Under the pieces are notes generated by a model. The model saw only the letters and a program-made list of their open reading frames with translations, ran no database searches and was not told the DNA's origin. A stretch of DNA of 64,000 bases, from contig PUMM01000024.1 of the NCBI GenBank assembly GCA_003551365.1, forward strand, positions 10,556 through 74,555, written 5' to 3'. A program made the translations under genes and the position numbers. Source of the stretch: Clostridia bacterium (lineage in GTDB: Bacteria; Bacillota; Sulfobacillia; SLMV01). Shown one piece after another: positions 1 to 64,000 of the stretch; position 1 is the stretch's first letter; the number at the start of each line of letters is the position of its first letter.

Positions 1-2
1 GC

Positions 3-3000
3 CTTGAAGCGGACGGCCAGCCTGCTGATCCCGATATACTGAAAGAGGACCTGCACATCGGGGTGGTACGCGTGCGCGGGTCATCCCGTCTGAGCTATAT
101 GGAGATATATGGTGCCGATACACCGGTGACCCGGCGGGATTCCGCGGATCACACGGTCAAAGGTGAAAGAGATGCTCCCGTCGCCCATGCGGATGATCGT
201 GAGCCCGCTGCTGCAGTCATCCCCTCTCCCGTTGACGCCATTCCCGCAGAGGAAACCATGGAGGATAGGGATCCTGCATCCGACTATTCGCCTCATAACC
301 GGGAGGTGGTGGGAGCGGATGATCTGCGGAGTATTCTCGAGGTGGACGGAAGCGGCACCCTGGTTGCCGTGGTGGATACCGGAGTCGATCCCCTCACTGC
401 AGGCCTGTTCACTGCCAGCGGTGGATCTGCCCGTCTGGTGGACTGGCGGGATTTCAGTGGAGACCGCAGTATTGCTGATCGGGCGACCGATGAAAGTGGC
501 GTCAGGCTGGCGGAGGGTGATGTTGTCACCCGGGAGGAGGTTCGCATCGACGGCGGGACGTTCTTCTTCGATGGTGAGGAGTTCGCTTTGGAGGGGCCCG
601 AACCGCGCGAAGGAGTGCTGCGGTGTGGGTGGGTGAGAAGCGATTTCTTCCTGCCGGACAGAAGAGAAGAGGAGCGTGTCCTGGTGGCTGCTGTGTCCCT
701 GGAGGAGGGGGCGGGTTTCGATGCGGCGTACGTTGATCTGGAAGGAGATGGGGTTCTGCGCGAGAGCGACCTCTTCCGCCCGGTGCGGGCGGGAGGCGGG
801 GCGGGCAGCATCGCCTTCGATGGAGTGGACGGGGACGGAGTCAATTTTGTGATCGGTGACATTGATCCCGATGGCCGGCTGGTCAACCTGGGCTTTGATG
901 GTAGCGGGCACGGCACCCAGGTGGCCGGCGTGATCGCTGGAGCGGGCAATGAGCGCGATGGCGGCGGGATCGCACCGGGAGTGGACATGATGGCCCTGAA
1001 AGCCCTTTCATCGGACGGTTCCGGGAGCTGGGCCGGTGTTATGCGTGCCATCGAGTACGCGGCGGAGGAGGGGGCTGACGTCATTAATGTCAGCGTCACC
1101 GGCATGCGCGACCTCAGCAGCGGCAGCAGCCTGGAATCCCGCATGCTGGCGGAGATTGCGCAGGAATACGATGTACTCATCATCACCGCTGTGGGCAACA
1201 CCGGTCCCGGACTGGCCACCGCCTACACGCCCGGAGATCCGCGCTGGACGCTATCAGTGGGTGCTGCTGCGGTGCCGGAGGTGGTGCTCCGGGACTACGG
1301 CTATGATCTGCCCGGAGAGGCGGTGTGGGAGTACAGCTCCATGGGACCCCGGGCGGATGGCGGGCTGGCCCCCTCGCTTCTGGCGCCGGGAAGCATGTAT
1401 ACGGCCATGCCCGAATGGCTGGTCTCCACGGAGAGGCAGTTTTTCGAGGGCACCAGCTGTGCGACCGGTCACGTGAGTGGAGTCGCCGCTCTTATGATAC
1501 AGGCGGCGCGGGATCGGGACGCATCTTACACCATGCAGGGGGTCAAGCGGGCTCTGGAAGAGGGCGCGAGCAACCTGGACGACTACCTGCCGGTGGAGCA
1601 GGGCTTCGGGCTGCTGGATGCTGTTGAATCCTGGAGAGCGTTCCTCAACGATCCGCAGGGCGAATCGCGCGCATGGCTGGGACTGGATTCGGGAGTGATG
1701 GTGGAGAGACCCCTGTCCGAAATGGACCCGCGCGGCATATACCTGCGGGATTATGCACCCGGCGGCATATCCGTGTCCCTGCGCAACCGGACAGACGACC
1801 CCTCGGAGGTTTCAGTGCGAACAGAGGGGATGAACTGGGCGTCACTTTCCTCGCGCGATCTGCGCCTGCCGGGCAATGCCGAGGTGGACCTGTCGGTCAA
1901 CTACCGGCTGCCCGATGCACCGTCGGTTCTGAGTGGTTTTTTGCGCGCAGACGATGCCGATACGGCGGGTGTGGATGATCGCCTGCTGCACACCGTCATT
2001 CGTCCGGAGAAGCTGGATGCCGATGAGCCATCGCTGCAGGAGGAGGGGGAGTTGGCTGCCGGGAAGTGGCAGAGATATTTCGTGCGCGTGCCGGAGGGGG
2101 TGTCCAACCTGCGGGCCGAGGTGGGGGTTCCGGAATACGAGGCCGGTCGCGTCTTTTTGCAGATCGTGGATCCGCATGGCGAGCAGGTGCACGTGAGTCC
2201 GCACGTGGGAGCGGGCAGCCGTGGCCGATGGGGCGAAGAGATGCTGCACACATCGCGCGTGATTGAATGGCCGGAGCCCGGAGTGTGGGAAATAATCGTG
2301 AGTAGTGCATCCTCACTTTCCTTTTACGGATTGGAGACCAGTGAGTTTGACTTTAGCGTGGACATCCTGCCGCGCGGTTCACTGGCATTGGTTCCGGAAG
2401 AGACCGAGTGGAGATTCGGTAGCCCCGACGCTGTTCCCGATTCGCAGCAGACGAGGGTGGAGATCGCCGTCGGTGGGACAGATACTGCCATCCTCGACGA
2501 CCTCGAGCCACTCGGGGTGGGACTGTTTGCGAGCCCCGAGGAGCTGCAGGTTCTGCCGCGCCAGCGCCTGGAGGGAACTGCACAGGAGTTTGAGTACTCC
2601 CACTTTGAGGTTCCAGAGGATACCCGGGTGCTCAATGTGTGGTGCGGCAACCCGCATCCGGAGGATGTTCAGTTGGAGACCCGGCTCTATCGTGAGGGGT
2701 CTGATGGCCGCATGCAGGAGGTGACGCCCGACTCAGAGCTGAACGGACACTTCCTGCGGGTGAGGAACCCGCTGCCGGGGAAGTACATGCTCGCTTCGCG
2801 CCCCGATTCAGAGGATACCTGCGATTATGAGGTGAAGGTGGAGGCGTGGCCGGCCACCTGGGATATGCAGGTCAGCGGACCGGTGGTCGGACGGGGGGGT
2901 GCGCATGAGCTGGCGGTGCGGATGGAAATGCCGCGCGATGCGGGCAGTTACTGGGCACTGGTCGGACTGCAGACTCCCGATGGCCTGCCGGTGGCGCGCA

Positions 3001-3416
3001 CCTGGATGCAGGTGGAGGTGGGTGCGGGGCCGGTGCTGTTTTCTTCGCCTCCTGTCGCGGGCGAGCTATCCCCGCTGCGCATATCCGTCCGCGATGCCGA
3101 GACTCTCCGTCCGGCCGGGGGTGTGGTTTCTCTCGACGAACAGCTGTATACTCTAGATGAGGACGGAGTCATCACTATCCCATCGGTGGATCCACTCGAT
3201 GGCCTAAATCACTTCGAGGTGCGCTACAATTCAGGAGAGGATGAGTGGTCTCCCCCGGTGCGCATGTCCGCATCAGCCCTGTCTGATGCACAGCTTGCGG
3301 GTTGGCGCCGGGATCTCATGCGACCGATTGCGGCGGGCGAGCTCGACAACCCACTGATTCGGAAGCGCTGGGAGAGCTTCTTCCACGTTCCCCCGGAAGG
3401 ATATCCGCGTCGTTGA
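3..3416 (+). CDS. Large S8 (subtilisin-family) serine peptidase with a tripeptidyl-peptidase-II-like layout; possibly 5'-truncated by the window edge
   Basis: Catalytic motifs occur in D-H-S order: VAVVDTGVD, HGTQVAGVIAG, GTSCATGHVSG, with oxyanion region AVGNTGPG. About 180 aa are inserted between Asp and His, and there is a ~650-aa C-terminal extension. The frame is open from nt 3 to the first start codon (GTG 63). No signal peptide seen. Confidence 0.88.
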   Translation, partial: LEADGQPADPDILKEDLHIGVVRVRGSSRLSYMEIYGADTPVTRRDSADHTVKGERDAPVAHADDREPAAAVIPSPVDAIPAEETMEDRDPASDYSPHNREVVGADDLRSILEVDGSGTLVAVVDTGVDPLTAGLFTASGGSARLVDWRDFSGDRSIADRATDESGVRLAEGDVVTREEVRIDGGTFFFDGEEFALEGPEPREGVLRCGWVRSDFFLPDRREEERVLVAAVSLEEGAGFDAAYVDLEGDGVLRESDLFRPVRAGGGAGSIAFDGVDGDGVNFVIGDIDPDGRLVNLGFDGSGHGTQVAGVIAGAGNERDGGGIAPGVDMMALKALSSDGSGSWAGVMRAIEYAAEEGADVINVSVTGMRDLSSGSSLESRMLAEIAQEYDVLIITAVGNTGPGLATAYTPGDPRWTLSVGAAAVPEVVLRDYGYDLPGEAVWEYSSMGPRADGGLAPSLLAPGSMYTAMPEWLVSTERQFFEGTSCATGHVSGVAALMIQAARDRDASYTMQGVKRALEEGASNLDDYLPVEQGFGLLDAVESWRAFLNDPQGESRAWLGLDSGVMVERPLSEMDPRGIYLRDYAPGGISVSLRNRTDDPSEVSVRTEGMNWASLSSRDLRLPGNAEVDLSVNYRLPDAPSVLSGFLRADDADTAGVDDRLLHTVIRPEKLDADEPSLQEEGELAAGKWQRYFVRVPEGVSNLRAEVGVPEYEAGRVFLQIVDPHGEQVHVSPHVGAGSRGRWGEEMLHTSRVIEWPEPGVWEIIVSSASSLSFYGLETSEFDFSVDILPRGSLALVPEETEWRFGSPDAVPDSQQTRVEIAVGGTDTAILDDLEPLGVGLFASPEELQVLPRQRLEGTAQEFEYSHFEVPEDTRVLNVWCGNPHPEDVQLETRLYREGSDGRMQEVTPDSELNGHFLRVRNPLPGKYMLASRPDSEDTCDYEVKVEAWPATWDMQVSGPVVGRGGAHELAVRMEMPRDAGSYWALVGLQTPDGLPVARTWMQVEVGAGPVLFSSPPVAGELSPLRISVRDAETLRPAGGVVSLDEQLYTLDEDGVITIPSVDPLDGLNHFEVRYNSGEDEWSPPVRMSASALSDAQLAGWRRDLMRPIAAGELDNPLIRKRWESFFHVPPEGYPRR

Positions 3417-3484
3417 TGAGTACTCATCGGTGCGGGGAGCTTGTCATGAACGAATCCAATATGTAATAATTTGGGAGGGATTGC

Positions 3485-4135
3485 ATGGACCTGTACATAG
3501 ACACAGCTAATATCGACGAGATCAGAGAGGCCAGTGAATGGGGTATCATCTCGGGAGTTACCACCAATCCGAGTCTACTGGCCAAAGAGGGACAGAAGAT
3601 CGAGGATGTTATCGATGAGATTGTTACGCTGGTGGACGGCCCCATAAGCGTCGAGGTGGTGGCCACCGAGGCGGAAGAAATGGTACGGGAGGCGCGAGAG
3701 GTCGCGCAGATTGCCGACGACATCGCTGTGAAAATTCCCATGACCACTGAAGGGTTGACGGCCGTATCGCGGTTGCGAGAAGATGACATCGCATGCAATG
3801 TCACTCTGGTCTTCTCCGCAAACCAGGCATTGATGGCTGCCCGCGCCGGTGCGGCGTTCGTCAGTCCATTCGTGGGCAGATTGGACGACATCGGGACCGA
3901 TGGAATTGGTCTGGTGAGAGATGTTGTCGACATCTTTGCATATTATGATATTGACACGCGCATTATATCGGCGAGCCTGAGACATCCCCGGCACGTGCAT
4001 GAGTCGGCCATGATGGGTGCGCATATCGCAACCGTTCCCTTTGGAGTTTTACAGAAGATGGCGAGCCACCCCCTCACCGATTCTGGTCTGCAGAAGTTCC
4101 TGGACGATTGGAAGTCAATGGAAGAAGATTTGTAA
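3485..4135 (+). CDS. tal: Transaldolase / fructose-6-phosphate aldolase family (short TalC/Fsa type)
   Basis: The N-terminus [31 protein letters not shown] and the 216-aa length are typical. SD GGGAGGG lies upstream of the ATG. Confidence 0.9.
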
Positions 4136-4172
4136 CTGAGGGCACCGCCCGCGAGGGCGAGTATTTAGGAAG

Positions 4173-5447
4173 GTGAGGTCTTTGGACCAAGCAACCATTC
4201 AGTTGTCCGACCTGGAGGGCCTTCGTCTCTCCGAGTTGTACGAACTGGCAAAAAAGATGGACATAAGCGGCTACACGAATCTGCGTAAGCGGGAGCTCAT
4301 TTTCGAGATACTGAAGACCAAGACGGAGCATCAGGGGCACATCTTTGTCGAGGGCGTACTCGAGGTTATGCCGGACGGATTTGGCTTCATCCGGCAGTTT
4401 TCCTATCTGCCCAGTGATGAGGACATCTACGTATCTCCGTCGCAAATCCGCAAGTTCGATCTGCGTACCGGGGACAAGATCACCGGGCAGGCCCGCCCCC
4501 CAAAGGATTCGGAGCGCTACTTTGCACTGCTTCGCATTGAGGCAATCAATGGAGGAGATCCGGAGGACACGGTGCGGAGGGCGCCATTTCACGCTCTCAC
4601 GCCCATCTTTCCCGATCAGAGATATTCGCTGGAGACAGCCAACGGCGACATATCTACGCGCCTCCTGGATCTCGTAGCTCCCATGGGCCGGGGCCAGCGG
4701 GGACTGATAGTGTCACCGCCCAAGGCCGGCAAGACGGTGCTGCTGAAAACGGTGGCCAACAGTCTCACGCAGAACTATCCGGAGATCTCGCTGATGGTGC
4801 TGCTGATCGATGAGCGTCCCGAGGAAGTCACCGACATGGAGAGGTCGGTTGACGGAGAGGTGCTGGCGTCCACCTTTGACAAGATGCCGGAAAATCACGT
4901 CAAGCTGGCGGATATGGTGCTGGAACGCGCCCAGCGCGTGGTCGAACACGGTAAGCATGTGGTCGTCCTGTTGGACAGCATCACCAGACTGGCCCGCGCG
5001 CACAACCTGGTGATTCCGAGCAGTGGACGCACACTGTCCGGCGGCCTGGACCCCAGCTCCCTGCACCGCCCGAAGAAGTTCTTCGGAGCAGCCCGGAACA
5101 TCGAGGAGGGCGGCAGTTTGACCATAATGGGCACGGCACTGGTCGACACCGGAAGCCGGATGGATGACGTGATCTATGAGGAATTCAAGGGCACCGGTAA
5201 CCTCGAGGTACACCTTGACCGTCGACTTGCCGATCGCCGCATTTTCCCGGCGATTGACGTCAAACGGTCGGGAACCCGCAAGGAGGAACTGCTGCTCACC
5301 GAGCGAGAGCTGGAGATCATGTGGCGGTTCCGGAAGTCGACCGCGGACATGGATTCTGCCGAGGTCATAGAGGAGTTCGGACGCCTGATCCGTCAAACCA
5401 AATCGAATGAGGAGCTGCTGGAGATACTGCACGCGACCTTCGGATAA
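4173..5447 (+). CDS. rho: Transcription termination factor Rho
   Basis: Has a Rho N-terminal/CSD region, Walker [16 protein letters not shown], and conserved [10 protein letters not shown] and RLARAHN segments. 424 aa. Confidence 0.95.
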
Positions 5448-5575
5448 CTGCAGGGATGGGCCGGGTGCCCATTTCCTCGCATCGCACGGGCAGTTTCCTA
5501 GTAGATGCTGGATGAATAAATCACCCCCTCTGGAACAACCTATGGCGTGACCTGCGATGGTCACGACAGAGAGGG

Positions 5576-6586
5576 GTGAACAGCTTGCCTGTTCAATGGT
5601 GGACGGAATTGCGCAGTGTTTTCAGCGCAGCACTGATCGTCCTCCTCACGGCGGGATTTGCGGCAGTGCCCGACTCCGGCGACCCGGCTACGACCGCGGA
5701 CGATCCGGTCAGAAATATTGCCGAGGGCTGGCCGGGCACTCTCAAGGAAGTTTCCGAGCCCCGATCCTGCGAGGGGCAGGTTGAATATAGAGGAGATGAT
5801 CTCTCCGGGAGACCGACGGTGGACGACCTCGCCCGGGCCAGTGTGGGGGGAGCCGGGGAGGAGAAGCGCGAACATCGCGTTCAATCCGGCGAGACCCTTT
5901 CCTGTCTCGCCGCTCAGTTTGACATCTCGATTCACACTCTGGCCGCAGCCAATGATCTGCGCGACCCGGACGTGGTGCGGGCGGGTCGAACTCTCATAAT
6001 TCCGCCCGAAGACGGGCTGCACCACCGGGTCCGCCGGGGCGAGACCCTTTGGACCATAGCGCGGCAGTACCAGGTATCCGTGCAGGAGATCGAGTCTGCG
6101 AATGACCTGACATCGGACCTGATTCAACCGGAACAGGTTCTCTTCGTGCCAACCCCCCTGATTTGCTCGCCCGCGGCGGCCCTCACCGCCGACGCGCAGG
6201 GTGGCAGTGGTCACCCACAGTTTCGATGGCCCCTGACTATCCGGGGGAGAATCTCCTCTCCATACGGACCGCGTTGGGGAGGTTTCCATTACGGGCTGGA
6301 TATTGCCGTTCCGGAGGGAACCCGTATTCTCGCCGCTGCACAGGGACGGGTGGTTGCGGCGGATTGGAAGGGTTCCTATGGGTTGACGGTTCGTCTGGAT
6401 CACGGGAATGGCTACGAGACCGTCTACGCCCACGCCTCGCAGCTGGAGGTCAACGATGGCGAGGTGGTTCAGGCCGGACATCCCATCGCGCGGGTGGGCA
6501 CCACTGGCCGCTCGACCGGCCCGCACCTGCACTTTGAGGTGCGGGTGGGTGGAGAACCCCGCGATCCCCAGAATTACCTGCAGTGA
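5576..6586 (+). CDS. LysM-domain M23 (LytM-type) peptidoglycan metalloendopeptidase
   Basis: N-terminal TM segment, two LysM repeats (HRVQSGETLSCLAAQF..., HRVRRGETLWTIARQY...), M23 motifs HYGLD and GPHLHFEV. The start could instead be TTG 5585. Confidence 0.88.
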   Translation: MNSLPVQWWTELRSVFSAALIVLLTAGFAAVPDSGDPATTADDPVRNIAEGWPGTLKEVSEPRSCEGQVEYRGDDLSGRPTVDDLARASVGGAGEEKREHRVQSGETLSCLAAQFDISIHTLAAANDLRDPDVVRAGRTLIIPPEDGLHHRVRRGETLWTIARQYQVSVQEIESANDLTSDLIQPEQVLFVPTPLICSPAAALTADAQGGSGHPQFRWPLTIRGRISSPYGPRWGGFHYGLDIAVPEGTRILAAAQGRVVAADWKGSYGLTVRLDHGNGYETVYAHASQLEVNDGEVVQAGHPIARVGTTGRSTGPHLHFEVRVGGEPRDPQNYLQ

Positions 6587-6709
6587 CCCCCGGGTGCCGA
6601 CAGCTGTGCTTGGATGTACCCGCGGGGAAGGATAGAATGTAGGCAGGTGGGGTTGCAGATGTACTCCGGTGACCTCACCTGCCCGACAGCGACCACGAGC
6701 CACACTGGC

Positions 6710-6739
6710 TTGGCCGTGGTCTTCTGTGCATGCTATAAT
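6710..6739 (+). promoter_or_regulatory. Sigma-A-type promoter candidate for rpmE
   Basis: TTGGCC (6710-6715), 18-nt spacer, extended -10 TGcTATAAT (TATAAT 6734-6739), ~35 nt upstream of the rpmE ATG. Confidence 0.5.
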
Positions 6740-6772
6740 TCGATGGATGCTGATGAGCAATGTGAGAGGAGG

Positions 6773-7024
6773 ATGACCGCTGTGAAATCCGAAATTCACC
6801 CGGAAGCTCAGGAGACGGTAATCCGTTGCGCCTGTGGTGCCGAATTTCACACCAGGTCGACGGAAGAGGAAATCCGGGTTGAGATCTGCAGTAACTGTCA
6901 CCCCTTTTACACCGGGCGACAGCAGAGAGCGCGCACCGGTGGGCGCATAGAGAAGTTCCGCGAGAAGTTTGGCTACGTCGAGGGCGAGGACAGCGACCCG
7001 GAGGAAGAATCATCTGATCAGTGA
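6773..7024 (+). CDS. rpmE: 50S ribosomal protein L31 (Zn-ribbon type A) with an acidic C-terminal tail
   Basis: MTAVKSEIHPE..., CxC...CSNCHPFYTG motif, SD GAGAGGAGG directly upstream of ATG 6773. The longer track ORF (6614) is an N-terminal artefact. Confidence 0.9.
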   Translation: MTAVKSEIHPEAQETVIRCACGAEFHTRSTEEEIRVEICSNCHPFYTGRQQRARTGGRIEKFREKFGYVEGEDSDPEEESSDQ

Positions 7025-7065
7025 CCCGGAACCTTCCGGCGAACTCCGCACCAGAGGGGGAAGTG

Positions 7066-7953
7066 ATGAGGCAGGAAGCTCAGGCTGGCGGCCAGGCCGT
7101 AATTGAGGGCGTGATGATGCGCTGCGGGAAAAGGATGGCTGTGGCCGTGCGGGCGGCGGACGGCAGCATAAGCGTGCACGAGGAACCCCTCTTTTCGCTG
7201 GGGGAACGATATTCGCTTCTGCGCCTGCCGATTATCAGGGGAGCGGTTTCCCTGGTAGAGTCGCTCAGCCTGGGTGTTCGCGCGCTCATGTATTCCGCCA
7301 ATGCCCAGGCGGAATCGGAGGAAGAGGAACTGTCTCCGCGCGAGATGTTCGGGGCGGTGGCCTTTGCCGTACTGCTGGCCGTATTTTTGTTCATCCTGCT
7401 TCCCACGGTGCTCACTTCGCTGGCCGGGACAGTGATCGGGGGTGGACTGGCCCTGAATCTCGTGGAGGGAGCGATCCGGCTGGCCGTGGTCGTCGGCTAC
7501 ATTGCCGCAGTGGGCCTGATGCCGGATATGGGGCGGGTCCTCGAGTATCACGGCGCCGAGCACAAGGTCATCCGCGCCTGGGAAAGCTCCGGAGCCCTTC
7601 CCGATCTGGAGGCGGCCCGGAGGCAGTCCACAGTGCACGTGCGCTGTGGGACCAGCTTCATACTGATGGTAGCTGTGGTCAGTGTTCTGGTGTTTTCACT
7701 TTTTGGCTGGCCCTCCATCTGGGGCCGCATCGGCATGCGCCTGCTCCTGCTTCCGGTGGTTGCCGGCCTGGCCTACGAGCTGATTCGCGCGGCGGCGCGC
7801 GGCTCCAGTTCCCTGGTATCCGCACTGATGCTCCCCGGGCTGTGGCTGCAGCGTCTCACCACGCGGGAGCCGGACGACGACCAGCTGGAGGTGGCCATGA
7901 CCGCTCTGAGACGATGTGTGCAGTGCAGGCGGGAGGATGCTGAAGATGATTGA
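7066..7953 (+). CDS. DUF1385 (YqhQ-like) membrane protein
   Basis: Signature [12 protein letters not shown] near the N-terminus, EYHGAEHK motif, several TM helices, and the usual position between rpmE and prfA. Start chosen at ATG 7066. Confidence 0.82.
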
Positions 7954-9034
7954 TAGATATGCAGAAAAAATCACCGCCCTGCGCGAGCGGTATGAGGAGC
8001 TGAACGGGATCATCAGTGATCCCGAAGTGATCTCTGACCAGAATTCCTGGCAGAGGTACGTGCGGGAGCACTCCAGAATCGAAAAAATCCTGGAAATTTA
8101 TGATGAAATGCGGCGGGCCGCCTCGGAAATCTCGGATGCGCGAGAGCTTCTGCAGATGACCGACGATGAAGAGGAGGCGCGCTGGCTGCGCGAAGAGCTG
8201 GATTTTTGGGAGGAGAGATCCGGTTCCCTCGAGTTGCGTCTGCGGCGCCTGCTGGTGCCAGCGGATGAACGGGATGAAAAGGACGCCTTTGTCGAGATCA
8301 GGTCGGGAGCGGGAGGCGAGGAGGCCTCCCTGTTTGCCGCCGACCTCCTCCGCATGTACGCACGCTACGCGGAGCGACAGGGCTGGCAGGTGGAAGTAGT
8401 CAGCCGGAGTGAGACGGATCTGGGCGGAATGCGGGAGGGCATTCTGGGCGTCTCCGGCGATGACGTGTTCAGCCACCTGAAGTACGAGAGCGGTGTTCAT
8501 CGCGTGCAGCGGGTGCCGCGCACCGAATCCGGCGGCCGGATACACACCTCCACTGCCACGGTGGCGGTTCTACCCGAGGCGGAAGAGGTCGAGCTGGAAA
8601 TTGATCCACAGGAGCTGCAGATCGATACCTTTACCGCCAGCGGTCCGGGCGGACAGCACGTCAACAAGACCGAGTCGGCAGTGCGGATCACCCACATTCC
8701 GACCGGCATCGTGGTCTCCTGCCAGGACGAGAAATCGCAGCACCGCAATCGCTCCCAGGCCATGAAGGTCCTGCGGGCGCGCCTGCTGGATCAGATGGAA
8801 AGAGAAAAAGAAGAAGAGCGATCCCGTGAGCGCCGCGCCCAGGTGGGTACCGGTGATCGCAGCGAGCGGATCAGAACTTATAATTTTCCCCAAAATAGGA
8901 TAACTGATCACCGGATTGACCTGACCGTGCATCAGCTGGAGCAGGTGCTGGACGGTGAGCTGAACATGTTGATTGAGCCGCTGCGCTCCGAAGAAGAGGA
9001 GCGCCTGCTGGACACCGTCGTGTCGGCGGAGTGA
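7946..9034 (+). CDS. prfA: Peptide chain release factor 1
   Basis: GGQ motif [26 protein letters not shown] and [17 protein letters not shown] region. ATG 7946 has GGGAGG 9 nt upstream. Confidence 0.95.
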
Positions 9035-9909
9035 GGTGTGCAGTGCGAGCTGTCGGACCCGATATTACCTGGCGCGATGCGCTGCGGTGGGGCCGGGCGC
9101 AGCTGGGTCTGGCCGGAATCGAGGGTGCGGGAGTGGAAGCGGAGTATCTCGCCCGACCGGAGTTGGGAGCACAGCCGGTGGCTCTTCTGTACCCGGAGAG
9201 GCGACCTGCCCCGTCCGAATGGTGCAGGTACGTGCGGGCGGTTCGGCGCCGCGCGGCGCGGGAGCCCCTGGCCTACATTCGGGGAGAGACGGAGTTCTAT
9301 TCGCTCGGGCTGCAGGTCGGGCCCGAGGTGCTGATACCTCGCCCAGAAACGGAGACTCTGGTCGAGGTTACGGTGCAGCTGGGAGGGCGTATGCCTGCGG
9401 GCCCGATACTGGAGTTGGGTACGGGCAGCGGAGCGGTGGCAGCGGCGTTGGCGGTCAATCTGCCCGGGCGAGGCATCGTGGCCACCGATATTTCCCGCCC
9501 GGCGCTGCGCGTGGCGTGTGCCAACGTGCGCCGACACGACCTCACCGGGCAGGTGCAGCTGTTGCGCGGGGATCTTTTCGCCCCGGTGGCGGACCGACGC
9601 TTTGCCGCGGTGGTCTCCAATCCGCCCTACGTTCGGTCCGGGGACCTGCATCTCCTGCCCCCGGAGATCCGGTTCTGGGAGCCGGTGGGCGCCCTGGATG
9701 GCGGAGAGGACGGACTGGATTTTCTGCGGCGAATAGTGCGGGAGGCCCCCCGTCACCTGCGGCGCGGCGGATTCCTCATTCTGGAGACGGGAGCGGGGCA
9801 GGCCGGACGCGTCCGGGATCTCTGCCGGACGGCGATCGGTGACGACGTAAGAATTGAGTACGATCTGGCGGGAAATGAACGGTTGGTGGTGAGCAGATAT
9901 GCGGGATAG
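9031..9909 (+). CDS. prmC: Release-factor glutamine N5-methyltransferase
   Basis: SAM-binding [11 protein letters not shown] and catalytic NPPY (VVSNPPYV). GTGA start/stop overlap with prfA. Confidence 0.9.
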
Positions 9910-11080
9910 AAGATGTCGACTGCAGACAGAAATCCTGCCCTGGGCAGCGGATGATCCGAGGACGCAGCGCCTGGTGCTGGAGACGGCGGTCGATTTCCTC
10001 CAGCGGGGCGAGGTTGTGGCCTACCCCACCGAGACCGTATACGGGTTGGCCGTCCCCGCCTTCCGGGAGGAGGCGGTGGAGAAGGTATTCACCGTCAAGC
10101 GTCGGTCGCGCGATAAGCCGCTGCTCGTGGCCGTTCGGGACCGGGAGATGCTCGCAGAGGTGGCCTCGAGCATTCCGCCGGAGGCAGATAGACTGGTCCG
10201 CGAGTTCTGGCCCGGTCCACTCTCCCTCATCCTTCCCCGTTCCGGCAATATCCCCGATGCGGTGACCGCCGGCGGGGATTATGTGGGAGTGCGCTGCCCG
10301 GATCATCCCGCCGCGCAGGGCCTGATCGCCCAACTGGGCGAGCCCATCACCTCACCGAGTGCCAATCTTAGCGGAAACCCCAGCGGATGTTCATCCCCTG
10401 AGATCCTCCGGGACCTCAGCGGCCGTATCGCCGCCATCATCGATGCTGGAATTGCGGCGGGAACCGAATCCACCCTGGTCGATTTGTGCGGCGATGTGCC
10501 CAGGCTGCTGCGGCGGGGTGCCATAGATGCGGGTGCGCTGATTCCGCTGCTCGGAGATCTGGAGGAGTTCTCTGATGAGCAGGCCCCGGCGCAGCGCGAC
10601 ATACTGCTGGTTGTCTGCACGGGCAATACCTGCCGCAGCCCCGTTGCCGCGGAGATACTGAACGGGCGTCTGGGCGGCATCATATCCGCCGAGTCGGCCG
10701 GAATTGCCGCGGAGCCGGGAAGCGGCCCGGCGGAAGAGGCAGTGCGCGCGGCTGACGCTCTGGGTTATGACATCACCGGGCATCGCGCCCGCGGCCTGGA
10801 TGATGTGGCGTGGGATCGCGTGGCCATGGTCATCACCATGACCCACCTGCACGCGGAACAGGTGCGGGATTACCTGGGTGTAAAACCGGATGATGAGGGG
10901 GCGGCTCGCATCCTTCCCCTGGGCGACCTGGTGACGCGGGAGGATCTCCCCGCCGACGTGACTGACCCGTTTGGGGGCACGCCACAGGATTACCGGGATA
11001 TGGCAGGGATGCTAGAAGACATGATTTGCGATGCGGAGGATGAGATACTGCGAAGGCTCTCGGAGGAGGGAGCGAAGTGA
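9899..11080 (+). CDS. Fusion protein: YrdC/TsaC-type L-threonylcarbamoyladenylate synthase domain plus low-molecular-weight phosphatase (YwlE-like)
   Basis: N-terminal YrdC motifs (VAYPTETVYGL, SPSANLSG). C-terminal LMW-PTP P-loop VCTGNTCRSPVAAE and DPF general-acid loop. No stop codon between the two domains. Confidence 0.85.
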   Translation: MRDRRCRLQTEILPWAADDPRTQRLVLETAVDFLQRGEVVAYPTETVYGLAVPAFREEAVEKVFTVKRRSRDKPLLVAVRDREMLAEVASSIPPEADRLVREFWPGPLSLILPRSGNIPDAVTAGGDYVGVRCPDHPAAQGLIAQLGEPITSPSANLSGNPSGCSSPEILRDLSGRIAAIIDAGIAAGTESTLVDLCGDVPRLLRRGAIDAGALIPLLGDLEEFSDEQAPAQRDILLVVCTGNTCRSPVAAEILNGRLGGIISAESAGIAAEPGSGPAEEAVRAADALGYDITGHRARGLDDVAWDRVAMVITMTHLHAEQVRDYLGVKPDDEGAARILPLGDLVTREDLPADVTDPFGGTPQDYRDMAGMLEDMICDAEDEILRRLSEEGAK

Positions 11081-11580
11081 ACGAGGTTAATGACTGCAGT
11101 CGCCGCACAGTATTTGCCCGCGTGGGAGTGGCCTGTGATCACGGAGGTTATCCGCTCAAGGAAGAGATCTGCGCGGTGCTCCGGTCCATGGGCATCGAGT
11201 ACGGGGATCTGGGCACCGACTCGGGGGATTCGGTAGACTATCCGGATTATGCCCGGCGGTTGGCCGGGAAGGTGGCGGCTGGCGAGCTGGATGCCGGTAT
11301 TCTCATATGCGGCACGGGCATCGGCATGGCCATGGCCGCAAATAAGATTCCAGGGGTGCGGGCGGCAGTGTGCAGCGAGCCGCTTTCCACCCGTCTGACC
11401 AGGGAACACAATGATGCCAATATACTGGCAATCGGCGCCCGGATCGTCGGACCGGCCCTGGCCGAGGAGATGGTGCGGTGCTTCTGCACCACGCCATTTT
11501 CCGGGGGGCGGCACGCCCGCCGGGTGGAGAAGATTGCCGAACTGGAGAGAGATTCTTCCCAGTGTGAGAGGGAGGTTTGA
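11077..11580 (+). CDS. rpiB: Ribose-5-phosphate isomerase B
   Basis: ACDHGGYPLK and ICGTGIGMAMAANKIPGVRAA motifs. Strong SD GGAGGAGGGA before GTG 11077. Confidence 0.9.
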   Translation: MNEVNDCSRRTVFARVGVACDHGGYPLKEEICAVLRSMGIEYGDLGTDSGDSVDYPDYARRLAGKVAAGELDAGILICGTGIGMAMAANKIPGVRAAVCSEPLSTRLTREHNDANILAIGARIVGPALAEEMVRCFCTTPFSGGRHARRVEKIAELERDSSQCEREV

Positions 11581-11586
11581 GTCGCC

Positions 11587-12171
11587 ATGGAGGCTGAGGG
11601 GATCGCCGCCGGGGTGCGGCAGGCATCGGAGATGCTGATGGAGGTGGCCGAACCCGATCCGAGTGAAATTCTCGTTCTGGGGGCGAGCACCAGCGAGATA
11701 CAGGGGGAGAACATCGGTTCTGCCACGAGCGAGGAACTGGCTGCTGCGGTACTGGATGAAGTGACCGCCGTGGTGCGGCAGAACGGACTGTATCTGGCGG
11801 TGCAGTGCTGCGAACATCTGAATCGCGCCCTGGTGGTGGAAAGAGAGATGCTGGACTGCTACCCACTGAAACTGGTGTCCGTGATTCCCACCCCCTCCGC
11901 CGGAGGCGGGGTGGCCGCCCGCGCATACCGGGAGATGGACGATCCGGTGATTGTGCAGGAGGTATGCGGGCACCTGGGAATTGATATTGGAGACACCTTC
12001 ATAGCCATGCATCTCCGACCGGTGGTGGTGCCGGTGCGGATACACCACCGGGAAATAGGACGGGCCCATCTTACCATGGCGCGCACCCGTCCTCCTCTGA
12101 TAGGTGGCGAGCGGGGCGTGTACCCCGAGGACCCGTATGGAAAGCGAATCCGGCACCCCGGCGGGCCCTGA
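11587..12171 (+). CDS. TIGR01440/UPF0340 family protein (YwlG-like)
   Basis: ILVLGASTSEIQGENIGS, QCCEHLNRALVVE and IDIGDTFIAMHL match my recollection of YwlG-type proteins. Synteny with rpiB supports the call. Confidence 0.8.
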   Translation: MEAEGIAAGVRQASEMLMEVAEPDPSEILVLGASTSEIQGENIGSATSEELAAAVLDEVTAVVRQNGLYLAVQCCEHLNRALVVEREMLDCYPLKLVSVIPTPSAGGGVAARAYREMDDPVIVQEVCGHLGIDIGDTFIAMHLRPVVVPVRIHHREIGRAHLTMARTRPPLIGGERGVYPEDPYGKRIRHPGGP

Positions 12172-12253
12172 GAAGTGATTTTTTCCGGTTGCTCTCCGAC
12201 GGTGGGAAATGGTCGGGCCGGGATGATACAATGGGGTCGAATATTGTGGCAGG

Positions 12254-13312
12254 ATGATGAGCTGTAGGAGAGGAGCGAGGACGATCTCAGGTTTGCTGCC
12301 TTTCGGCGTGGCACTTATTCTGGCTGTGGTGATCACCCCGGTCTTCCGTCAGCTGGCTCTGCGACTGGGCTTTCTGGCCCACCCGGTGGATCGGAGCGTC
12401 CATTCCGCCCCGGTACCCTACCTGGGGGGCGCAGCCCTGTATGTCGCTTTTGCCCTGACGTATGCCATCCTGGGGATCACCGATCCCCTTCTTCCCGGCA
12501 TTCTGGTTGCCGGGGGATTCATTGTGCTGCTCGGGCTGGTGGATGACCTGAATAGGCTGCCGGCCGCAGTCAAGCTGGCCGGTCAGATCGTCTGCGCCCT
12601 CATTCTCCTGAGTTACGGCGTGGAGATAGAGAGGGTCACCAATCCCATGGGCGGTTTCATCTACTTCGGTATGTGGAGCGGACCGGTCACGGTCCTGTGG
12701 GTGGTGGCGTTCACCAATGCCATCAATTTCATCGACGGTCTGGATGGTCTGGCAGCCGGGGTCGCGGGCATCGCGGCAATCACCCTGGCGACGGTCGCCG
12801 TGCAGACCGGACAGCCGGCAGTGGCCCTGTATCTGACCGGTGCCCTGGCGGGAGTCTCTTTCGGGTTTCTCCCGTTCAATTTCCATCCGGCGAAGATATT
12901 CATGGGCGATGCCGGCTCCATGTTTCTGGGATTTGTGTTGGCCGCCGTGTCCATCGCGGGGACGCTCAAGAGCACTGCGGCCATTGCCCTGGGAATCCCG
13001 GTGCTGGCGGTGGGACTGCCGGTCATGGATACCGCCTTCGCCATCGTTCGCCGGTGGCGCAATGGACAGGCTCTGTACGAGCCGGACCGCGGCCACCTGC
13101 ATCACCGTCTGCTGCAGATGGGAATGACGCAGCGTGAGGCAGTGATGCTGATGTACTGCATCAGCGGATGGATGGGGATCAGCGCCCTGGCCCTGACTCA
13201 CCTCCGTCCCGCGCCGGGTCTGGGAGTCATGGCCTTTGCCTTTGTTTCACTGTATTTTGGAGCCAAAAAATTCGGAATTATGGACCTGGAACGGAGAGAA
13301 TACTTTCGTTGA
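12254..13312 (+). CDS. Glycosyltransferase family 4, undecaprenyl-phosphate GlcNAc-1-phosphate transferase (TagO/WecA/MraY-like)
   Basis: Polytopic membrane protein with NAINFIDGLDGLAAG and FMGDAGSMFLGF motifs. Confidence 0.85.
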   Translation: MMSCRRGARTISGLLPFGVALILAVVITPVFRQLALRLGFLAHPVDRSVHSAPVPYLGGAALYVAFALTYAILGITDPLLPGILVAGGFIVLLGLVDDLNRLPAAVKLAGQIVCALILLSYGVEIERVTNPMGGFIYFGMWSGPVTVLWVVAFTNAINFIDGLDGLAAGVAGIAAITLATVAVQTGQPAVALYLTGALAGVSFGFLPFNFHPAKIFMGDAGSMFLGFVLAAVSIAGTLKSTAAIALGIPVLAVGLPVMDTAFAIVRRWRNGQALYEPDRGHLHHRLLQMGMTQREAVMLMYCISGWMGISALALTHLRPAPGLGVMAFAFVSLYFGAKKFGIMDLERREYFR

Positions 13313-14463
13313 GTCGACACAGAGTGCTGATAAGCTTTGGAACGAGACCGGAAGCGATAAAGATGGCTCCCGTGGTCAGCGAACTGCAGAACCGCGGCAC
13401 CCTTGAGGTGATTACTGCGGTTACGGGACAGCACAGGGAACTGCTGGATCAGGTGCTGGAACTTTTCGGGATTGACCCGGAGTTCAACCTGCACGTGATG
13501 AAACCCCGGCAGAGCCTCACCGACGTGACCGTCCGCGTGCTGCGCGGTCTGGAGGATATATATCGGGAGGTCGAACCTGATTTGGTGCTGGTACACGGGG
13601 ATACAGCCACCACGCTGGCTGCCTCCCTGGCGGCCTTTTATCAGAAGGTGTCGGTGGGACACGTCGAGGCGGGTCTCCGCACTTTCGACCGGTACCAGCC
13701 CTACCCGGAGGAGATGAACCGGGTTCTGACCGATCACATTTCCGAGCTGCACTTTTCTCCCACCGGCATGAACAGGGATCATCTTTTGCGCGAGGGTGTG
13801 CGGGAGGAGAACATATTTGTCACCGGAAATACCGCCATCGATGCCCTCATGAGTACGGTGGAAAAGGACATCCCCTTCGCCCTCCCCGCCCTGCGCGAGC
13901 GTCCGTGGGAGGGGAAGAGACTGGTTCTGGTGGAGGTGCATCGCCGGGAGAGCTTCGGTGGGCCCCTGCGGGACATCTTTCGCGCTCTGGCACGTTTTGT
14001 GCAGGAGTGCGAGGAGGTCTTCATGGTCTGTTCCGTGCATCCGAATCCGGAGGTTTCCGGGCCGGCTCAACTGCTGCGGGGACGGGAGAGAATCCTGACC
14101 ATTGACCCGGTCAGCTATCCGGACTGGGCGCGCCTGATGGATGCGGCCCACTTCATAGTGACCGATTCGGGTGGGCTGCAGGAAGAGGCTCCCTCCCTGA
14201 ACACGCCAGTGCTGGTGGCACGGGAGAAGACGGAGAGACAGGAGGCCATCGAGGCCAAGACGGTGAAAAAAGTTGGAGTGAGTGAAGAATCGGTGTTTTC
14301 GGCCTGTCGGCAACTGCTGCAGGATGAGGACGAGCACCGCGGTATGTCGCAGGCACAGAATCCGTATGGCGACGGGCGTGCAGCCGGACGAATCGGCGAC
14401 GCCCTGGAATGGCACTGGAAGCTGAGATCGGACCCGGTGAGCGAGTTCTATCCGCACAGCTAG
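13309..14463 (+). CDS. mnaA: UDP-N-acetylglucosamine 2-epimerase (non-hydrolysing)
   Basis: VLISFGTRPEAIKMAPV, HVEAGLRT, TDSGGLQEEAPSL motifs. Start taken as TTG 13309, overlapping the upstream stop; GTG 13324 is also possible. The track ORF N-terminus (13168) is an artefact. Confidence 0.9.
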   Translation: MSRHRVLISFGTRPEAIKMAPVVSELQNRGTLEVITAVTGQHRELLDQVLELFGIDPEFNLHVMKPRQSLTDVTVRVLRGLEDIYREVEPDLVLVHGDTATTLAASLAAFYQKVSVGHVEAGLRTFDRYQPYPEEMNRVLTDHISELHFSPTGMNRDHLLREGVREENIFVTGNTAIDALMSTVEKDIPFALPALRERPWEGKRLVLVEVHRRESFGGPLRDIFRALARFVQECEEVFMVCSVHPNPEVSGPAQLLRGRERILTIDPVSYPDWARLMDAAHFIVTDSGGLQEEAPSLNTPVLVAREKTERQEAIEAKTVKKVGVSEESVFSACRQLLQDEDEHRGMSQAQNPYGDGRAAGRIGDALEWHWKLRSDPVSEFYPHS

Positions 14464-14494
14464 CGGAAGATTGCCGGGTCGGGAGGTGGAGATT

Positions 14495-14968
14495 GTGAGT
14501 CCAATCATGTGGACGCTGGTGAACCTGGTAGTGCTCATCGTCCTCGCGGTGCGCTACGGTCGGGAGCCCGCCGGTCGCTTTTTGCACTCGTATGAGAAGG
14601 AGATTGAGGAAGCGCTGGAGCGGGCCGATGCAGGACGGCGCGAGGCCAAGGAGCGTTTGGCCAGCTGGAGAGAGCGCTGGGAGCAGCTCGATGCGGAGAT
14701 CGAAGAGATTATCCGGGACGGACGGGAGACGGGCCGCAGACTGCAGGAAGACGCCCGCGACCGGGCCCGCCGGGAGCGGGAGCATCTGCGGAGCCGGGCC
14801 CGCATCAGCATCGAGCGGGAGCACGACCGGGCCTTTGTACAGACGCGGGAAATGATGTCGCAGACCCTGGTCTCCGCCGTTACCCGTGCCCTGCAGTCCA
14901 CGGTTACGGGTGACGATCACCGGCGCCTGGTGAAGAATTTTATAAGTGAAGTGGGAGATGGGTCATGA
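14495..14968 (+). CDS. atpF: F0F1 ATP synthase subunit b
   Basis: Single N-terminal TM helix, then a long charged coiled coil. Immediately precedes atpH. GTG 14495 has GGGAGGTGGAG upstream. Confidence 0.8.
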   Translation: MSPIMWTLVNLVVLIVLAVRYGREPAGRFLHSYEKEIEEALERADAGRREAKERLASWRERWEQLDAEIEEIIRDGRETGRRLQEDARDRARREREHLRSRARISIEREHDRAFVQTREMMSQTLVSAVTRALQSTVTGDDHRRLVKNFISEVGDGS

Positions 14969-15534
14969 GTGTCACGGCAGCGGAAAAGTACGCAGATGTT
15001 CTGTACGAATGGGCAGAGGAACGGGATGCAGTGCAGGAGGCGGAAGAGTCACTGAACCGGATGGAGCAGTTCATCGAGCAGAGTGAGGACTTTCGCCTCA
15101 TATGGCTGCACCCGGTTCTGCCCGCCTCGACCAAGAAGAAGATTCTGGAACCCGTACTGGATGACCAGATATCCCCCGGTATGTGGGGTTTTATCTCCCT
15201 GATAATGGAGCGGCGGCGCGAGAAGCTCCTTCCGGCCATAGCCGGTGAGCTGCGGGAGAGAATCCTGCGCGCCCGCGGCGTGGAACCGGTGGATGTGTAC
15301 GCGGCGGACGACATACCGGAGGACCTCCGGGAGCAGCTCAACCGCGTCCTGAGTGAGCGGGAGTCAACGGAGGTCATTCTGCGTTATCATCAGAACCCCG
15401 AGCTGCTCGGAGGACTGGTGGTCCGGATCGGAGATCTCAAGATTGATGGAAGCCTGCGCAATCGACTGAGAAAGCTCAGGCGCGTATTGTCGGCGGGTAC
15501 AGACGTGCAGATGCCCACAAGAAGGGATGAATAG
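14965..15534 (+). CDS. atpH: F0F1 ATP synthase subunit delta (OSCP)
   Basis: C-terminal [21 protein letters not shown] motif. Position between atpF and atpA. Confidence 0.87.
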
Positions 15535-15536
15535 CG

Positions 15537-17084
15537 TTGAGTATGAGAATTGACGAGATTAGTTCCATCCTGCGCCAGCAGCTGGACCAGTACGAAATTG
15601 AGGTCGACGTGGACCAGGTGGGAACCGTCATCGAGGTGGCCGACGGAGTGGCCCAGGTGTACGGATTGCGCGGAGTCATGGCACAGGAGCTGGTGCAGTT
15701 CAGCACCGGCGTCTACGGCATGGCCTTCAACCTGGAGCAGGACACCGTCGGTGTGGTGATCATGGGACCCTACTCCGACATCCAGTCGGGAGACGAGGTC
15801 CGCAGCACCGGTCGCATTGTCGAGGTCCCGGTCGGAGAGGCCATGCTGGGACGCATCGTGGACTCTCTGGGACAGCCGATCGACGGCGAGGGTCCCCTGG
15901 ATGCAGAGTCCTCCCGTCCCACCGAGGTGAAGGCCCCCGGCGTAATATACCGGGAGGAGGTCAACACCCCGGTGCAGACCGGCTGGAAGGCGATCGACTC
16001 CATGATCCCCATAGGGCGGGGGCAGCGTGAGCTGATAATTGGTGATCGCCAGACCGGCAAGACCTCCCTGGTCATCGACACCATAATCAACCAGAAGGAC
16101 AGCGACGTTATATGCGTGTACGTGGCCGTCGGTCAGAAAGCCAGCACCGTGGCTTCGGTGGTCGATGCCCTGGAACGGTACGATGCCATGGACCACACCA
16201 TTGTGGTCTCCGCCACCGCCAGTCAGCCGGCTCCGCAGCTGTTCATAGCTCCCTATGCGGGCTGCGCCATCGGCGAGTACTTCATGTACGAGCACAATCG
16301 CGACGTTCTCCTCATTTATGACGATCTTACCAAGCACGCCTGGGCGTATCGTGAGATGTCGCTATTGATGCGGCGTCCTCCCGGCCGGGAAGCGTATCCC
16401 GGAGACATTTTCTATGCCCATTCCCGTCTGCTGGAGCGGGCGGCCAAGCTGAGCGAGGAGATCATGGGCGGCGGTTCGCTCACCGCGCTCCCCATATGTG
16501 AGACGCACGGCGGCGACATAAGCGCCTATATACCGACCAACCTGATCTCCATCACCGACGGTCAGATATTTCTGCAGTCGGACCTGTTCTACTCCGGTGT
16601 CCGGCCCGCCGTCGATGTGGGTAGATCAGTTTCCCGGGTGGGCAGCGCCGCGCAGGTTCCGGCCATGAAGCGCGTGGCCGGGCGGCTCCGACTGGATCTG
16701 TCGCAGTATCGCGAGCTGCAGGCCTTTGCCCAGTTCGGTTCCGACCTGGATGCAGCCACACAGGCCCGCCTGGCGCGGGGCGAGCGGACCACCGAGGTTC
16801 TCAAGCAGGGCGAACGGGATCCCGTGTCGGTCGAGGACCAGGCCTTCAGCATTTATCTCGCGGTCAACGGCGAGCTGGATGACGTGCAAGTGGCGGATGT
16901 TCCCTCGTTCGTGGACGAGTTCCTGCGGCATATCCACACGCACCATCCCGACTTCGTGCAGCGGGTGCGCGACAGCGGAGAGCTGGAGGACGAGGACGCG
17001 AATGAGCTGGATGACATCATCGCCGACTTCAAGGAGGCCCAATCTGGAGAGGGCGAGGCCGATTCGGACCGCAGGGTATCCTGA
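15537..17084 (+). CDS. atpA: F0F1 ATP synthase subunit alpha
   Basis: Walker [10 protein letters not shown], conserved [30 protein letters not shown]. Confidence 0.97.
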
Positions 17085-17142
17085 GTCATCCGTCGAGGAG
17101 GTGAGAACCTGGGGTTTCTCCTGGTGAGGATCCCAGTCCAAA

Positions 17143-19919
<2,777 letters not shown>

Positions 19920-19929
19920 GCAGCAGGGG

Positions 19930-19955
19930 CGGTGCAGCTGACTCCGGCTGCACCG
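19930..19955 (+). terminator. GC-rich hairpin after atpC (terminator candidate, no U-tract)
   Basis: Perfect 9-bp stem CGGTGCAGC/GCTGCACCG with an 8-nt loop. Confidence 0.4.
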
Positions 19956-20045
19956 TCCTGTCACCCCATCCTCGATTCTTTCATCATATCCCCCTTCCGT
20001 GCATAGGGATTTAGGAGGAGATTCGTATGCGGAAGAGGGGTTCGC

Positions 20046-21095
20046 TTGCGCCACGTTCTGATCAGCTTTCTCTTACTGCTCATCGTCGTCATTATATGCA
20101 TACCCTGGGTCATGATGCGCGGTCTGGATGAAGCGGCGCCTCCCGATCGCCCCCCGGATTCGCCCCCTGAGGTGAAGAGAGATTCCTCCCCGCCCGAGGA
20201 GGGGGAGGCCCCCCTCACCATAGAGGTGGCGCTCTCCGGTTCGGGACGGGTTCAACCGATGGGACTGGAGGAATACCTGGTCGGGGTGGTGGCGGCGGAG
20301 ATGCCGGCCAGCTTCCACCCGGAGGCACTGAAGGCGCAGGCGGTGCTGGCGCGCACTTATGCGGTGTCGCGCCTGCGCGAGCTGGGCGGCAGCGGCACGG
20401 CCGCAGGGGCGGATGCGGATATCTCTGATGACCCGGATTACGATCAGGCCTGGATGAACTCGGAACAGATGAGGGATCGCTGGGGCTGGCTATCCTACTG
20501 GACGCATCGCCGCCGCATTGAGGAGGCAGTGGCGGCCACGGAGGGACTGGTGGTGACGCACGACGGTTCCCTCATTGAGGCGGTATATCATTCCACCTCG
20601 GGCGGAAGAACGGAGGATGCCATCTCGGTGTGGGGAGGTGAACATCCCTACCTGGTGAGTGTGCAATCCCCGTACGAGGAGCACTCTCCCCACAAGCTCA
20701 CTGCCCGCCGGCTCACCTGGGGTGAACTGGCGGGGCTGACCGGGGTGGAGGAGGAGACCCTGCGGGCGCAGGGGGCGGACCCCGACGGTCGGGCGGTGCG
20801 CGTCGCCGAGCGAAGCAAAACTGGCCGGGTGGTGCGGGCCATAATCGGCGGGGAGGAGTTCTGCGCCCGCAGACTGCGCGAGCTGCTGGACCTTCCCTCC
20901 ACCTGGTGGGAGGTCGAGGAGCACGGGGACGGGGTGACATTCTCTGTGCGCGGCTTCGGCCACGGCGTGGGCATGTCGCAGTACGGGGCGGATGGCATGG
21001 CGCAGCGAGGATACTCCCACCGCGAGATAATCACACACTACTATCCGGATACCGAGCTGCACTCCCTGCAGGAGCTGGATGCGGTCGCTGAGTGA
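20046..21095 (+). CDS. spoIID: Stage II sporulation protein D (lytic transglycosylase)
   Basis: SpoIID/LytB domain: AQAVLARTYAV, YHSTSGGRTEDA, GFGHGVGMSQYGA. N-terminal TM segment. Confidence 0.9.
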   Translation: MRHVLISFLLLLIVVIICIPWVMMRGLDEAAPPDRPPDSPPEVKRDSSPPEEGEAPLTIEVALSGSGRVQPMGLEEYLVGVVAAEMPASFHPEALKAQAVLARTYAVSRLRELGGSGTAAGADADISDDPDYDQAWMNSEQMRDRWGWLSYWTHRRRIEEAVAATEGLVVTHDGSLIEAVYHSTSGGRTEDAISVWGGEHPYLVSVQSPYEEHSPHKLTARRLTWGELAGLTGVEEETLRAQGADPDGRAVRVAERSKTGRVVRAIIGGEEFCARRLRELLDLPSTWWEVEEHGDGVTFSVRGFGHGVGMSQYGADGMAQRGYSHREIITHYYPDTELHSLQELDAVAE

Positions 21096-21110
21096 TCGCT
21101 CTCTCCGGTA

Positions 21111-22145
21111 TTGTCGACGGCCACTCCGGCAATACTAGGCGAGAAGGGAGTGGAGACCTTGTATCGACGCAGAGTTACACCTGCACAGAAGTTTCAGTTG
21201 ATATGTTGTGCCATTGGACTCACCGTACTGCTGCTGGTCGTCTTAACCTCGCGCAGCGTTCCGCGGGTGCCGGACGGAGCGGATGACGCGGCGTCGGGGC
21301 AGGTGTTCTACGAATGGGCGCTCAGCGCCCCCGGAGGAGAGATCTCGCCGCCCACCGGTGGGGGATCTGCCTTCATCCACGGGGGCAGGGCTCCGGCCGG
21401 AGGGGGCGCGGCTGCCAGTCATCTGGGTGGCCTCATCGCCGCCGGGCTGGGAGATCACCTCTGGCCGCCCGGTGATGGCGTCACTCTGATAGACCACGTT
21501 TCTCCGTCCCCGCCCGCTGAGCCTCCCGCCGCGCCGCAGACCGAGCCGGTCGACTCCGGAGTTAATCGGCCACCCCGGCCAATGCCCCCGCCAGACGAGG
21601 GGCGGGAGGATCATTCCCCGGCGGAGCAAAAGACCCCGGCCGGCGATGAGGCGTCCCCCGGGAAGCAGACGGATGATGCTCAGGACAGAAGCAAGGCGGA
21701 CCCGCCGCCCGCCGAGTACGGGGTTGTGGAGAAAGTCCCGCTGCCGGTGTGCGGGGAGGTGGCAGTACCCTTTGGCTGGACCGAATGCCCCACCCTGGAC
21801 GAGTGGATCTTTCACCCCGGCATCGACATCGAGGCAGAGGAGGGGAGTGTGGTGTGCGCTCCCGTGGCGGGAGAGGTGCTGGAGGTGCGGGACGAGCCAG
21901 ATATGGGTACCTCGGTCACAGTCGCCGCAGGGGGACTTCAGTTCATCCACTCGGCCCTGGCCGTAGCCGCGGTGGCCCCCGGGGGGGCCGTGCAGCGGGG
22001 GGAGACCCTGGGCGAAGTGGGTCCCGCCCCGCCCCGCGAGGTGGCCGTCGGACCCCATCTGCACTGGGAAGTGCGGGATGCCGGGGGCGAGCCAGTGGAG
22101 ATCCGGGTTGAGCCGGAAGGCGACCGGGCGAGGTTGATCCGCTGA
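21111..22145 (+). CDS. Membrane-anchored M23/LytM-domain protein, SpoIIQ-like by position
   Basis: TM helix (ICCAIGLTVLLLVVL), Pro/acid-rich linker, C-terminal LytM domain with HPGID and HLHWEV. Lies between spoIID and spoIIID. Start uncertain (TTG 21111 or TTG 21159). Confidence 0.6.
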   Translation: MSTATPAILGEKGVETLYRRRVTPAQKFQLICCAIGLTVLLLVVLTSRSVPRVPDGADDAASGQVFYEWALSAPGGEISPPTGGGSAFIHGGRAPAGGGAAASHLGGLIAAGLGDHLWPPGDGVTLIDHVSPSPPAEPPAAPQTEPVDSGVNRPPRPMPPPDEGREDHSPAEQKTPAGDEASPGKQTDDAQDRSKADPPPAEYGVVEKVPLPVCGEVAVPFGWTECPTLDEWIFHPGIDIEAEEGSVVCAPVAGEVLEVRDEPDMGTSVTVAAGGLQFIHSALAVAAVAPGGAVQRGETLGEVGPAPPREVAVGPHLHWEVRDAGGEPVEIRVEPEGDRARLIR

Positions 22146-22187
22146 TGCGGCCGGTTTCCCGCAGCGTCAGAGTCGTCGGCTGGACGG

Positions 22188-22216
22188 GTATGTTTGCTGT
22201 CCCGTTGCATATAGAT
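22188..22216 (+). promoter_or_regulatory. Sigma-E-like promoter candidate for spoIIID
   Basis: GTATGTT (22188-22194), 13-nt spacer, CATATAGAT (22208-22216). Loosely resembles the mother-cell sigma-E consensus as I recall it. Confidence 0.25.
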
Positions 22217-22248
22217 GTACTGCCGGGCTCAGGTAGGGAGGGAATCAG

Positions 22249-22512
22249 GTGAGAGGATACATCTGGCGGCGGGTCCTGGACGTGAGCACCTACATCGCCG
22301 ACACAGGTTGCACGGTGCGGGATGCGGCCCGCAAGTTCGCCGTTAGCAAGAGCACAGTACACAAGGACGTCAGCGAGAGACTCCCCCAGATCGACGCCCG
22401 CCTGGCCGGGCGAGTGCGCCGTATTCTGGATCACAACAAGGCGGAACGGCACATCCGCGGCGGTGAGGCCACCCGCAAAAAATATGCCGAGCGTCATGCA
22501 GGAGTTTCCTGA
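22249..22512 (+). CDS. spoIIID: Sporulation transcriptional regulator SpoIIID
   Basis: FAVSKSTVHKDVSERLPQID...RHIRGGEATRKKY closely matches the B. subtilis SpoIIID HTH region. 87 aa. Confidence 0.95.
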   Translation: MRGYIWRRVLDVSTYIADTGCTVRDAARKFAVSKSTVHKDVSERLPQIDARLAGRVRRILDHNKAERHIRGGEATRKKYAERHAGVS

Positions 22513-22524
22513 ATGACCGAGAAA

Positions 22525-22531
22525 CCGATAT
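22525..22531 (+). promoter_or_regulatory. Sigma-D-type -10 element (CCGATAT) upstream of the rod-gene leader; -35 poor
   Basis: Exact CCGATAT ~40 nt upstream of the riboswitch-like element. No TAAA at the expected spacing. A 7-mer alone can occur by chance. Confidence 0.25.
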
Positions 22532-22571
22532 ACTTAGAGAAGTTCATATGATGCCTGCGGAGTGAGAAACC

Positions 22572-22655
22572 CGACAAGGGCAAACCCATCGCGAGGTGGG
22601 GGCGCAAAGCCGTGATTCCCCCGTGGAATGTCTGGCTGCCGGGACATCACCGTCG
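22572..22655 (+). promoter_or_regulatory. Candidate c-di-GMP-I (GEMM-I) riboswitch aptamer
   Basis: AAGGGCAAACC, then hairpin CCCAUC-GCGA(GNRA)-GGUGGG, then GGCGCAAAGCC, then a second long hairpin (22612-22650). A lone C and GUCG follow, pairing with CGAC (22572-22575). This near-matches the Vc2 aptamer core as I recall it. Confidence 0.68.
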
Positions 22656-22752
22656 ATTGCCCCTCTCCAGCAGCTCCGCGCTGGGTACCCCTTCGGAGAA
22701 AAACTACCCTTGTCGCCCTCGTCCGGATGCATCGACGGGAGGTGAATGCGAC

Positions 22753-23517
22753 GTGTTGCGTGGAGTTTATGCGTCTGCTTCCGGGATGATGGCCGGCGCC
22801 CGGAGTCAGCGCACAGTGGGAAATAACATCGCCAATGCCGAAACCGACGGCCACCGTTCCCAGCAGACCGTGCACGCCCCGTTTGGGGCCATGTTGATCG
22901 GCCGCTCCTGCGGGGGCGGCAACCCCATGCCCGCTGCCGGTCCCCTGGGGTCCATCAATCTGGGGTCGCGTGTGGCCGGACTGCATACATCCGACCGCCC
23001 GGGGGATATCCGGGAAACTGCAGAGGCAGAGGATCTGGCCCTGGACGGGCCGGGCTATTTCGTCCTGCAGGGCGAGGACGGACCGCTTCTGACCCGGGAC
23101 GGTAACTTCCGGGTGGATGAAGGGGGTTATCTGGCCACACCCGAGGGACTCCGCCTGCGCTCGGATGTGGGTTACGTGCAGGTGGGCAGTGAGCCGTTTC
23201 AGGTGAGTGAGGACGGGGTGGTGCGGCGGGATGATGAGGTGCTGGCCCAGCTGGAGATAGCCGACCCCGATGTGCAGGACGCTGAGATCCTGGAGAGCGG
23301 TCTGATGCCGGTCGCCGAGGAGGATGTGGCGGCGGCTGCCGTGCCGCCGGGAGATACTGCGGTACATCAGGGTCATCTGGAGTCGTCCAATGTGGATATG
23401 GTGAGGGAGCTGACCCTGCTGATGACCGCCCAGAGGAGCTACGCCGCCAACCGGACTGCCCTGCAGGTGCAGGAGGGTACTCTGGACGAGGCGGTCCGAC
23501 TGTCTGATGGTATGTGA
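22753..23517 (+). CDS. flhO: Flagellar basal-body rod protein (FlhO/FlgF-like)
   Basis: N-terminus LRGVYASASGMMA...NNIANAETDG and C-terminus GHLESSNVDMVRELTLLMTAQRSYAAN. GTG 22753 has GGGAGGTG 8 nt upstream. Confidence 0.85.
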   Translation: MLRGVYASASGMMAGARSQRTVGNNIANAETDGHRSQQTVHAPFGAMLIGRSCGGGNPMPAAGPLGSINLGSRVAGLHTSDRPGDIRETAEAEDLALDGPGYFVLQGEDGPLLTRDGNFRVDEGGYLATPEGLRLRSDVGYVQVGSEPFQVSEDGVVRRDDEVLAQLEIADPDVQDAEILESGLMPVAEEDVAAAAVPPGDTAVHQGHLESSNVDMVRELTLLMTAQRSYAANRTALQVQEGTLDEAVRLSDGM

Positions 23518-23528
23518 GGAGGTCAGCA

Positions 23529-24371
23529 ATGTACGGTTCGATGTGGACATCATCCGTGGGCCTGAAGGCGGGTTCCGACCGGATGGATGCCACGGGACAT
23601 AATATCGCGAACATAAGCAGTGATGGCTTTCGTCGACACGACCTGAGTTTCCGTGAGCTGACGCACGCGCAGGAGATCGAGCACAATCCCGCCACCGCGC
23701 TGCAGCCGGTGGCGACGGGCTCGGTGGAAGTTGATCCCAGCGTGCTGGCGCGGGGTCACGGGGTGCGGTCGCGGCCGGTACAACTGGATGATGCCGACGG
23801 TCCGCTGCGGCAGACCGCGGTGCCCGAGGACCTGGCCGTGCAGGGCGAGGGATATTTCGTCCTGGGCGACCGGGCCGGGGAGGATCCAGTATACACCCGG
23901 CTGGGAGCCTTCCGGCTGGACGATGAGTCCCACCTGGTACATCCGGGCGGCCTCTATCTCTTGGATGCAGACGGTGAACCGATCCAGGTGCCGGAGGAGG
24001 CAGAGGAGCGCATCAGTGTGTCTTCCGGGGGCGAGATCAGCGTTGTGGTTAGCGACGGGGAGGATGATGCAGCCGAGACAGTGGCGACAATTGAACTGGC
24101 GGTGCCGCCGGAGGGCGCGAAACTGGACCCATTGGGGGACGGCACCTACGATATGGTGGGCGAGGACGGCGCCCCACTGGATCCGGATATGGCCACTCCC
24201 GGTGCGGACGGGGCGGGAAGCATTCGTTCCGGGTATTTGGAGGGGTCGAATGTGGATCTCAGCACCGAGATGATGGAGATGATCCTGGCGCAGCGCGCCT
24301 TCCAGCTCAATGCCCGTACACTGCAGACGGCGGATCAGATGCTGGAGGGAGCCACCGACCTGCGTCGCTGA
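23529..24371 (+). CDS. flhP: Flagellar basal-body rod protein (FlhP/FlgG-like)
   Basis: N-terminus MDATGHNIANISSDGFRR and C-terminus GYLEGSNVDLSTEMMEMILAQRAFQLNAR. SD GAGGAGG before ATG 23529. Confidence 0.85.
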   Translation: MYGSMWTSSVGLKAGSDRMDATGHNIANISSDGFRRHDLSFRELTHAQEIEHNPATALQPVATGSVEVDPSVLARGHGVRSRPVQLDDADGPLRQTAVPEDLAVQGEGYFVLGDRAGEDPVYTRLGAFRLDDESHLVHPGGLYLLDADGEPIQVPEEAEERISVSSGGEISVVVSDGEDDAAETVATIELAVPPEGAKLDPLGDGTYDMVGEDGAPLDPDMATPGADGAGSIRSGYLEGSNVDLSTEMMEMILAQRAFQLNARTLQTADQMLEGATDLRR

Positions 24372-24401
24372 GCTGTGCGGGATTGACTCAAGGAAAACGA
24401 C

Positions 24402-24437
24402 CCTCCGGGGACGAATAAGTCCCCGGAGGTGTTTTTT
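24402..24437 (+). terminator. Rho-independent terminator after the rod genes, overlapping the fabZ SD
   Basis: 11-bp stem CCTCCGGGGAC/GTCCCCGGAGG, 6-nt loop, then TGTTTTTT. Confidence 0.75.
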
Positions 24438-24896
24438 ATGGCCGACGTGATGATGACCTCGGAACAACTCAAGGAGCACATACCGCATCGCTATCCCTTT
24501 TTGTTCATCGATGCGGTCACGGAAATGGAAGCGGGTGAGTGGGCCGAGGGATACAAGATGGTCACCGCCAACGAGTGGTTTTTCCCCGGGCACTTCCCGG
24601 GAGAGCCCATTTTGCCCGGGGTGATCATGGTCGAGGCCCTGGCCCAGCTGGCTGCGGTGTGCTTTCTGGCCGAGGAGGGGCAGGAGGCGGACCTGGGAGT
24701 CTTCACCGGTCTGGACGGCATCAAGTTCCGCCGGCTGGTGCAGCCGGGTGAGCGCCTGGACCTGCGCATCGAAAAGGAACGGCAGCGCGGGCCCTTCGTA
24801 CGGGTGACGGCCCGGGCATCCGTGGATGATGAGACTGCCGTACAGGGCAGCATGTCGTTCTCGCTGCTCGCAGGAGATGAGAGGGATGATGATTGA
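24438..24896 (+). CDS. fabZ: 3-hydroxyacyl-ACP dehydratase FabZ
   Basis: IPHRYPFLFIDAV and GHFPGEPILPGV motifs. Confidence 0.93.
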   Translation: MADVMMTSEQLKEHIPHRYPFLFIDAVTEMEAGEWAEGYKMVTANEWFFPGHFPGEPILPGVIMVEALAQLAAVCFLAEEGQEADLGVFTGLDGIKFRRLVQPGERLDLRIEKERQRGPFVRVTARASVDDETAVQGSMSFSLLAGDERDDD

Positions 24897-26073
24897 GGCC
24901 GGACTACAGGCGCTGTGCGCGCGCATCCTCACTCCGGAAGGGGAGGTGCGGCGCGCCACGGTACGCTGGGAGGACGAGAACCTGACCGGGGTCCAGAGCG
25001 GCCTGCAGGCGGCACCGGATGTGCGCATCGTTCCCACTGGATACACGCTGCTCCCGGCCCTGGTGGATCTGCACGCCCACGGCGGCGGGGGCGTGGACGC
25101 GGCCGATTTGCTAGAGGCCACCCCGGGGGAGGCTGCCGATCTGTGGTGCGAGCTCAGCGCGCACGCGGCCCGGGGCGGGGCAGCGGCGATGGTGCCGGCG
25201 CTGATGTCGGCCGGGCCCGAGGCCACCGAACTCTTTTTGCACCGCGCGGCGAACCGACCAAAACGTCTCCCGGGCGCCGATCTGCCGGGGGTTCACCTGG
25301 AGGGACCCTATCTGGATGAGGAGTACCGGGGGGCGCACCGGACTGAGCACCTGCGCAGCCCCGACCCGGATGAGGTGCAGCGCTGGCTGAAAGTGGGGGG
25401 CGACGCCCTGTGCATGGTAACGCTGGCTCCCGGGCTGCCCGGGGCGATGGAGGTGGTTGAGCAGCTGTCCGCGCCGGGCCGGATCGTGGCCTGCGGGCAC
25501 ACGGGGGCGGGTCTGTGGGAGATGAACCGCGCCTTCGGCCGGGGGGCGGGGCACGTTGCTCACCTGTTCAACGGGATGCGGCCCATGCACCACCGCCATC
25601 CGGGCCCAATTGCCGCGGCCCTGCTGCGCTCCGGGGTAACCTGCGAGTTGATAGGCGACGGGCTGCACGTGCACCCGGAGATGGTGCGCCTGGCCGCCCG
25701 GATGAAGGGTCGGCGGGAGCTGTGCCTGATCACCGATGCCACTGCTGCCGCCGGCTGCGGGGAGGGGGAATACTCCCTGGGTGGATGCCCGGTGCAGATG
25801 TCCGGAGGTGCTGTGCGCACCCCCGACGGGGCCCTGGCGGGCACCGCGGCGACCCCGATAGACGTTTTACACTGGGCGGTGGATGATCTGGGGTGGACTC
25901 TGGAGCGGGCAGTGGATGCCCTGAGCCGGGTGCCAGGTGGAGTGTTGGGCAGAAATGCCGGACAGATTGCGGCCGGCCGCCGCGCCGACCTGCTGCTGGT
26001 GGATGAGGAGCTGGAGGTGGTCGCCACCGTCGTCGGTGGGCGGGTGGTCAGTGGACACATACCGGAGGAGTGA
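24886..26073 (+). CDS. nagA: N-acetylglucosamine-6-phosphate deacetylase
   Basis: DLHAHGGGG, EGPYL...GAH, GHTGA, HLFNGM motifs. Start chosen among ATG 24877/24886/24889, overlapping the fabZ end. Confidence 0.87.
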   Translation: MMIEAGLQALCARILTPEGEVRRATVRWEDENLTGVQSGLQAAPDVRIVPTGYTLLPALVDLHAHGGGGVDAADLLEATPGEAADLWCELSAHAARGGAAAMVPALMSAGPEATELFLHRAANRPKRLPGADLPGVHLEGPYLDEEYRGAHRTEHLRSPDPDEVQRWLKVGGDALCMVTLAPGLPGAMEVVEQLSAPGRIVACGHTGAGLWEMNRAFGRGAGHVAHLFNGMRPMHHRHPGPIAAALLRSGVTCELIGDGLHVHPEMVRLAARMKGRRELCLITDATAAAGCGEGEYSLGGCPVQMSGGAVRTPDGALAGTAATPIDVLHWAVDDLGWTLERAVDALSRVPGGVLGRNAGQIAAGRRADLLLVDEELEVVATVVGGRVVSGHIPEE

Positions 26074-26079
26074 GAAACT

Positions 26080-26589
26080 GTGGTGGAAGAATATGACGGA
26101 GTGAGGATCAGGCCGGCCCGCATGTCGGATGCCGGGGATCTGCACCGGGTGCGCATCGCCCCAGAAGCGGCCCGCGACACCCTGGGGCTGCCCAGCATCA
26201 GCTTTGAGCGGTTCGAGCAGCAGATGCAGAAATGGCTGGAAAAATCCGGGGTGCACCTGCTGGTCGCCGAGGTGGAGGGTGCAGCCGTCGGCATGATACA
26301 GCTGAGCGCGGGCTCCGATCGACGCGCCCACTGTGGGTCGCTGGGGATGGCCGTGCACGATGACTATCACGGGCGGGGCATCGGCTCCGCCCTGCTGGAG
26401 GCCATAGTGGACCTGGCCGATTCCTGGCTGGGGCTGCACCGGCTGCAGCTGGAGGTTTACGCAGACAACGCGGTGGCCATCCGCATGTACGAACGCGCCG
26501 GTTTTCAGCGGGAGGGATGCATGCGGCGCGCCGCGGTGCGGGACGGACGGCTGGCGGATATCGTGCTGATGGGGCGGCTGCGGGATTGA
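26080..26589 (+). CDS. GNAT-family N-acetyltransferase
   Basis: Acetyl-CoA motif HGRGIGSALLEA and YERAGFQREG, 169 aa. Confidence 0.8.
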   Translation: MVEEYDGVRIRPARMSDAGDLHRVRIAPEAARDTLGLPSISFERFEQQMQKWLEKSGVHLLVAEVEGAAVGMIQLSAGSDRRAHCGSLGMAVHDDYHGRGIGSALLEAIVDLADSWLGLHRLQLEVYADNAVAIRMYERAGFQREGCMRRAAVRDGRLADIVLMGRLRD

Positions 26590-26606
26590 TACGGTGGGAC
26601 ATATGC

Positions 26607-26635
26607 TTGTCGGCGGGCCCACAACTGGATATAAT
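26607..26635 (+). promoter_or_regulatory. Sigma-A-type promoter candidate for metK
   Basis: TTGTCG (26607-26612), 17-nt spacer, TATAAT (26630-26635). Confidence 0.55.
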
Positions 26636-26705
26636 CGGAAGCAGGCGTTGAATCAGAGAGGATATCACTGCCGCTGAGGTTTGCCAGAGAGGAGCTGAGG
26701 GGAAG

Positions 26706-27983
<1,278 letters not shown>

Positions 27984-28039
27984 TACCGGGCACAGGAGGC
28001 CTCCCCCGCACATAGAGTGAAGCGCGGGGGTGGTCCGCG

Positions 28040-28531
28040 GTGACCGATCCGGTGGCAGCGGTCTGGCAGCTGGTGGCGGCGCTGAGTTTTCTGCTCATGG
28101 GCGTCCTCATAATATCAACCCGGCGGCGCGGGTCCTCCCCGCCGCCGGGCATTCTGACGGTATGCATCCTCTGCCGCGACCAGGAATGCCGGCTGGAGTA
28201 CATGGTGCGGAGGCTGCTGGCGATCCTGTCTGAGGGAGCGGGCGGCCGCCGCGTTTGCCTGGTGCTGCTGGATGTCGGGTCTGCGGATGAGAGTCCACGT
28301 ATAGCTGCGCGCCTGGCGCGGACCTGCCCGGGTCTGGTGTCTGTCCGGGGCGGCGCAGCACCGGGAGATGAGCTGCTGCGGCTGCTCCGGGCGCGAGACG
28401 GGGGGCCGCTTCTGACCCTGTGGGTCCGCTCTGCTGCGGACTGGGAGGATGTGGCGCAGTGGGTGACGACCGTGGCAGCTGGTGAGGTCAAACGATCCGG
28501 CAGCGATGGGAAGTGGATGCGTGATAGATGA
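28040..28531 (+). CDS. Hypothetical membrane-anchored protein
   Basis: N-terminal TM helix. The soluble part vaguely resembles the start of a GT-A fold but has no diagnostic motif. Overlaps the comFC ORF. Confidence 0.4.
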   Translation: MTDPVAAVWQLVAALSFLLMGVLIISTRRRGSSPPPGILTVCILCRDQECRLEYMVRRLLAILSEGAGGRRVCLVLLDVGSADESPRIAARLARTCPGLVSVRGGAAPGDELLRLLRARDGGPLLTLWVRSAADWEDVAQWVTTVAAGEVKRSGSDGKWMRDR

Positions 28532-29303
28532 ACGCTGGAGAACCCGCCTGGCCTGGGCGGGGGCGGCGCTGGCCGATTTCATTTACCCTCCCTCTGACAG
28601 GTGTGCAGTGTGTGACAGAAAGGGAGCCGACTCTGCCGGTTCCGTGCCCGGATTGTGTGCTGGATGCCGGCGGCTGCTGCAGTGTAGACCGGATGTCTGT
28701 CCGGTGTGCGGCGGTGCGGTTCCCCAGCCGGTCGGAAGACGACCGCTGGAGCACGACTGTCCGGGTGCACCGCCCGGCGGCTATCTGCACTATCTGGGAG
28801 AGGACCGGGGGGTGCTGCGGCGGGCGGTGCGCCGCCACCGGGGCGGCGCGGACGGGATGACCGGACTGCTGGGGAGTCTGCTGGCGGAGAGCCTGGCCCG
28901 CAGCCCGCACCCCCTGCGGGCGACGACCATTCTGCCGGCACCCGATTTTTCGGGCGGCTCCGGGCGGAATGAGGTCCTGGCGGCCGCTGTGGCCGGGGAA
29001 CTGGACCGGCCCCTGCGCCGCACGCTCCCGGGTGAGGAGACGTCCCCGTCTTTTCTGGCCGGGATGGTAGCGCGGGGACGGGAGCAACCGCTGCCGCACG
29101 GGGTTAAACGTTTACTTCTGGTTGACGATATATATGTGCGGGGAGGGGATGCAGCGCGGGCCGCGCGGCGGCTGCGCGAACGAACAGGACTCCCCGTATC
29201 AGTCGCGGCCCCCGCGGCGCGGGGTAGATCCGGACGCCGCCCGGGGGGCCTTCCCCTCGGGACGAAACATAACCGGTTCAATTTTCGTCTTTACCGGCGA
29301 TAG
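28482..29303 (+). CDS. comFC: ComF-family protein (ComFC-like, zinc-ribbon plus phosphoribosyltransferase fold)
   Basis: Paired Cys motifs CAVC...CAGC and CPVCGG. PRT-like LLLVDDIYVRGGDA. Position upstream of flgM as in Bacillus. Start uncertain. No comFA in the window. Confidence 0.78.
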   Translation: MRSNDPAAMGSGCVIDERWRTRLAWAGAALADFIYPPSDRCAVCDRKGADSAGSVPGLCAGCRRLLQCRPDVCPVCGGAVPQPVGRRPLEHDCPGAPPGGYLHYLGEDRGVLRRAVRRHRGGADGMTGLLGSLLAESLARSPHPLRATTILPAPDFSGGSGRNEVLAAAVAGELDRPLRRTLPGEETSPSFLAGMVARGREQPLPHGVKRLLLVDDIYVRGGDAARAARRLRERTGLPVSVAAPAARGRSGRRPGGLPLGTKHNRFNFRLYRR

Positions 29304-29390
29304 CGACTGATAATGGGCAGTCAATTGCGCGATAGTCGATGTCACAGGTGATAATGCGGAGTAATGGATGCATACAGGGAGCGACGCAGC

Positions 29391-29418
29391 TAATGATTTC
29401 GGGACGACATACCGATAT
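29391..29418 (+). promoter_or_regulatory. Sigma-D (sigma-28)-type promoter candidate for flgM
   Basis: TAAT (29391-29394), 17 nt, CCGATAT (29412-29418), ~55 nt upstream of the flgM ATG. Confidence 0.45.
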
Positions 29419-29472
29419 AGGGAGTGAAGGGGTGCCCGGTGTTGGACACGGGGGATGAGGAGGCGTTCGATC

Positions 29473-29811
29473 ATGATGATTTCGTCCAAACAGCTGATGG
29501 CCGCACTGCAGGGCAGTGAGACGCGGACTGCCGCGCTGAACCGCAGCGAGGAGATCCAGGCCGCGCGGGAAAGCAGTGGTCAGCCGGCGAAGGCAGCCCG
29601 CACCGATGACCTGACTCTGTCTTCCAGGGCCAAGGAGGTCATGCAGGCGCGGCAGGCGCTGAGCAACATGCCGCCGGTGCGGCAGGACAGGGTGGATGAG
29701 ATTAAGGCCGAGATTGAGGACGGGACATACGATGTTGCAGCCGAAGACGTGGCGGAGAAGATAATCAGCCGCGCCGCGGTGAACCGGCTGTTCAATGAGG
29801 GCGCGGAGTAG
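29473..29811 (+). CDS. flgM: Anti-sigma-28 factor FlgM
   Basis: C-terminal RQDRVDEIKAEIEDGTYDVAAEDVAEKII is the typical FlgM signature. SD GAGGAGG 9 nt before ATG 29473. Confidence 0.85.
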   Translation: MMISSKQLMAALQGSETRTAALNRSEEIQAARESSGQPAKAARTDDLTLSSRAKEVMQARQALSNMPPVRQDRVDEIKAEIEDGTYDVAAEDVAEKIISRAAVNRLFNEGAE

Positions 29812-29822
29812 GGAGGCGTGTC

Positions 29823-30359
29823 GTGACGGACAGTGAGGTAAAGGAGACGAGCACGCCGGAACTTTACGGCAGGCTGTGCGGGATACTGGATGATCACGCC
29901 GGGGCTTACGATACCATCTGCGACCTGCTCCGGCAGCAGCGGGAAGCGCTCAAGGATAATGATCTGCCGGAACTGGAGTCGCTGCTGCGGAGTCAGCAGG
30001 AGGTGATCCTGCAGGTGGCGGGGGCGGAAGAACGGCGGCGTCAGGTGCAGAGCGAGCTGGTGGACCGCCTGGGCCTGCCGGCGGAAGACGATCCCACCCT
30101 GCAGGAGCTGGAAGAGCTGCCGGGAGTTCCGGGTGAGTATCGCAGCAGGTTGACCCGATTGCGGGAGCGGGTGGTGCAGTTGACGGATGAGGCCAGGCGG
30201 TTGAATGAGGAGAACCGCGAGCTGGTGCAGCAGGCGCTGCAGTTCATCAGCTACTCCATCAACGAGATCCGCAATCTGGCAGATGGCCGGGGAGTGTACG
30301 GGGACGGCGGTCGCCGCGACGGGGGCGCCGGTGCCCTGATGATGGACAGGCGGTACTGA
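29823..30359 (+). CDS. flgN: Flagellar export chaperone FlgN family
   Basis: All-helical 178-aa protein (LLRQQREALKDNDLPELESLL...) between flgM and flgK. Confidence 0.72.
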   Translation: MTDSEVKETSTPELYGRLCGILDDHAGAYDTICDLLRQQREALKDNDLPELESLLRSQQEVILQVAGAEERRRQVQSELVDRLGLPAEDDPTLQELEELPGVPGEYRSRLTRLRERVVQLTDEARRLNEENRELVQQALQFISYSINEIRNLADGRGVYGDGGRRDGGAGALMMDRRY

Positions 30360-30378
30360 CGAAAGGTGGGGGAGGATC

Positions 30379-31845
30379 TTGCGCAGCAGTTTTTTCGGTC
30401 TGGAGATGGCCAGGAGGGCGATGAGTAGCCATCGCACCGATGTCGACGTCATCGGTCACAACCTCTCCAACGCGCACACCGAGGGCTACAGCAAACAGGA
30501 CGCGGTTCTGCGGCCCACTTCACCCTTTTCCGTGGGTGGGTCGAACCGGATGGAGATGGGGACGGGAGTCGAGGTCACCGACATCACCCGTCGCACCAAC
30601 CGGTATCTGGACCGCGAGATCTACCGCAGAAGCGGGGAGGCGGAATACTGGGAGAGCCGCAAGCAGAAGCTCTCGGAGATTGAGGACATCCTGGCCGAGC
30701 CGGGAGATTCCGGCATAAGCGCAGTCATGGATCGTTTCTGGAACTCCTGGCAGGAGCTGTCCTCCGAACCGGACAGCATGTCCGCCCGCACCTCGGTCAT
30801 AGAGCGGGCGGAGGAGATGGGCGATGCCTTCTCGGCGGCTGACCGCCAGATGGAGAACATGCTGGACAACCTGGATCAGACGGCCGAATCACGGGTGGAG
30901 CGGGTGAACGGCATCCTGGATGAGCTGGAGGATGTCACCGATCGCATCCGCACCCTGGAGGGTTCGGGGACGACGGCCAATGATCTGCTCGATCAGCGGG
31001 ACCGGCTGGTGGAGGAGCTGAGCGGGCTGATAGATCTTCACGTCTCCGATTCGGAGGACGGTGGGGTGCGCCTGATGGCGGATGGCACGCCGATTCTCGA
31101 TTCTTACACCGGACGAAGGATGGAGATGGAAGTTGCACCGCCGGAGAATGAAGACGGGGAAATAAAAGACTTTCCGGATGAGGAAATAGGTTTCCAGTGG
31201 AAGCATGAAGAGGGACACGCGGTACAGTGGGAAGATCCCCCCTCCACGGGAGAGCTGGGCAGCCTCACGCAGATGCGCAACGAGGATGTGCCGCGCATGC
31301 TGGAGGATCTGCGGAGTCTGGCGGACGGCATCCGCGAGGCGGTGAATGAGCAGCACGGCGAGGGTTTTGATCTGGACGGCGACGAGGGGGATGACTTCTT
31401 CTTTAATGGGGAGGACGCACAGAGCGGCGTTCTGACTGTCGATGAGGTGGTGCGGGACGATCCCCGCCTGCTGGCCGCAGCGAGTGATGCGGACGGTGTA
31501 CCCGGGGACGGGAGCAATGCGCGGGCCCTGGCCAACCTGAAAGAAGAAGACATCAATATCGAGCTGCAGTACCGGGACGAGACCGATAATGAGGCCCCCG
31601 GCGAGTTTCTGCGTTCGGTGGTTGCCGATCTGGGCATCCGGGCGGAGCAGGCGGAGCAGCAGCACGGGAACAACCACAGCATGCTGACGCAGCTGAAAAA
31701 CAGCCGGGACGCAGATACGGGAGTGTCCATAGATGAAGAGATGACCCACCTGATTCAGTCGCAGAATGCCTTCAACGCCTCGGCGCGGCTGGTGCGGGTG
31801 TGGGATGAGATGCTCGATACTGTAGTGAACGGGCTGGTGAGATGA
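30379..31845 (+). CDS. flgK: Flagellar hook-associated protein 1 (FlgK)
   Basis: N-terminus FFGLEMARRAMSSHRTDVDVIGHNLSNAHTEGYS and C-terminus SIDEEMTHLIQSQNAFNASARLV. Confidence 0.92.
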   Translation: MRSSFFGLEMARRAMSSHRTDVDVIGHNLSNAHTEGYSKQDAVLRPTSPFSVGGSNRMEMGTGVEVTDITRRTNRYLDREIYRRSGEAEYWESRKQKLSEIEDILAEPGDSGISAVMDRFWNSWQELSSEPDSMSARTSVIERAEEMGDAFSAADRQMENMLDNLDQTAESRVERVNGILDELEDVTDRIRTLEGSGTTANDLLDQRDRLVEELSGLIDLHVSDSEDGGVRLMADGTPILDSYTGRRMEMEVAPPENEDGEIKDFPDEEIGFQWKHEEGHAVQWEDPPSTGELGSLTQMRNEDVPRMLEDLRSLADGIREAVNEQHGEGFDLDGDEGDDFFFNGEDAQSGVLTVDEVVRDDPRLLAAASDADGVPGDGSNARALANLKEEDINIELQYRDETDNEAPGEFLRSVVADLGIRAEQAEQQHGNNHSMLTQLKNSRDADTGVSIDEEMTHLIQSQNAFNASARLVRVWDEMLDTVVNGLVR

Positions 31846-31846
31846 T

Positions 31847-32791
31847 ATGCGGGTAACGGAAAACGCCATGACCAGAACGGTTCTGAATGATGTGATGGGC
31901 AACAGGGGACGGCTATCGCATTTGCAGGAGAAGCTGAGCTCCGGCTATGATATCAACCGCCCCTCGGATGATCCCGGGGGTACCTCTTCCACCATGCAGC
32001 TGACCAGCACGCTCTCGGAACTGGACCAGTTCAAATCCAACTCCGACCGGGCGCACGACTGGCTGGCCGCCACGGAGTCCGCGCTGAATGAGAGCACCGA
32101 CACCGTGGGCCGCGTGCGGGAGCTGACCGTGCAGGCGGCATCGGGTTCGCTGTCCGAGCAGTCCTACGAGGGGATCCGCGAGGAGGTGGATGCTCTCACC
32201 GAGCACCTGGTCTCGCTGGGAAACAGCCGCCACTCCGGCCGCTACCTGTTCTCCGGGCACCAGACGGATGAGGCTCCCTACGATATAGATGAGCTGTGGA
32301 AGGAGCTGGACGAGGCGGATGATCCGGAAGATCTGGGGGATCGGCTCGCGAATCTGGATGATGGCGGCGGGATGTTCCGCGGTGATGAGGGGACGATGAC
32401 CGTGGAGGTCGGACCGGGGGTGGAGCTGGATATCAATGTGTCCGGTGCAGAAGCCTTCGATGACATCATCGAGACCTGCCTGCTGCTGCGCAAGGCCCTG
32501 GAGGATCCGGAGGAGAATGAGATCGGGGAGTATCTGTCCGACATCGATGATGCGAAGGACGAAATTTTATCCGCCCGGTCGCGCATGGGCGGCCGCATGA
32601 ACCGTCTGGAGCTGAACGAAAACCGGCTGGAAGAGCTGGATGAGTCGGTGCAGCGGGTACTGTCCGAGACGCGGGATGCGGATATAGCCGAGGTGGTCAT
32701 GCATCTGGCCACCGCGGAGCGCGCCTATCACACCTCTCTGGCCACCGGCGCCAGGATACTGCCGCAGACTCTTCTGGATCACCTGCGGTGA
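31847..32791 (+). CDS. flgL: Flagellar hook-associated protein 3 (FlgL)
   Basis: MRVTENAM...LSSGYDINRPSDDPGG N-terminus and flagellin-like C-terminus DADIAEVVMHLATAERAY. Confidence 0.9.
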   Translation: MRVTENAMTRTVLNDVMGNRGRLSHLQEKLSSGYDINRPSDDPGGTSSTMQLTSTLSELDQFKSNSDRAHDWLAATESALNESTDTVGRVRELTVQAASGSLSEQSYEGIREEVDALTEHLVSLGNSRHSGRYLFSGHQTDEAPYDIDELWKELDEADDPEDLGDRLANLDDGGGMFRGDEGTMTVEVGPGVELDINVSGAEAFDDIIETCLLLRKALEDPEENEIGEYLSDIDDAKDEILSARSRMGGRMNRLELNENRLEELDESVQRVLSETRDADIAEVVMHLATAERAYHTSLATGARILPQTLLDHLR

Positions 32792-32848
32792 CCCGGCAGT
32801 TTGACTCGGATTCTGTGAATGTCCGTCAGTCGGGGGTGAAGTACCTCG

Positions 32849-32866
32849 GCCCGGGCCATCCCGGGC
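32849..32866. terminator. Hairpin between convergent flgL and the ABC permease gene
   Basis: GCCCGGG-CCAT-CCCGGGC, 7-bp stem, abutting the permease stop. No U-tract. Confidence 0.35.
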
Positions 32867-34027
32867 TCATTCGTAGCGCAGGGACTGGATGGGGTCCAGG
32901 CGGGCCGCCTGCACGGCCGGATACACGCCGGACGCCAGTCCCACCGCCGCCGAGAAGCCGCAGGCCAGGATGACGCTGCTCGGGGTGATGACGGCGGTGA
33001 GGCCGAAGAAGCGGATTATGGCCGTCAGGCCCCAGCCGCACAGTATCCCCAGGAATCCACCGCCCAGGCTCAGGGCCACCGATTCGATGAGAAACTGCAG
33101 GAGTATGTCGCGCCGACGTGCGCCGACCGCCTTTCTGATGCCTATCTCCCGGGTTCTCTCCTTGACCGAGACCAGCATGATGTTCATGATACCGATACCC
33201 CCCACCACCAGCGATATGCCGGCTATGGCCCCCAGCATGATGGTGAGGGTGCCGGTGATGGCGTCCACGATCTCCAGGATCTGACTCTGGCTGGTGACCA
33301 TGACCGCGTCCTCGCGCCCGGCCAACACCTCGAAGATACGTTCGATGTGGGCGGTGGCCAGGTCGATGGTGTCTGCTCCGGTGCCCTGCGCGTACAGCAT
33401 ATTGATGCGGTCGGTGCGCAGGGTGCGCTGCAGGGCGGTTATGGGGGCGAGCATCACATTGTCGAGATCCTGGCCCATGGTTGCCCCCTGCGCGCGCAGT
33501 ATGCCGATGACCGTGTAGGAGTGTCCTTCAATGGTGATCCCCTCCCCCAGGGGCGAGCGCCCCCCGAAGAGCTCCTCTGCCACCGTGGTGCCGATGACCG
33601 CCACCCGGTGGCGAAAGCGGACGTCCTCGGCATCGAACAGCCGTCCCTCCTGCATCTGCAGCGCGAGGATATCGGCGTAACTGCCCCCCACGCCCTCCAC
33701 ATTGGCCCGGTGCGTCTCCGTGCCCCACCGCAGGGTGGTGACGGTGCTGAGCAGGGGAGAGGCCGCCTGCACGGTGGGGACGCGCCGGACGATCTCATCC
33801 GCATCGCTGGCGGTGAAGCTGTAGCCGCCGCGCGGGGCAATGAGGATGGCGTTGGTGCCCAGCCGGTCTATCTCCCGGGTTATGTCCAGGTGGGCGCCCT
33901 GCCCCACCCCGATGAGGGTGATGACGGCGGCCACGCCAATGATGATGCCCAGGGTGGTCAGTGCGGAGCGGAGCGTGTTGCCGGTGATTCCCATCCATGC
34001 GGCCCGCAGGCCCTCGCGCAGTATCAT
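32867..34027 (-). CDS. ABC transporter permease, MacB/FtsX type
   Basis: N-terminal TM, large extracytoplasmic domain, three C-terminal TM helices with an FtsX-type ERTREIGIRKAVGA motif. Confidence 0.9.
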   Translation of the reverse strand: MILREGLRAAWMGITGNTLRSALTTLGIIIGVAAVITLIGVGQGAHLDITREIDRLGTNAILIAPRGGYSFTASDADEIVRRVPTVQAASPLLSTVTTLRWGTETHRANVEGVGGSYADILALQMQEGRLFDAEDVRFRHRVAVIGTTVAEELFGGRSPLGEGITIEGHSYTVIGILRAQGATMGQDLDNVMLAPITALQRTLRTDRINMLYAQGTGADTIDLATAHIERIFEVLAGREDAVMVTSQSQILEIVDAITGTLTIMLGAIAGISLVVGGIGIMNIMLVSVKERTREIGIRKAVGARRRDILLQFLIESVALSLGGGFLGILCGWGLTAIIRFFGLTAVITPSSVILACGFSAAVGLASGVYPAVQAARLDPIQSLRYE

Positions 34028-34728
34028 GGTTTCGCCCCCACCCGGGCCGGCTCATCGGAGACGATCTCTCCGTCCAGGAGGCGGATCACCCGCCGGCAGT
34101 GGGCGGCCACGTCCTCTTCGTGCGTCACGATCACCACGGTCATGCCGTCCCGGTTGAGCGCGGTGAGAAGGCGCATGAGGTCCTCCTGCGCCCGGGTGTC
34201 CAGGTTGCCGGTGGGTTCATCCGCCAGCAGCAGGGAGGGATCGGTGGCCAGGCTTCTGGCCACGGCGGCGCGCTGCTTCTGTCCGCCGGACAGCTGGTTG
34301 GGGCGGTGGTGCATCCGATCCGCCAGTCCCACCTGCTGCAGGGCTCTCTCGGCCCGCTCCCGGCGCTCCCGTGCGGCCATGGGGCGGTAGGTGAGGGGCA
34401 GGATGACGTTGTCCAGGGCGTGCATGGAGGGGAGGAGATTGAATTCCTGAAAGACGAACCCCAGGTAGCGGTTTCTGAGCTGGGCCAGCTCGTCGTCGCT
34501 GCGGCCGGCCACGTCCTCGCCCGCCAGCAGGTAGCTGCCGCGGGTGGGGCGGTCCAGGCAGCCCAGGGTGTGCATCAGGGTGGACTTGCCGGATCCCGAC
34601 GGTCCCATGATGGCCACCATCTCGCCCGCCTCGATATCGAAGCTCACCCTGCGCAGGGCGTGCACCTGCACTGCCCCGGTGTCATAGATGCGGTGTACGT
34701 CGATGATCTGTACCACCGGTGCGGTCAC
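34024..34728 (-). CDS. ABC transporter ATP-binding protein (MacB/LolD-like)
   Basis: Walker A GPSGSGKST, signature LSGGQKQRAAVARSL, Walker B LLLADEPTGNLD. Confidence 0.95.
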   Translation of the reverse strand: MTAPVVQIIDVHRIYDTGAVQVHALRRVSFDIEAGEMVAIMGPSGSGKSTLMHTLGCLDRPTRGSYLLAGEDVAGRSDDELAQLRNRYLGFVFQEFNLLPSMHALDNVILPLTYRPMAARERRERAERALQQVGLADRMHHRPNQLSGGQKQRAAVARSLATDPSLLLADEPTGNLDTRAQEDLMRLLTALNRDGMTVVIVTHEEDVAAHCRRVIRLLDGEIVSDEPARVGAKP

Positions 34729-34734
34729 GGCGGA

Positions 34735-36291
34735 TCACCCGCCCCCGCCGGGTCCCGGTCCCATGAAGGGCGGGGTCATGGGCGGCCGCACCGAGGCCAG
34801 GACCACTTCCTCTCCGACCTGCACGCCGGAGATGATCTCGGTGTGGGTGCCGTCGGAGAGGCCGATTTCCACCTCGCGCACCTGCACATCCCCGTCGGTG
34901 CGTACCCGCACGGTGCTGATTCCGTCGGCGGTCACCACGGCTTCGGCCGGCACCACCACTGCGTCGGCCACCCGCCCGACCTCGATCTCGGCGGTGGCCG
35001 ACATGCCGTCCCGCAGCCCATCCGTAGGGGGGACGGTGATGGTGACGGAGTACACCGCTACGCCGTCGGCGATGGTGGCGGTGCGGGAGACGGACGCCAC
35101 CTCACCGTGGATCTCTGCGCGCGGCAGGGCGTCCACCTTTATGCGGGCCTCCTGTCCCACCTGTACGGCCGCAATATCCAGCTCGTCCACTTCGATTTCC
35201 AGGTGGTAGGGATCGGAGTCGGACACGGTCAGCAGGTGGGCTCCCGGGCTGACGTGGTCCCCTGCTTCGCACTCCACTTCCGTCACAGTTCCAGCCACCG
35301 GGGAGACAATGGTCAGGTCGCGCAGCGCCCGCTCCTCGGCGGCTATGGCCAGCTCCGCCTGCCGAATGCGCAGCAGCTGCTGGTTGATGGCCACCGAATG
35401 CGAGGGAGAGGACAGAACCAGGAAGGGGTCGTCCTCGTGCACTTTCTGTCCCGCGCGCACCATGAGCTGCTCCACGGTTCCGCCCACTTCTGAGTAGACG
35501 CGGGTGACGGGCAGCTCCACCACTTCTCCCTCACGGGTGAAGCCGCGGGCGGGGAAGTGCACGTCGGCGGTCTGCCCGGGGGAGATCAGGCCGCGGGGAT
35601 TTTCTGCAGTTATCTCCACGGTGTGCAGGGCCACGCGGTCGGCCGGAGTGGCCTCTTCATCTACATCTACCACCTGGCCGGGGAGTGACCCGGCGAAGTC
35701 GTGCAGGTACAGGGTGACCGCGTCGCCGGGGGAGATGTATTCCACCTCGCGCGGGGTGACGCCCACTTCCAGGTGGGCGACGTCGTCGCGCACGATCTCG
35801 CCCAGGGGAGTGTCCGGGCCTATGCGGTCGCCCTCCTGCACGGCCACCGAGCGCAGGCGGCCGGAGGCCGGGACTGCGACGGAGGTGGCGGCCATGAGAT
35901 CATCCGGCAGCGGATCATCCGGAGACAGACCCAGCAGCTCGCGCAGACTGAGGCGGGCCGACTGCAGATCCAGGCGGCTCCTCTCCGCCCGCAGCTGCAG
36001 GTCCTCGTCGTCCATCTCCACCAGGATGTCGCCTGTGCCTACGCTGTCTCCGACGGAGACATGTACGGCGGCCAGCTCGCCGGCGGCAGTGGCGGTCACC
36101 TCGCGGCGCCGGTGCGGCTGCAGGTGTCCGGAGTCGGAGACCGTGGAGATCACCTCGCCCTTCGTCACGGTCTCGGTCACGTACTGCTCCACCGCGGCGT
36201 GCCGGGCGGCCTGCGTGCGCAGGTACATCCATCCCCCTGCGATTATGACTGTAAGGATTAAAAAAGCTGTGAGCCAGGGCCGTTTGCGCAT
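34735..36291 (-). CDS. Efflux periplasmic adaptor (HlyD/MacA/YknX-like membrane fusion protein)
   Basis: N-terminal TM helix, coiled-coil hairpin and beta-barrel-type repeats. First gene of the minus-strand operon. ATG 36291 is preferred over GTG 36306. Confidence 0.83.
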   Translation of the reverse strand: MRKRPWLTAFLILTVIIAGGWMYLRTQAARHAAVEQYVTETVTKGEVISTVSDSGHLQPHRRREVTATAAGELAAVHVSVGDSVGTGDILVEMDDEDLQLRAERSRLDLQSARLSLRELLGLSPDDPLPDDLMAATSVAVPASGRLRSVAVQEGDRIGPDTPLGEIVRDDVAHLEVGVTPREVEYISPGDAVTLYLHDFAGSLPGQVVDVDEEATPADRVALHTVEITAENPRGLISPGQTADVHFPARGFTREGEVVELPVTRVYSEVGGTVEQLMVRAGQKVHEDDPFLVLSSPSHSVAINQQLLRIRQAELAIAAEERALRDLTIVSPVAGTVTEVECEAGDHVSPGAHLLTVSDSDPYHLEIEVDELDIAAVQVGQEARIKVDALPRAEIHGEVASVSRTATIADGVAVYSVTITVPPTDGLRDGMSATAEIEVGRVADAVVVPAEAVVTADGISTVRVRTDGDVQVREVEIGLSDGTHTEIISGVQVGEEVVLASVRPPMTPPFMGPGPGGGG

Positions 36292-36339
36292 GATGCAATT
36301 TTCCACCCCTCCGGCGTTTATCTGTATGATGGTATGAAA

Positions 36340-36355
36340 CTGACCAGTCGGTCAG
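36340..36355. promoter_or_regulatory. Palindrome CTGACC-AGTC-GGTCAG in the divergent efflux/flagellin intergenic region (operator candidate)
   Basis: Perfect 6-bp inverted arms. A further CGGTCAGAA copy at 36391-36399 repeats 36349-36357. Confidence 0.3.
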
Positions 36356-36432
36356 AAGTAGTTTAAGCCATTCTGCCCCCGGGGTCAATGCGGTCAGAAT
36401 GGGAGGTACTGGGGAGATCTCGGGCGGGGAGC

Positions 36433-36460
36433 TAAAGTTTGCGGGGCGTTTTCCGATAAT
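36433..36460 (+). promoter_or_regulatory. Sigma-D (sigma-28) promoter of the flagellin gene
   Basis: TAAA (36433-36436), N15, tCCGATAA (36452-36459): 11 of 12 consensus positions of TAAA-N15-GCCGATAA. ~125 nt upstream of the flagellin ATG. Confidence 0.7.
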
Positions 36461-36585
36461 ACTGGTGAAGGCAGAAAGCGGAGCCGGCAGGGCCCGCCGA
36501 CGGAACCGGCAGCCCCAGTTCGGATCGAGATACCGCGGCGGGAGAGGGCTCCGGGAACATCACCCACAAGGAGGAGGATGTTGTG

Positions 36586-38058
36586 ATGAGGATTCAGACA
36601 AATATCGACTCATTGAATGCCTACCGCAACCTGAATCAGACCAACCGTTCGATGTCGCAGTCGATGGAGCGACTGTCCTCGGGCTTTCGCATCAACCGGG
36701 CTTCGGACGATGCGGCGGGACTGGCCATATCGGAGAAGATGCGCGGACAGGTACGGGGGCTGGACCAGGCGGTGCGGAACGCCCAGGATGGCATTTCCCT
36801 GATCCAGACGGCGGAGGGTGCGCTGAATGAGACGCACGCCATCCTGCAGGAGATGCGGGAGCTGGCCAACCAGGCGGCCAACGATACCCTGACAGAGGAT
36901 GATCGTTCTGCCATCCAGCAGGACATCGATCAGCTGGCGACAGAGATCAGCCGTATCGGCAGGACGACGGAATTCAACACGGCCGAGCTGCTCGACGGTA
37001 CATTTACCGGGACTTTGCACATAGGTGCAAACGAAGGACAGAATATGGACATCGAGATTGGTGACATGCGGGCCGAGACTCTCGGAATCGCAGCCTCCGA
37101 GGGAATAGAGATTGAGGTTGATGCTACGGTCAGCCACGGCGACTGGGACGATGATAGTGCAAAGGTGGCCTGGGATGTGGAGGCGGATCAGGCATTTGAT
37201 GTGGTTGAATTTGACGAGACAATAGAGAATGTCGGTGAAACCAGTGTTGAAGGCTTTGGTGACGGTATAGACGCAAATTACGGTCTGGAAGATGGGGATG
37301 GCAATATAGTCGCAGTTAGCGACGACGGTGTCGAGTTTCAGGCTCTTGCTGATGCTACGGGCGAAGATGATTTGGACAGTGATACAGAAGTTGCGCATTG
37401 GGACGATAGTGGCACCGACACTGCTTTTGACGCATTCGACTTCGGCGATGAACTTGCCGTCGGCAGCGAGGTGGAGTTTGCTGAACTGGACGGAGATGAC
37501 CTGACCGCAACGGGCGACCATAACATCGAGTTCCAGGACGCAGATCTGGCATCCGGCACCTATACCGTCGTTGATGGGGACCATAACCTGGTTGGCGACG
37601 AGCACCATGGTCTTGTCAACTCGCAGGATGAACTCGTCGCCTATTCCGAGGATGGCGAAGCCTGGGAAACCATGGGAGGCGAAGAGCTTTTCACTGTGGA
37701 CGAGGATAATGCATTCACAACCCCAGGCGAGGAGCTGGAGGTTACTGGAGAGGGTGGCATCGACGTATCCAGTCACTCCGCGGCAAATTCAGCTCTTCCT
37801 GATCTCGATGAAGCCATAGACCTGGTCTCCCTGCAGCGCTCGGAGATGGGCGCCATCCAGAACCGCCTGGATCACACCATCACCAACCTGGAGGTGGCCA
37901 GCGAGAACCTCACCGCCGCCGAATCCAGGATCCGCGATGTGGACATGGCCGCGGAGATGACCGAGTTCACCAAGGATCAGGTACTGACTGAGGCCGGCAC
38001 CGCCATGCTGGCGCAGGCCAACATGGCTCCGCAGTCGGTGCTGCAGCTGCTCGGATGA
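36586..38058 (+). CDS. hag: Flagellin with a long, very acidic central domain
   Basis: MRIQTNIDSLNAYRNL...RINRASDDAAGLAISEKMRGQ N-terminus and AIQNRLDHTITNL...APQSVLQLL C-terminus. SD AAGGAGGAGGA upstream. Confidence 0.95.
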   Translation: MRIQTNIDSLNAYRNLNQTNRSMSQSMERLSSGFRINRASDDAAGLAISEKMRGQVRGLDQAVRNAQDGISLIQTAEGALNETHAILQEMRELANQAANDTLTEDDRSAIQQDIDQLATEISRIGRTTEFNTAELLDGTFTGTLHIGANEGQNMDIEIGDMRAETLGIAASEGIEIEVDATVSHGDWDDDSAKVAWDVEADQAFDVVEFDETIENVGETSVEGFGDGIDANYGLEDGDGNIVAVSDDGVEFQALADATGEDDLDSDTEVAHWDDSGTDTAFDAFDFGDELAVGSEVEFAELDGDDLTATGDHNIEFQDADLASGTYTVVDGDHNLVGDEHHGLVNSQDELVAYSEDGEAWETMGGEELFTVDEDNAFTTPGEELEVTGEGGIDVSSHSAANSALPDLDEAIDLVSLQRSEMGAIQNRLDHTITNLEVASENLTAAESRIRDVDMAAEMTEFTKDQVLTEAGTAMLAQANMAPQSVLQLLG

Positions 38059-38081
38059 TGACGCAGACGGGGTTCTGTTCA

Positions 38082-38115
38082 GCGGGCGGGCCGGGCGTGA
38101 TGCCGGTCCGCCCGC
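38082..38115 (+). terminator. Strong GC hairpin after the flagellin gene
   Basis: 13-bp stem GCGGGCGGGCCGG/CCGGTCCGCCCGC (one G-U), 8-nt loop. No U-tract. Confidence 0.5.
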
Positions 38116-38133
38116 AGTAGAGAGGTGACGATC

Positions 38134-38505
38134 ATGCGGGTGGAGAGAGTGGACGGCAGTTCGGCATCACGCGCATCGGAGCGGGCGACGGAGAAGCACG
38201 CATCCCCGCGCGATGCACAGAAGCTCTCCCGCGAGGAGTTTGCCAGCAGACAGCAGCGCCTGGAGCGGGACCTGGACATAAATGAGGACCACCTGGAGGA
38301 ACACATAGACCTTCTCAACGACACACTCCGCACCTTCGACAAGCGGCTGCGGTTTGACATCCACCGGGACACCGAGCAGATCTACACCCAGGTCATTGAC
38401 GCGGAGACGGAGGAGATTCTGCGGGAGATACCGCCGGAGGAAGTGCTGAACATGGTGGCCCGCATCGACGAGCTGGTCGGACTCATCGTGGACGAGAAAG
38501 TGTGA
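38134..38505 (+). CDS. flaG: FlaG-family flagellar protein
   Basis: C-terminal LRFDIHRDTEQIYTQVIDAETEEILREIPPEEVLNMVARI fits the FlaG pattern. Position between flagellin and fliD. Confidence 0.8.
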   Translation: MRVERVDGSSASRASERATEKHASPRDAQKLSREEFASRQQRLERDLDINEDHLEEHIDLLNDTLRTFDKRLRFDIHRDTEQIYTQVIDAETEEILREIPPEEVLNMVARIDELVGLIVDEKV

Positions 38506-38514
38506 GGTGATTGC

Positions 38515-40185
38515 ATGGTATCGGGCGTGGCTTTCGACGGCCTGGCTTCCGGGCTGGAGACGCAGGAGATTCTGGAAAAGCTCATGGAGATCGAACGGGA
38601 GCCGATGCGCCGGCTCGAGGGGCAGCGGGAGGAAAAAGAGGCGGAGAAGGGAGCCTGGGAGGACATCAATGCCGGACTCTCCTCTTTCGATTCTTCCCTC
38701 AGTCCCCTGCGCGACGACTCCACCTTTCGGAGCCGGTCCGTCAGTTCCTCCAACGAGGATCTGGTCAGCGCCCGCGCCGACACCGACGCCGTGGAGGGGC
38801 ACTACGAGATAGAGGTGCAGGAGATCGCCACCAATCATCGTATCGCCTCCAACCGCATGGGCTCATCAGATGAAGAGCTGGGAATCGAGGCAGAGCTGCA
38901 GATAAATGGAGAATTCGTGCAGATAGAAGAGGGCGACGACCTCATCGACATTCGCGATGCGGTGAATGCCGCCGATGCGGGGGTGCGGGCCTCGGTGGTA
39001 GACCACCACCTGGTTCTCACCTCGCAGGATACCGGGTTGGAAAACTTCATCGATCTGCAGATAGAAGAGGCAAATGATCAGCTGGATGAGCTGGGACTGC
39101 TGGATTCCGCCTCGGCCGGGGTTGCAGATGCGGGAGATGAATACGGAGCACTGACAGCGACAGAAGAGGGAGAGGATTACCAGGTGGTCGCCCCCGAGGG
39201 CGGCGCGCAGCTCAACGGCGACATCTACAACTTCGCCCTGCAGAACGCCGACGGAGAATTCACCGCCGTCAGTGTCGACGGCACCTCCTATCACGCGCTG
39301 GAGGAGGCGGTTGATGACCTCACAGAAGGGGAGCTGTATGGTGAAGCTATCGAATTTTCGGGAGCGGTGCGCAGCGGCACCGTCACCGCACAGCTGGAAG
39401 ACGACGACTCCATCACCCTCACCGGCGATACCCCGAAGAGGGAGCTTTCCGCCCCGCAGGATGCCCAGTTCACCATCGACGGCCTCGACATCACCTCCGA
39501 CACCAACACCGGCATCAGCGACGTCATGGACGGGGTCACCTTTGACCTGCACGGGGTCACGGACGGACCGGAGACGGTGGAGATAGCGCACGATACCGAC
39601 AGGGCACTGGAAGAGGTGCGGGGGTTCGTAGATAAATTCAATGAAATATCAGAAAAAATGGATGCAATGGGAGCCCGCGATGAGATCCTGGCGGGTGATG
39701 GCACCCTGAGGAGAATCAGCAGCAGCCTGCGCGATGTGATCATGCGCGAGGCAGAATTCTCCGATGATCATCAGTTGAACTTTTTGCACGAAGTGGGAAT
39801 ATCCATCGACCGGCACGGCGAGATGTCCCTGGACGAGGACGAATTCACCGACGCCCTGCGCGAAAACCCGGAGGATGTGCGGGTCCTGTTCGCCGGGAGG
39901 GAGAGCCAACAGGGCGCCGACGGCCTGAGCCGCCGCCTGGGCGACCACCTGCACACCTACCTGCGCAGCGGCGATGGAATACTCACGCAGAGAGAGCAGA
40001 TGTACGATCGGATGATCGAATCGGTGGATGGACGGATGGAGACCCTGGAGCGCCGGCTGGAGCGGCGCGAGGCGAGTCTCACCAACCAGTTCATACAGAT
40101 GGAGCAGGCGCTGTCCGACATGCAGTCGCAGGGGCAGTGGCTGTCCGGGCAGATTCAGTCCCTGCCGGGAATGGGCGGAAACTAG
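38515..40185 (+). CDS. fliD: Flagellar filament cap protein FliD
   Basis: N-terminus FDGLASGLETQEILEKLMEIEREPM and C-terminus LTNQFIQMEQALSDMQSQGQWL. Confidence 0.92.
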   Translation: MVSGVAFDGLASGLETQEILEKLMEIEREPMRRLEGQREEKEAEKGAWEDINAGLSSFDSSLSPLRDDSTFRSRSVSSSNEDLVSARADTDAVEGHYEIEVQEIATNHRIASNRMGSSDEELGIEAELQINGEFVQIEEGDDLIDIRDAVNAADAGVRASVVDHHLVLTSQDTGLENFIDLQIEEANDQLDELGLLDSASAGVADAGDEYGALTATEEGEDYQVVAPEGGAQLNGDIYNFALQNADGEFTAVSVDGTSYHALEEAVDDLTEGELYGEAIEFSGAVRSGTVTAQLEDDDSITLTGDTPKRELSAPQDAQFTIDGLDITSDTNTGISDVMDGVTFDLHGVTDGPETVEIAHDTDRALEEVRGFVDKFNEISEKMDAMGARDEILAGDGTLRRISSSLRDVIMREAEFSDDHQLNFLHEVGISIDRHGEMSLDEDEFTDALRENPEDVRVLFAGRESQQGADGLSRRLGDHLHTYLRSGDGILTQREQMYDRMIESVDGRMETLERRLERREASLTNQFIQMEQALSDMQSQGQWLSGQIQSLPGMGGN

Positions 40186-40207
40186 CGATGGGAGCGGGTG
40201 ATGAAAC

Positions 40208-40591
40208 GTGAGGCGCTGTCGCACACTGCATCTTCTTTACGATGAGTACCGCAGGCTCACCCGCGAGCTGGCCTCCGCCTGTGCCTCCGCCGATTTTGCG
40301 CGGGTCACCCGGTTGATAGAGCGGCGGGATGACATGGCTTCCGCCATAGATCGCCAGCGGGAGGACATCCCCGATCCCGTGCTGACGGAGTATCCGCAGC
40401 TGGAGAACATGCAGCAGTGTCTGCTGGAAATCCACAGGCTGGAGCGCGAGGTCACCCGCAGGCTGCAGTCCGACGTAAAGAGCGTCGCAGAAGATGCGGC
40501 AGAGGCCTCCCGCCGGCGCATGAAGACCGCCTCGTATCAGAAGAACCGGCAGGTGCGGAAACGGGCCACCGCCTACGACAGACGGGGTTGA
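40208..40591 (+). CDS. Hypothetical helical protein in the flagellar cluster (FliT/FlgN-like pattern)
   Basis: 127 aa, predicted all-helical, basic C-terminus, between fliD and fliS. No diagnostic motif. Confidence 0.45.
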   Translation: MRRCRTLHLLYDEYRRLTRELASACASADFARVTRLIERRDDMASAIDRQREDIPDPVLTEYPQLENMQQCLLEIHRLEREVTRRLQSDVKSVAEDAAEASRRRMKTASYQKNRQVRKRATAYDRRG

Positions 40592-40612
40592 AACTGCAGG
40601 AGGGAGATAGCC

Positions 40613-41017
40613 GTGAACAGAAGCCACGCCTACCACCAGTACAGGGGAACACAGGTACAGACCTCCGGAACGAAGAACCTCATGCGCATGCTGCACCGGG
40701 GAGCGGTGAAGTTCATGAACCTGGCGGAAAAGTGCATAGAGGAGGGGGAGTTTGCCGGGGCCAACGAGCACCTCATCCGAAGCCAGGACATAGTCAATGA
40801 AATCCGCTTCTCCTTCCCGGAGGGCGAGGACGAACTGTCGCAGAATGTGCGCGGCCTCTACGCCTTCATGTACCGCCGGCTGGTACAGGCCAACGTGGAC
40901 AAGGATGCGGGCATGATCTCCGAGGTGCGCGAACTGATAATCGAGATGGGCGAGGCCTGGGATGGTGCCGCCCGCGCGGCGGAAGACGGGGATGGGTCCA
41001 TAGATGTGACGGGATGA
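40613..41017 (+). CDS. fliS: Flagellar export chaperone FliS
   Basis: AYHQYRGTQVQTS...LMRMLHRGAVKFM...LYAFMYRRLVQANVDKD typical of FliS. Confidence 0.9.
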   Translation: MNRSHAYHQYRGTQVQTSGTKNLMRMLHRGAVKFMNLAEKCIEEGEFAGANEHLIRSQDIVNEIRFSFPEGEDELSQNVRGLYAFMYRRLVQANVDKDAGMISEVRELIIEMGEAWDGAARAAEDGDGSIDVTG

Positions 41018-41021
41018 GAGC

Positions 41022-41246
41022 ATGGGTGATTCCGTGCAGCGAACAGCCAGAGAACTGGTCAGACGCCGGGATGATCTGCAGCAGCACTACTTCCTGCTGC
41101 GTGGCACACTGACAGAACTCCGCCGCCAGCGCGGGCAGCTGCAGGCACAGATCCGCTCAGTAGATTTGAGCCAAAATGGCAGAGACGGGGCAGAGGATTC
41201 CCGGCGCGATGTGCGCCCGGGGTCGCATGACTGGAGAGAGAGCTGA
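41022..41246 (+). CDS. Hypothetical small coiled-coil protein
   Basis: 74-aa ORF tightly packed after fliS. No recognisable motif. Confidence 0.35.
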   Translation: MGDSVQRTARELVRRRDDLQQHYFLLRGTLTELRRQRGQLQAQIRSVDLSQNGRDGAEDSRRDVRPGSHDWRES

Positions 41247-41254
41247 CACAGAGC

Positions 41255-41608
41255 ATGGCGCGCAATGATCTCACAGTGGCCGAGATGGTACAGAGGCTGC
41301 ATCATCTGACCCGGTGCCAGCTGCGCCGGGCAGAGGCGGGCTCCTGGGAAGAGGTGCGCGCGCTGATGTCCGACCGCGCGCCGCTGATGCGGTCGCTGGC
41401 CGATGCCCGACCGGCGGCCCTGCGTCCCCTTCGATCCCTGTGCATGCAGATAGACCGGCTGAACGCGCGGCTGGAGGACATGATCGGAGAGGAACAGGAG
41501 TCCACCCTGCGGGCGCTGTCCCGGGTGCGCCGGGCGGAACGTTCTATCGGAGCATACTCCACCGGGTGGGTTCCCCGCAGACCGGAGTATCTGGATGAAA
41601 AGAAATGA
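41255..41608 (+). CDS. Hypothetical helical protein, FliT-like by position and pattern
   Basis: 117 aa. RRAEAGSWEEVRALMSDRAPLMRSL resembles the central W-containing helix pattern of FliT-type chaperones. Follows fliS. Confidence 0.42.
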   Translation: MARNDLTVAEMVQRLHHLTRCQLRRAEAGSWEEVRALMSDRAPLMRSLADARPAALRPLRSLCMQIDRLNARLEDMIGEEQESTLRALSRVRRAERSIGAYSTGWVPRRPEYLDEKK

Positions 41609-41641
41609 ATGCATCTACACAGAAGATGATATCATCCTGCG

Positions 41642-41669
41642 ACGGCCCCGGCGGGGCCGTTTCTGATTT
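41642..41669 (+). terminator. Rho-independent terminator after the fliS cluster
   Basis: 8-bp stem ACGGCCCC/GGGGCCGT, loop GGC, followed by TTCTGATTT. Confidence 0.6.
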
Positions 41670-41689
41670 GTACCGCATCGGTGGAGGAA

Positions 41690-41717
41690 TTGACTATCTT
41701 TGCGGGAATATTATTAG
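41690..41717 (+). promoter_or_regulatory. Possible promoter for hpf
   Basis: TTGACT (41690-41695), 16-nt spacer, TATTAG (41712-41717). Confidence 0.3.
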
Positions 41718-41805
41718 TAGCCGGGTCGCGCACATTCCCACCCGGGACAGCCCCGATCCGGCGAGAGGCCGTAGTTTGACAGCTCATGCAGAAGGAGTGG
41801 TCCGA

Positions 41806-42345
41806 TTGCAACTGACACTTCACGGCAAAAATGTTGAGGTCACTCCGGCGCTCCGCGAGTACGTGGAGAAAAAGGTCGGCAAGCTGGAGAAGTACTTCGA
41901 GTTCTCTCTGGAACCGCAGGTGGTCCTGCTGGTCCAGAAGGGGGATCACCGGGTGGAGATCACCATTCCCCTGGACGGACGGGTTCTCCGGGCGGAAGTG
42001 GAGACCGGTGACATGTACGCTTCCCTCGACGAAGCGGTGGACAAGATCGAGCGCCAGATCCACAAGTACAAGACGCGCATCAACCGCAAGGCGCGGCAGG
42101 TGAATGATCCGCTGCTGTTCAAAGAGAATCTCATGGGCACCGAACCAGAGGAGGAGGATGACGAGCCGCGGCTCGTGCGCACCAAGCGCTTCCCCATGAA
42201 GCCCATGAGCATCGATGATGCGATCCTGGAGATGAACCTGCTGGATCACGATTTCTTCGTTTTCACCAACTCCGATACCGAGCACGTGAACGTCGTGTAT
42301 CGGCGTCGCGACGGCAATTACGGGTTGATAGAACCGGACTACTGA
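41806..42345 (+). CDS. hpf: Ribosome hibernation-promoting factor, long form
   Basis: LQLTLHGKNVEVTPALREYVEKKVGKLEKYF N-terminus and C-terminal dimerisation domain KPMSIDDAILEMNLLDHDFFVFTN...VVYRRRDGNYGLIEP. TTG 41806 has GAAGGAG upstream. The track ORF N-terminus is an artefact. Confidence 0.92.
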   Translation: MQLTLHGKNVEVTPALREYVEKKVGKLEKYFEFSLEPQVVLLVQKGDHRVEITIPLDGRVLRAEVETGDMYASLDEAVDKIERQIHKYKTRINRKARQVNDPLLFKENLMGTEPEEEDDEPRLVRTKRFPMKPMSIDDAILEMNLLDHDFFVFTNSDTEHVNVVYRRRDGNYGLIEPDY

Positions 42346-42382
42346 TGCCGTCAGGATGTTTCCATACGGTGGTATAAGCTTC

Positions 42383-42412
42383 CGGGGGCCAGTTCTCGCC
42401 GGCTGGCCCCCG
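42383..42412 (+). terminator. GC hairpin after hpf
   Basis: 9-10-bp stem (C)GGGGGCCAG/CTGGCCCCC(G), 10-nt loop, no U-tract. Confidence 0.42.
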
Positions 42413-42436
42413 TCGCGTAAATAAGGAGAGTGGCCG

Positions 42437-43582
42437 ATGTTGCGAGAAAAAGTGGGCGTGGTGATATTTGAAGGGGGCAGGGCGCACACGGAGGTGGAGG
42501 AGAGGCTCCTCGCCGTACGCAAGGGAGTGGCACTGGACAACACGCAGAAGGCGATGGCGGCGGATGGGGTGGACGAGGTCATTCTGGCCACCAACTATCC
42601 GGACCTGGCCGACCGGGCCGGGCGTCTCGGGGTTACCATCAACGAGACGGAGGGAACGAGCCGCTTTCACTTTGGCGAACACCTGCAGCACGTGGTGGAT
42701 GCCTACGAGCTGGACAGCGTGATATATCTGGGCGGGGCCACCCTGCCCCTCATTCGGGTGGATGATTTTTCGGACATTGCGGAGAAGCTGCGCCGCTGCA
42801 AGAATGTGGTGGTGGTCAACAATGTGCAATCCGCGGATCTGACCGCCTTCACTCCCGGATCCATGCTGCAGCACATAGAATCCCCGGACAACGACAACTT
42901 TCTCGGCTTTCTCCTGCGGGAGGCCGGGCTGCGGCGGATCCTCATTCAGAACTCCGCGCGCATAAATTTCGACATCGATGCCCCCATGGATGTGCTCATC
43001 CTCCAACAGTGCAAGAACGTGGGGCCGAGCACCCGGGCTGCCCTGAGCACGCTGGACATGCCCAATGATCATCTAATCCGCGCCCTGCAGGTCATTGAGC
43101 GATCCGGCCATGACCAGTACGCCGAACTGGCTCTCGTGGGCCGGGTCAGTCCGGTGATAATGTCGGTCATAAATGCCAACCTGGGAGTTCGCCTGCGCGC
43201 CTATTCCGAGGAACGCGGCATGAAGGCGCTCAGCCGCGAGGACCGGGGCGAGGTGGTGTCGCTGATCGGACACTTTTTGGAGTCGGTCGGATCGGATGCC
43301 TTCTTCTCCTACCTGGCGTCTGTGGCCGACGTGGCGCTCATCGACACCCGGGTCCTCATGTCCCATCTGAATCTCCGGCTGCCGGCGGGCGACCGTTTCA
43401 ACTCCGACCTGGGTCTGGTGGATGAGATCGAAAATGACTGGCTGCGCGAGTTCACCGAGGCCGCCTACAATGCCCCGATCCCCGTCGTACTGGGAGGGCA
43501 CAGCCTGATCTACGGAGGATTGTGGGCCGTGCTTGACGAAAGAGGTCTGCTGGAGAGGGGATTACCGGATCTACCCTCGTGA
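42437..43582 (+). CDS. Uncharacterised 381-aa protein (N-terminal third loosely MobA/CofC-like nucleotidyltransferase-shaped)
   Basis: Good SD AAGGAGAG. Clean ORF without low-complexity runs. No motif I can assign. Confidence 0.6.
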   Translation: MLREKVGVVIFEGGRAHTEVEERLLAVRKGVALDNTQKAMAADGVDEVILATNYPDLADRAGRLGVTINETEGTSRFHFGEHLQHVVDAYELDSVIYLGGATLPLIRVDDFSDIAEKLRRCKNVVVVNNVQSADLTAFTPGSMLQHIESPDNDNFLGFLLREAGLRRILIQNSARINFDIDAPMDVLILQQCKNVGPSTRAALSTLDMPNDHLIRALQVIERSGHDQYAELALVGRVSPVIMSVINANLGVRLRAYSEERGMKALSREDRGEVVSLIGHFLESVGSDAFFSYLASVADVALIDTRVLMSHLNLRLPAGDRFNSDLGLVDEIENDWLREFTEAAYNAPIPVVLGGHSLIYGGLWAVLDERGLLERGLPDLPS

Positions 43583-44328
43583 TTTGTCCCCGCGGCAGGA
43601 ATTGGGTGGAGCGGGGTCGAATGGTAGAAGGTGGTGAGTGGATCTTTATGGGAGACGAACGGTCGGACGAAAGAACTGAGGCCACATCTGCACTGAGCCC
43701 GGAAGAACTTCGGCGCCTGATCAACCGCCTTCCCGGCGTGATAACCGCGTCTGTGGTGACGGATGACGGGGCCGATGAGGAATTGTCTGGCGTCAACCTG
43801 GTGGCCCGGGCGAATCAGCGTTCCCGCGGGCAGCTGCGCCGGGACGTGGTGTCGCTGCTCTTCATTCACACCGGGGAGCGGATGGCGGAGAAGGACGTGG
43901 ATGTGGTCTTCAGCGCCGGCTCGGAGCTGGTGGCGGGCGAGGGCGCCCGACCCCAGCTGGTATCCCTGGCCACCACCTACGAAAGGGGCACCACCTCCAT
44001 AGAGGTGACCCTGGCAGTGGGGGACAGACGCGGCCGGGCCAGCCGCGATCTGGAGTCGCCCCGGCCGGGTCGGATCCAGCTGCTGAGCGGTTCCGGACGC
44101 GTCACGCTGTCTGCCGCCGAACAGCTCATATCGGAGCGCTGTCACTTTGCGCTGGAGGGAGCTGACACAGTGCGGCTGGCGGGAGAGGATGTGGCAGTGG
44201 TGGCGGTGGCGACTGCCCCGGACGTCACGGACGGCCCGCTCATAGGTGCGGTACGCATCCACGGCGACCTGGTAGATGCCGGGGCCAAGGCGGCACTTGA
44301 TGCCATAAACCGGGCATTCAGCTTCTGA
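43579..44328 (+). CDS. Uncharacterised ~230-250-aa protein, translationally coupled to the preceding gene
   Basis: GTGA overlap with the upstream stop. Alternative ATG starts at 43621 and 43648. No recognisable domain. Confidence 0.55.
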   Translation: MICPRGRNWVERGRMVEGGEWIFMGDERSDERTEATSALSPEELRRLINRLPGVITASVVTDDGADEELSGVNLVARANQRSRGQLRRDVVSLLFIHTGERMAEKDVDVVFSAGSELVAGEGARPQLVSLATTYERGTTSIEVTLAVGDRRGRASRDLESPRPGRIQLLSGSGRVTLSAAEQLISERCHFALEGADTVRLAGEDVAVVAVATAPDVTDGPLIGAVRIHGDLVDAGAKAALDAINRAFSF

Positions 44329-44340
44329 AGGAGGACATAA

Positions 44341-44418
44341 ATGGCAGTACTGGCGCTCGGGCCGAAGCGGAGCCTCAACCTGCTGCTAGCGGATGCAGGG
44401 ATGCAGGCGACTTCTTAG
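44341..44418 (+). CDS. Micro-ORF, 25 aa (MAVLALGPKRSLNLLLADAGMQATS)
   Basis: AAGGAGGA 5 nt upstream of the ATG. Third-position G/C bias similar to neighbouring genes. Below the ORF-track cutoff. Confidence 0.4.
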   Translation: MAVLALGPKRSLNLLLADAGMQATS

Positions 44419-44433
44419 GAGGTTGAAACCTCA

Positions 44434-44514
44434 ATGTCCCGTGTGATAAAGATCCTGACAGCCATCGCAATGCTGCTTATGATCGGCGGAGCGAACTTCC
44501 AGGTGGGATACTGA
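44434..44514 (+). CDS. Micro-ORF, 26 aa hydrophobic peptide (MSRVIKILTAIAMLLMIGGANFQVGY)
   Basis: TAGGAGG (overlapping the stop of the previous micro-ORF) 11 nt upstream of the ATG. One TM-length hydrophobic stretch. Confidence 0.42.
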   Translation: MSRVIKILTAIAMLLMIGGANFQVGY

Positions 44515-44586
44515 GTCTCACCGGCTGTACATCCCGGTCCGGGCGCCATTAACATTGTAGGGACGGCGGGAGAGGAGGAACGGGCG

Positions 44587-45930
44587 ATGTCGACGGACGA
44601 CGCTGGGGATGCCGAAGCAATCCGGAGACGTAGAGTCCGCGCTCACCTGTTTGCCGCCGCCATTCTGGCGGGGGCAGTTGCCACCGGAATTGTGCTCTGG
44701 CCCACTGCAGTTCCCAATCCGATATCATTGCTATTCTTTTTCGTCATCATTGCGGTGACCGAGGCGCTGCCCATCAGGCTCCCCCGGGCCAGGGGGACCG
44801 TCTCGGTGGGTTTTGCCATGTGCTATTCGGCGGTGATTCTCTTCGGACCCTTCTGGGGTGGGCTGCTCACCGCCATCGGTTCCCTGCGCAAGGCAGAGGT
44901 GACCGGCAGGGTGGAGGTACTGGAGACCCTGTTTAACCGCGGGCAGCTGTTTCTGGCCGGCGTCAGCGGTGGTCTGGTCTTTCACTCCATATCCGGCGGT
45001 TCGCTGGAGGCCGGGCAGGGCGTGCTCATCGGAGCCACCATGGCCGGGGGCATAGCCTATTTCGTGGCCAACGTCACTGCCGTGGTCATATACTTCTCCC
45101 TCAAGATGGGAGCCGATCCCCGCGCTCTGGTGCTCAATGACATTCGCTGGTCCATTCCCAGCTACATGGGGCTGATGCCCATTGCCTATCTCAACGTCGC
45201 GGTATACGGAGCGGTGGGCAAGCTGGGCGTCATATTCTTCCTGCTGCCGCTGCTGGTGGGCCGCTACGCCTTCCAGATGTACAGTCAGCTGCGCGAGGTC
45301 TTCGTCAGCACCATCAGTGCCCTGGCCGCCGCCCTGGAGGCGCGGGATCCGCACACCTCGGGACATGCCGAGCGCGTATCCTACTACGCGGTGCGCATTG
45401 CCAAGGGCATGCAGCTGCCGGATGATCGGGTGGAGCTGCTGCAGTACATTGCCATCCTGCATGACATCGGCAAGCTGGGCATCGAGGATCAGCTGCTGCG
45501 CAAGCCCGGCAAGTTCGATGCTGCGGAGATGAAGATCATGCAGTCGCACTCGCAGATAGGTGCGAACATACTGAGCAAGATCAAGGCCCTGCGCGAGGGA
45601 GCCAGCTGGGTGCTGCATCATCACGAGCGCTACGACGGGGCCGGCTACCCGGACGGTCTGCAGGGGGAGGATATTCCGCTGGAGGCGCGGATTCTGGCCG
45701 TCGCGGATGCCTTTGATGCCATGCTGTCCGAGCGCCCCTACAAGGATCCGATGACCCCCGGGGAAGTGCGGCGGGAGCTGATCCGCTGCCGGGGCACCCA
45801 GTTCGATCCCCAGGTCACCGATGTGCTGGTCGATTTGATGGACAACACCGATCTGGTGCAGCCGCAGATTCATCGGGCCGGGTCGGAGGAGTCGGTGGAG
45901 GAAGAGGCGAGAGGTGGCAGGGCGACATGA
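44587..45930 (+). CDS. Membrane-anchored HD-GYP c-di-GMP phosphodiesterase
   Basis: Multi-TM N-terminal half. HD (ILHDIGK), HHERYDGAGYPDGL, VADAFDAMLSERPYK. Confidence 0.9.
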   Translation: MSTDDAGDAEAIRRRRVRAHLFAAAILAGAVATGIVLWPTAVPNPISLLFFFVIIAVTEALPIRLPRARGTVSVGFAMCYSAVILFGPFWGGLLTAIGSLRKAEVTGRVEVLETLFNRGQLFLAGVSGGLVFHSISGGSLEAGQGVLIGATMAGGIAYFVANVTAVVIYFSLKMGADPRALVLNDIRWSIPSYMGLMPIAYLNVAVYGAVGKLGVIFFLLPLLVGRYAFQMYSQLREVFVSTISALAAALEARDPHTSGHAERVSYYAVRIAKGMQLPDDRVELLQYIAILHDIGKLGIEDQLLRKPGKFDAAEMKIMQSHSQIGANILSKIKALREGASWVLHHHERYDGAGYPDGLQGEDIPLEARILAVADAFDAMLSERPYKDPMTPGEVRRELIRCRGTQFDPQVTDVLVDLMDNTDLVQPQIHRAGSEESVEEEARGGRAT

Positions 45931-46532
45931 TGTTCATGGCCCTGGCCTTCGCCGTGCTGCTCGGCTGGCTGGTCGGCGGGTCGCTGCGCAACCTCATGCA
46001 CCTGCCCCTGCGCCACTTTGAGTGGATCACTGCCGGTTTCGCCCTGCAGGCGGCCCTGCTGGTCGCCCCCACCGTGGGCTGGACGCCGGTGATGCGCTGG
46101 TGCTTTCCCCTGCACATACTGTCCTATCTGCTTCTGCTGTATGCCCTGTACGGAAACCGCAGGTTGCCCGGCGTGATGCTGTTGAGCGTCGGAGTGCTGG
46201 CGAATTTTGCGGTCATCGTCCTGAACCGGGGCATGCCGGTGTGCGCGGAGGCGCTCATTGCCGCCGACCGCGCCTATGTCATTCCGGCCCTGGAATCGGG
46301 CAATTACCTGATGCACAGACTGATGACTGAGGATGTGACTTTTGCACTGCTGGCCGACTACATAGTCCTGCCCAGCTGGCGCGCGGGCGGCACGGTGGTC
46401 AGTCCCGGGGATCTTTTGATGGTGGCCGGGATGGTGTGGTTGGTGGTGCGCGCCATGTCCGGCGCAGTGACCCCCGCGCCGGGAGAGGAGGATGAACGTG
46501 TCGCAGAAAAAGTCGGGGCAGCAGCCGAATAG
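45927..46532 (+). CDS. Small polytopic membrane protein (DUF5317-like)
   Basis: ATGA overlap with the HD-GYP gene. About six hydrophobic helices. NFAVIVLNRGMPV segment as I recall for DUF5317 proteins. Confidence 0.6.
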   Translation: MMFMALAFAVLLGWLVGGSLRNLMHLPLRHFEWITAGFALQAALLVAPTVGWTPVMRWCFPLHILSYLLLLYALYGNRRLPGVMLLSVGVLANFAVIVLNRGMPVCAEALIAADRAYVIPALESGNYLMHRLMTEDVTFALLADYIVLPSWRAGGTVVSPGDLLMVAGMVWLVVRAMSGAVTPAPGEEDERVAEKVGAAAE

Positions 46533-47322
46533 GGAAGGGAATGGGGAGATGAGTGAATTTGCGCGCATGCTCTGGCCCCCGCGGCCGCGCGGCTACATCT
46601 CACCCGACCTCCCGCTTCTATACGTGGTCTTTGTGATCGTGAACCGGGTGGTGTACGGGGCGCTGGGTTTCCCCGCTCCAGATCAACCCTGGATGTCCGC
46701 CGCGGCCATCATCCTGCACGGGTCAGCTCTGGCGCTCATCGCCTTTCACTATCTTCACCGCTATGTGGGGGACGACATGGGTTGGTGGGGACCGTCCCGC
46801 CTGCAGCGCACTGAGGTTCGCGCGGTGCCGGTGACCGCCCGGGTGGCCTGGATCATCTGGGGGGGCATCGGGACCTGGCTGATCTGCAACCCCGGCCTGC
46901 GCGCCCTGCTGGCCCCGGCGCAGGATACCCTGGGCTTCGACCTGTGGGAGATGGGGACACTGGGGAGGATAGTGGGCGATATGGCGGCGACCGGGGCGTG
47001 GGTCCCCCTGGGGCTGGCGGCCATCGGCATCGTCGCGGTGGCACCGCTGGGGGAGGAACTGCTGTTCCGGCGCAGCTTCTACCAGATCATCATCGAGGGG
47101 CTGGGGGGGCAGACGGTGGCAGTGCTGGGCAGCGGACTGCTGTTCGCCTTCACGCACGGCGAACCGTTCGCCATGATCCGGGCCGGCCTGGCCGGACTGA
47201 TCTTTGCCCTGGCCTACCGCTGCACCCATTCTGCCCTGGTTCCGGTGCTGATGCACGCGATTTTCAATTTTCTGGCCCTCGCGGCCGTCCTGCTGGACTG
47301 GGGACCCTGGTTGTTTCCCTGA
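46498..47322 (+). CDS. CPBP-family intramembrane glutamic endopeptidase (CAAX protease/Abi)
   Basis: EELLFRR, FTHG and HAIFNF motifs in TM helices. Start uncertain (ATG 46492, GTG 46498 or ATG 46549). Confidence 0.83.
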   Translation: MSQKKSGQQPNREGNGEMSEFARMLWPPRPRGYISPDLPLLYVVFVIVNRVVYGALGFPAPDQPWMSAAAIILHGSALALIAFHYLHRYVGDDMGWWGPSRLQRTEVRAVPVTARVAWIIWGGIGTWLICNPGLRALLAPAQDTLGFDLWEMGTLGRIVGDMAATGAWVPLGLAAIGIVAVAPLGEELLFRRSFYQIIIEGLGGQTVAVLGSGLLFAFTHGEPFAMIRAGLAGLIFALAYRCTHSALVPVLMHAIFNFLALAAVLLDWGPWLFP

Positions 47323-47352
47323 CTTCGATACATTCCGGAGAGGAGTGATGAT

Positions 47353-47796
47353 ATGACTCCCGATGAACACACCGATGATCGTCCCAGCTGGGATGAATAT
47401 TTCTTGAACATAGCCGAGGTGGTGAGTACGCGCTCCACCTGCCCGCGGCGTTCGGTGGGAGCGGTTCTGGTGCGGGACCGCCAGATTCTCAGCACCGGCT
47501 ACAATGGTGCCCCGCGCGGCCTGCCGCACTGCAGCGAGCGGGGCTGTCTGATGCGGGACGCACACTGCGTGCGGGCCAGCCACGCGGAGATGAACGCCAT
47601 CGCCCAGGCCGCCCTGCACGGAGTGCGGGTGGAGGGCGCCACCCTGTACAGCACAGACAAGCCGTGTCTGATCTGCAGCAAGCTGCTGATAAACGCCGGC
47701 ATAGAGAAGATTGTTTTCGTGCGGGACTACCCCGACGAGATCGCCGACGATATCGTGCGGGAGGCGGGTATAGAGTCCGTGCAGCTGCAGCCGTAG
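47353..47796 (+). CDS. comEB: dCMP deaminase (ComEB family)
   Basis: WDEYFLNIA, HAEMNAI, PCLICSKLL zinc motifs. Confidence 0.93.
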   Translation: MTPDEHTDDRPSWDEYFLNIAEVVSTRSTCPRRSVGAVLVRDRQILSTGYNGAPRGLPHCSERGCLMRDAHCVRASHAEMNAIAQAALHGVRVEGATLYSTDKPCLICSKLLINAGIEKIVFVRDYPDEIADDIVREAGIESVQLQP

Positions 47797-47922
47797 TGCG
47801 GCCTGCGCCCCACCCGCATCCCGCATTCAGACACAAATTACCACCCACCCCTTCCGAATAATCTCACGCCCCGGTGGAATGCTCCCGAGTGTAAGGAGAT
47901 GCCGCGGAGAGGGGGTGTGAGA

Positions 47923-48108
47923 ATGCATCGTTTGACCGAACAGGAAGTGCAGCGGCTGCGAGAGCTTATTACCCGCAAGGACCTGGAAGCACAGAAATAC
48001 AGAAGCTACGCGCAGCAGTGCCAGGACCCGCAGCTGCGCAATCACTTCGATCAGGTCGCCGGGCAGGCAGACCAGGCCCGACAGACGCTTCTGAACCATC
48101 TCCAGTGA
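47923..48108 (+). CDS. Small CotF-like/spore-coat-associated helical protein
   Basis: 61 aa. QKYRSYAQQCQDPQLRNHFDQ resembles the Coat F-type helix. SD GAGAGGGGG. Paired with the next gene. Confidence 0.5.
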   Translation: MHRLTEQEVQRLRELITRKDLEAQKYRSYAQQCQDPQLRNHFDQVAGQADQARQTLLNHLQ

Positions 48109-48140
48109 CGCATCATGTGTCAAGAGAAGGGGTGTAATGG

Positions 48141-48674
48141 ATGATTCGCGATCGAGAAATGGTCCTCGATTGTCTGGAAAGCTGCAAAGTTGATTCTGTT
48201 CGATTCACCGAGGCGGCCAACGAATCCAGCGATCCCAACCTGCGGCAGACCCTGAAGCAGCTGCGCAATGAGGTGGAGAACTCCCACCAGCAGATCTTTC
48301 AGATAGCTTCACAGCACGGCTGGTATCAGAATCCCAGCCCGGCCAATCCCCAGGAAGTGCAGCGGATCCGCAGTCACTTCGCCGGGGGTGCCGGCGCGGG
48401 ACAGACGCAGTGGCAGGGACAGCAGTACGGCGGCTACGGCGGGCAGTATGGGACCGGCGGCTATGCCGGTGGTTACGGCGGTGGCTATGGGGGCGGATAC
48501 GGCACGGCGCAGTCGGCGCTGCGTCAGCCCACGGCCCAGCCGGGCCAGTCCGGCAGCACCTACGGCGGGCAGTATCCGGGCACCGGCTACGGCGGAGCTG
48601 GCGGCTGGAGCCCGGCCAGTCCCGGTGGAGCGACCTACGGCGGAACCACCTACGGGGCGGGCCGCAGGTACTGA
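48141..48674 (+). CDS. Coat F-domain spore coat protein with a Gly/Tyr-rich tail
   Basis: N-terminal 60 aa match the Coat F pattern (DCLESCK...DPNLRQTLKQL). Residues ~81-177 are GGY/GYG low complexity. Confidence 0.68.
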   Translation: MIRDREMVLDCLESCKVDSVRFTEAANESSDPNLRQTLKQLRNEVENSHQQIFQIASQHGWYQNPSPANPQEVQRIRSHFAGGAGAGQTQWQGQQYGGYGGQYGTGGYAGGYGGGYGGGYGTAQSALRQPTAQPGQSGSTYGGQYPGTGYGGAGGWSPASPGGATYGGTTYGAGRRY

Positions 48675-48698
48675 GGCTACTCGGCATACAGCAGTGAT

Positions 48699-48742
48699 GC
48701 GGGGGAGGATCCGTCGCGGGGCGGCGATGGATTCTCCCCCGC
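48699..48742 (+). terminator. Hairpin after the coat-protein gene
   Basis: GCGGGGGAG/CTCCCCCGC 9-bp stem, extendable by GATCC/GGATT. No U-tract. Confidence 0.38.
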
Positions 48743-48775
48743 CTGTGTGGTAGACTGCAGTGGGAGAGGAGCGGC

Positions 48776-49471
48776 GTGACCCGACTACATATTTGCCGAT
48801 CGGTACGCGGATTTCTCTTTGATCTGGACGGTACCCTGATCGATTCATGTCACATAATCATCTCTTCCCTGCAGAAATCTCTCCGGGCCGTTGCGGGTAT
48901 GCAGGTGAGTCGGGAGGCCCTGGCTGACCTCTCCGGACAGCCCCTCGATGAGACCCTGCGGCTTCTCGGTGTCTCAGATCAGCAGCGGGTGGCCGACCAC
49001 TATCGGTGCAATTACCCGTTCGGCCTCCGCTCGACCATTTTCCCCGGGGTGCCCGGAGTGCTGCACGAGCTGACCCGGCGCGGGTACCGGATGGCGCTGG
49101 TGACCACCCGGCCGGATGATGAGGCCGCCGCGGAGCTGGCCGAACACGGCATAGCCGACTACTTCCCGCATCGGATAACTGCCGGGCACGTTCGGCGGCG
49201 CAAACCCCATCCGGAACCGGTTGCGCGCGGTACGCATATGCTGAGTCTTGAGCCCGCGGAGGTTATCATGGTCGGGGATTCCGGGGTGGACATCGAGGCC
49301 GGGCGGCGGGCCGGCACCTGGACCGGTCTGGCCGGCTGGGGAGGTGCCGGAGGTCGGGCAGCTGACGGGGAGTATCCGGACTTCGTGTGGCATAGTCCGG
49401 GCGAAATCATTGCGGCGCTGGATGAACCACTGCGGGATAGCCCGTCGGGTGAGGGGGACCGGGGTGAGTGA
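48776..49471 (+). CDS. HAD-superfamily hydrolase (phosphoglycolate phosphatase-like)
   Basis: Motif I FDLDGTLIDS and motif IV VGDSGVDIEAGRRAG. Confidence 0.85.
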   Translation: MTRLHICRSVRGFLFDLDGTLIDSCHIIISSLQKSLRAVAGMQVSREALADLSGQPLDETLRLLGVSDQQRVADHYRCNYPFGLRSTIFPGVPGVLHELTRRGYRMALVTTRPDDEAAAELAEHGIADYFPHRITAGHVRRRKPHPEPVARGTHMLSLEPAEVIMVGDSGVDIEAGRRAGTWTGLAGWGGAGGRAADGEYPDFVWHSPGEIIAALDEPLRDSPSGEGDRGE

Positions 49472-50120
49472 GCGAGGCGGACGCATACTGTGCTGTTCCG
49501 ATATTCACGGTCATTTGCATGCGATGCGTGAGGTTCTGCGTCAGGCCGGATGGCGTCCCGCGCAGGATCTTTTGATACTGCTGGGCGACTATGTTGACCG
49601 GGGTCCGCGCCCGCGCCGGGTGGTCGACGAGCTGCGCGTACTGTTGCGCTGCCCGGATGTCATCGCGCTGCGGGGCAATCACGAGGTCATGCTGTGGGAC
49701 TATCTGCAGGGAACGGTTCCGGAGTCGCATTACCTGGGCAACGGCGGAGGTACGACTCTGCGCGATTACCGCGATGACCCGACGGCGCTCCGGGCGGATG
49801 CAGAATTTCTCATGGGTCTGCCACTGTATCATGCGACGGACGACTATATTTTCGTGCACGCCGGTCTGCGCCCCGGTGTGCCGCTGGAGCAGCAGAACGA
49901 GCGAGATCTGGTGTGGATTCGCGACGAATTCGTCACCGGGTACACCGGCGGGCGAACGGTGATCTTCGGTCATTCGCCCACTTCCCTGCTGTTGAACACG
50001 GCGGGAGTTTACTGGGGAACGGACAAGATTGGCATAGACACCGGGGTGGCGTACGGCGGTAGACTCACCCTGCTGGAACTGCCGTCGGGCGAGACCTACA
50101 GCGCTCCCCCGGACGATTGA
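49464..50120 (+). CDS. Metallophosphoesterase (PPP-family Ser/Thr phosphatase / ApaH-like)
   Basis: SDIHGH, GDYVDRG, GNHE motifs. GTG 49464 overlaps the HAD stop. Confidence 0.85.
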   Translation: MSERGGRILCCSDIHGHLHAMREVLRQAGWRPAQDLLILLGDYVDRGPRPRRVVDELRVLLRCPDVIALRGNHEVMLWDYLQGTVPESHYLGNGGGTTLRDYRDDPTALRADAEFLMGLPLYHATDDYIFVHAGLRPGVPLEQQNERDLVWIRDEFVTGYTGGRTVIFGHSPTSLLLNTAGVYWGTDKIGIDTGVAYGGRLTLLELPSGETYSAPPDD

Positions 50121-50137
50121 TGAGGTGAAGTGAATCC

Positions 50138-50795
50138 ATGAACTCGCCCCTGCAGTACCCGAATACAAAACTGTATTTTGTGCGGCACGGACGGACCGAG
50201 TGGAACCGGACCGGCCGCCTGATGGGACAGACGGATATCCCCCTGGACGCAGTGGGTCGAAGCCAGGCGCACAGTGCAGCGCGATGGATGCGGGCACTGC
50301 CCATTGAGCGCGTGTACGCCAGTCCCCTGGCGCGGGCGCGGGAAACCGGCAGAATTCTGGCCGAACACCTGGAGGTGCCGTTCTCGGAGGACGAGCGCTG
50401 GCGTGAGGTGGACATGGGTGTCCTGGCCGGCCTGACCTGGTCGGAGGTGGAGGAGTCGCACCCGGATTTTGTGCAGGCCCGGCAGGTCGACCCGGCCAGT
50501 GCGGCCCGCCTGGACGGCGAATCGGATCAGGTCATGCAGCGGCGGGCCGTGGATGCATTCATCGATGTGATTCGCGAATGCGCCGGCCGCACGGTTGCAG
50601 TGGCCAGCCACGGGGGGCACCATCAAGGCGGTGCTGGCCTACATACTGGACATGCCCCTGGGGGACAAATGGCGGCTGCAGATTGCCAACGGGTCGGTGA
50701 CCCGGTTGCGCTGCAGCCGGCGCGGCTGGCAGATCGAATTGTTGAACTACACCGATCATCTGCGTGATGTAAGAGAAGGTGGATCGCCGGAGTAG
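50138..50795 (+). pseudogene. Histidine phosphatase (phosphoglycerate-mutase-like) gene interrupted by a +1 frameshift in a G6 run
   Basis: RHG motif FVRHGRTEWN. The frame-1 product ends ...VASHGG, then becomes nonsense. The next frame continues TIKAVLAYILDMPLG...ELLNYTDHL. Removing one G of 50612-50617 restores ...SHGGTIKAVL... Confidence 0.8.
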
Positions 50796-51572
50796 TCCAG
50801 GTGATGCTGCGGCGACGACATGCCGGGAGAGATGCCACCTGGCCACTGGATACCGCAGGTACAGCTGTGCGGCCCGCCGCCAGCGGCGCACACCGGTTCA
50901 TTGGGCGGATGAACGCAGGTATGCTCGGGAGATATTTGGCAGCAGCGCGTGTGCGATGCGCGGATCCGCCCGGATCCCGCCCCGGCCGCCTGGACCGTGA
51001 CATCTGTCGCGCAGCGGCCGGGAGACAGACCGGATGCGGGTCTGCCCTGCGCCGGCGCCCGACCCACCTCACATCGGACCGGATTGGACCGGGCACCGGC
51101 CCGGACGGTCATGTACTCATCACTACCCTGCCATTCGTGTCATACCGTAGCCCCATCTACGCATTGCTGCTGCGCTCATTTCGCCTTTCACTGCTGCCGA
51201 TAATGTGATGTGCCCATCCCACGGCAGAGGGGCGCTGGCCAGCTGCTACAGTGCGTCACGACTGCTCCGGGGCTACTTCTGAGCGGTGAACTGTGCGGGA
51301 GGCTGCGGGGTTGACCCGACAGAGGTCTGGCCCATCGTACTCCCATCTGCAGCCCCATCGTACCCAGTGCCCGGGGCACTGAAGTGCAGGAGAACCCCGG
51401 GGCAGATAGAGCGTATCTGCCGGTGGGAAATGATGCGCCCAGTTTCAACGGCACGGGCTGCGAAGTTCGCACATTTGCCCGTTGCCCCGCAGCTCTTCAG
51501 CTTACCTCCAGTCAGTGAGGGGCGAATGTCGGTTTGCAGTCCCTCCCGGGTGACGGATTCAGGTGGCCGCAT

Positions 51573-51600
51573 TAAAGTTTGCGCCCAGCTTTCTCGATGT
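51573..51600 (+). promoter_or_regulatory. Sigma-D-like promoter candidate for the MCP gene
   Basis: TAAA (51573-51576), 17 nt, TCGATGT (51594-51600). TAAAGTTTGCG is identical to the flagellin promoter -35 region. ~105 nt upstream of ATG 51707. Confidence 0.4.
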
Positions 51601-51706
51601 ATTCAGTGAAAGGCAAATCAGCTGGTCGGGGAACATGTCCCTTCCGCCGCCCTATCCATCTTGCGGCTGGCAGGCCAGCGACACTGCGGTATACGGGAGG
51701 ATTTCC

Positions 51707-53956
51707 ATGCGACGACTTTATGACTATTACAGGGAGTCACTGATGGTGAAACTGGCGCTATTGTTCCTGCTGTTCGGGCTGCTTCCGGCGGGGGCAATTG
51801 CCCTGGTGAGCCAGCAGACGGCGACGGATTCGCTGGAGGATCAATCATTTGCCACCCTGCAGATGCTGGTGGATATCATCGATGAGGAGATAGAGGAATT
51901 CTTCGACGAGCGCGAGGGAGACGTACAGGTCATGGCGGACAACCCGAGCATATATCGGTCCCTCGGCACGCTGCAGGACCCGACGGCGGACAGGACGGAG
52001 GAAAATGCGGCTGAGGCAGATATAGAGGAGGTCCTGGAGTCGGTCGCGGCCACCTATGGCTATGGGTCGGCCTTTGTCACCGATTCCGACGGCGTGGCCG
52101 TGGTTGCCACCGACGATGACCTCGATGGGGCCGATCTCAGCGATCGTGACTATGTACAGGGTGCCCTGGGCGGTTCGGTGACCTGGTCTGAGCCGTTTTA
52201 TTCCGATGTGATTCACGCCAACTGCCTCACCCTGGCCGCGCCGGTGCGGAACGATGGAGAGACCATCGGCAGCGTTGTGGCGCTCTTCGAGCAGGCCTAT
52301 CTGGATGACATCGTACACGGGGGCATTGAGGGCGTATGGGAGACGGGGGATGCCTATCTGATAGATGAGTCGGGCACCCTGATGACCAACACTCTCCTCG
52401 GGGATTACCGGGAAGGCGCCGCTTTGGATGTGCAGATAGGGCACCAGGCGGTGGACATGCTGTCTGAGCCCATCCGCGCCGGCCGGGCCGACTTCACCGA
52501 CCAGGGTCTGTACGATGACTACCTCGGTGAGCCCGTCCTGGGCACGCTGGCGGTGACCGAGATGGGTGATCGGCCCTACGGTCTGGTCGTGGAGCTGTAT
52601 GAGGAAGAAATAATGGCGCCCGTGCAGCAGGCCACCCTGATGATCGGCCTGGCCATGGCCATAGCAGCTGCGGCCATAATCGGGGCGGGTATCTGGGTCG
52701 GTCGCGGCATGGCCAATCCACTGATTGCGGTCAACGAGCAGCTTTCCGAGCTGGCGGCCGGGGGCGGAGACCTCACCCGCAAGATTGACATAGAGCGGTC
52801 GGACGAAATTGGCCAGGTCGCGGAAAACTGCAATTCTTTCATCGGCAAGATAAGGGACATCATCGTTGACGTGGTTCAGGCCACCGGGGAGACGCGCGAT
52901 ACCGGGGATGACATGGTGAAACTGTCGTCCACCGGTCTGGACAACATGGCGCGCGCGGCCAAATCCAGCGCCGAGATGCGGGAAGAGGCCCAACGTCAGG
53001 CGGAGATGACCAATGATGCCACGTCCAACACCCGGCAGGTGTCGGAGGGCGTGGAGCAGGTGGCCTCCGGTGCACAGGAGCAGGCCACCAGCATAGAGGA
53101 CGCGCAGAACATGATCGTGGAGATGATGGAAGAGGTCGAGGCGAATCAGGGTCAGATGGAGAGCGCCACGGAAACGGCGGAACGCAGTGCCCGAAGGGCG
53201 GACGTCGGGGTAGAGGCCATCGATGAGGTCGACCGCGTGGTCAACCAGGTCAATGAGACCGCGCAGGAGACCAATGAGACCATGGAAGAGATGCGCACAT
53301 CCTCGGAAGAGATCGGCAAGATCACCGACATGATCCGCGACGTCTCCGATCAGACCAACCTGTTGGCTCTCAATGCGGCCATCGAAGCCGTGCGGGCCGG
53401 CGAGGCCGGGCAGGGTTTCACGGTGCTGGCCGAGGAGATCCGCAGCCTGGCGGAGCGAGCCTCCTCTGCCACGGAGGAGATCAGCAGCATAACCGGCAAG
53501 ATGCGCGAGTTGATACAGACTGCCGCCGAGGGTTCCGACAAGTCCGTGGAGGCCATCTCCGCCACCACCGAGAGTACCGACAATGCCCACTCGGTGATCG
53601 ATGAGATGCGCCAGGCCTCCGAGGAGACGCAGGAGGCCATGGAGACGCTGACCGAATCATTCGGTGAACTGAAGGACAACATGGAGAGGGTTACCGAATC
53701 CATGCAGTCGGTCTCCAGCGTGGTACAGGAAAACACCGCGGCCACGGAGGAGATGGCGGCGGGCAGTCAGGAAGTGGCCGAAACCATGGATCAGATGTCC
53801 GATGGAGCCGACTCCACCACGGAAAGTGCCACCGAACTCAGCGAACTCACGCAGAAACAGGAAGAACTCATGAATGACGTTTCAGAGGCGGCCAACCGCA
53901 CTCTGGGCGCCGCGCAGAAGGTGGAAGAGCTGCTGGGTCAGTTCAAGACCGAGTAG
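51707..53956 (+). CDS. Methyl-accepting chemotaxis protein with a large extracytoplasmic (Cache-like) sensor
   Basis: Two TM helices flank a ~300-aa sensor, then HAMP, then signalling hairpin [39 protein letters not shown] 51707 has GGGAGGA upstream. The track start 51563 contains the promoter. Confidence 0.94.
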
Positions 53957-53987
53957 AGGTGCGGCGCGAATGCAGTCGCCGCATGGT

Positions 53988-54018
53988 CCGGCGGAGGGGC
54001 GTACCGCTCCTCCGCCGG
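53988..54018 (+). terminator. Strong hairpin after the MCP gene
   Basis: CCGGCGGAGG/CCTCCGCCGG 10-bp stem with further inner pairing, preceded by a second hairpin TGCGGCG/CGCCGCA. Confidence 0.5.
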
Positions 54019-54185
54019 GAGTCATTATCCGCTGCACGCTGGGATATACAGGGAGACAATCGAGAAAATGCAGGAATGGTGCGAGGCGCACCGAACTATC
54101 CACATCGGCGTCAGCGCCGTGATTCGCTCGTTTTTGGTGCAATATATGATGCATCTGTGCAATTTTAAAGGATTAAGGGATCATG

Positions 54186-54233
54186 TCGACAAATGTAATA
54201 TACGTGAATCTATAATGAGGTAAAATTTGTCGA
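54186..54233. promoter_or_regulatory. 9-bp inverted repeat TCGACAAAT/ATTTGTCGA bracketing a TATAAT box, upstream of the first PAS-GGDEF-HD-GYP gene
   Basis: Arms at 54186-54194 and 54225-54233. TATAAT at 54211-54216. Lies in a locally AT-rich patch. Confidence 0.35.
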
Positions 54234-54271
54234 ACAACAATTGACAGCAGGCCGGGGAGAGGATAGGCAAT

Positions 54272-57200
54272 ATGGCAACTGACGACAGGTGCGAACAAAG
54301 GTTTCTGTTACTGCTGTTTGTGGCTGTACTGGTACTGATGCTTTTCGCCGCCGGCCGGGATAGTGACTTCTGGATGCTGGGAGTCCTGCCGGTGGCCCTC
54401 TCCGGGTACTCCTGCTTTGCTAAGGATATCCTGTCTTTTGTCCGGGATGGTGCGGAAGGTGTAGATGGAGAACGCTCCTCCGCTTCGTCCGGAGAGGGGG
54501 GGCAGGAGGAGGTCGTCGTTCGGTGCACCGCGACCGGAGAAATAACGCATGGAAGGGAAGAGTTTTGCCAGCTCTTTTCTGTGCAGACGGACGAGACCGC
54601 CCCGGACAATCTGTTTCATCACGTGGACGATCGGGGGGAGCTGGCTGACCAGCTGTCCGGCCTGCACCCCGATGATCCCCTGGTTACCCTGCAGTGTGAT
54701 ATCCGTACCTCCGGAGACGAGCAGCTGCGCCAGCGCTGGACGGTGGGAGCCTTTTTCAATGCACGGGGTGAGGTGATGGAGTATCAGGTGACCGCCCGGA
54801 ACGTCGACCGGCGGCAGTGGAGTGCGGCCAGGTTGGGACGACTCATCGAAAACGCTCCCGACATGATTGTCCTATATGATACCAGCTTCCGCCACATATA
54901 CTGCAACCGGGCGGTGGAGCACCACTTTGGGGTTTCCCGCGATTTCTTCCTGGGCCGGACGTTCAGTGATTTGCGACAAGAGCCCCATTATGGGCACTAT
55001 CGAGAAACTGCGCGCACTATGGAGAGGACACTGCAGACATGCCTCCGGGAAGGGCAGCCGCAGGAGCTGCAGGTGGAACTGCCCTTTGCCGAGCGGGGAC
55101 GATATTTCGATACCCGCCTGGTTCCGCAGTTCGACCCCGCCGGCGAAGTGGTGGCCATTCAGGTCATTGCGCGGGATATTACCGAGCAGGTGTGGGCGAA
55201 AGAGGAACTGCGGCAGCGGGCGCGGGAGCACCAGGCGGTGCTGAACGGTACGCAATCGGCCATGTGCCTGGTGCGGGTCATCGATGAGGATACCTTTCGC
55301 TATGTACGGAATAATAAGATGCACGAAGAGGTCACCGGTTTTTCTTCCGCGGAGATCCGGGAAAAAGATTTTGCCGAGGTGGTGGGAGAGGATAATGCTG
55401 CGATAATAGCTCGCCACTACCGGGCATGCGCCCGGCGGAAGGCGGTGGTGACCTATGAGGAGACCCTGAGTCTTCCCACCGGGGAGAAGACCTGGCGCAC
55501 AACCCTCACTCCGCTGATTAACTCCTCTGGCTGCGTCACGCACATAGTGGGTATGGCTCACGACATCACCAGGTTGAAGGAGCAGGAGAACCAGCTCAGG
55601 AGACTGGTGCGGGACCAGAACATAATCCTCAGCAGCGTCGATACCCACATCTGGTATCTGCGCGATCCCCACACATATGGGGGAGCCAATGAGGTACACG
55701 CACAGTTCTGGGGGTTGGATGTGGGAGACCTGGAGGGCAGGCCGCTCTCTGAAACGAGAGAGGAGGAGGATCTCAGAGCCTGTCTTGCGGCGAATAGAGA
55801 GGTTTTCTGCACTGCAAAGACCTACCGCGGACAGGAGTGGGTGACCGACGGTGCCGGAGAGAAGCGGTTCATGGATGTCACGAAGACCCCGCACATAAAT
55901 GAGTGGGGTGAAGTGGAGTACGTCATCTGTTCGGCCAATGATATTACCGAGCAGAGGGAGTTGGAGGAAAACCTGCGTCAGCGGGAACAACAGTTTTTGG
56001 CACTGGCCGAAAACTCGCCCGATCTCATAACCCGGGTGGATCGCAATCTGCGCCGCGTCTATACCAATCCCAGGGTGAAGGAGTATCTGGGCGTGGAGCG
56101 AGATGATGCGGTGGGCAAAAACAATGAGGAACTGGGAATATCGCCTCCCATGTCACAGGAATGGGAGGCGGCCGTCTCCCGGGTGTTCTCCTCGGGAGAA
56201 TCTGTGGAGACGGAGCTGACCTCCGAGCACAACGGCGTCAGTAGGTTCTTCCACACCCGCCTGGCTCCGGAGTTTTCCCCCGACGGGAGGGTGGAGTCGG
56301 TTGTCAGTGCGACCAGAGAGATCACCAGATTGAAGAAAGCGGAACGGCAGCTTCATCACAGCGAGAAACGTCTGCAAAATGTGCTGGCGCTGATTCCGGA
56401 TATGATATCCATTCAGGATCCCGAGATGAACATCGTCTACAGCAACTGGAACGGCTTCGGGGCGGTACCCGAGGAGGACCGGGTGCTCGGCCGAAAGTGC
56501 TACCGGACCTATCGGGACCGGGACAGTATCTGTCCGGACTGCCGCGCCGTGCGCGCACTGCATACCGGCGAGGTCGTGCGGGAAGAGGTCGAGCTGCCGA
56601 CAGGATGGTTTGAGGTGCGGGCCATTCCCGTGCGGGGTGATGATGGCGAAGTAGAACTGCTAATCGAATGGGTCAGAGATATAACTGACCAGAAGGAGCG
56701 GGAGCAGGACCTGCTCTACCGGAAGAATCTCCTGCAGGGCATCCTCGACGGGATCTCCGATGTTGTGGCCATTCAGGATACCGACCACAGAATAGAGCAG
56801 TACAACCGGGCGGGCTATGAACTACTGGGAATGACGCACGAGGAGGTGCAGGGCAGGCGCTGCTACGAACTGCTGGGCCGGGAGAGCGAATGCCCCGAAT
56901 GCGCCACCCGGGAGGCGCTGCGCACCGGTGAGTTTCAGCAGATTGCCAGGTATGTACCGGAGCTGGAACTGTATCTGGACTGGCGCAGCAACCCCGTGTT
57001 TGACGAAAACGGTGAGCTGGTGCGGGTAGTGGAGCAGCTGCGCGACATAACCGAGGAGAAGAAAATGCAGCAGAAGATGCGCTACATGAGTTTTCACGAT
57101 CGGCTGACCGGTCTTTACAATCGGCGCTTTTTGGAGCAAGAGATGGACAGACTGGACAGTGATCGCCAGTTTCCCTTGAGCCTCATTATGGCAGATGTCA

Positions 57201-58105
57201 ATGGGCTCAAGCTGGTCAACGAGACTTACGGCCATGACACCGGCGACCGTATGCTGGCGCGGGTGGCCGGTATACTGCAGGATTCCTGTCGCAGCGATGA
57301 CATCATCGGCCGGTGGGGTGGCGACGAGTTCGTCGTGGTGCTCCCCCGAACCGATGCCACCCAGGCGAAAGGAATCGCTCACAGGATCCGACGGGCCACC
57401 GGAGGCACATACATAGACGAACTTCCCATCTCGGTGGTGGTGGGGGTTGGAGTCAAGGAAGACGCCGATCAGTCCATGATGCAGGTCCTGAGCGATGCCG
57501 AAAATGATATGTACAAGAACAAGCTCACCGCCAGCAGTAGTCAGAAGAGCGTCATCGTGGATGCCTTTTTGCGCATGCTGCGGGAGAACAGCTTTGAGAC
57601 AGAGGAGCACACCAGAAGGATGACTGACCTGGCCACGCGTATCGGGGAGAGAATTGGTCTATCCGAATCGGAGATGCACCGGCTGGTGCTGCTGGTTCGT
57701 CTGCACGACATAGGCAAGACCAGCGTGTCACAGGACATACTCACCAAGGAGGAAAGCCTCACCCCCGAGGAATGGGAGGCGGTCAAGGAGCATCCGGAGG
57801 TCGGCTACCGGATAGCGCGCTCGACCGAGGAGTTCTCGCATGTGGCGGAGGAGATCCTGACACATCACGAGCGCTGGGATGGGACCGGATACCCGCAGGG
57901 TCTGCAGGGAGAGGAGATACCCCTGCTCGCCCGCATCGTGGCAATCGCCGATGCCTACGAGGTCATGATCAACGGTCGACCATACAGTACGACCAAGTCA
58001 CACGAAGAGGTTGTCGCCGAATTGCGGCGGTGTGCCGGCAGTCAGTTCGATCCGCAGCTGATCCCGGAGGCAGTTGAATGCATTGAGGGGTCGGCCGATG
58101 AGTAG
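54272..58105 (+). CDS. Membrane-anchored multi-PAS sensor with GGDEF (diguanylate cyclase) and HD-GYP (phosphodiesterase) domains
   Basis: Two N-terminal TM helices. Many PAS modules ending in DIT(E/D)xK linkers. RSDD I-site plus GGDEF. LHDIGK, HHERWDGTGYPQGL. Confidence 0.95.
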   Translation: MATDDRCEQRFLLLLFVAVLVLMLFAAGRDSDFWMLGVLPVALSGYSCFAKDILSFVRDGAEGVDGERSSASSGEGGQEEVVVRCTATGEITHGREEFCQLFSVQTDETAPDNLFHHVDDRGELADQLSGLHPDDPLVTLQCDIRTSGDEQLRQRWTVGAFFNARGEVMEYQVTARNVDRRQWSAARLGRLIENAPDMIVLYDTSFRHIYCNRAVEHHFGVSRDFFLGRTFSDLRQEPHYGHYRETARTMERTLQTCLREGQPQELQVELPFAERGRYFDTRLVPQFDPAGEVVAIQVIARDITEQVWAKEELRQRAREHQAVLNGTQSAMCLVRVIDEDTFRYVRNNKMHEEVTGFSSAEIREKDFAEVVGEDNAAIIARHYRACARRKAVVTYEETLSLPTGEKTWRTTLTPLINSSGCVTHIVGMAHDITRLKEQENQLRRLVRDQNIILSSVDTHIWYLRDPHTYGGANEVHAQFWGLDVGDLEGRPLSETREEEDLRACLAANREVFCTAKTYRGQEWVTDGAGEKRFMDVTKTPHINEWGEVEYVICSANDITEQRELEENLRQREQQFLALAENSPDLITRVDRNLRRVYTNPRVKEYLGVERDDAVGKNNEELGISPPMSQEWEAAVSRVFSSGESVETELTSEHNGVSRFFHTRLAPEFSPDGRVESVVSATREITRLKKAERQLHHSEKRLQNVLALIPDMISIQDPEMNIVYSNWNGFGAVPEEDRVLGRKCYRTYRDRDSICPDCRAVRALHTGEVVREEVELPTGWFEVRAIPVRGDDGEVELLIEWVRDITDQKEREQDLLYRKNLLQGILDGISDVVAIQDTDHRIEQYNRAGYELLGMTHEEVQGRRCYELLGRESECPECATREALRTGEFQQIARYVPELELYLDWRSNPVFDENGELVRVVEQLRDITEEKKMQQKMRYMSFHDRLTGLYNRRFLEQEMDRLDSDRQFPLSLIMADVNGLKLVNETYGHDTGDRMLARVAGILQDSCRSDDIIGRWGGDEFVVVLPRTDATQAKGIAHRIRRATGGTYIDELPISVVVGVGVKEDADQSMMQVLSDAENDMYKNKLTASSSQKSVIVDAFLRMLRENSFETEEHTRRMTDLATRIGERIGLSESEMHRLVLLVRLHDIGKTSVSQDILTKEESLTPEEWEAVKEHPEVGYRIARSTEEFSHVAEEILTHHERWDGTGYPQGLQGEEIPLLARIVAIADAYEVMINGRPYSTTKSHEEVVAELRRCAGSQFDPQLIPEAVECIEGSADE

Positions 58106-58135
58106 TCATTTCACTGTCGTGGAGGGAACTGTCGT

Positions 58136-61100
58136 ATGACGAACCACAGGAGATATCTGGTGGCCGCCGTGCTGGCAGTTGCATTCATGCTCTCCTTCTT
58201 CACCTTTCCGACTTTTGTCAGCGGCGGGCTGGGTGTATTTTTCATCGTGTATCTGGCCTGGATCGAGGGCCTGCGCGGCGGTATCGCCGGGACGGCTCTG
58301 GGTTCACTCATCATGATAACCAGCTACCTGCTTTCTGCACCGCACACCTTCAGCCGCACCGGCCTGCTGGAGGGGCTTTTTATATACGCTGTGCTCGGTC
58401 CCGGCCTGGGCAAGCTGGTATCGGACCGCAGGTGGGCGCAGGGGCACATGAGCAGAGCGCGGCAGCATCAGGAAATCCTCCTGCACAACATCGACACGCA
58501 CGTGTGGTACCTGCGCGATCCCTGCACCTACGGCGAGGTGAACCGTTCGCATGCCCGTTTCTGGGGTAAGGAACCGGACGAACTGCGGGGTCGCCCCCTC
58601 TCCGACGTGAGAGCCCCGGATGAACTGGAGGCCTGCGTGAGCGGCAATCGCGAAGTCTTCTCCGCGAGGCGTCCCGTGCAGGCCGAGGAATGGATCAGGG
58701 ATGCGGGCGGCGAGGCGCACCTGATGGCGGTGACCAAACACCCCTATATAAACCGGGATGGCGAGGTGGAATATGTCATCTGTTCGGCCAATGACATAAC
58801 CGAGCACTGGAGGGCCCTGCAGGCGCAGCGGGAGAGCGAGCGGCGCTTCCGGGGGTTTGTGGAAAATGCCAATGACATAGTCTTCACCTGTGATGAGCGA
58901 GCTGTGTTTCGCTATGTGTCGCCCAACTGGCAGGATATCCTGGGTCATGATCCGGATGAGGTGCGGGGGAAGCATCCCGGTGACTTCGTGCATCCGGATG
59001 ATGCAGAGAGGCTCTTCAGCGAGTTCCGCGAGTTTCTGCGCGAGGGTCCCTCGAACCAGGAGATTCAGTACCGGGTGCAGCGCAGTGATGGGCAGTGGCG
59101 CTGGCACGCGACCAAACTGGGGATTCTGGAGGACAATGGACGGGGAGTGACGATTCTGGGCATCGCCCGGGACATCACGGACCGCAAGCACGCTGAACAG
59201 AGACTGCGGAAGAGCGAGGCGCAGTACCGGCAGTTGACCGAGACACTGCAGGAGGGCATCTGGGCTTTGGACGCAGAGGGCTACACCACCTTCACCAATG
59301 AGTCCATGGCGAAAATGCTGGGCTACACCCCGGAGGAGATGCAGGGCACGCACCTGTTTGCGCACCTCGATGCCGAGGACGTGGAGAGTGCGCGCCGCAA
59401 TCTCAGCCGCCGGGCCGCCGGGATTCAGGAGCAGCACGAGCAACGATTTCTGCGCAGCGACGGCACCTATCTGCACGCCAGCCTGACCACCACTCCCATA
59501 CTGGACGATGAGGAAAACTACACCGGTGCCCTGGCCGGTGTTCAGGACATCACCGAGCGCAAGCGGGCCGAAGAGAGGCTGCAGGAGAGCGAGCGCAAAT
59601 TCCGCCGTTACATCGAACATGCGCCCCACGGAATATTCGTGGCCGACGGGCAGGGTTATTACCGCGAGGTAAATCCGTCTGCCTGTGACATGAGTGGCTA
59701 CTCAGAGGACGAACTGGTGGGCAGGCACCTTACCGAACTGGTGGCAGAGGGTAGCCGGGAAGACGCGGAAGCGCATTTCGATAGGGTTGTGCGGGAGGGC
59801 AAATCGCGGGGCGAGCTGCACATGACCACGAAGGACGGGCGCATCCGGGTATGGAGTATCAGTGCAGCCAAAATATCGGAGGACTCTTACCTTGGTCTGC
59901 ACCAGGATATAACGGACCGCAAGCGGGCCGAAGAGAGGCTGCAGGTGCAGCTCCGTTTTGAGCGGATGGTGGCCCGCATATCGTCCCACCTGGCCAGCCT
60001 CAGCCTGGACCACATCGATGAGGGGATAGACTATGCCCTGCGGGAGACGGGCCGGTTCTTCTCCGTCGACCGCGCCTACATATTCCAGTTCTCCGGGGAT
60101 GGACAGCATTTCAGCAACACCCACGAATGGTGCTCCGATGGTGTGGACGCGGTCATGCACCACATCCAGGACCAGCCAGTGCACAGCCTTCCCTGGTTCA
60201 TGGAGCGCATACGCAGCGATGATCACGTGCTGGTGCCCGATGTGCGGCAGCTTCCCCCGGAGGCGCACGCCGAGAGGGCAGAATGGGGTTCGCAGGGCAT
60301 TGAGTCTCTGCTGTGCGTGCCCATGACTGAGGATGATCAACTGCTGGGCTTTCTTGGTTTCGATGCTGTCAGGCGACGACGGACCGTTGCCGGCCACCAG
60401 ATAGCGCTGCTGCAGGTGGTGGCTGAGATGATCTCTGCCGCCATTTCCCGGCGGCGGGCCGATGAGGAGATTCGCTACCTCAGCTTTCACGATGGACTCA
60501 CCGGCCTGTACAACCGGCACTACCTGGATGAGGAGCTGCGCCGCCTGGAGGCGGGTCGCCAGCTGCCGGTGGGTGTGATCATGGCCGATCTGAACGGCCT
60601 GAAACTGGTCAACGATGCCTACGGACACGATGTGGGCGATGAGATGCTGAAATCGGCCGCCGCCCTGCTGCACAGCGCCATCCGTAGCGAGGACATCGTG
60701 GGCCGCTGGGGCGGTGACGAGTTCGTCATGATTCTGCCGCAGACCGGACACGATGCCCTGGAGGACATCTGCCGCCGGATTGAGGCCGCCACCGCGGGGA
60801 TCTCGGTGCGCGACGTGCCCATCTCTCTCGCCCTGGGGTGGGCGGTGAAGGAGGAGTCGGACGAGAATCTACTGCAGGTTCTCAATGAGGCGGAGGATGA
60901 CATGTACAGGAACAAACTGGCGGAGAGCAGGAGCCAGAAGAGTGCGGTCATGGATGGTCTTTTGCGGGCTCTGCGGGAAAAGAGCACAGAATCGGAGGAG
61001 CACTCCCGACGAATGCGCCAGGCAGCCCGGCAGATCGGTGCGGGGATGGGGCTGGGTCATCCGGAGCTGCGGCGCCTGGAACTCGTCGTCTGGCTGCACG

Positions 61101-61501
61101 ATATAGGCAAGATCACCATCGCCGAGGATATCCTGCGCAGAGAGGGTTCGGTGTCCGGGGAGGAGGAAGAGGTCCTGCGCAAACACCCGGAGACGGGCTA
61201 CCGCATTGCCCGTTCCACTGAAGAGTTTTCCCACATTGCCGAGGAGATCCTGTCCCATCATGAATGCTGGGACGGAAGCGGCTATCCGCGCGGACTGCAG
61301 GGAGAGGATATTCCCCTCCTCGCCCGCATAATTCACGTGGCGGGTGCCTATGAAAACATGATCAGCGCAAGGGGGAAGGAGCCGCTGTCGCACCGGGAGG
61401 CCATGGCCGAACTGCGCCGCGGAGCGGGGTCGAGATATGATCCCGATGTAGTGCAGGCGGCGGAGACCCACCTGCAGCCGGCGGCCAGCTGCCGGCACTG
61501 A
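58136..61501 (+). CDS. Paralogous membrane-anchored PAS/GAF sensor with GGDEF and a divergent HD-GYP domain
   Basis: Multi-TM N-terminus, 4-5 PAS modules, a GAF-like module, RSED I-site plus GGDEF, LHDIGK, HHECWDGSGYPRGL, VAGAYENM. Confidence 0.95.
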   Translation: MTNHRRYLVAAVLAVAFMLSFFTFPTFVSGGLGVFFIVYLAWIEGLRGGIAGTALGSLIMITSYLLSAPHTFSRTGLLEGLFIYAVLGPGLGKLVSDRRWAQGHMSRARQHQEILLHNIDTHVWYLRDPCTYGEVNRSHARFWGKEPDELRGRPLSDVRAPDELEACVSGNREVFSARRPVQAEEWIRDAGGEAHLMAVTKHPYINRDGEVEYVICSANDITEHWRALQAQRESERRFRGFVENANDIVFTCDERAVFRYVSPNWQDILGHDPDEVRGKHPGDFVHPDDAERLFSEFREFLREGPSNQEIQYRVQRSDGQWRWHATKLGILEDNGRGVTILGIARDITDRKHAEQRLRKSEAQYRQLTETLQEGIWALDAEGYTTFTNESMAKMLGYTPEEMQGTHLFAHLDAEDVESARRNLSRRAAGIQEQHEQRFLRSDGTYLHASLTTTPILDDEENYTGALAGVQDITERKRAEERLQESERKFRRYIEHAPHGIFVADGQGYYREVNPSACDMSGYSEDELVGRHLTELVAEGSREDAEAHFDRVVREGKSRGELHMTTKDGRIRVWSISAAKISEDSYLGLHQDITDRKRAEERLQVQLRFERMVARISSHLASLSLDHIDEGIDYALRETGRFFSVDRAYIFQFSGDGQHFSNTHEWCSDGVDAVMHHIQDQPVHSLPWFMERIRSDDHVLVPDVRQLPPEAHAERAEWGSQGIESLLCVPMTEDDQLLGFLGFDAVRRRRTVAGHQIALLQVVAEMISAAISRRRADEEIRYLSFHDGLTGLYNRHYLDEELRRLEAGRQLPVGVIMADLNGLKLVNDAYGHDVGDEMLKSAAALLHSAIRSEDIVGRWGGDEFVMILPQTGHDALEDICRRIEAATAGISVRDVPISLALGWAVKEESDENLLQVLNEAEDDMYRNKLAESRSQKSAVMDGLLRALREKSTESEEHSRRMRQAARQIGAGMGLGHPELRRLELVVWLHDIGKITIAEDILRREGSVSGEEEEVLRKHPETGYRIARSTEEFSHIAEEILSHHECWDGSGYPRGLQGEDIPLLARIIHVAGAYENMISARGKEPLSHREAMAELRRGAGSRYDPDVVQAAETHLQPAASCRH
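59558..59945 (+). repeat. Exact 28-nt direct repeat, two copies 360 nt apart, inside the second sensor gene
   Basis: CGCAAGCGGGCCGAAGAGAGGCTGCAGG at 59558-59585 and 59918-59945. Both encode the RKRAEERLQ inter-PAS linker. Confidence 0.9.
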
Positions 61502-61534
61502 GGTCGCCGGGAGGACTCAGCCTGCGGCGAATTC

Positions 61535-61563
61535 TTGTCGATCGGCACTCGCAGTGGTATAAT
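61535..61563 (+). promoter_or_regulatory. Sigma-A-type promoter for the tyrS leader
   Basis: TTGTCG (61535-61540), 17-nt spacer, extended -10 TGgTATAAT (TATAAT 61558-61563). Confidence 0.6.
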
Positions 61564-61569
61564 TCCCGG

Positions 61570-61820
61570 CAGATGAACAGAGCAGGCTGTGAAGGGGAGA
61601 TCCCCGGATTGAGGTGCCGCAGAGAGGTCGTGGCCGCTGAGAACGACTCATCTCGCCGCGGGAGTACCCCCCGGAGCCCCTGTCCGAACCCCTCCGGGGC
61701 AGTAGGCGCAGGCGGTCCCACCGTTACCGGGAGTGGACCATGTGAGGAGATCCCCCTGCGGGGATAATCGGGGTGGTACCGCGGAGATGATCCGTCCCTG
61801 AAGGGCGGATTTTCTATTTC
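61570..61820 (+). promoter_or_regulatory. T-box leader (tRNA-Tyr-sensing riboswitch) with terminator
   Basis: T-box motif GGGTGGTACCGCGG (61770-61784). Terminator TCCGTCCC-TGAA-GGGCGGA plus TTTTCTATTTC (61791-61820). AGAGA-type elements in stem I. The only UAC outside the T-box motif is at 61665-61667. Confidence 0.8.
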
Positions 61821-61849
61821 TTGCCCGGATAGAGAGAGGAGAGAGGACA

Positions 61850-63085
61850 GTGAATCTGCACGCAGACATGTCCATTCAGAAACAGGTGGAAGTTCTCACA
61901 GAGAATACTGCGGAGGTGATCAATGCCGAGGAGCTGGAGAGCAAGCTGCGCAGGTCGCGCGAGGAGAACCGTTCACTCAAGGTCAAGCTGGGCCTGGATC
62001 CCTCCGCGCCGGATATCCACCTGGGTCACACAGTGGTGCTGCGCAAGATGCGCCAGTTCCAGGATCTGGGCCATGAGGTCATATGCCTCATCGGCGACTT
62101 CACCGGCCGGGTGGGAGATCCCTCCGGCGCCTCCGCTACCCGGCGCCAGCTGACCGAGGACGAGGTGCGGGAAAATGCCCAGACCTACGCAGAGCAGGTG
62201 TTTCAGATCCTGGATCCACAGAGAACCACCATGCAGTTCAACTCCAGCTGGCTGGCTCCGATGACCTTCTCCGATCTCATCGAGCTGGCCTCCAACATCA
62301 CCGTGGCCCGCATGATAGAGCGCAGCGACTTCGCCGAAAGACTGCGCAGCGACCGGGCGGTGTACGTGCATGAGTTCTTCTACCCCCTGATGCAGGGATA
62401 CGATTCCGTCGCCCTCGAGGCAGATGTAGAGCTCGGCGGCACGGACCAGCGCTTTAACCTCATGGTGGCGCGGGACATCCAGCGCGCCTACGGGGTGGAG
62501 CCCGAAGTGGCGATGCTCATGCCCGTTCTGGAAGGTACCGATGGAGTGCGGAAGATGAGCAAGAGCCTCGACAACTACATTGGAGTGACCGAGGACGCCG
62601 ATTCCATGTTCGGCAAGGTCATGTCCATCTCCGATGACATGATCATCCGCTATTTCCGTCACCTCACCGACGTGCCGGCAGATGAAGTGGCGGAGATGGA
62701 GGAACAGATGCGGCGGGAAGAGGTTAACCCGCGCGATCTGAAGGTGAGGCTGGCCCGCACCCTGGTGACCTTCTACCACGACGGGGAGGCCGCCGCCCGG
62801 GCGGAGGACGGCTTCGCGCAGGTTTTTGCGCGCGGCGGACAGCCCGGCCACATGGATGAGGTCGATGTGAGCCGGATGCTGGACGAAGGGGGACAGGTGT
62901 GGGTCGTGCATCTGGTGACCGGCTGCGATTTTGCGACCAGCAACAGTGAGGCCCGTCGCCTGGTGCAGCAGGGCGCTGTCTCTCTGGATGGGGAGAAGAT
63001 CACCGATCCCACCGAGCAGCTCATGCCGAAGGACGGCGCGGTACTGCGCGTCGGAAAACGCCGCTTCGCCCGCCTGCGGAGGTGA
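61850..63085 (+). CDS. tyrS: Tyrosine--tRNA ligase
   Basis: HIGH-type motif DIHLGH, KMSKS present, C-terminal S4-like domain. GTG 61850 follows GGAGAGAGG; ATG 61868 is an alternative. Confidence 0.96.
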   Translation: MNLHADMSIQKQVEVLTENTAEVINAEELESKLRRSREENRSLKVKLGLDPSAPDIHLGHTVVLRKMRQFQDLGHEVICLIGDFTGRVGDPSGASATRRQLTEDEVRENAQTYAEQVFQILDPQRTTMQFNSSWLAPMTFSDLIELASNITVARMIERSDFAERLRSDRAVYVHEFFYPLMQGYDSVALEADVELGGTDQRFNLMVARDIQRAYGVEPEVAMLMPVLEGTDGVRKMSKSLDNYIGVTEDADSMFGKVMSISDDMIIRYFRHLTDVPADEVAEMEEQMRREEVNPRDLKVRLARTLVTFYHDGEAAARAEDGFAQVFARGGQPGHMDEVDVSRMLDEGGQVWVVHLVTGCDFATSNSEARRLVQQGAVSLDGEKITDPTEQLMPKDGAVLRVGKRRFARLRR

Positions 63086-63147
63086 CCACCGGCGGCCCGA
63101 CTGCATAGGATACCCCGCGGGAATTTTGCGTAAGAGGGGGGATCCAT

Positions 63148-63813
63148 GTGGTTTCTCTCGGCCGCCGGAGAAGGATGCATCGGCGCATCCTCGTCGTCGC
63201 CGTCCTGGCCGTGCTGTTGACAGTCGCAGCCGGTGTCGTGCATATCGCCGACCGCAGGCTGCGGCCGGCACTGTTCGTGATCGCCCGCAATCGGGTGCAG
63301 GGAGAGGCGTTCACCATGCTCACCGCGGTCATCGAGGCCGAGGCAGCGGAGCCGTTTCATTACTCGGATCTGATCGAGGTGGAGACGACGTCGGATGGAT
63401 ATGTCTCGTACATGATGCCGAACACCATGCGTATAGCGCGCCTGATGTCCCGCATTGGTGGCGGGGCGCAGGAGGGGATCAATCAGCTGGCGGAGGCGGA
63501 TCTGAGCATACCGCTGGGGCAGCTGTCCGGATTGGCCACCCTGTCCCATCTCGGACCGCGGGTGCCGGTCCGCGTGCTCCCGGTGGGGACGGCCGACGTG
63601 TCGGTGGATGAGGAGTTCATCGGGGTGGGCGTCAACCATGTGAAACACACCATATTCTTCGCGGTGGACTGCGACCTGCGCATAGCGGTTCCCCTGATCG
63701 ATGAACGCCTGGAAGTTTCCGTGCGCATGCCGGTGGCCGAGGCGGTGATAGTCGGCCCGGTGCCGGAGATGTATCTGAATATGCAGCTTCCCTCCCTGGG
63801 AGGGGGCCGGTGA
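63148..63813 (+). CDS. yunB: Sporulation protein YunB
   Basis: N-terminal TM, then RPALFVIARNRVQGEA..., GQLSGLATLSHLGPRVPV..., VNHVKHTIFF..., VIVGPVPEMY, consistent with the YunB family. Confidence 0.78.
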   Translation: MVSLGRRRRMHRRILVVAVLAVLLTVAAGVVHIADRRLRPALFVIARNRVQGEAFTMLTAVIEAEAAEPFHYSDLIEVETTSDGYVSYMMPNTMRIARLMSRIGGGAQEGINQLAEADLSIPLGQLSGLATLSHLGPRVPVRVLPVGTADVSVDEEFIGVGVNHVKHTIFFAVDCDLRIAVPLIDERLEVSVRMPVAEAVIVGPVPEMYLNMQLPSLGGGR

Positions 63814-63887
63814 ATCCGCATTTCGCCCCGGGGAGGAAATGGGGTACGCTGAAGTGGAGTCAAAGGTGGGAAATTGGGGGTGCAAGT

Positions 63888-64000
63888 GTGGTGCCAGAGA
63901 CATCTTTTGACGGGACCGATCGACAGAAACTGCTGGAGCGCTGGACCGAACGCACGGTGCGGTGGATTCGCGAGCGGGTGGAGGAGGCCAACTGCTCGGG
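63888..64000 (+). CDS. 5' end of an unidentified CDS running off the window
   Basis: Open frame from GTG 63888/63891 to the window end (VPETSFDGTDRQKLLERWTERTVRWIRERVEEANCS). Too short to assign. Confidence 0.3.
   Translation, partial: MVPETSFDGTDRQKLLERWTERTVRWIRERVEEANCS

Follow-up and report, generated by a model that had tools for sequence, protein, structure and literature searches.

The leader of a two-gene flagellar distal-rod operon in a deep, uncultured, spore-forming lineage of Bacillota is best explained as a whole, with a probability of roughly 0.85, as carrying a class-I c-di-GMP riboswitch (GEMM-I) together with a proposed OFF mechanism, in which ligand binding would lower translation of the rod proteins. 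The aptamer lies on the sense strand of the 240-nt leader, 110 nt upstream of the FlgF/FlgG-like genes, and, as judged from its sequence and conservation, very probably acts as a functional c-di-GMP sensor for these genes. As a riboswitch it is ordinary, one more member of a well-known class, and knowledge of the class itself is unchanged by it. What is mildly unusual is the distal-rod target, the deep lineage, and the existence of orthologs that pass the cut-off of a variant class without carrying the base that defines it.

The aptamer and its gene context

The window, meaning the whole 64-kb stretch of DNA analyzed here, was scanned on both strands with cmscan against 4227 Rfam families, and RF01051 (c-di-GMP-I) was the sole family to reach gathering level. 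The match at 22569-22643 (+) scores 51.6 bits (gathering score 35, E 3.4e-7), covering the model at full length, from position 1 to 87 of 87. The GEMM-I resemblance is far beyond chance, and the alignment assigns 22570-22643 to the aptamer of a class-I c-di-GMP riboswitch (Table 1). A GEMM-I aptamer in a flagellar rod leader is what the original prediction had proposed, with an RF01051 search named as the check; that search gave a significant match above gathering, and the proposal is further borne out by seven syntenic loci, canonical ligand contacts and covariation in 111 related aptamers, all described below. The strings quoted in its favor are present as given, namely ACAAGGGCAAACC-CAUC-GCGA-GGUG-GGGGCGCAAAGCC at 22574-22611, GUGAUUCCC at 22612-20, GGGACAUCAC at 22641-50, CGAC at 22572-75, GUCG at 22652-55, CCGATAT at 22525-31, the Shine-Dalgarno (SD) motif GGGAGG, and a hairpin of 22718-23 with 22734-39.

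Table 1. Positions of the aptamer, the putative expression platform, neighboring genes and ortholog features discussed in the text (window coordinates unless a contig is named)
Feature	Position	Strand	Basis or remark
Aptamer including P1 extension	22562-22650	+	predicted extended P1
P1 extension, 5' strand GUGA	22562-22565	+	pairs with UCAC 22647-50 across a GAAA/ACA internal loop; aptamer-enforced fold
P1 5' strand CCCG	22570-22573	+	pairs with CGGG 22640-43; RF03167/RF01051 alignments of orthologs
Junction ACAAGG	22574-22579	+	alignment to RF01051 consensus AAaGGCAAA
Equivalent of Vc2 G20	G22579	+	model alignment
First arm	22580-22605	+	GC/GC helix 22580-81 with 22604-05, plus 6-bp hairpin
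First-arm hairpin CCCAUC-GCGA-GGUGGG	22585-22600	+	GNRA (GYRA-type) tetraloop
Equivalent of Vc2 A47	A22606	+	RF01051/RF03167 alignments
Second arm (P2) AGCC-G-UGAUUCC, loop CCCGU, GGAA-UG-UCUGGCU	22608-22637	+	cmscan alignment
Equivalent of Vc2 C92	C22639	+	
P1 3' strand CGGG	22640-22643	+	pairs with CCCG 22570-73
P1 extension, 3' strand UCAC	22647-22650	+	also in alternative hairpin GUGAU 22612-16 with AUCAC 22646-50
5' flank of switching strand	22549-22566	+	UGAUGC 22549-54, CGGA 22558-61, UGAG 22563-66
Anti-aptamer segment CCCUUGUCG	22707-22715	+	perfect 9-nt complement of CGACAAGGG 22572-80
Anti-SD strand UCGCCCUCGUC	22713-22723	+	pairs with GACGGG-A-GGUGA 22734-45
Shine-Dalgarno GGGAGGUG	22737-22744	+	8 nt before GTG 22753
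CCGATAT heptamer	22525-22531	+	unsupported as promoter
atpC	19485-19919		Pfam
spoIID	20046-21095		Pfam
M23 peptidase	21111-22145		Pfam
spoIIID	22249-22512		Pfam
Leader, 240 nt			between spoIIID and rod genes
Regulated gene 1, FlgF-like (FlhO type), 254 aa	22753-23517	+	GTG start
Regulated gene 2, FlgG-like (FlhP type), 285 aa	23514-24371	+	Pfam, NCBIfam
fabZ	24429-24896		3' of rod genes
Possible P1-terminator arrangement, L034	2822-2837 and 2903-2924		GC-UUUUUU; U run plus upstream hairpin
Possible P1-terminator arrangement, L037	2808-2823 and 2891-2911		GCA-UUUUU; U run plus upstream hairpin

The window aptamer shares with the RF01051 consensus and with Vc2 a two-arm architecture closed by P1, the junction AAGGGCAAAC and CGCAAAGCC strands, a GNRA-capped first hairpin, and the residues equivalent to G20, A47 and C92. 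In Vc2, G20 recognizes one of the two ligand guanines, and C92 forms a Watson-Crick pair with the second (PMC6140456). The two RNAs differ in that Vc2 has an 11-nt tetraloop receptor in P2, whereas the window aptamer combines a GCGA loop of the GYRA type with a P2 whose receptor positions are deleted in the RF01051 alignment, and has a P1 that is long and interrupted. In the Vc2 crystal structures, A47 is a ligand contact as well. In this class, the GNRA loop docks into the second arm, GAAA with the 11-nt receptor and GYRA with an alternative. On this docking criterion, applied to the sequence only, the GCGA tetraloop on the first arm and the second arm lacking the 11-nt receptor presumably represent the known receptor-less GYRA sub-type, which was reportedly described by Weinberg 2007 and Sudarsan 2008. 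The alternative GUGAU/AUCAC pairing, which involves the 3' strand of the P1 extension, has a probability of 0.38-0.54 in the unconstrained ensemble and is not conserved.

Both genes downstream of the leader encode flagellar rod/hook domains, and motility is among the gene contexts that gave the riboswitch class its name. The first contains the Pfam domains Flg_bb_rod, LlgE_F_G_D1 and Flg_bbr_C and scores 144.6 bits against the NCBIfam FlgEFG subfamily, with flgF as its best equivalog; the second, which overlaps the first by 4 nt, falls in the FlgE/F/G subfamily (NCBIfam), with FlgG as its best equivalog. The earlier description of the targets as rod genes is correct as far as it goes, but they are specifically a FlgF/FlgG-like distal-rod pair of the FlhO/FlhP type and not rod genes generally. 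The distal rod of B. subtilis consists of FlhO (FlgF) and FlhP (FlgG), which are assembled after FliE, FlgB and FlgC (PMC12153297). In the window, spoIIID is followed directly by the rod genes, and there is no terminator between spoIIID and the leader. The B. subtilis chromosome has mbl between spoIIID and flhO. On the far side of the rod genes, a NagA-like amidohydrolase ORF at 24826-26073 overlaps the end of fabZ by 71 nt (24826-24896), and the true start of this ORF is probably further downstream.

The three HD-GYP-type (HD_5) and two GGDEF domains that the original prediction had counted in the window are indeed there. They belong to a MASE9-HD_5 protein encoded at 44515-45927 and to two adjacent giant multi-PAS GGDEF-HD_5 proteins, one of them with a GAF domain, encoded at 54245-58102 and 58106-61498; the organism, therefore, makes and degrades c-di-GMP. 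This dense c-di-GMP turnover locus is situated about 30 kb from the riboswitch. The associated claim that the aptamer would link c-di-GMP to flagellar assembly gains support from the RF01051 match, the synteny and the canonical contacts. The MetK protein of the organism is at most 66-67% identical to those of its named relatives (Bacillota MAGs and Dethiobacter). The relatives that were found originate from soda-lake sediment metagenomes and one NCBI MAG.

Conservation and ligand class

A protein search yielded four closer clusters of rod proteins, which are 71, 57, 53 and 50% identical to those of the window. The contigs concerned (L031-L037) have the same gene order as the window, and the aptamer is found in the spoIIID-rod leader of all seven syntenic loci (7/7), representing all four related uncultured Bacillota lineages for which sequences were obtained. 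All seven are above gathering; the L033 aptamer scores 46.7 bits against RF01051. P1 and P2 of the model are paired in 86.7% of ortholog cells, compared to 31-56% in slid controls, with P1 paired in 83%, including a C-G to U-A change, and P2 in 87.9%. The original prediction had named conservation of its helices in relatives as a check, and conservation holds for P1 and P2 of the model, but not for its own choice of helices: P1 formed by CGAC and GUCG and a second hairpin of 22612-20 with 22641-50 are paired in 53.8% of ortholog cells, against 35-54% in slid controls. These segments are complementary in the window, yet pair no better than controls across orthologs, and have been rejected as aptamer helices.

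The aptamer sub-type also occurs beyond the syntenic loci. A metagenome search with its conserved 5' half recovered that half from more than 120 contigs, and the sub-type is therefore common. A covariance model was built from the orthologs, and 111 related aptamers were aligned with it. In this alignment, which is fitted to the model and in which the selection pattern fixed the 5' half, 95% of the cells are paired (32-45% in slid controls) and 18 of 26 pairs show double changes, values that were reached by 0/500 shuffles. The double changes affect all five pairs of helix 1, which is the extended P1 (5/5), four pairs in helices 3 and 4, both of which are paired in 100% of the 111 sequences, and eight pairs in helices 5 and 6, which are 93-96% paired. 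The G20 equivalent is G in 111/111 and the C92 equivalent is C in 104/111; the A47 equivalent is A in 111/111, a residue that the search pattern had fixed in the metagenome set. Association of the aptamer with the rod genes has its limits. A rod-protein scan of species-representative genomes found only homologues that are 25-37% identical, and none of the 20 distant rod-homologue loci has an Rfam match or fits the core regex. Because these loci lack an Rfam match, they were not usable as orthologous leaders, and the association is not a general property of flgF/G-like genes.

These data bear on whether the match could be a chance resemblance or the functionless, decayed relic of an aptamer. 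Folding of the entire leader shows no unusual stability, its minimum free energy (MFE) being no lower than that of shuffled sequences (z = +0.62), as might be expected of a relic. Set against this are the E value of 3.4e-7, which was obtained for the whole window against all families, the compensatory changes in P1 and P2, and the pattern of divergence: the aptamer columns are on average 86% identical across leaders, while the flanks have diverged, to the point that the sequence between aptamer and SD is largely unalignable, and the proteins are 50-71% identical. Chance or decay is, therefore, scarcely credible as an explanation.

The residues at the ligand-contact positions are canonical. The triad equivalent to G20/A47/C92 consists of G22579, A22606 and C22639, and this combination of G, A and C argues for c-di-GMP as the ligand, rather than cGAMP or whatever is bound by the "GGC" variant. 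GEMM-Ib riboswitches of Geobacter, which respond to 3',3'-cGAMP, have a homologous fold but carry A at position 20. This is the general property of cGAMP-sensing relatives (PMC6140456), and the window has G22579 at the equivalent position. An assignment to c-di-GMP-I-GGC (RF03167) requires more discussion, as this family is the best-scoring one for six of the seven ortholog loci, with 61-64 bits and a cut-off of 59. Its gathering score is exceeded at L031 2831-2905, L034 2832-2908, L035 534-610, L036 2832-2908 and L037 2818-2896. The name "GGC" appears to refer to positions 20, 47 and 92, to go by the RF03167 consensus, which reads ACGC-G-AAgCc and has a conserved G at the A47 position. ACGC-A-AAGCC is found in the window and in all of its orthologs, with a blank in the match line at the variant column. 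The window itself does not reach the RF03167 gathering score of 59 and is above that of RF01051, which is the only family listed, with no clan competitor. RF03167 and the window agree in overall fold, in lacking a tetraloop receptor and in the AA bulge of a modelled P1, and it is most likely these shared secondary features, particularly the missing receptor and the modelled P1, that the high RF03167 scores reflect. With A instead of G at the defining position in the window and in every ortholog, and with G instead of A at position 20, it is very improbable that the aptamer belongs to either variant class and binds another ligand. Its sequence features place it among the ordinary c-di-GMP-I aptamers, in the sub-type with a GYRA tetraloop and no receptor. 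The orthologs, which pass the GGC-variant cut-off and carry the canonical A, would be mislabeled by automatic Rfam annotation.

The putative expression platform

How ligand binding might be conveyed to the rod genes was approached by modelling, which somewhat favors a translational OFF switch that operates by SD occlusion, through competition among three strands. In the absence of ligand, the 5' strand at 22549-22580, comprising the flank, the P1 5' half and the junction, would pair with 22707-22734. Since the latter segment holds the anti-SD strand, the SD would be accessible and rod proteins would be made. Once c-di-GMP is bound, P1, the junction and the GC helix would be locked into the aptamer, and the long-range helix would lose its 9-bp core. 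The freed anti-SD strand (22713-23) could then close an 11-bp hairpin over the SD, and rod translation would fall. This proposal fits in with c-di-GMP being a repressor of motility in general, and with the precedent of the OFF switch Cd1.

Several predicted properties of the leader are in line with such a competition. In a transcript starting at about 22540, the long-range helix dominates the unconstrained ensemble with a probability of 0.94-0.99. It consists of four segments (22549-54/22729-34, 22558-61/22722-25, 22563-66/22718-21 and 22572-80/22707-15) and ties up the aptamer 5' strand as well as the anti-SD strand. The predicted ligand-free partners of the 5' flank are GCAUCG (22729-34), UCCG (22722-25) and CUCG (22718-21); GAUG of this flank is invariant in the orthologs, and the window duplex has a z-score of -4.8. 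The core of the helix involves CGACAAGGG, which runs from the 3' half of the P1 5' strand through the junction to the first G of the GC helix, and its pairing with 22707-15 has a probability of 0.99 in the free ensemble from 22540. L031 has exactly the same anti-aptamer segment, and the remaining orthologs each carry a matching version of their own. Duplexes of the 5' segment with the 45 nt before the SD reach -28 to -36 kcal/mol in 5/5 distinct orthologs, the sequences of which differ (z = -3.9 to -5.6, with 0-1/500 dinucleotide shuffles as good), and cognate pairs average -32.2 kcal/mol versus -24.6 kcal/mol for cross-lineage pairs, which makes them 7.6 kcal/mol better. The long-range pairing appears to be significant and to co-vary in all five orthologs, with statistics that are weak because there are only five distinct orthologous leaders.

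The opposing state is represented by the SD hairpin. An SD-occluding hairpin had been part of the original prediction, which called it weak; the hairpin is real, but in the present models it has 11 bp (22713-23 with 22734-45, A22740 bulged), is formed with a probability of 0.83-0.91 in the ensemble from 22560, and is present in the aptamer-enforced MFE structure. Its target sequence GGAGGTG is invariant in all orthologs, within the context GAC(G/A)GGAGGTG, and the start codons align. Opening the SD is predicted to cost 1.3-4.7 kcal/mol when the long-range helix is imposed and 4.5-15.7 kcal/mol when the aptamer is. The aptamer-enforced state adds 2.6-14.4 kcal/mol to the opening cost, with the same direction in 5/5 orthologs, an effect that is partly built in, as the enforced ON constraint covers 45 nt upstream and so removes the local partners of the SD. 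The smallest difference, 2.6 kcal/mol, is that of L034. In the window, the predicted stability of the helix state exceeds that of the aptamer state by about 10 kcal/mol when no ligand is present. This is a gap that nanomolar-to-picomolar ligand binding, with affinities like those of Vc2, could presumably pay for. In L033, the aptamer state is predicted to be the more stable one even without ligand. Plain MFE folds are inconsistent in that unconstrained folds vary from one ortholog to another and the long-range helix is missing from some of them, and constrained ensembles and duplex tests were used for this reason.

The anti-aptamer and anti-SD sequences form an imperfect tandem repeat at 22707-22724 (CCCUUGUCG followed by CCCUCGUCC). 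The aptamer strand CGACAAGGGC, in turn, resembles the SD region CGACGGGAGG, and each repeat unit can, therefore, pair with either partner. The SD-like 3' strand of P1a, GAGGUGGG, was considered as a decoy for the anti-SD strand. This idea was dropped because the hairpin is common to more than 120 unrelated GEMM-I aptamers and should be stable independently of the ligand.

The SD occlusion model depends on the position of the transcription start, which would have to be upstream of about 22549. With a 5' end downstream of this position, only the 9-bp core of the long-range helix is left, and in a transcript beginning at 22560 the difference in SD opening nearly vanishes (8.7 versus 10.2 kcal/mol). 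A sigma-70 promoter scan found none. The original prediction had placed a sigma-D-type -10 element at the CCGATAT heptamer, a reading that has been discarded. The SigD consensus of B. subtilis has TAAA at -35, about 15 nt upstream of GCCGATAT. There is no TAAA at -35 within 24 nt upstream of CCGATAT, and 0/16 copies of the heptamer in the window have one; nor is CCGATAT conserved in the ortholog leaders. The 16 copies compare to 6.85 expected, a number that 0/100 shuffles reach, and most of them, at sites such as 31, 9059, 22525, 29412 and 44719, are inside ORFs.

The aptamer might also be real and control transcription, either with P1 as the stem of an intrinsic terminator or through Rho-dependent termination. 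Support for this comes from sister lineages. In L034, L035 and L037, GC-UUUUUU or GCA-UUUUU comes after the 3' strand of the extended P1, whose 5' strand can be sequestered by an upstream hairpin (AUCGAG-AAUA-CUCGAU, P 0.69-0.91). SD accessibility changes little in L034 and L035; furthermore, Cd1, the best-studied flagellar example, works by termination. Yet there is no U run after P1 or elsewhere in the leaders of the window, L031 and L033, and a loop of the size of the aptamer is atypical for a terminator. The simple scan for intrinsic terminators on the + strand found none after the aptamer in the window, in agreement with the original prediction of no clear terminator downstream, and was negative even for L034 and L037. 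Transcriptional control of the window operon is, on balance, unlikely.

Even less probable is an ON switch, in which binding of c-di-GMP would raise expression of the rod genes. Class-I aptamers may couple to either logic (PMC9262584), the platform is only modelled here, and the ground state of L033 is the predicted aptamer state. An ON switch is at odds, however, with the higher predicted cost of opening the SD in the aptamer-enforced state of 5/5 orthologs, and with c-di-GMP being generally a repressor of motility and Cd1 an OFF switch. A translational OFF switch by SD occlusion, thus, remains the somewhat favored proposal, and it provides a testable three-strand model for a translational class-I switch.

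Comparison with known systems

Among the closest known systems is Cd1 (Cdi-1-3), a class-I riboswitch that turns off the flgB flagellar operon of C. difficile (PMC6366702). Like the window RNA, it is of class I and occupies the leader of flagellar structural genes in a spore-forming member of the Bacillota. It is an OFF switch, as predicted for the window, so that high c-di-GMP lowers flagellar gene expression. The two differ in what is controlled and how. Cd1 acts by transcription termination on a 23-kb early operon that includes sigD, whereas the window has a two-gene distal-rod operon, no terminator was found, and SD occlusion is predicted. The window and its orthologs would provide a clean and conserved case, outside of C. 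difficile, of flagellar structure being controlled by c-di-GMP at the RNA level, with the unusual feature that the control point consists of two distal rod proteins encoded apart from the main flagellar operon.

The choice of target allows for some speculation. It is conceivable, and is offered here tentatively, that c-di-GMP acts on the separately encoded distal-rod pair instead of a master or early operon, possibly with P1 terminators in sister lineages. If so, a riboswitch-gated checkpoint would exist in mid-assembly of the flagellum of these deep, uncultured spore-formers, and high c-di-GMP could hold up assembly once the basal body is complete, as suggested by the distal-rod target. In L034, L035 and L037, the same aptamer would have been re-wired, such that the ligand-stabilized P1 and the U run together make a terminator.

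On some of the metagenome contigs, GEMM-I aptamers of this sub-type occur several times within a few kb. L043 has aptamers at 370-464, 484-565, 1181-1262 and 2253-2334, including a directly tandem pair, L112 has four copies and L147 has three.
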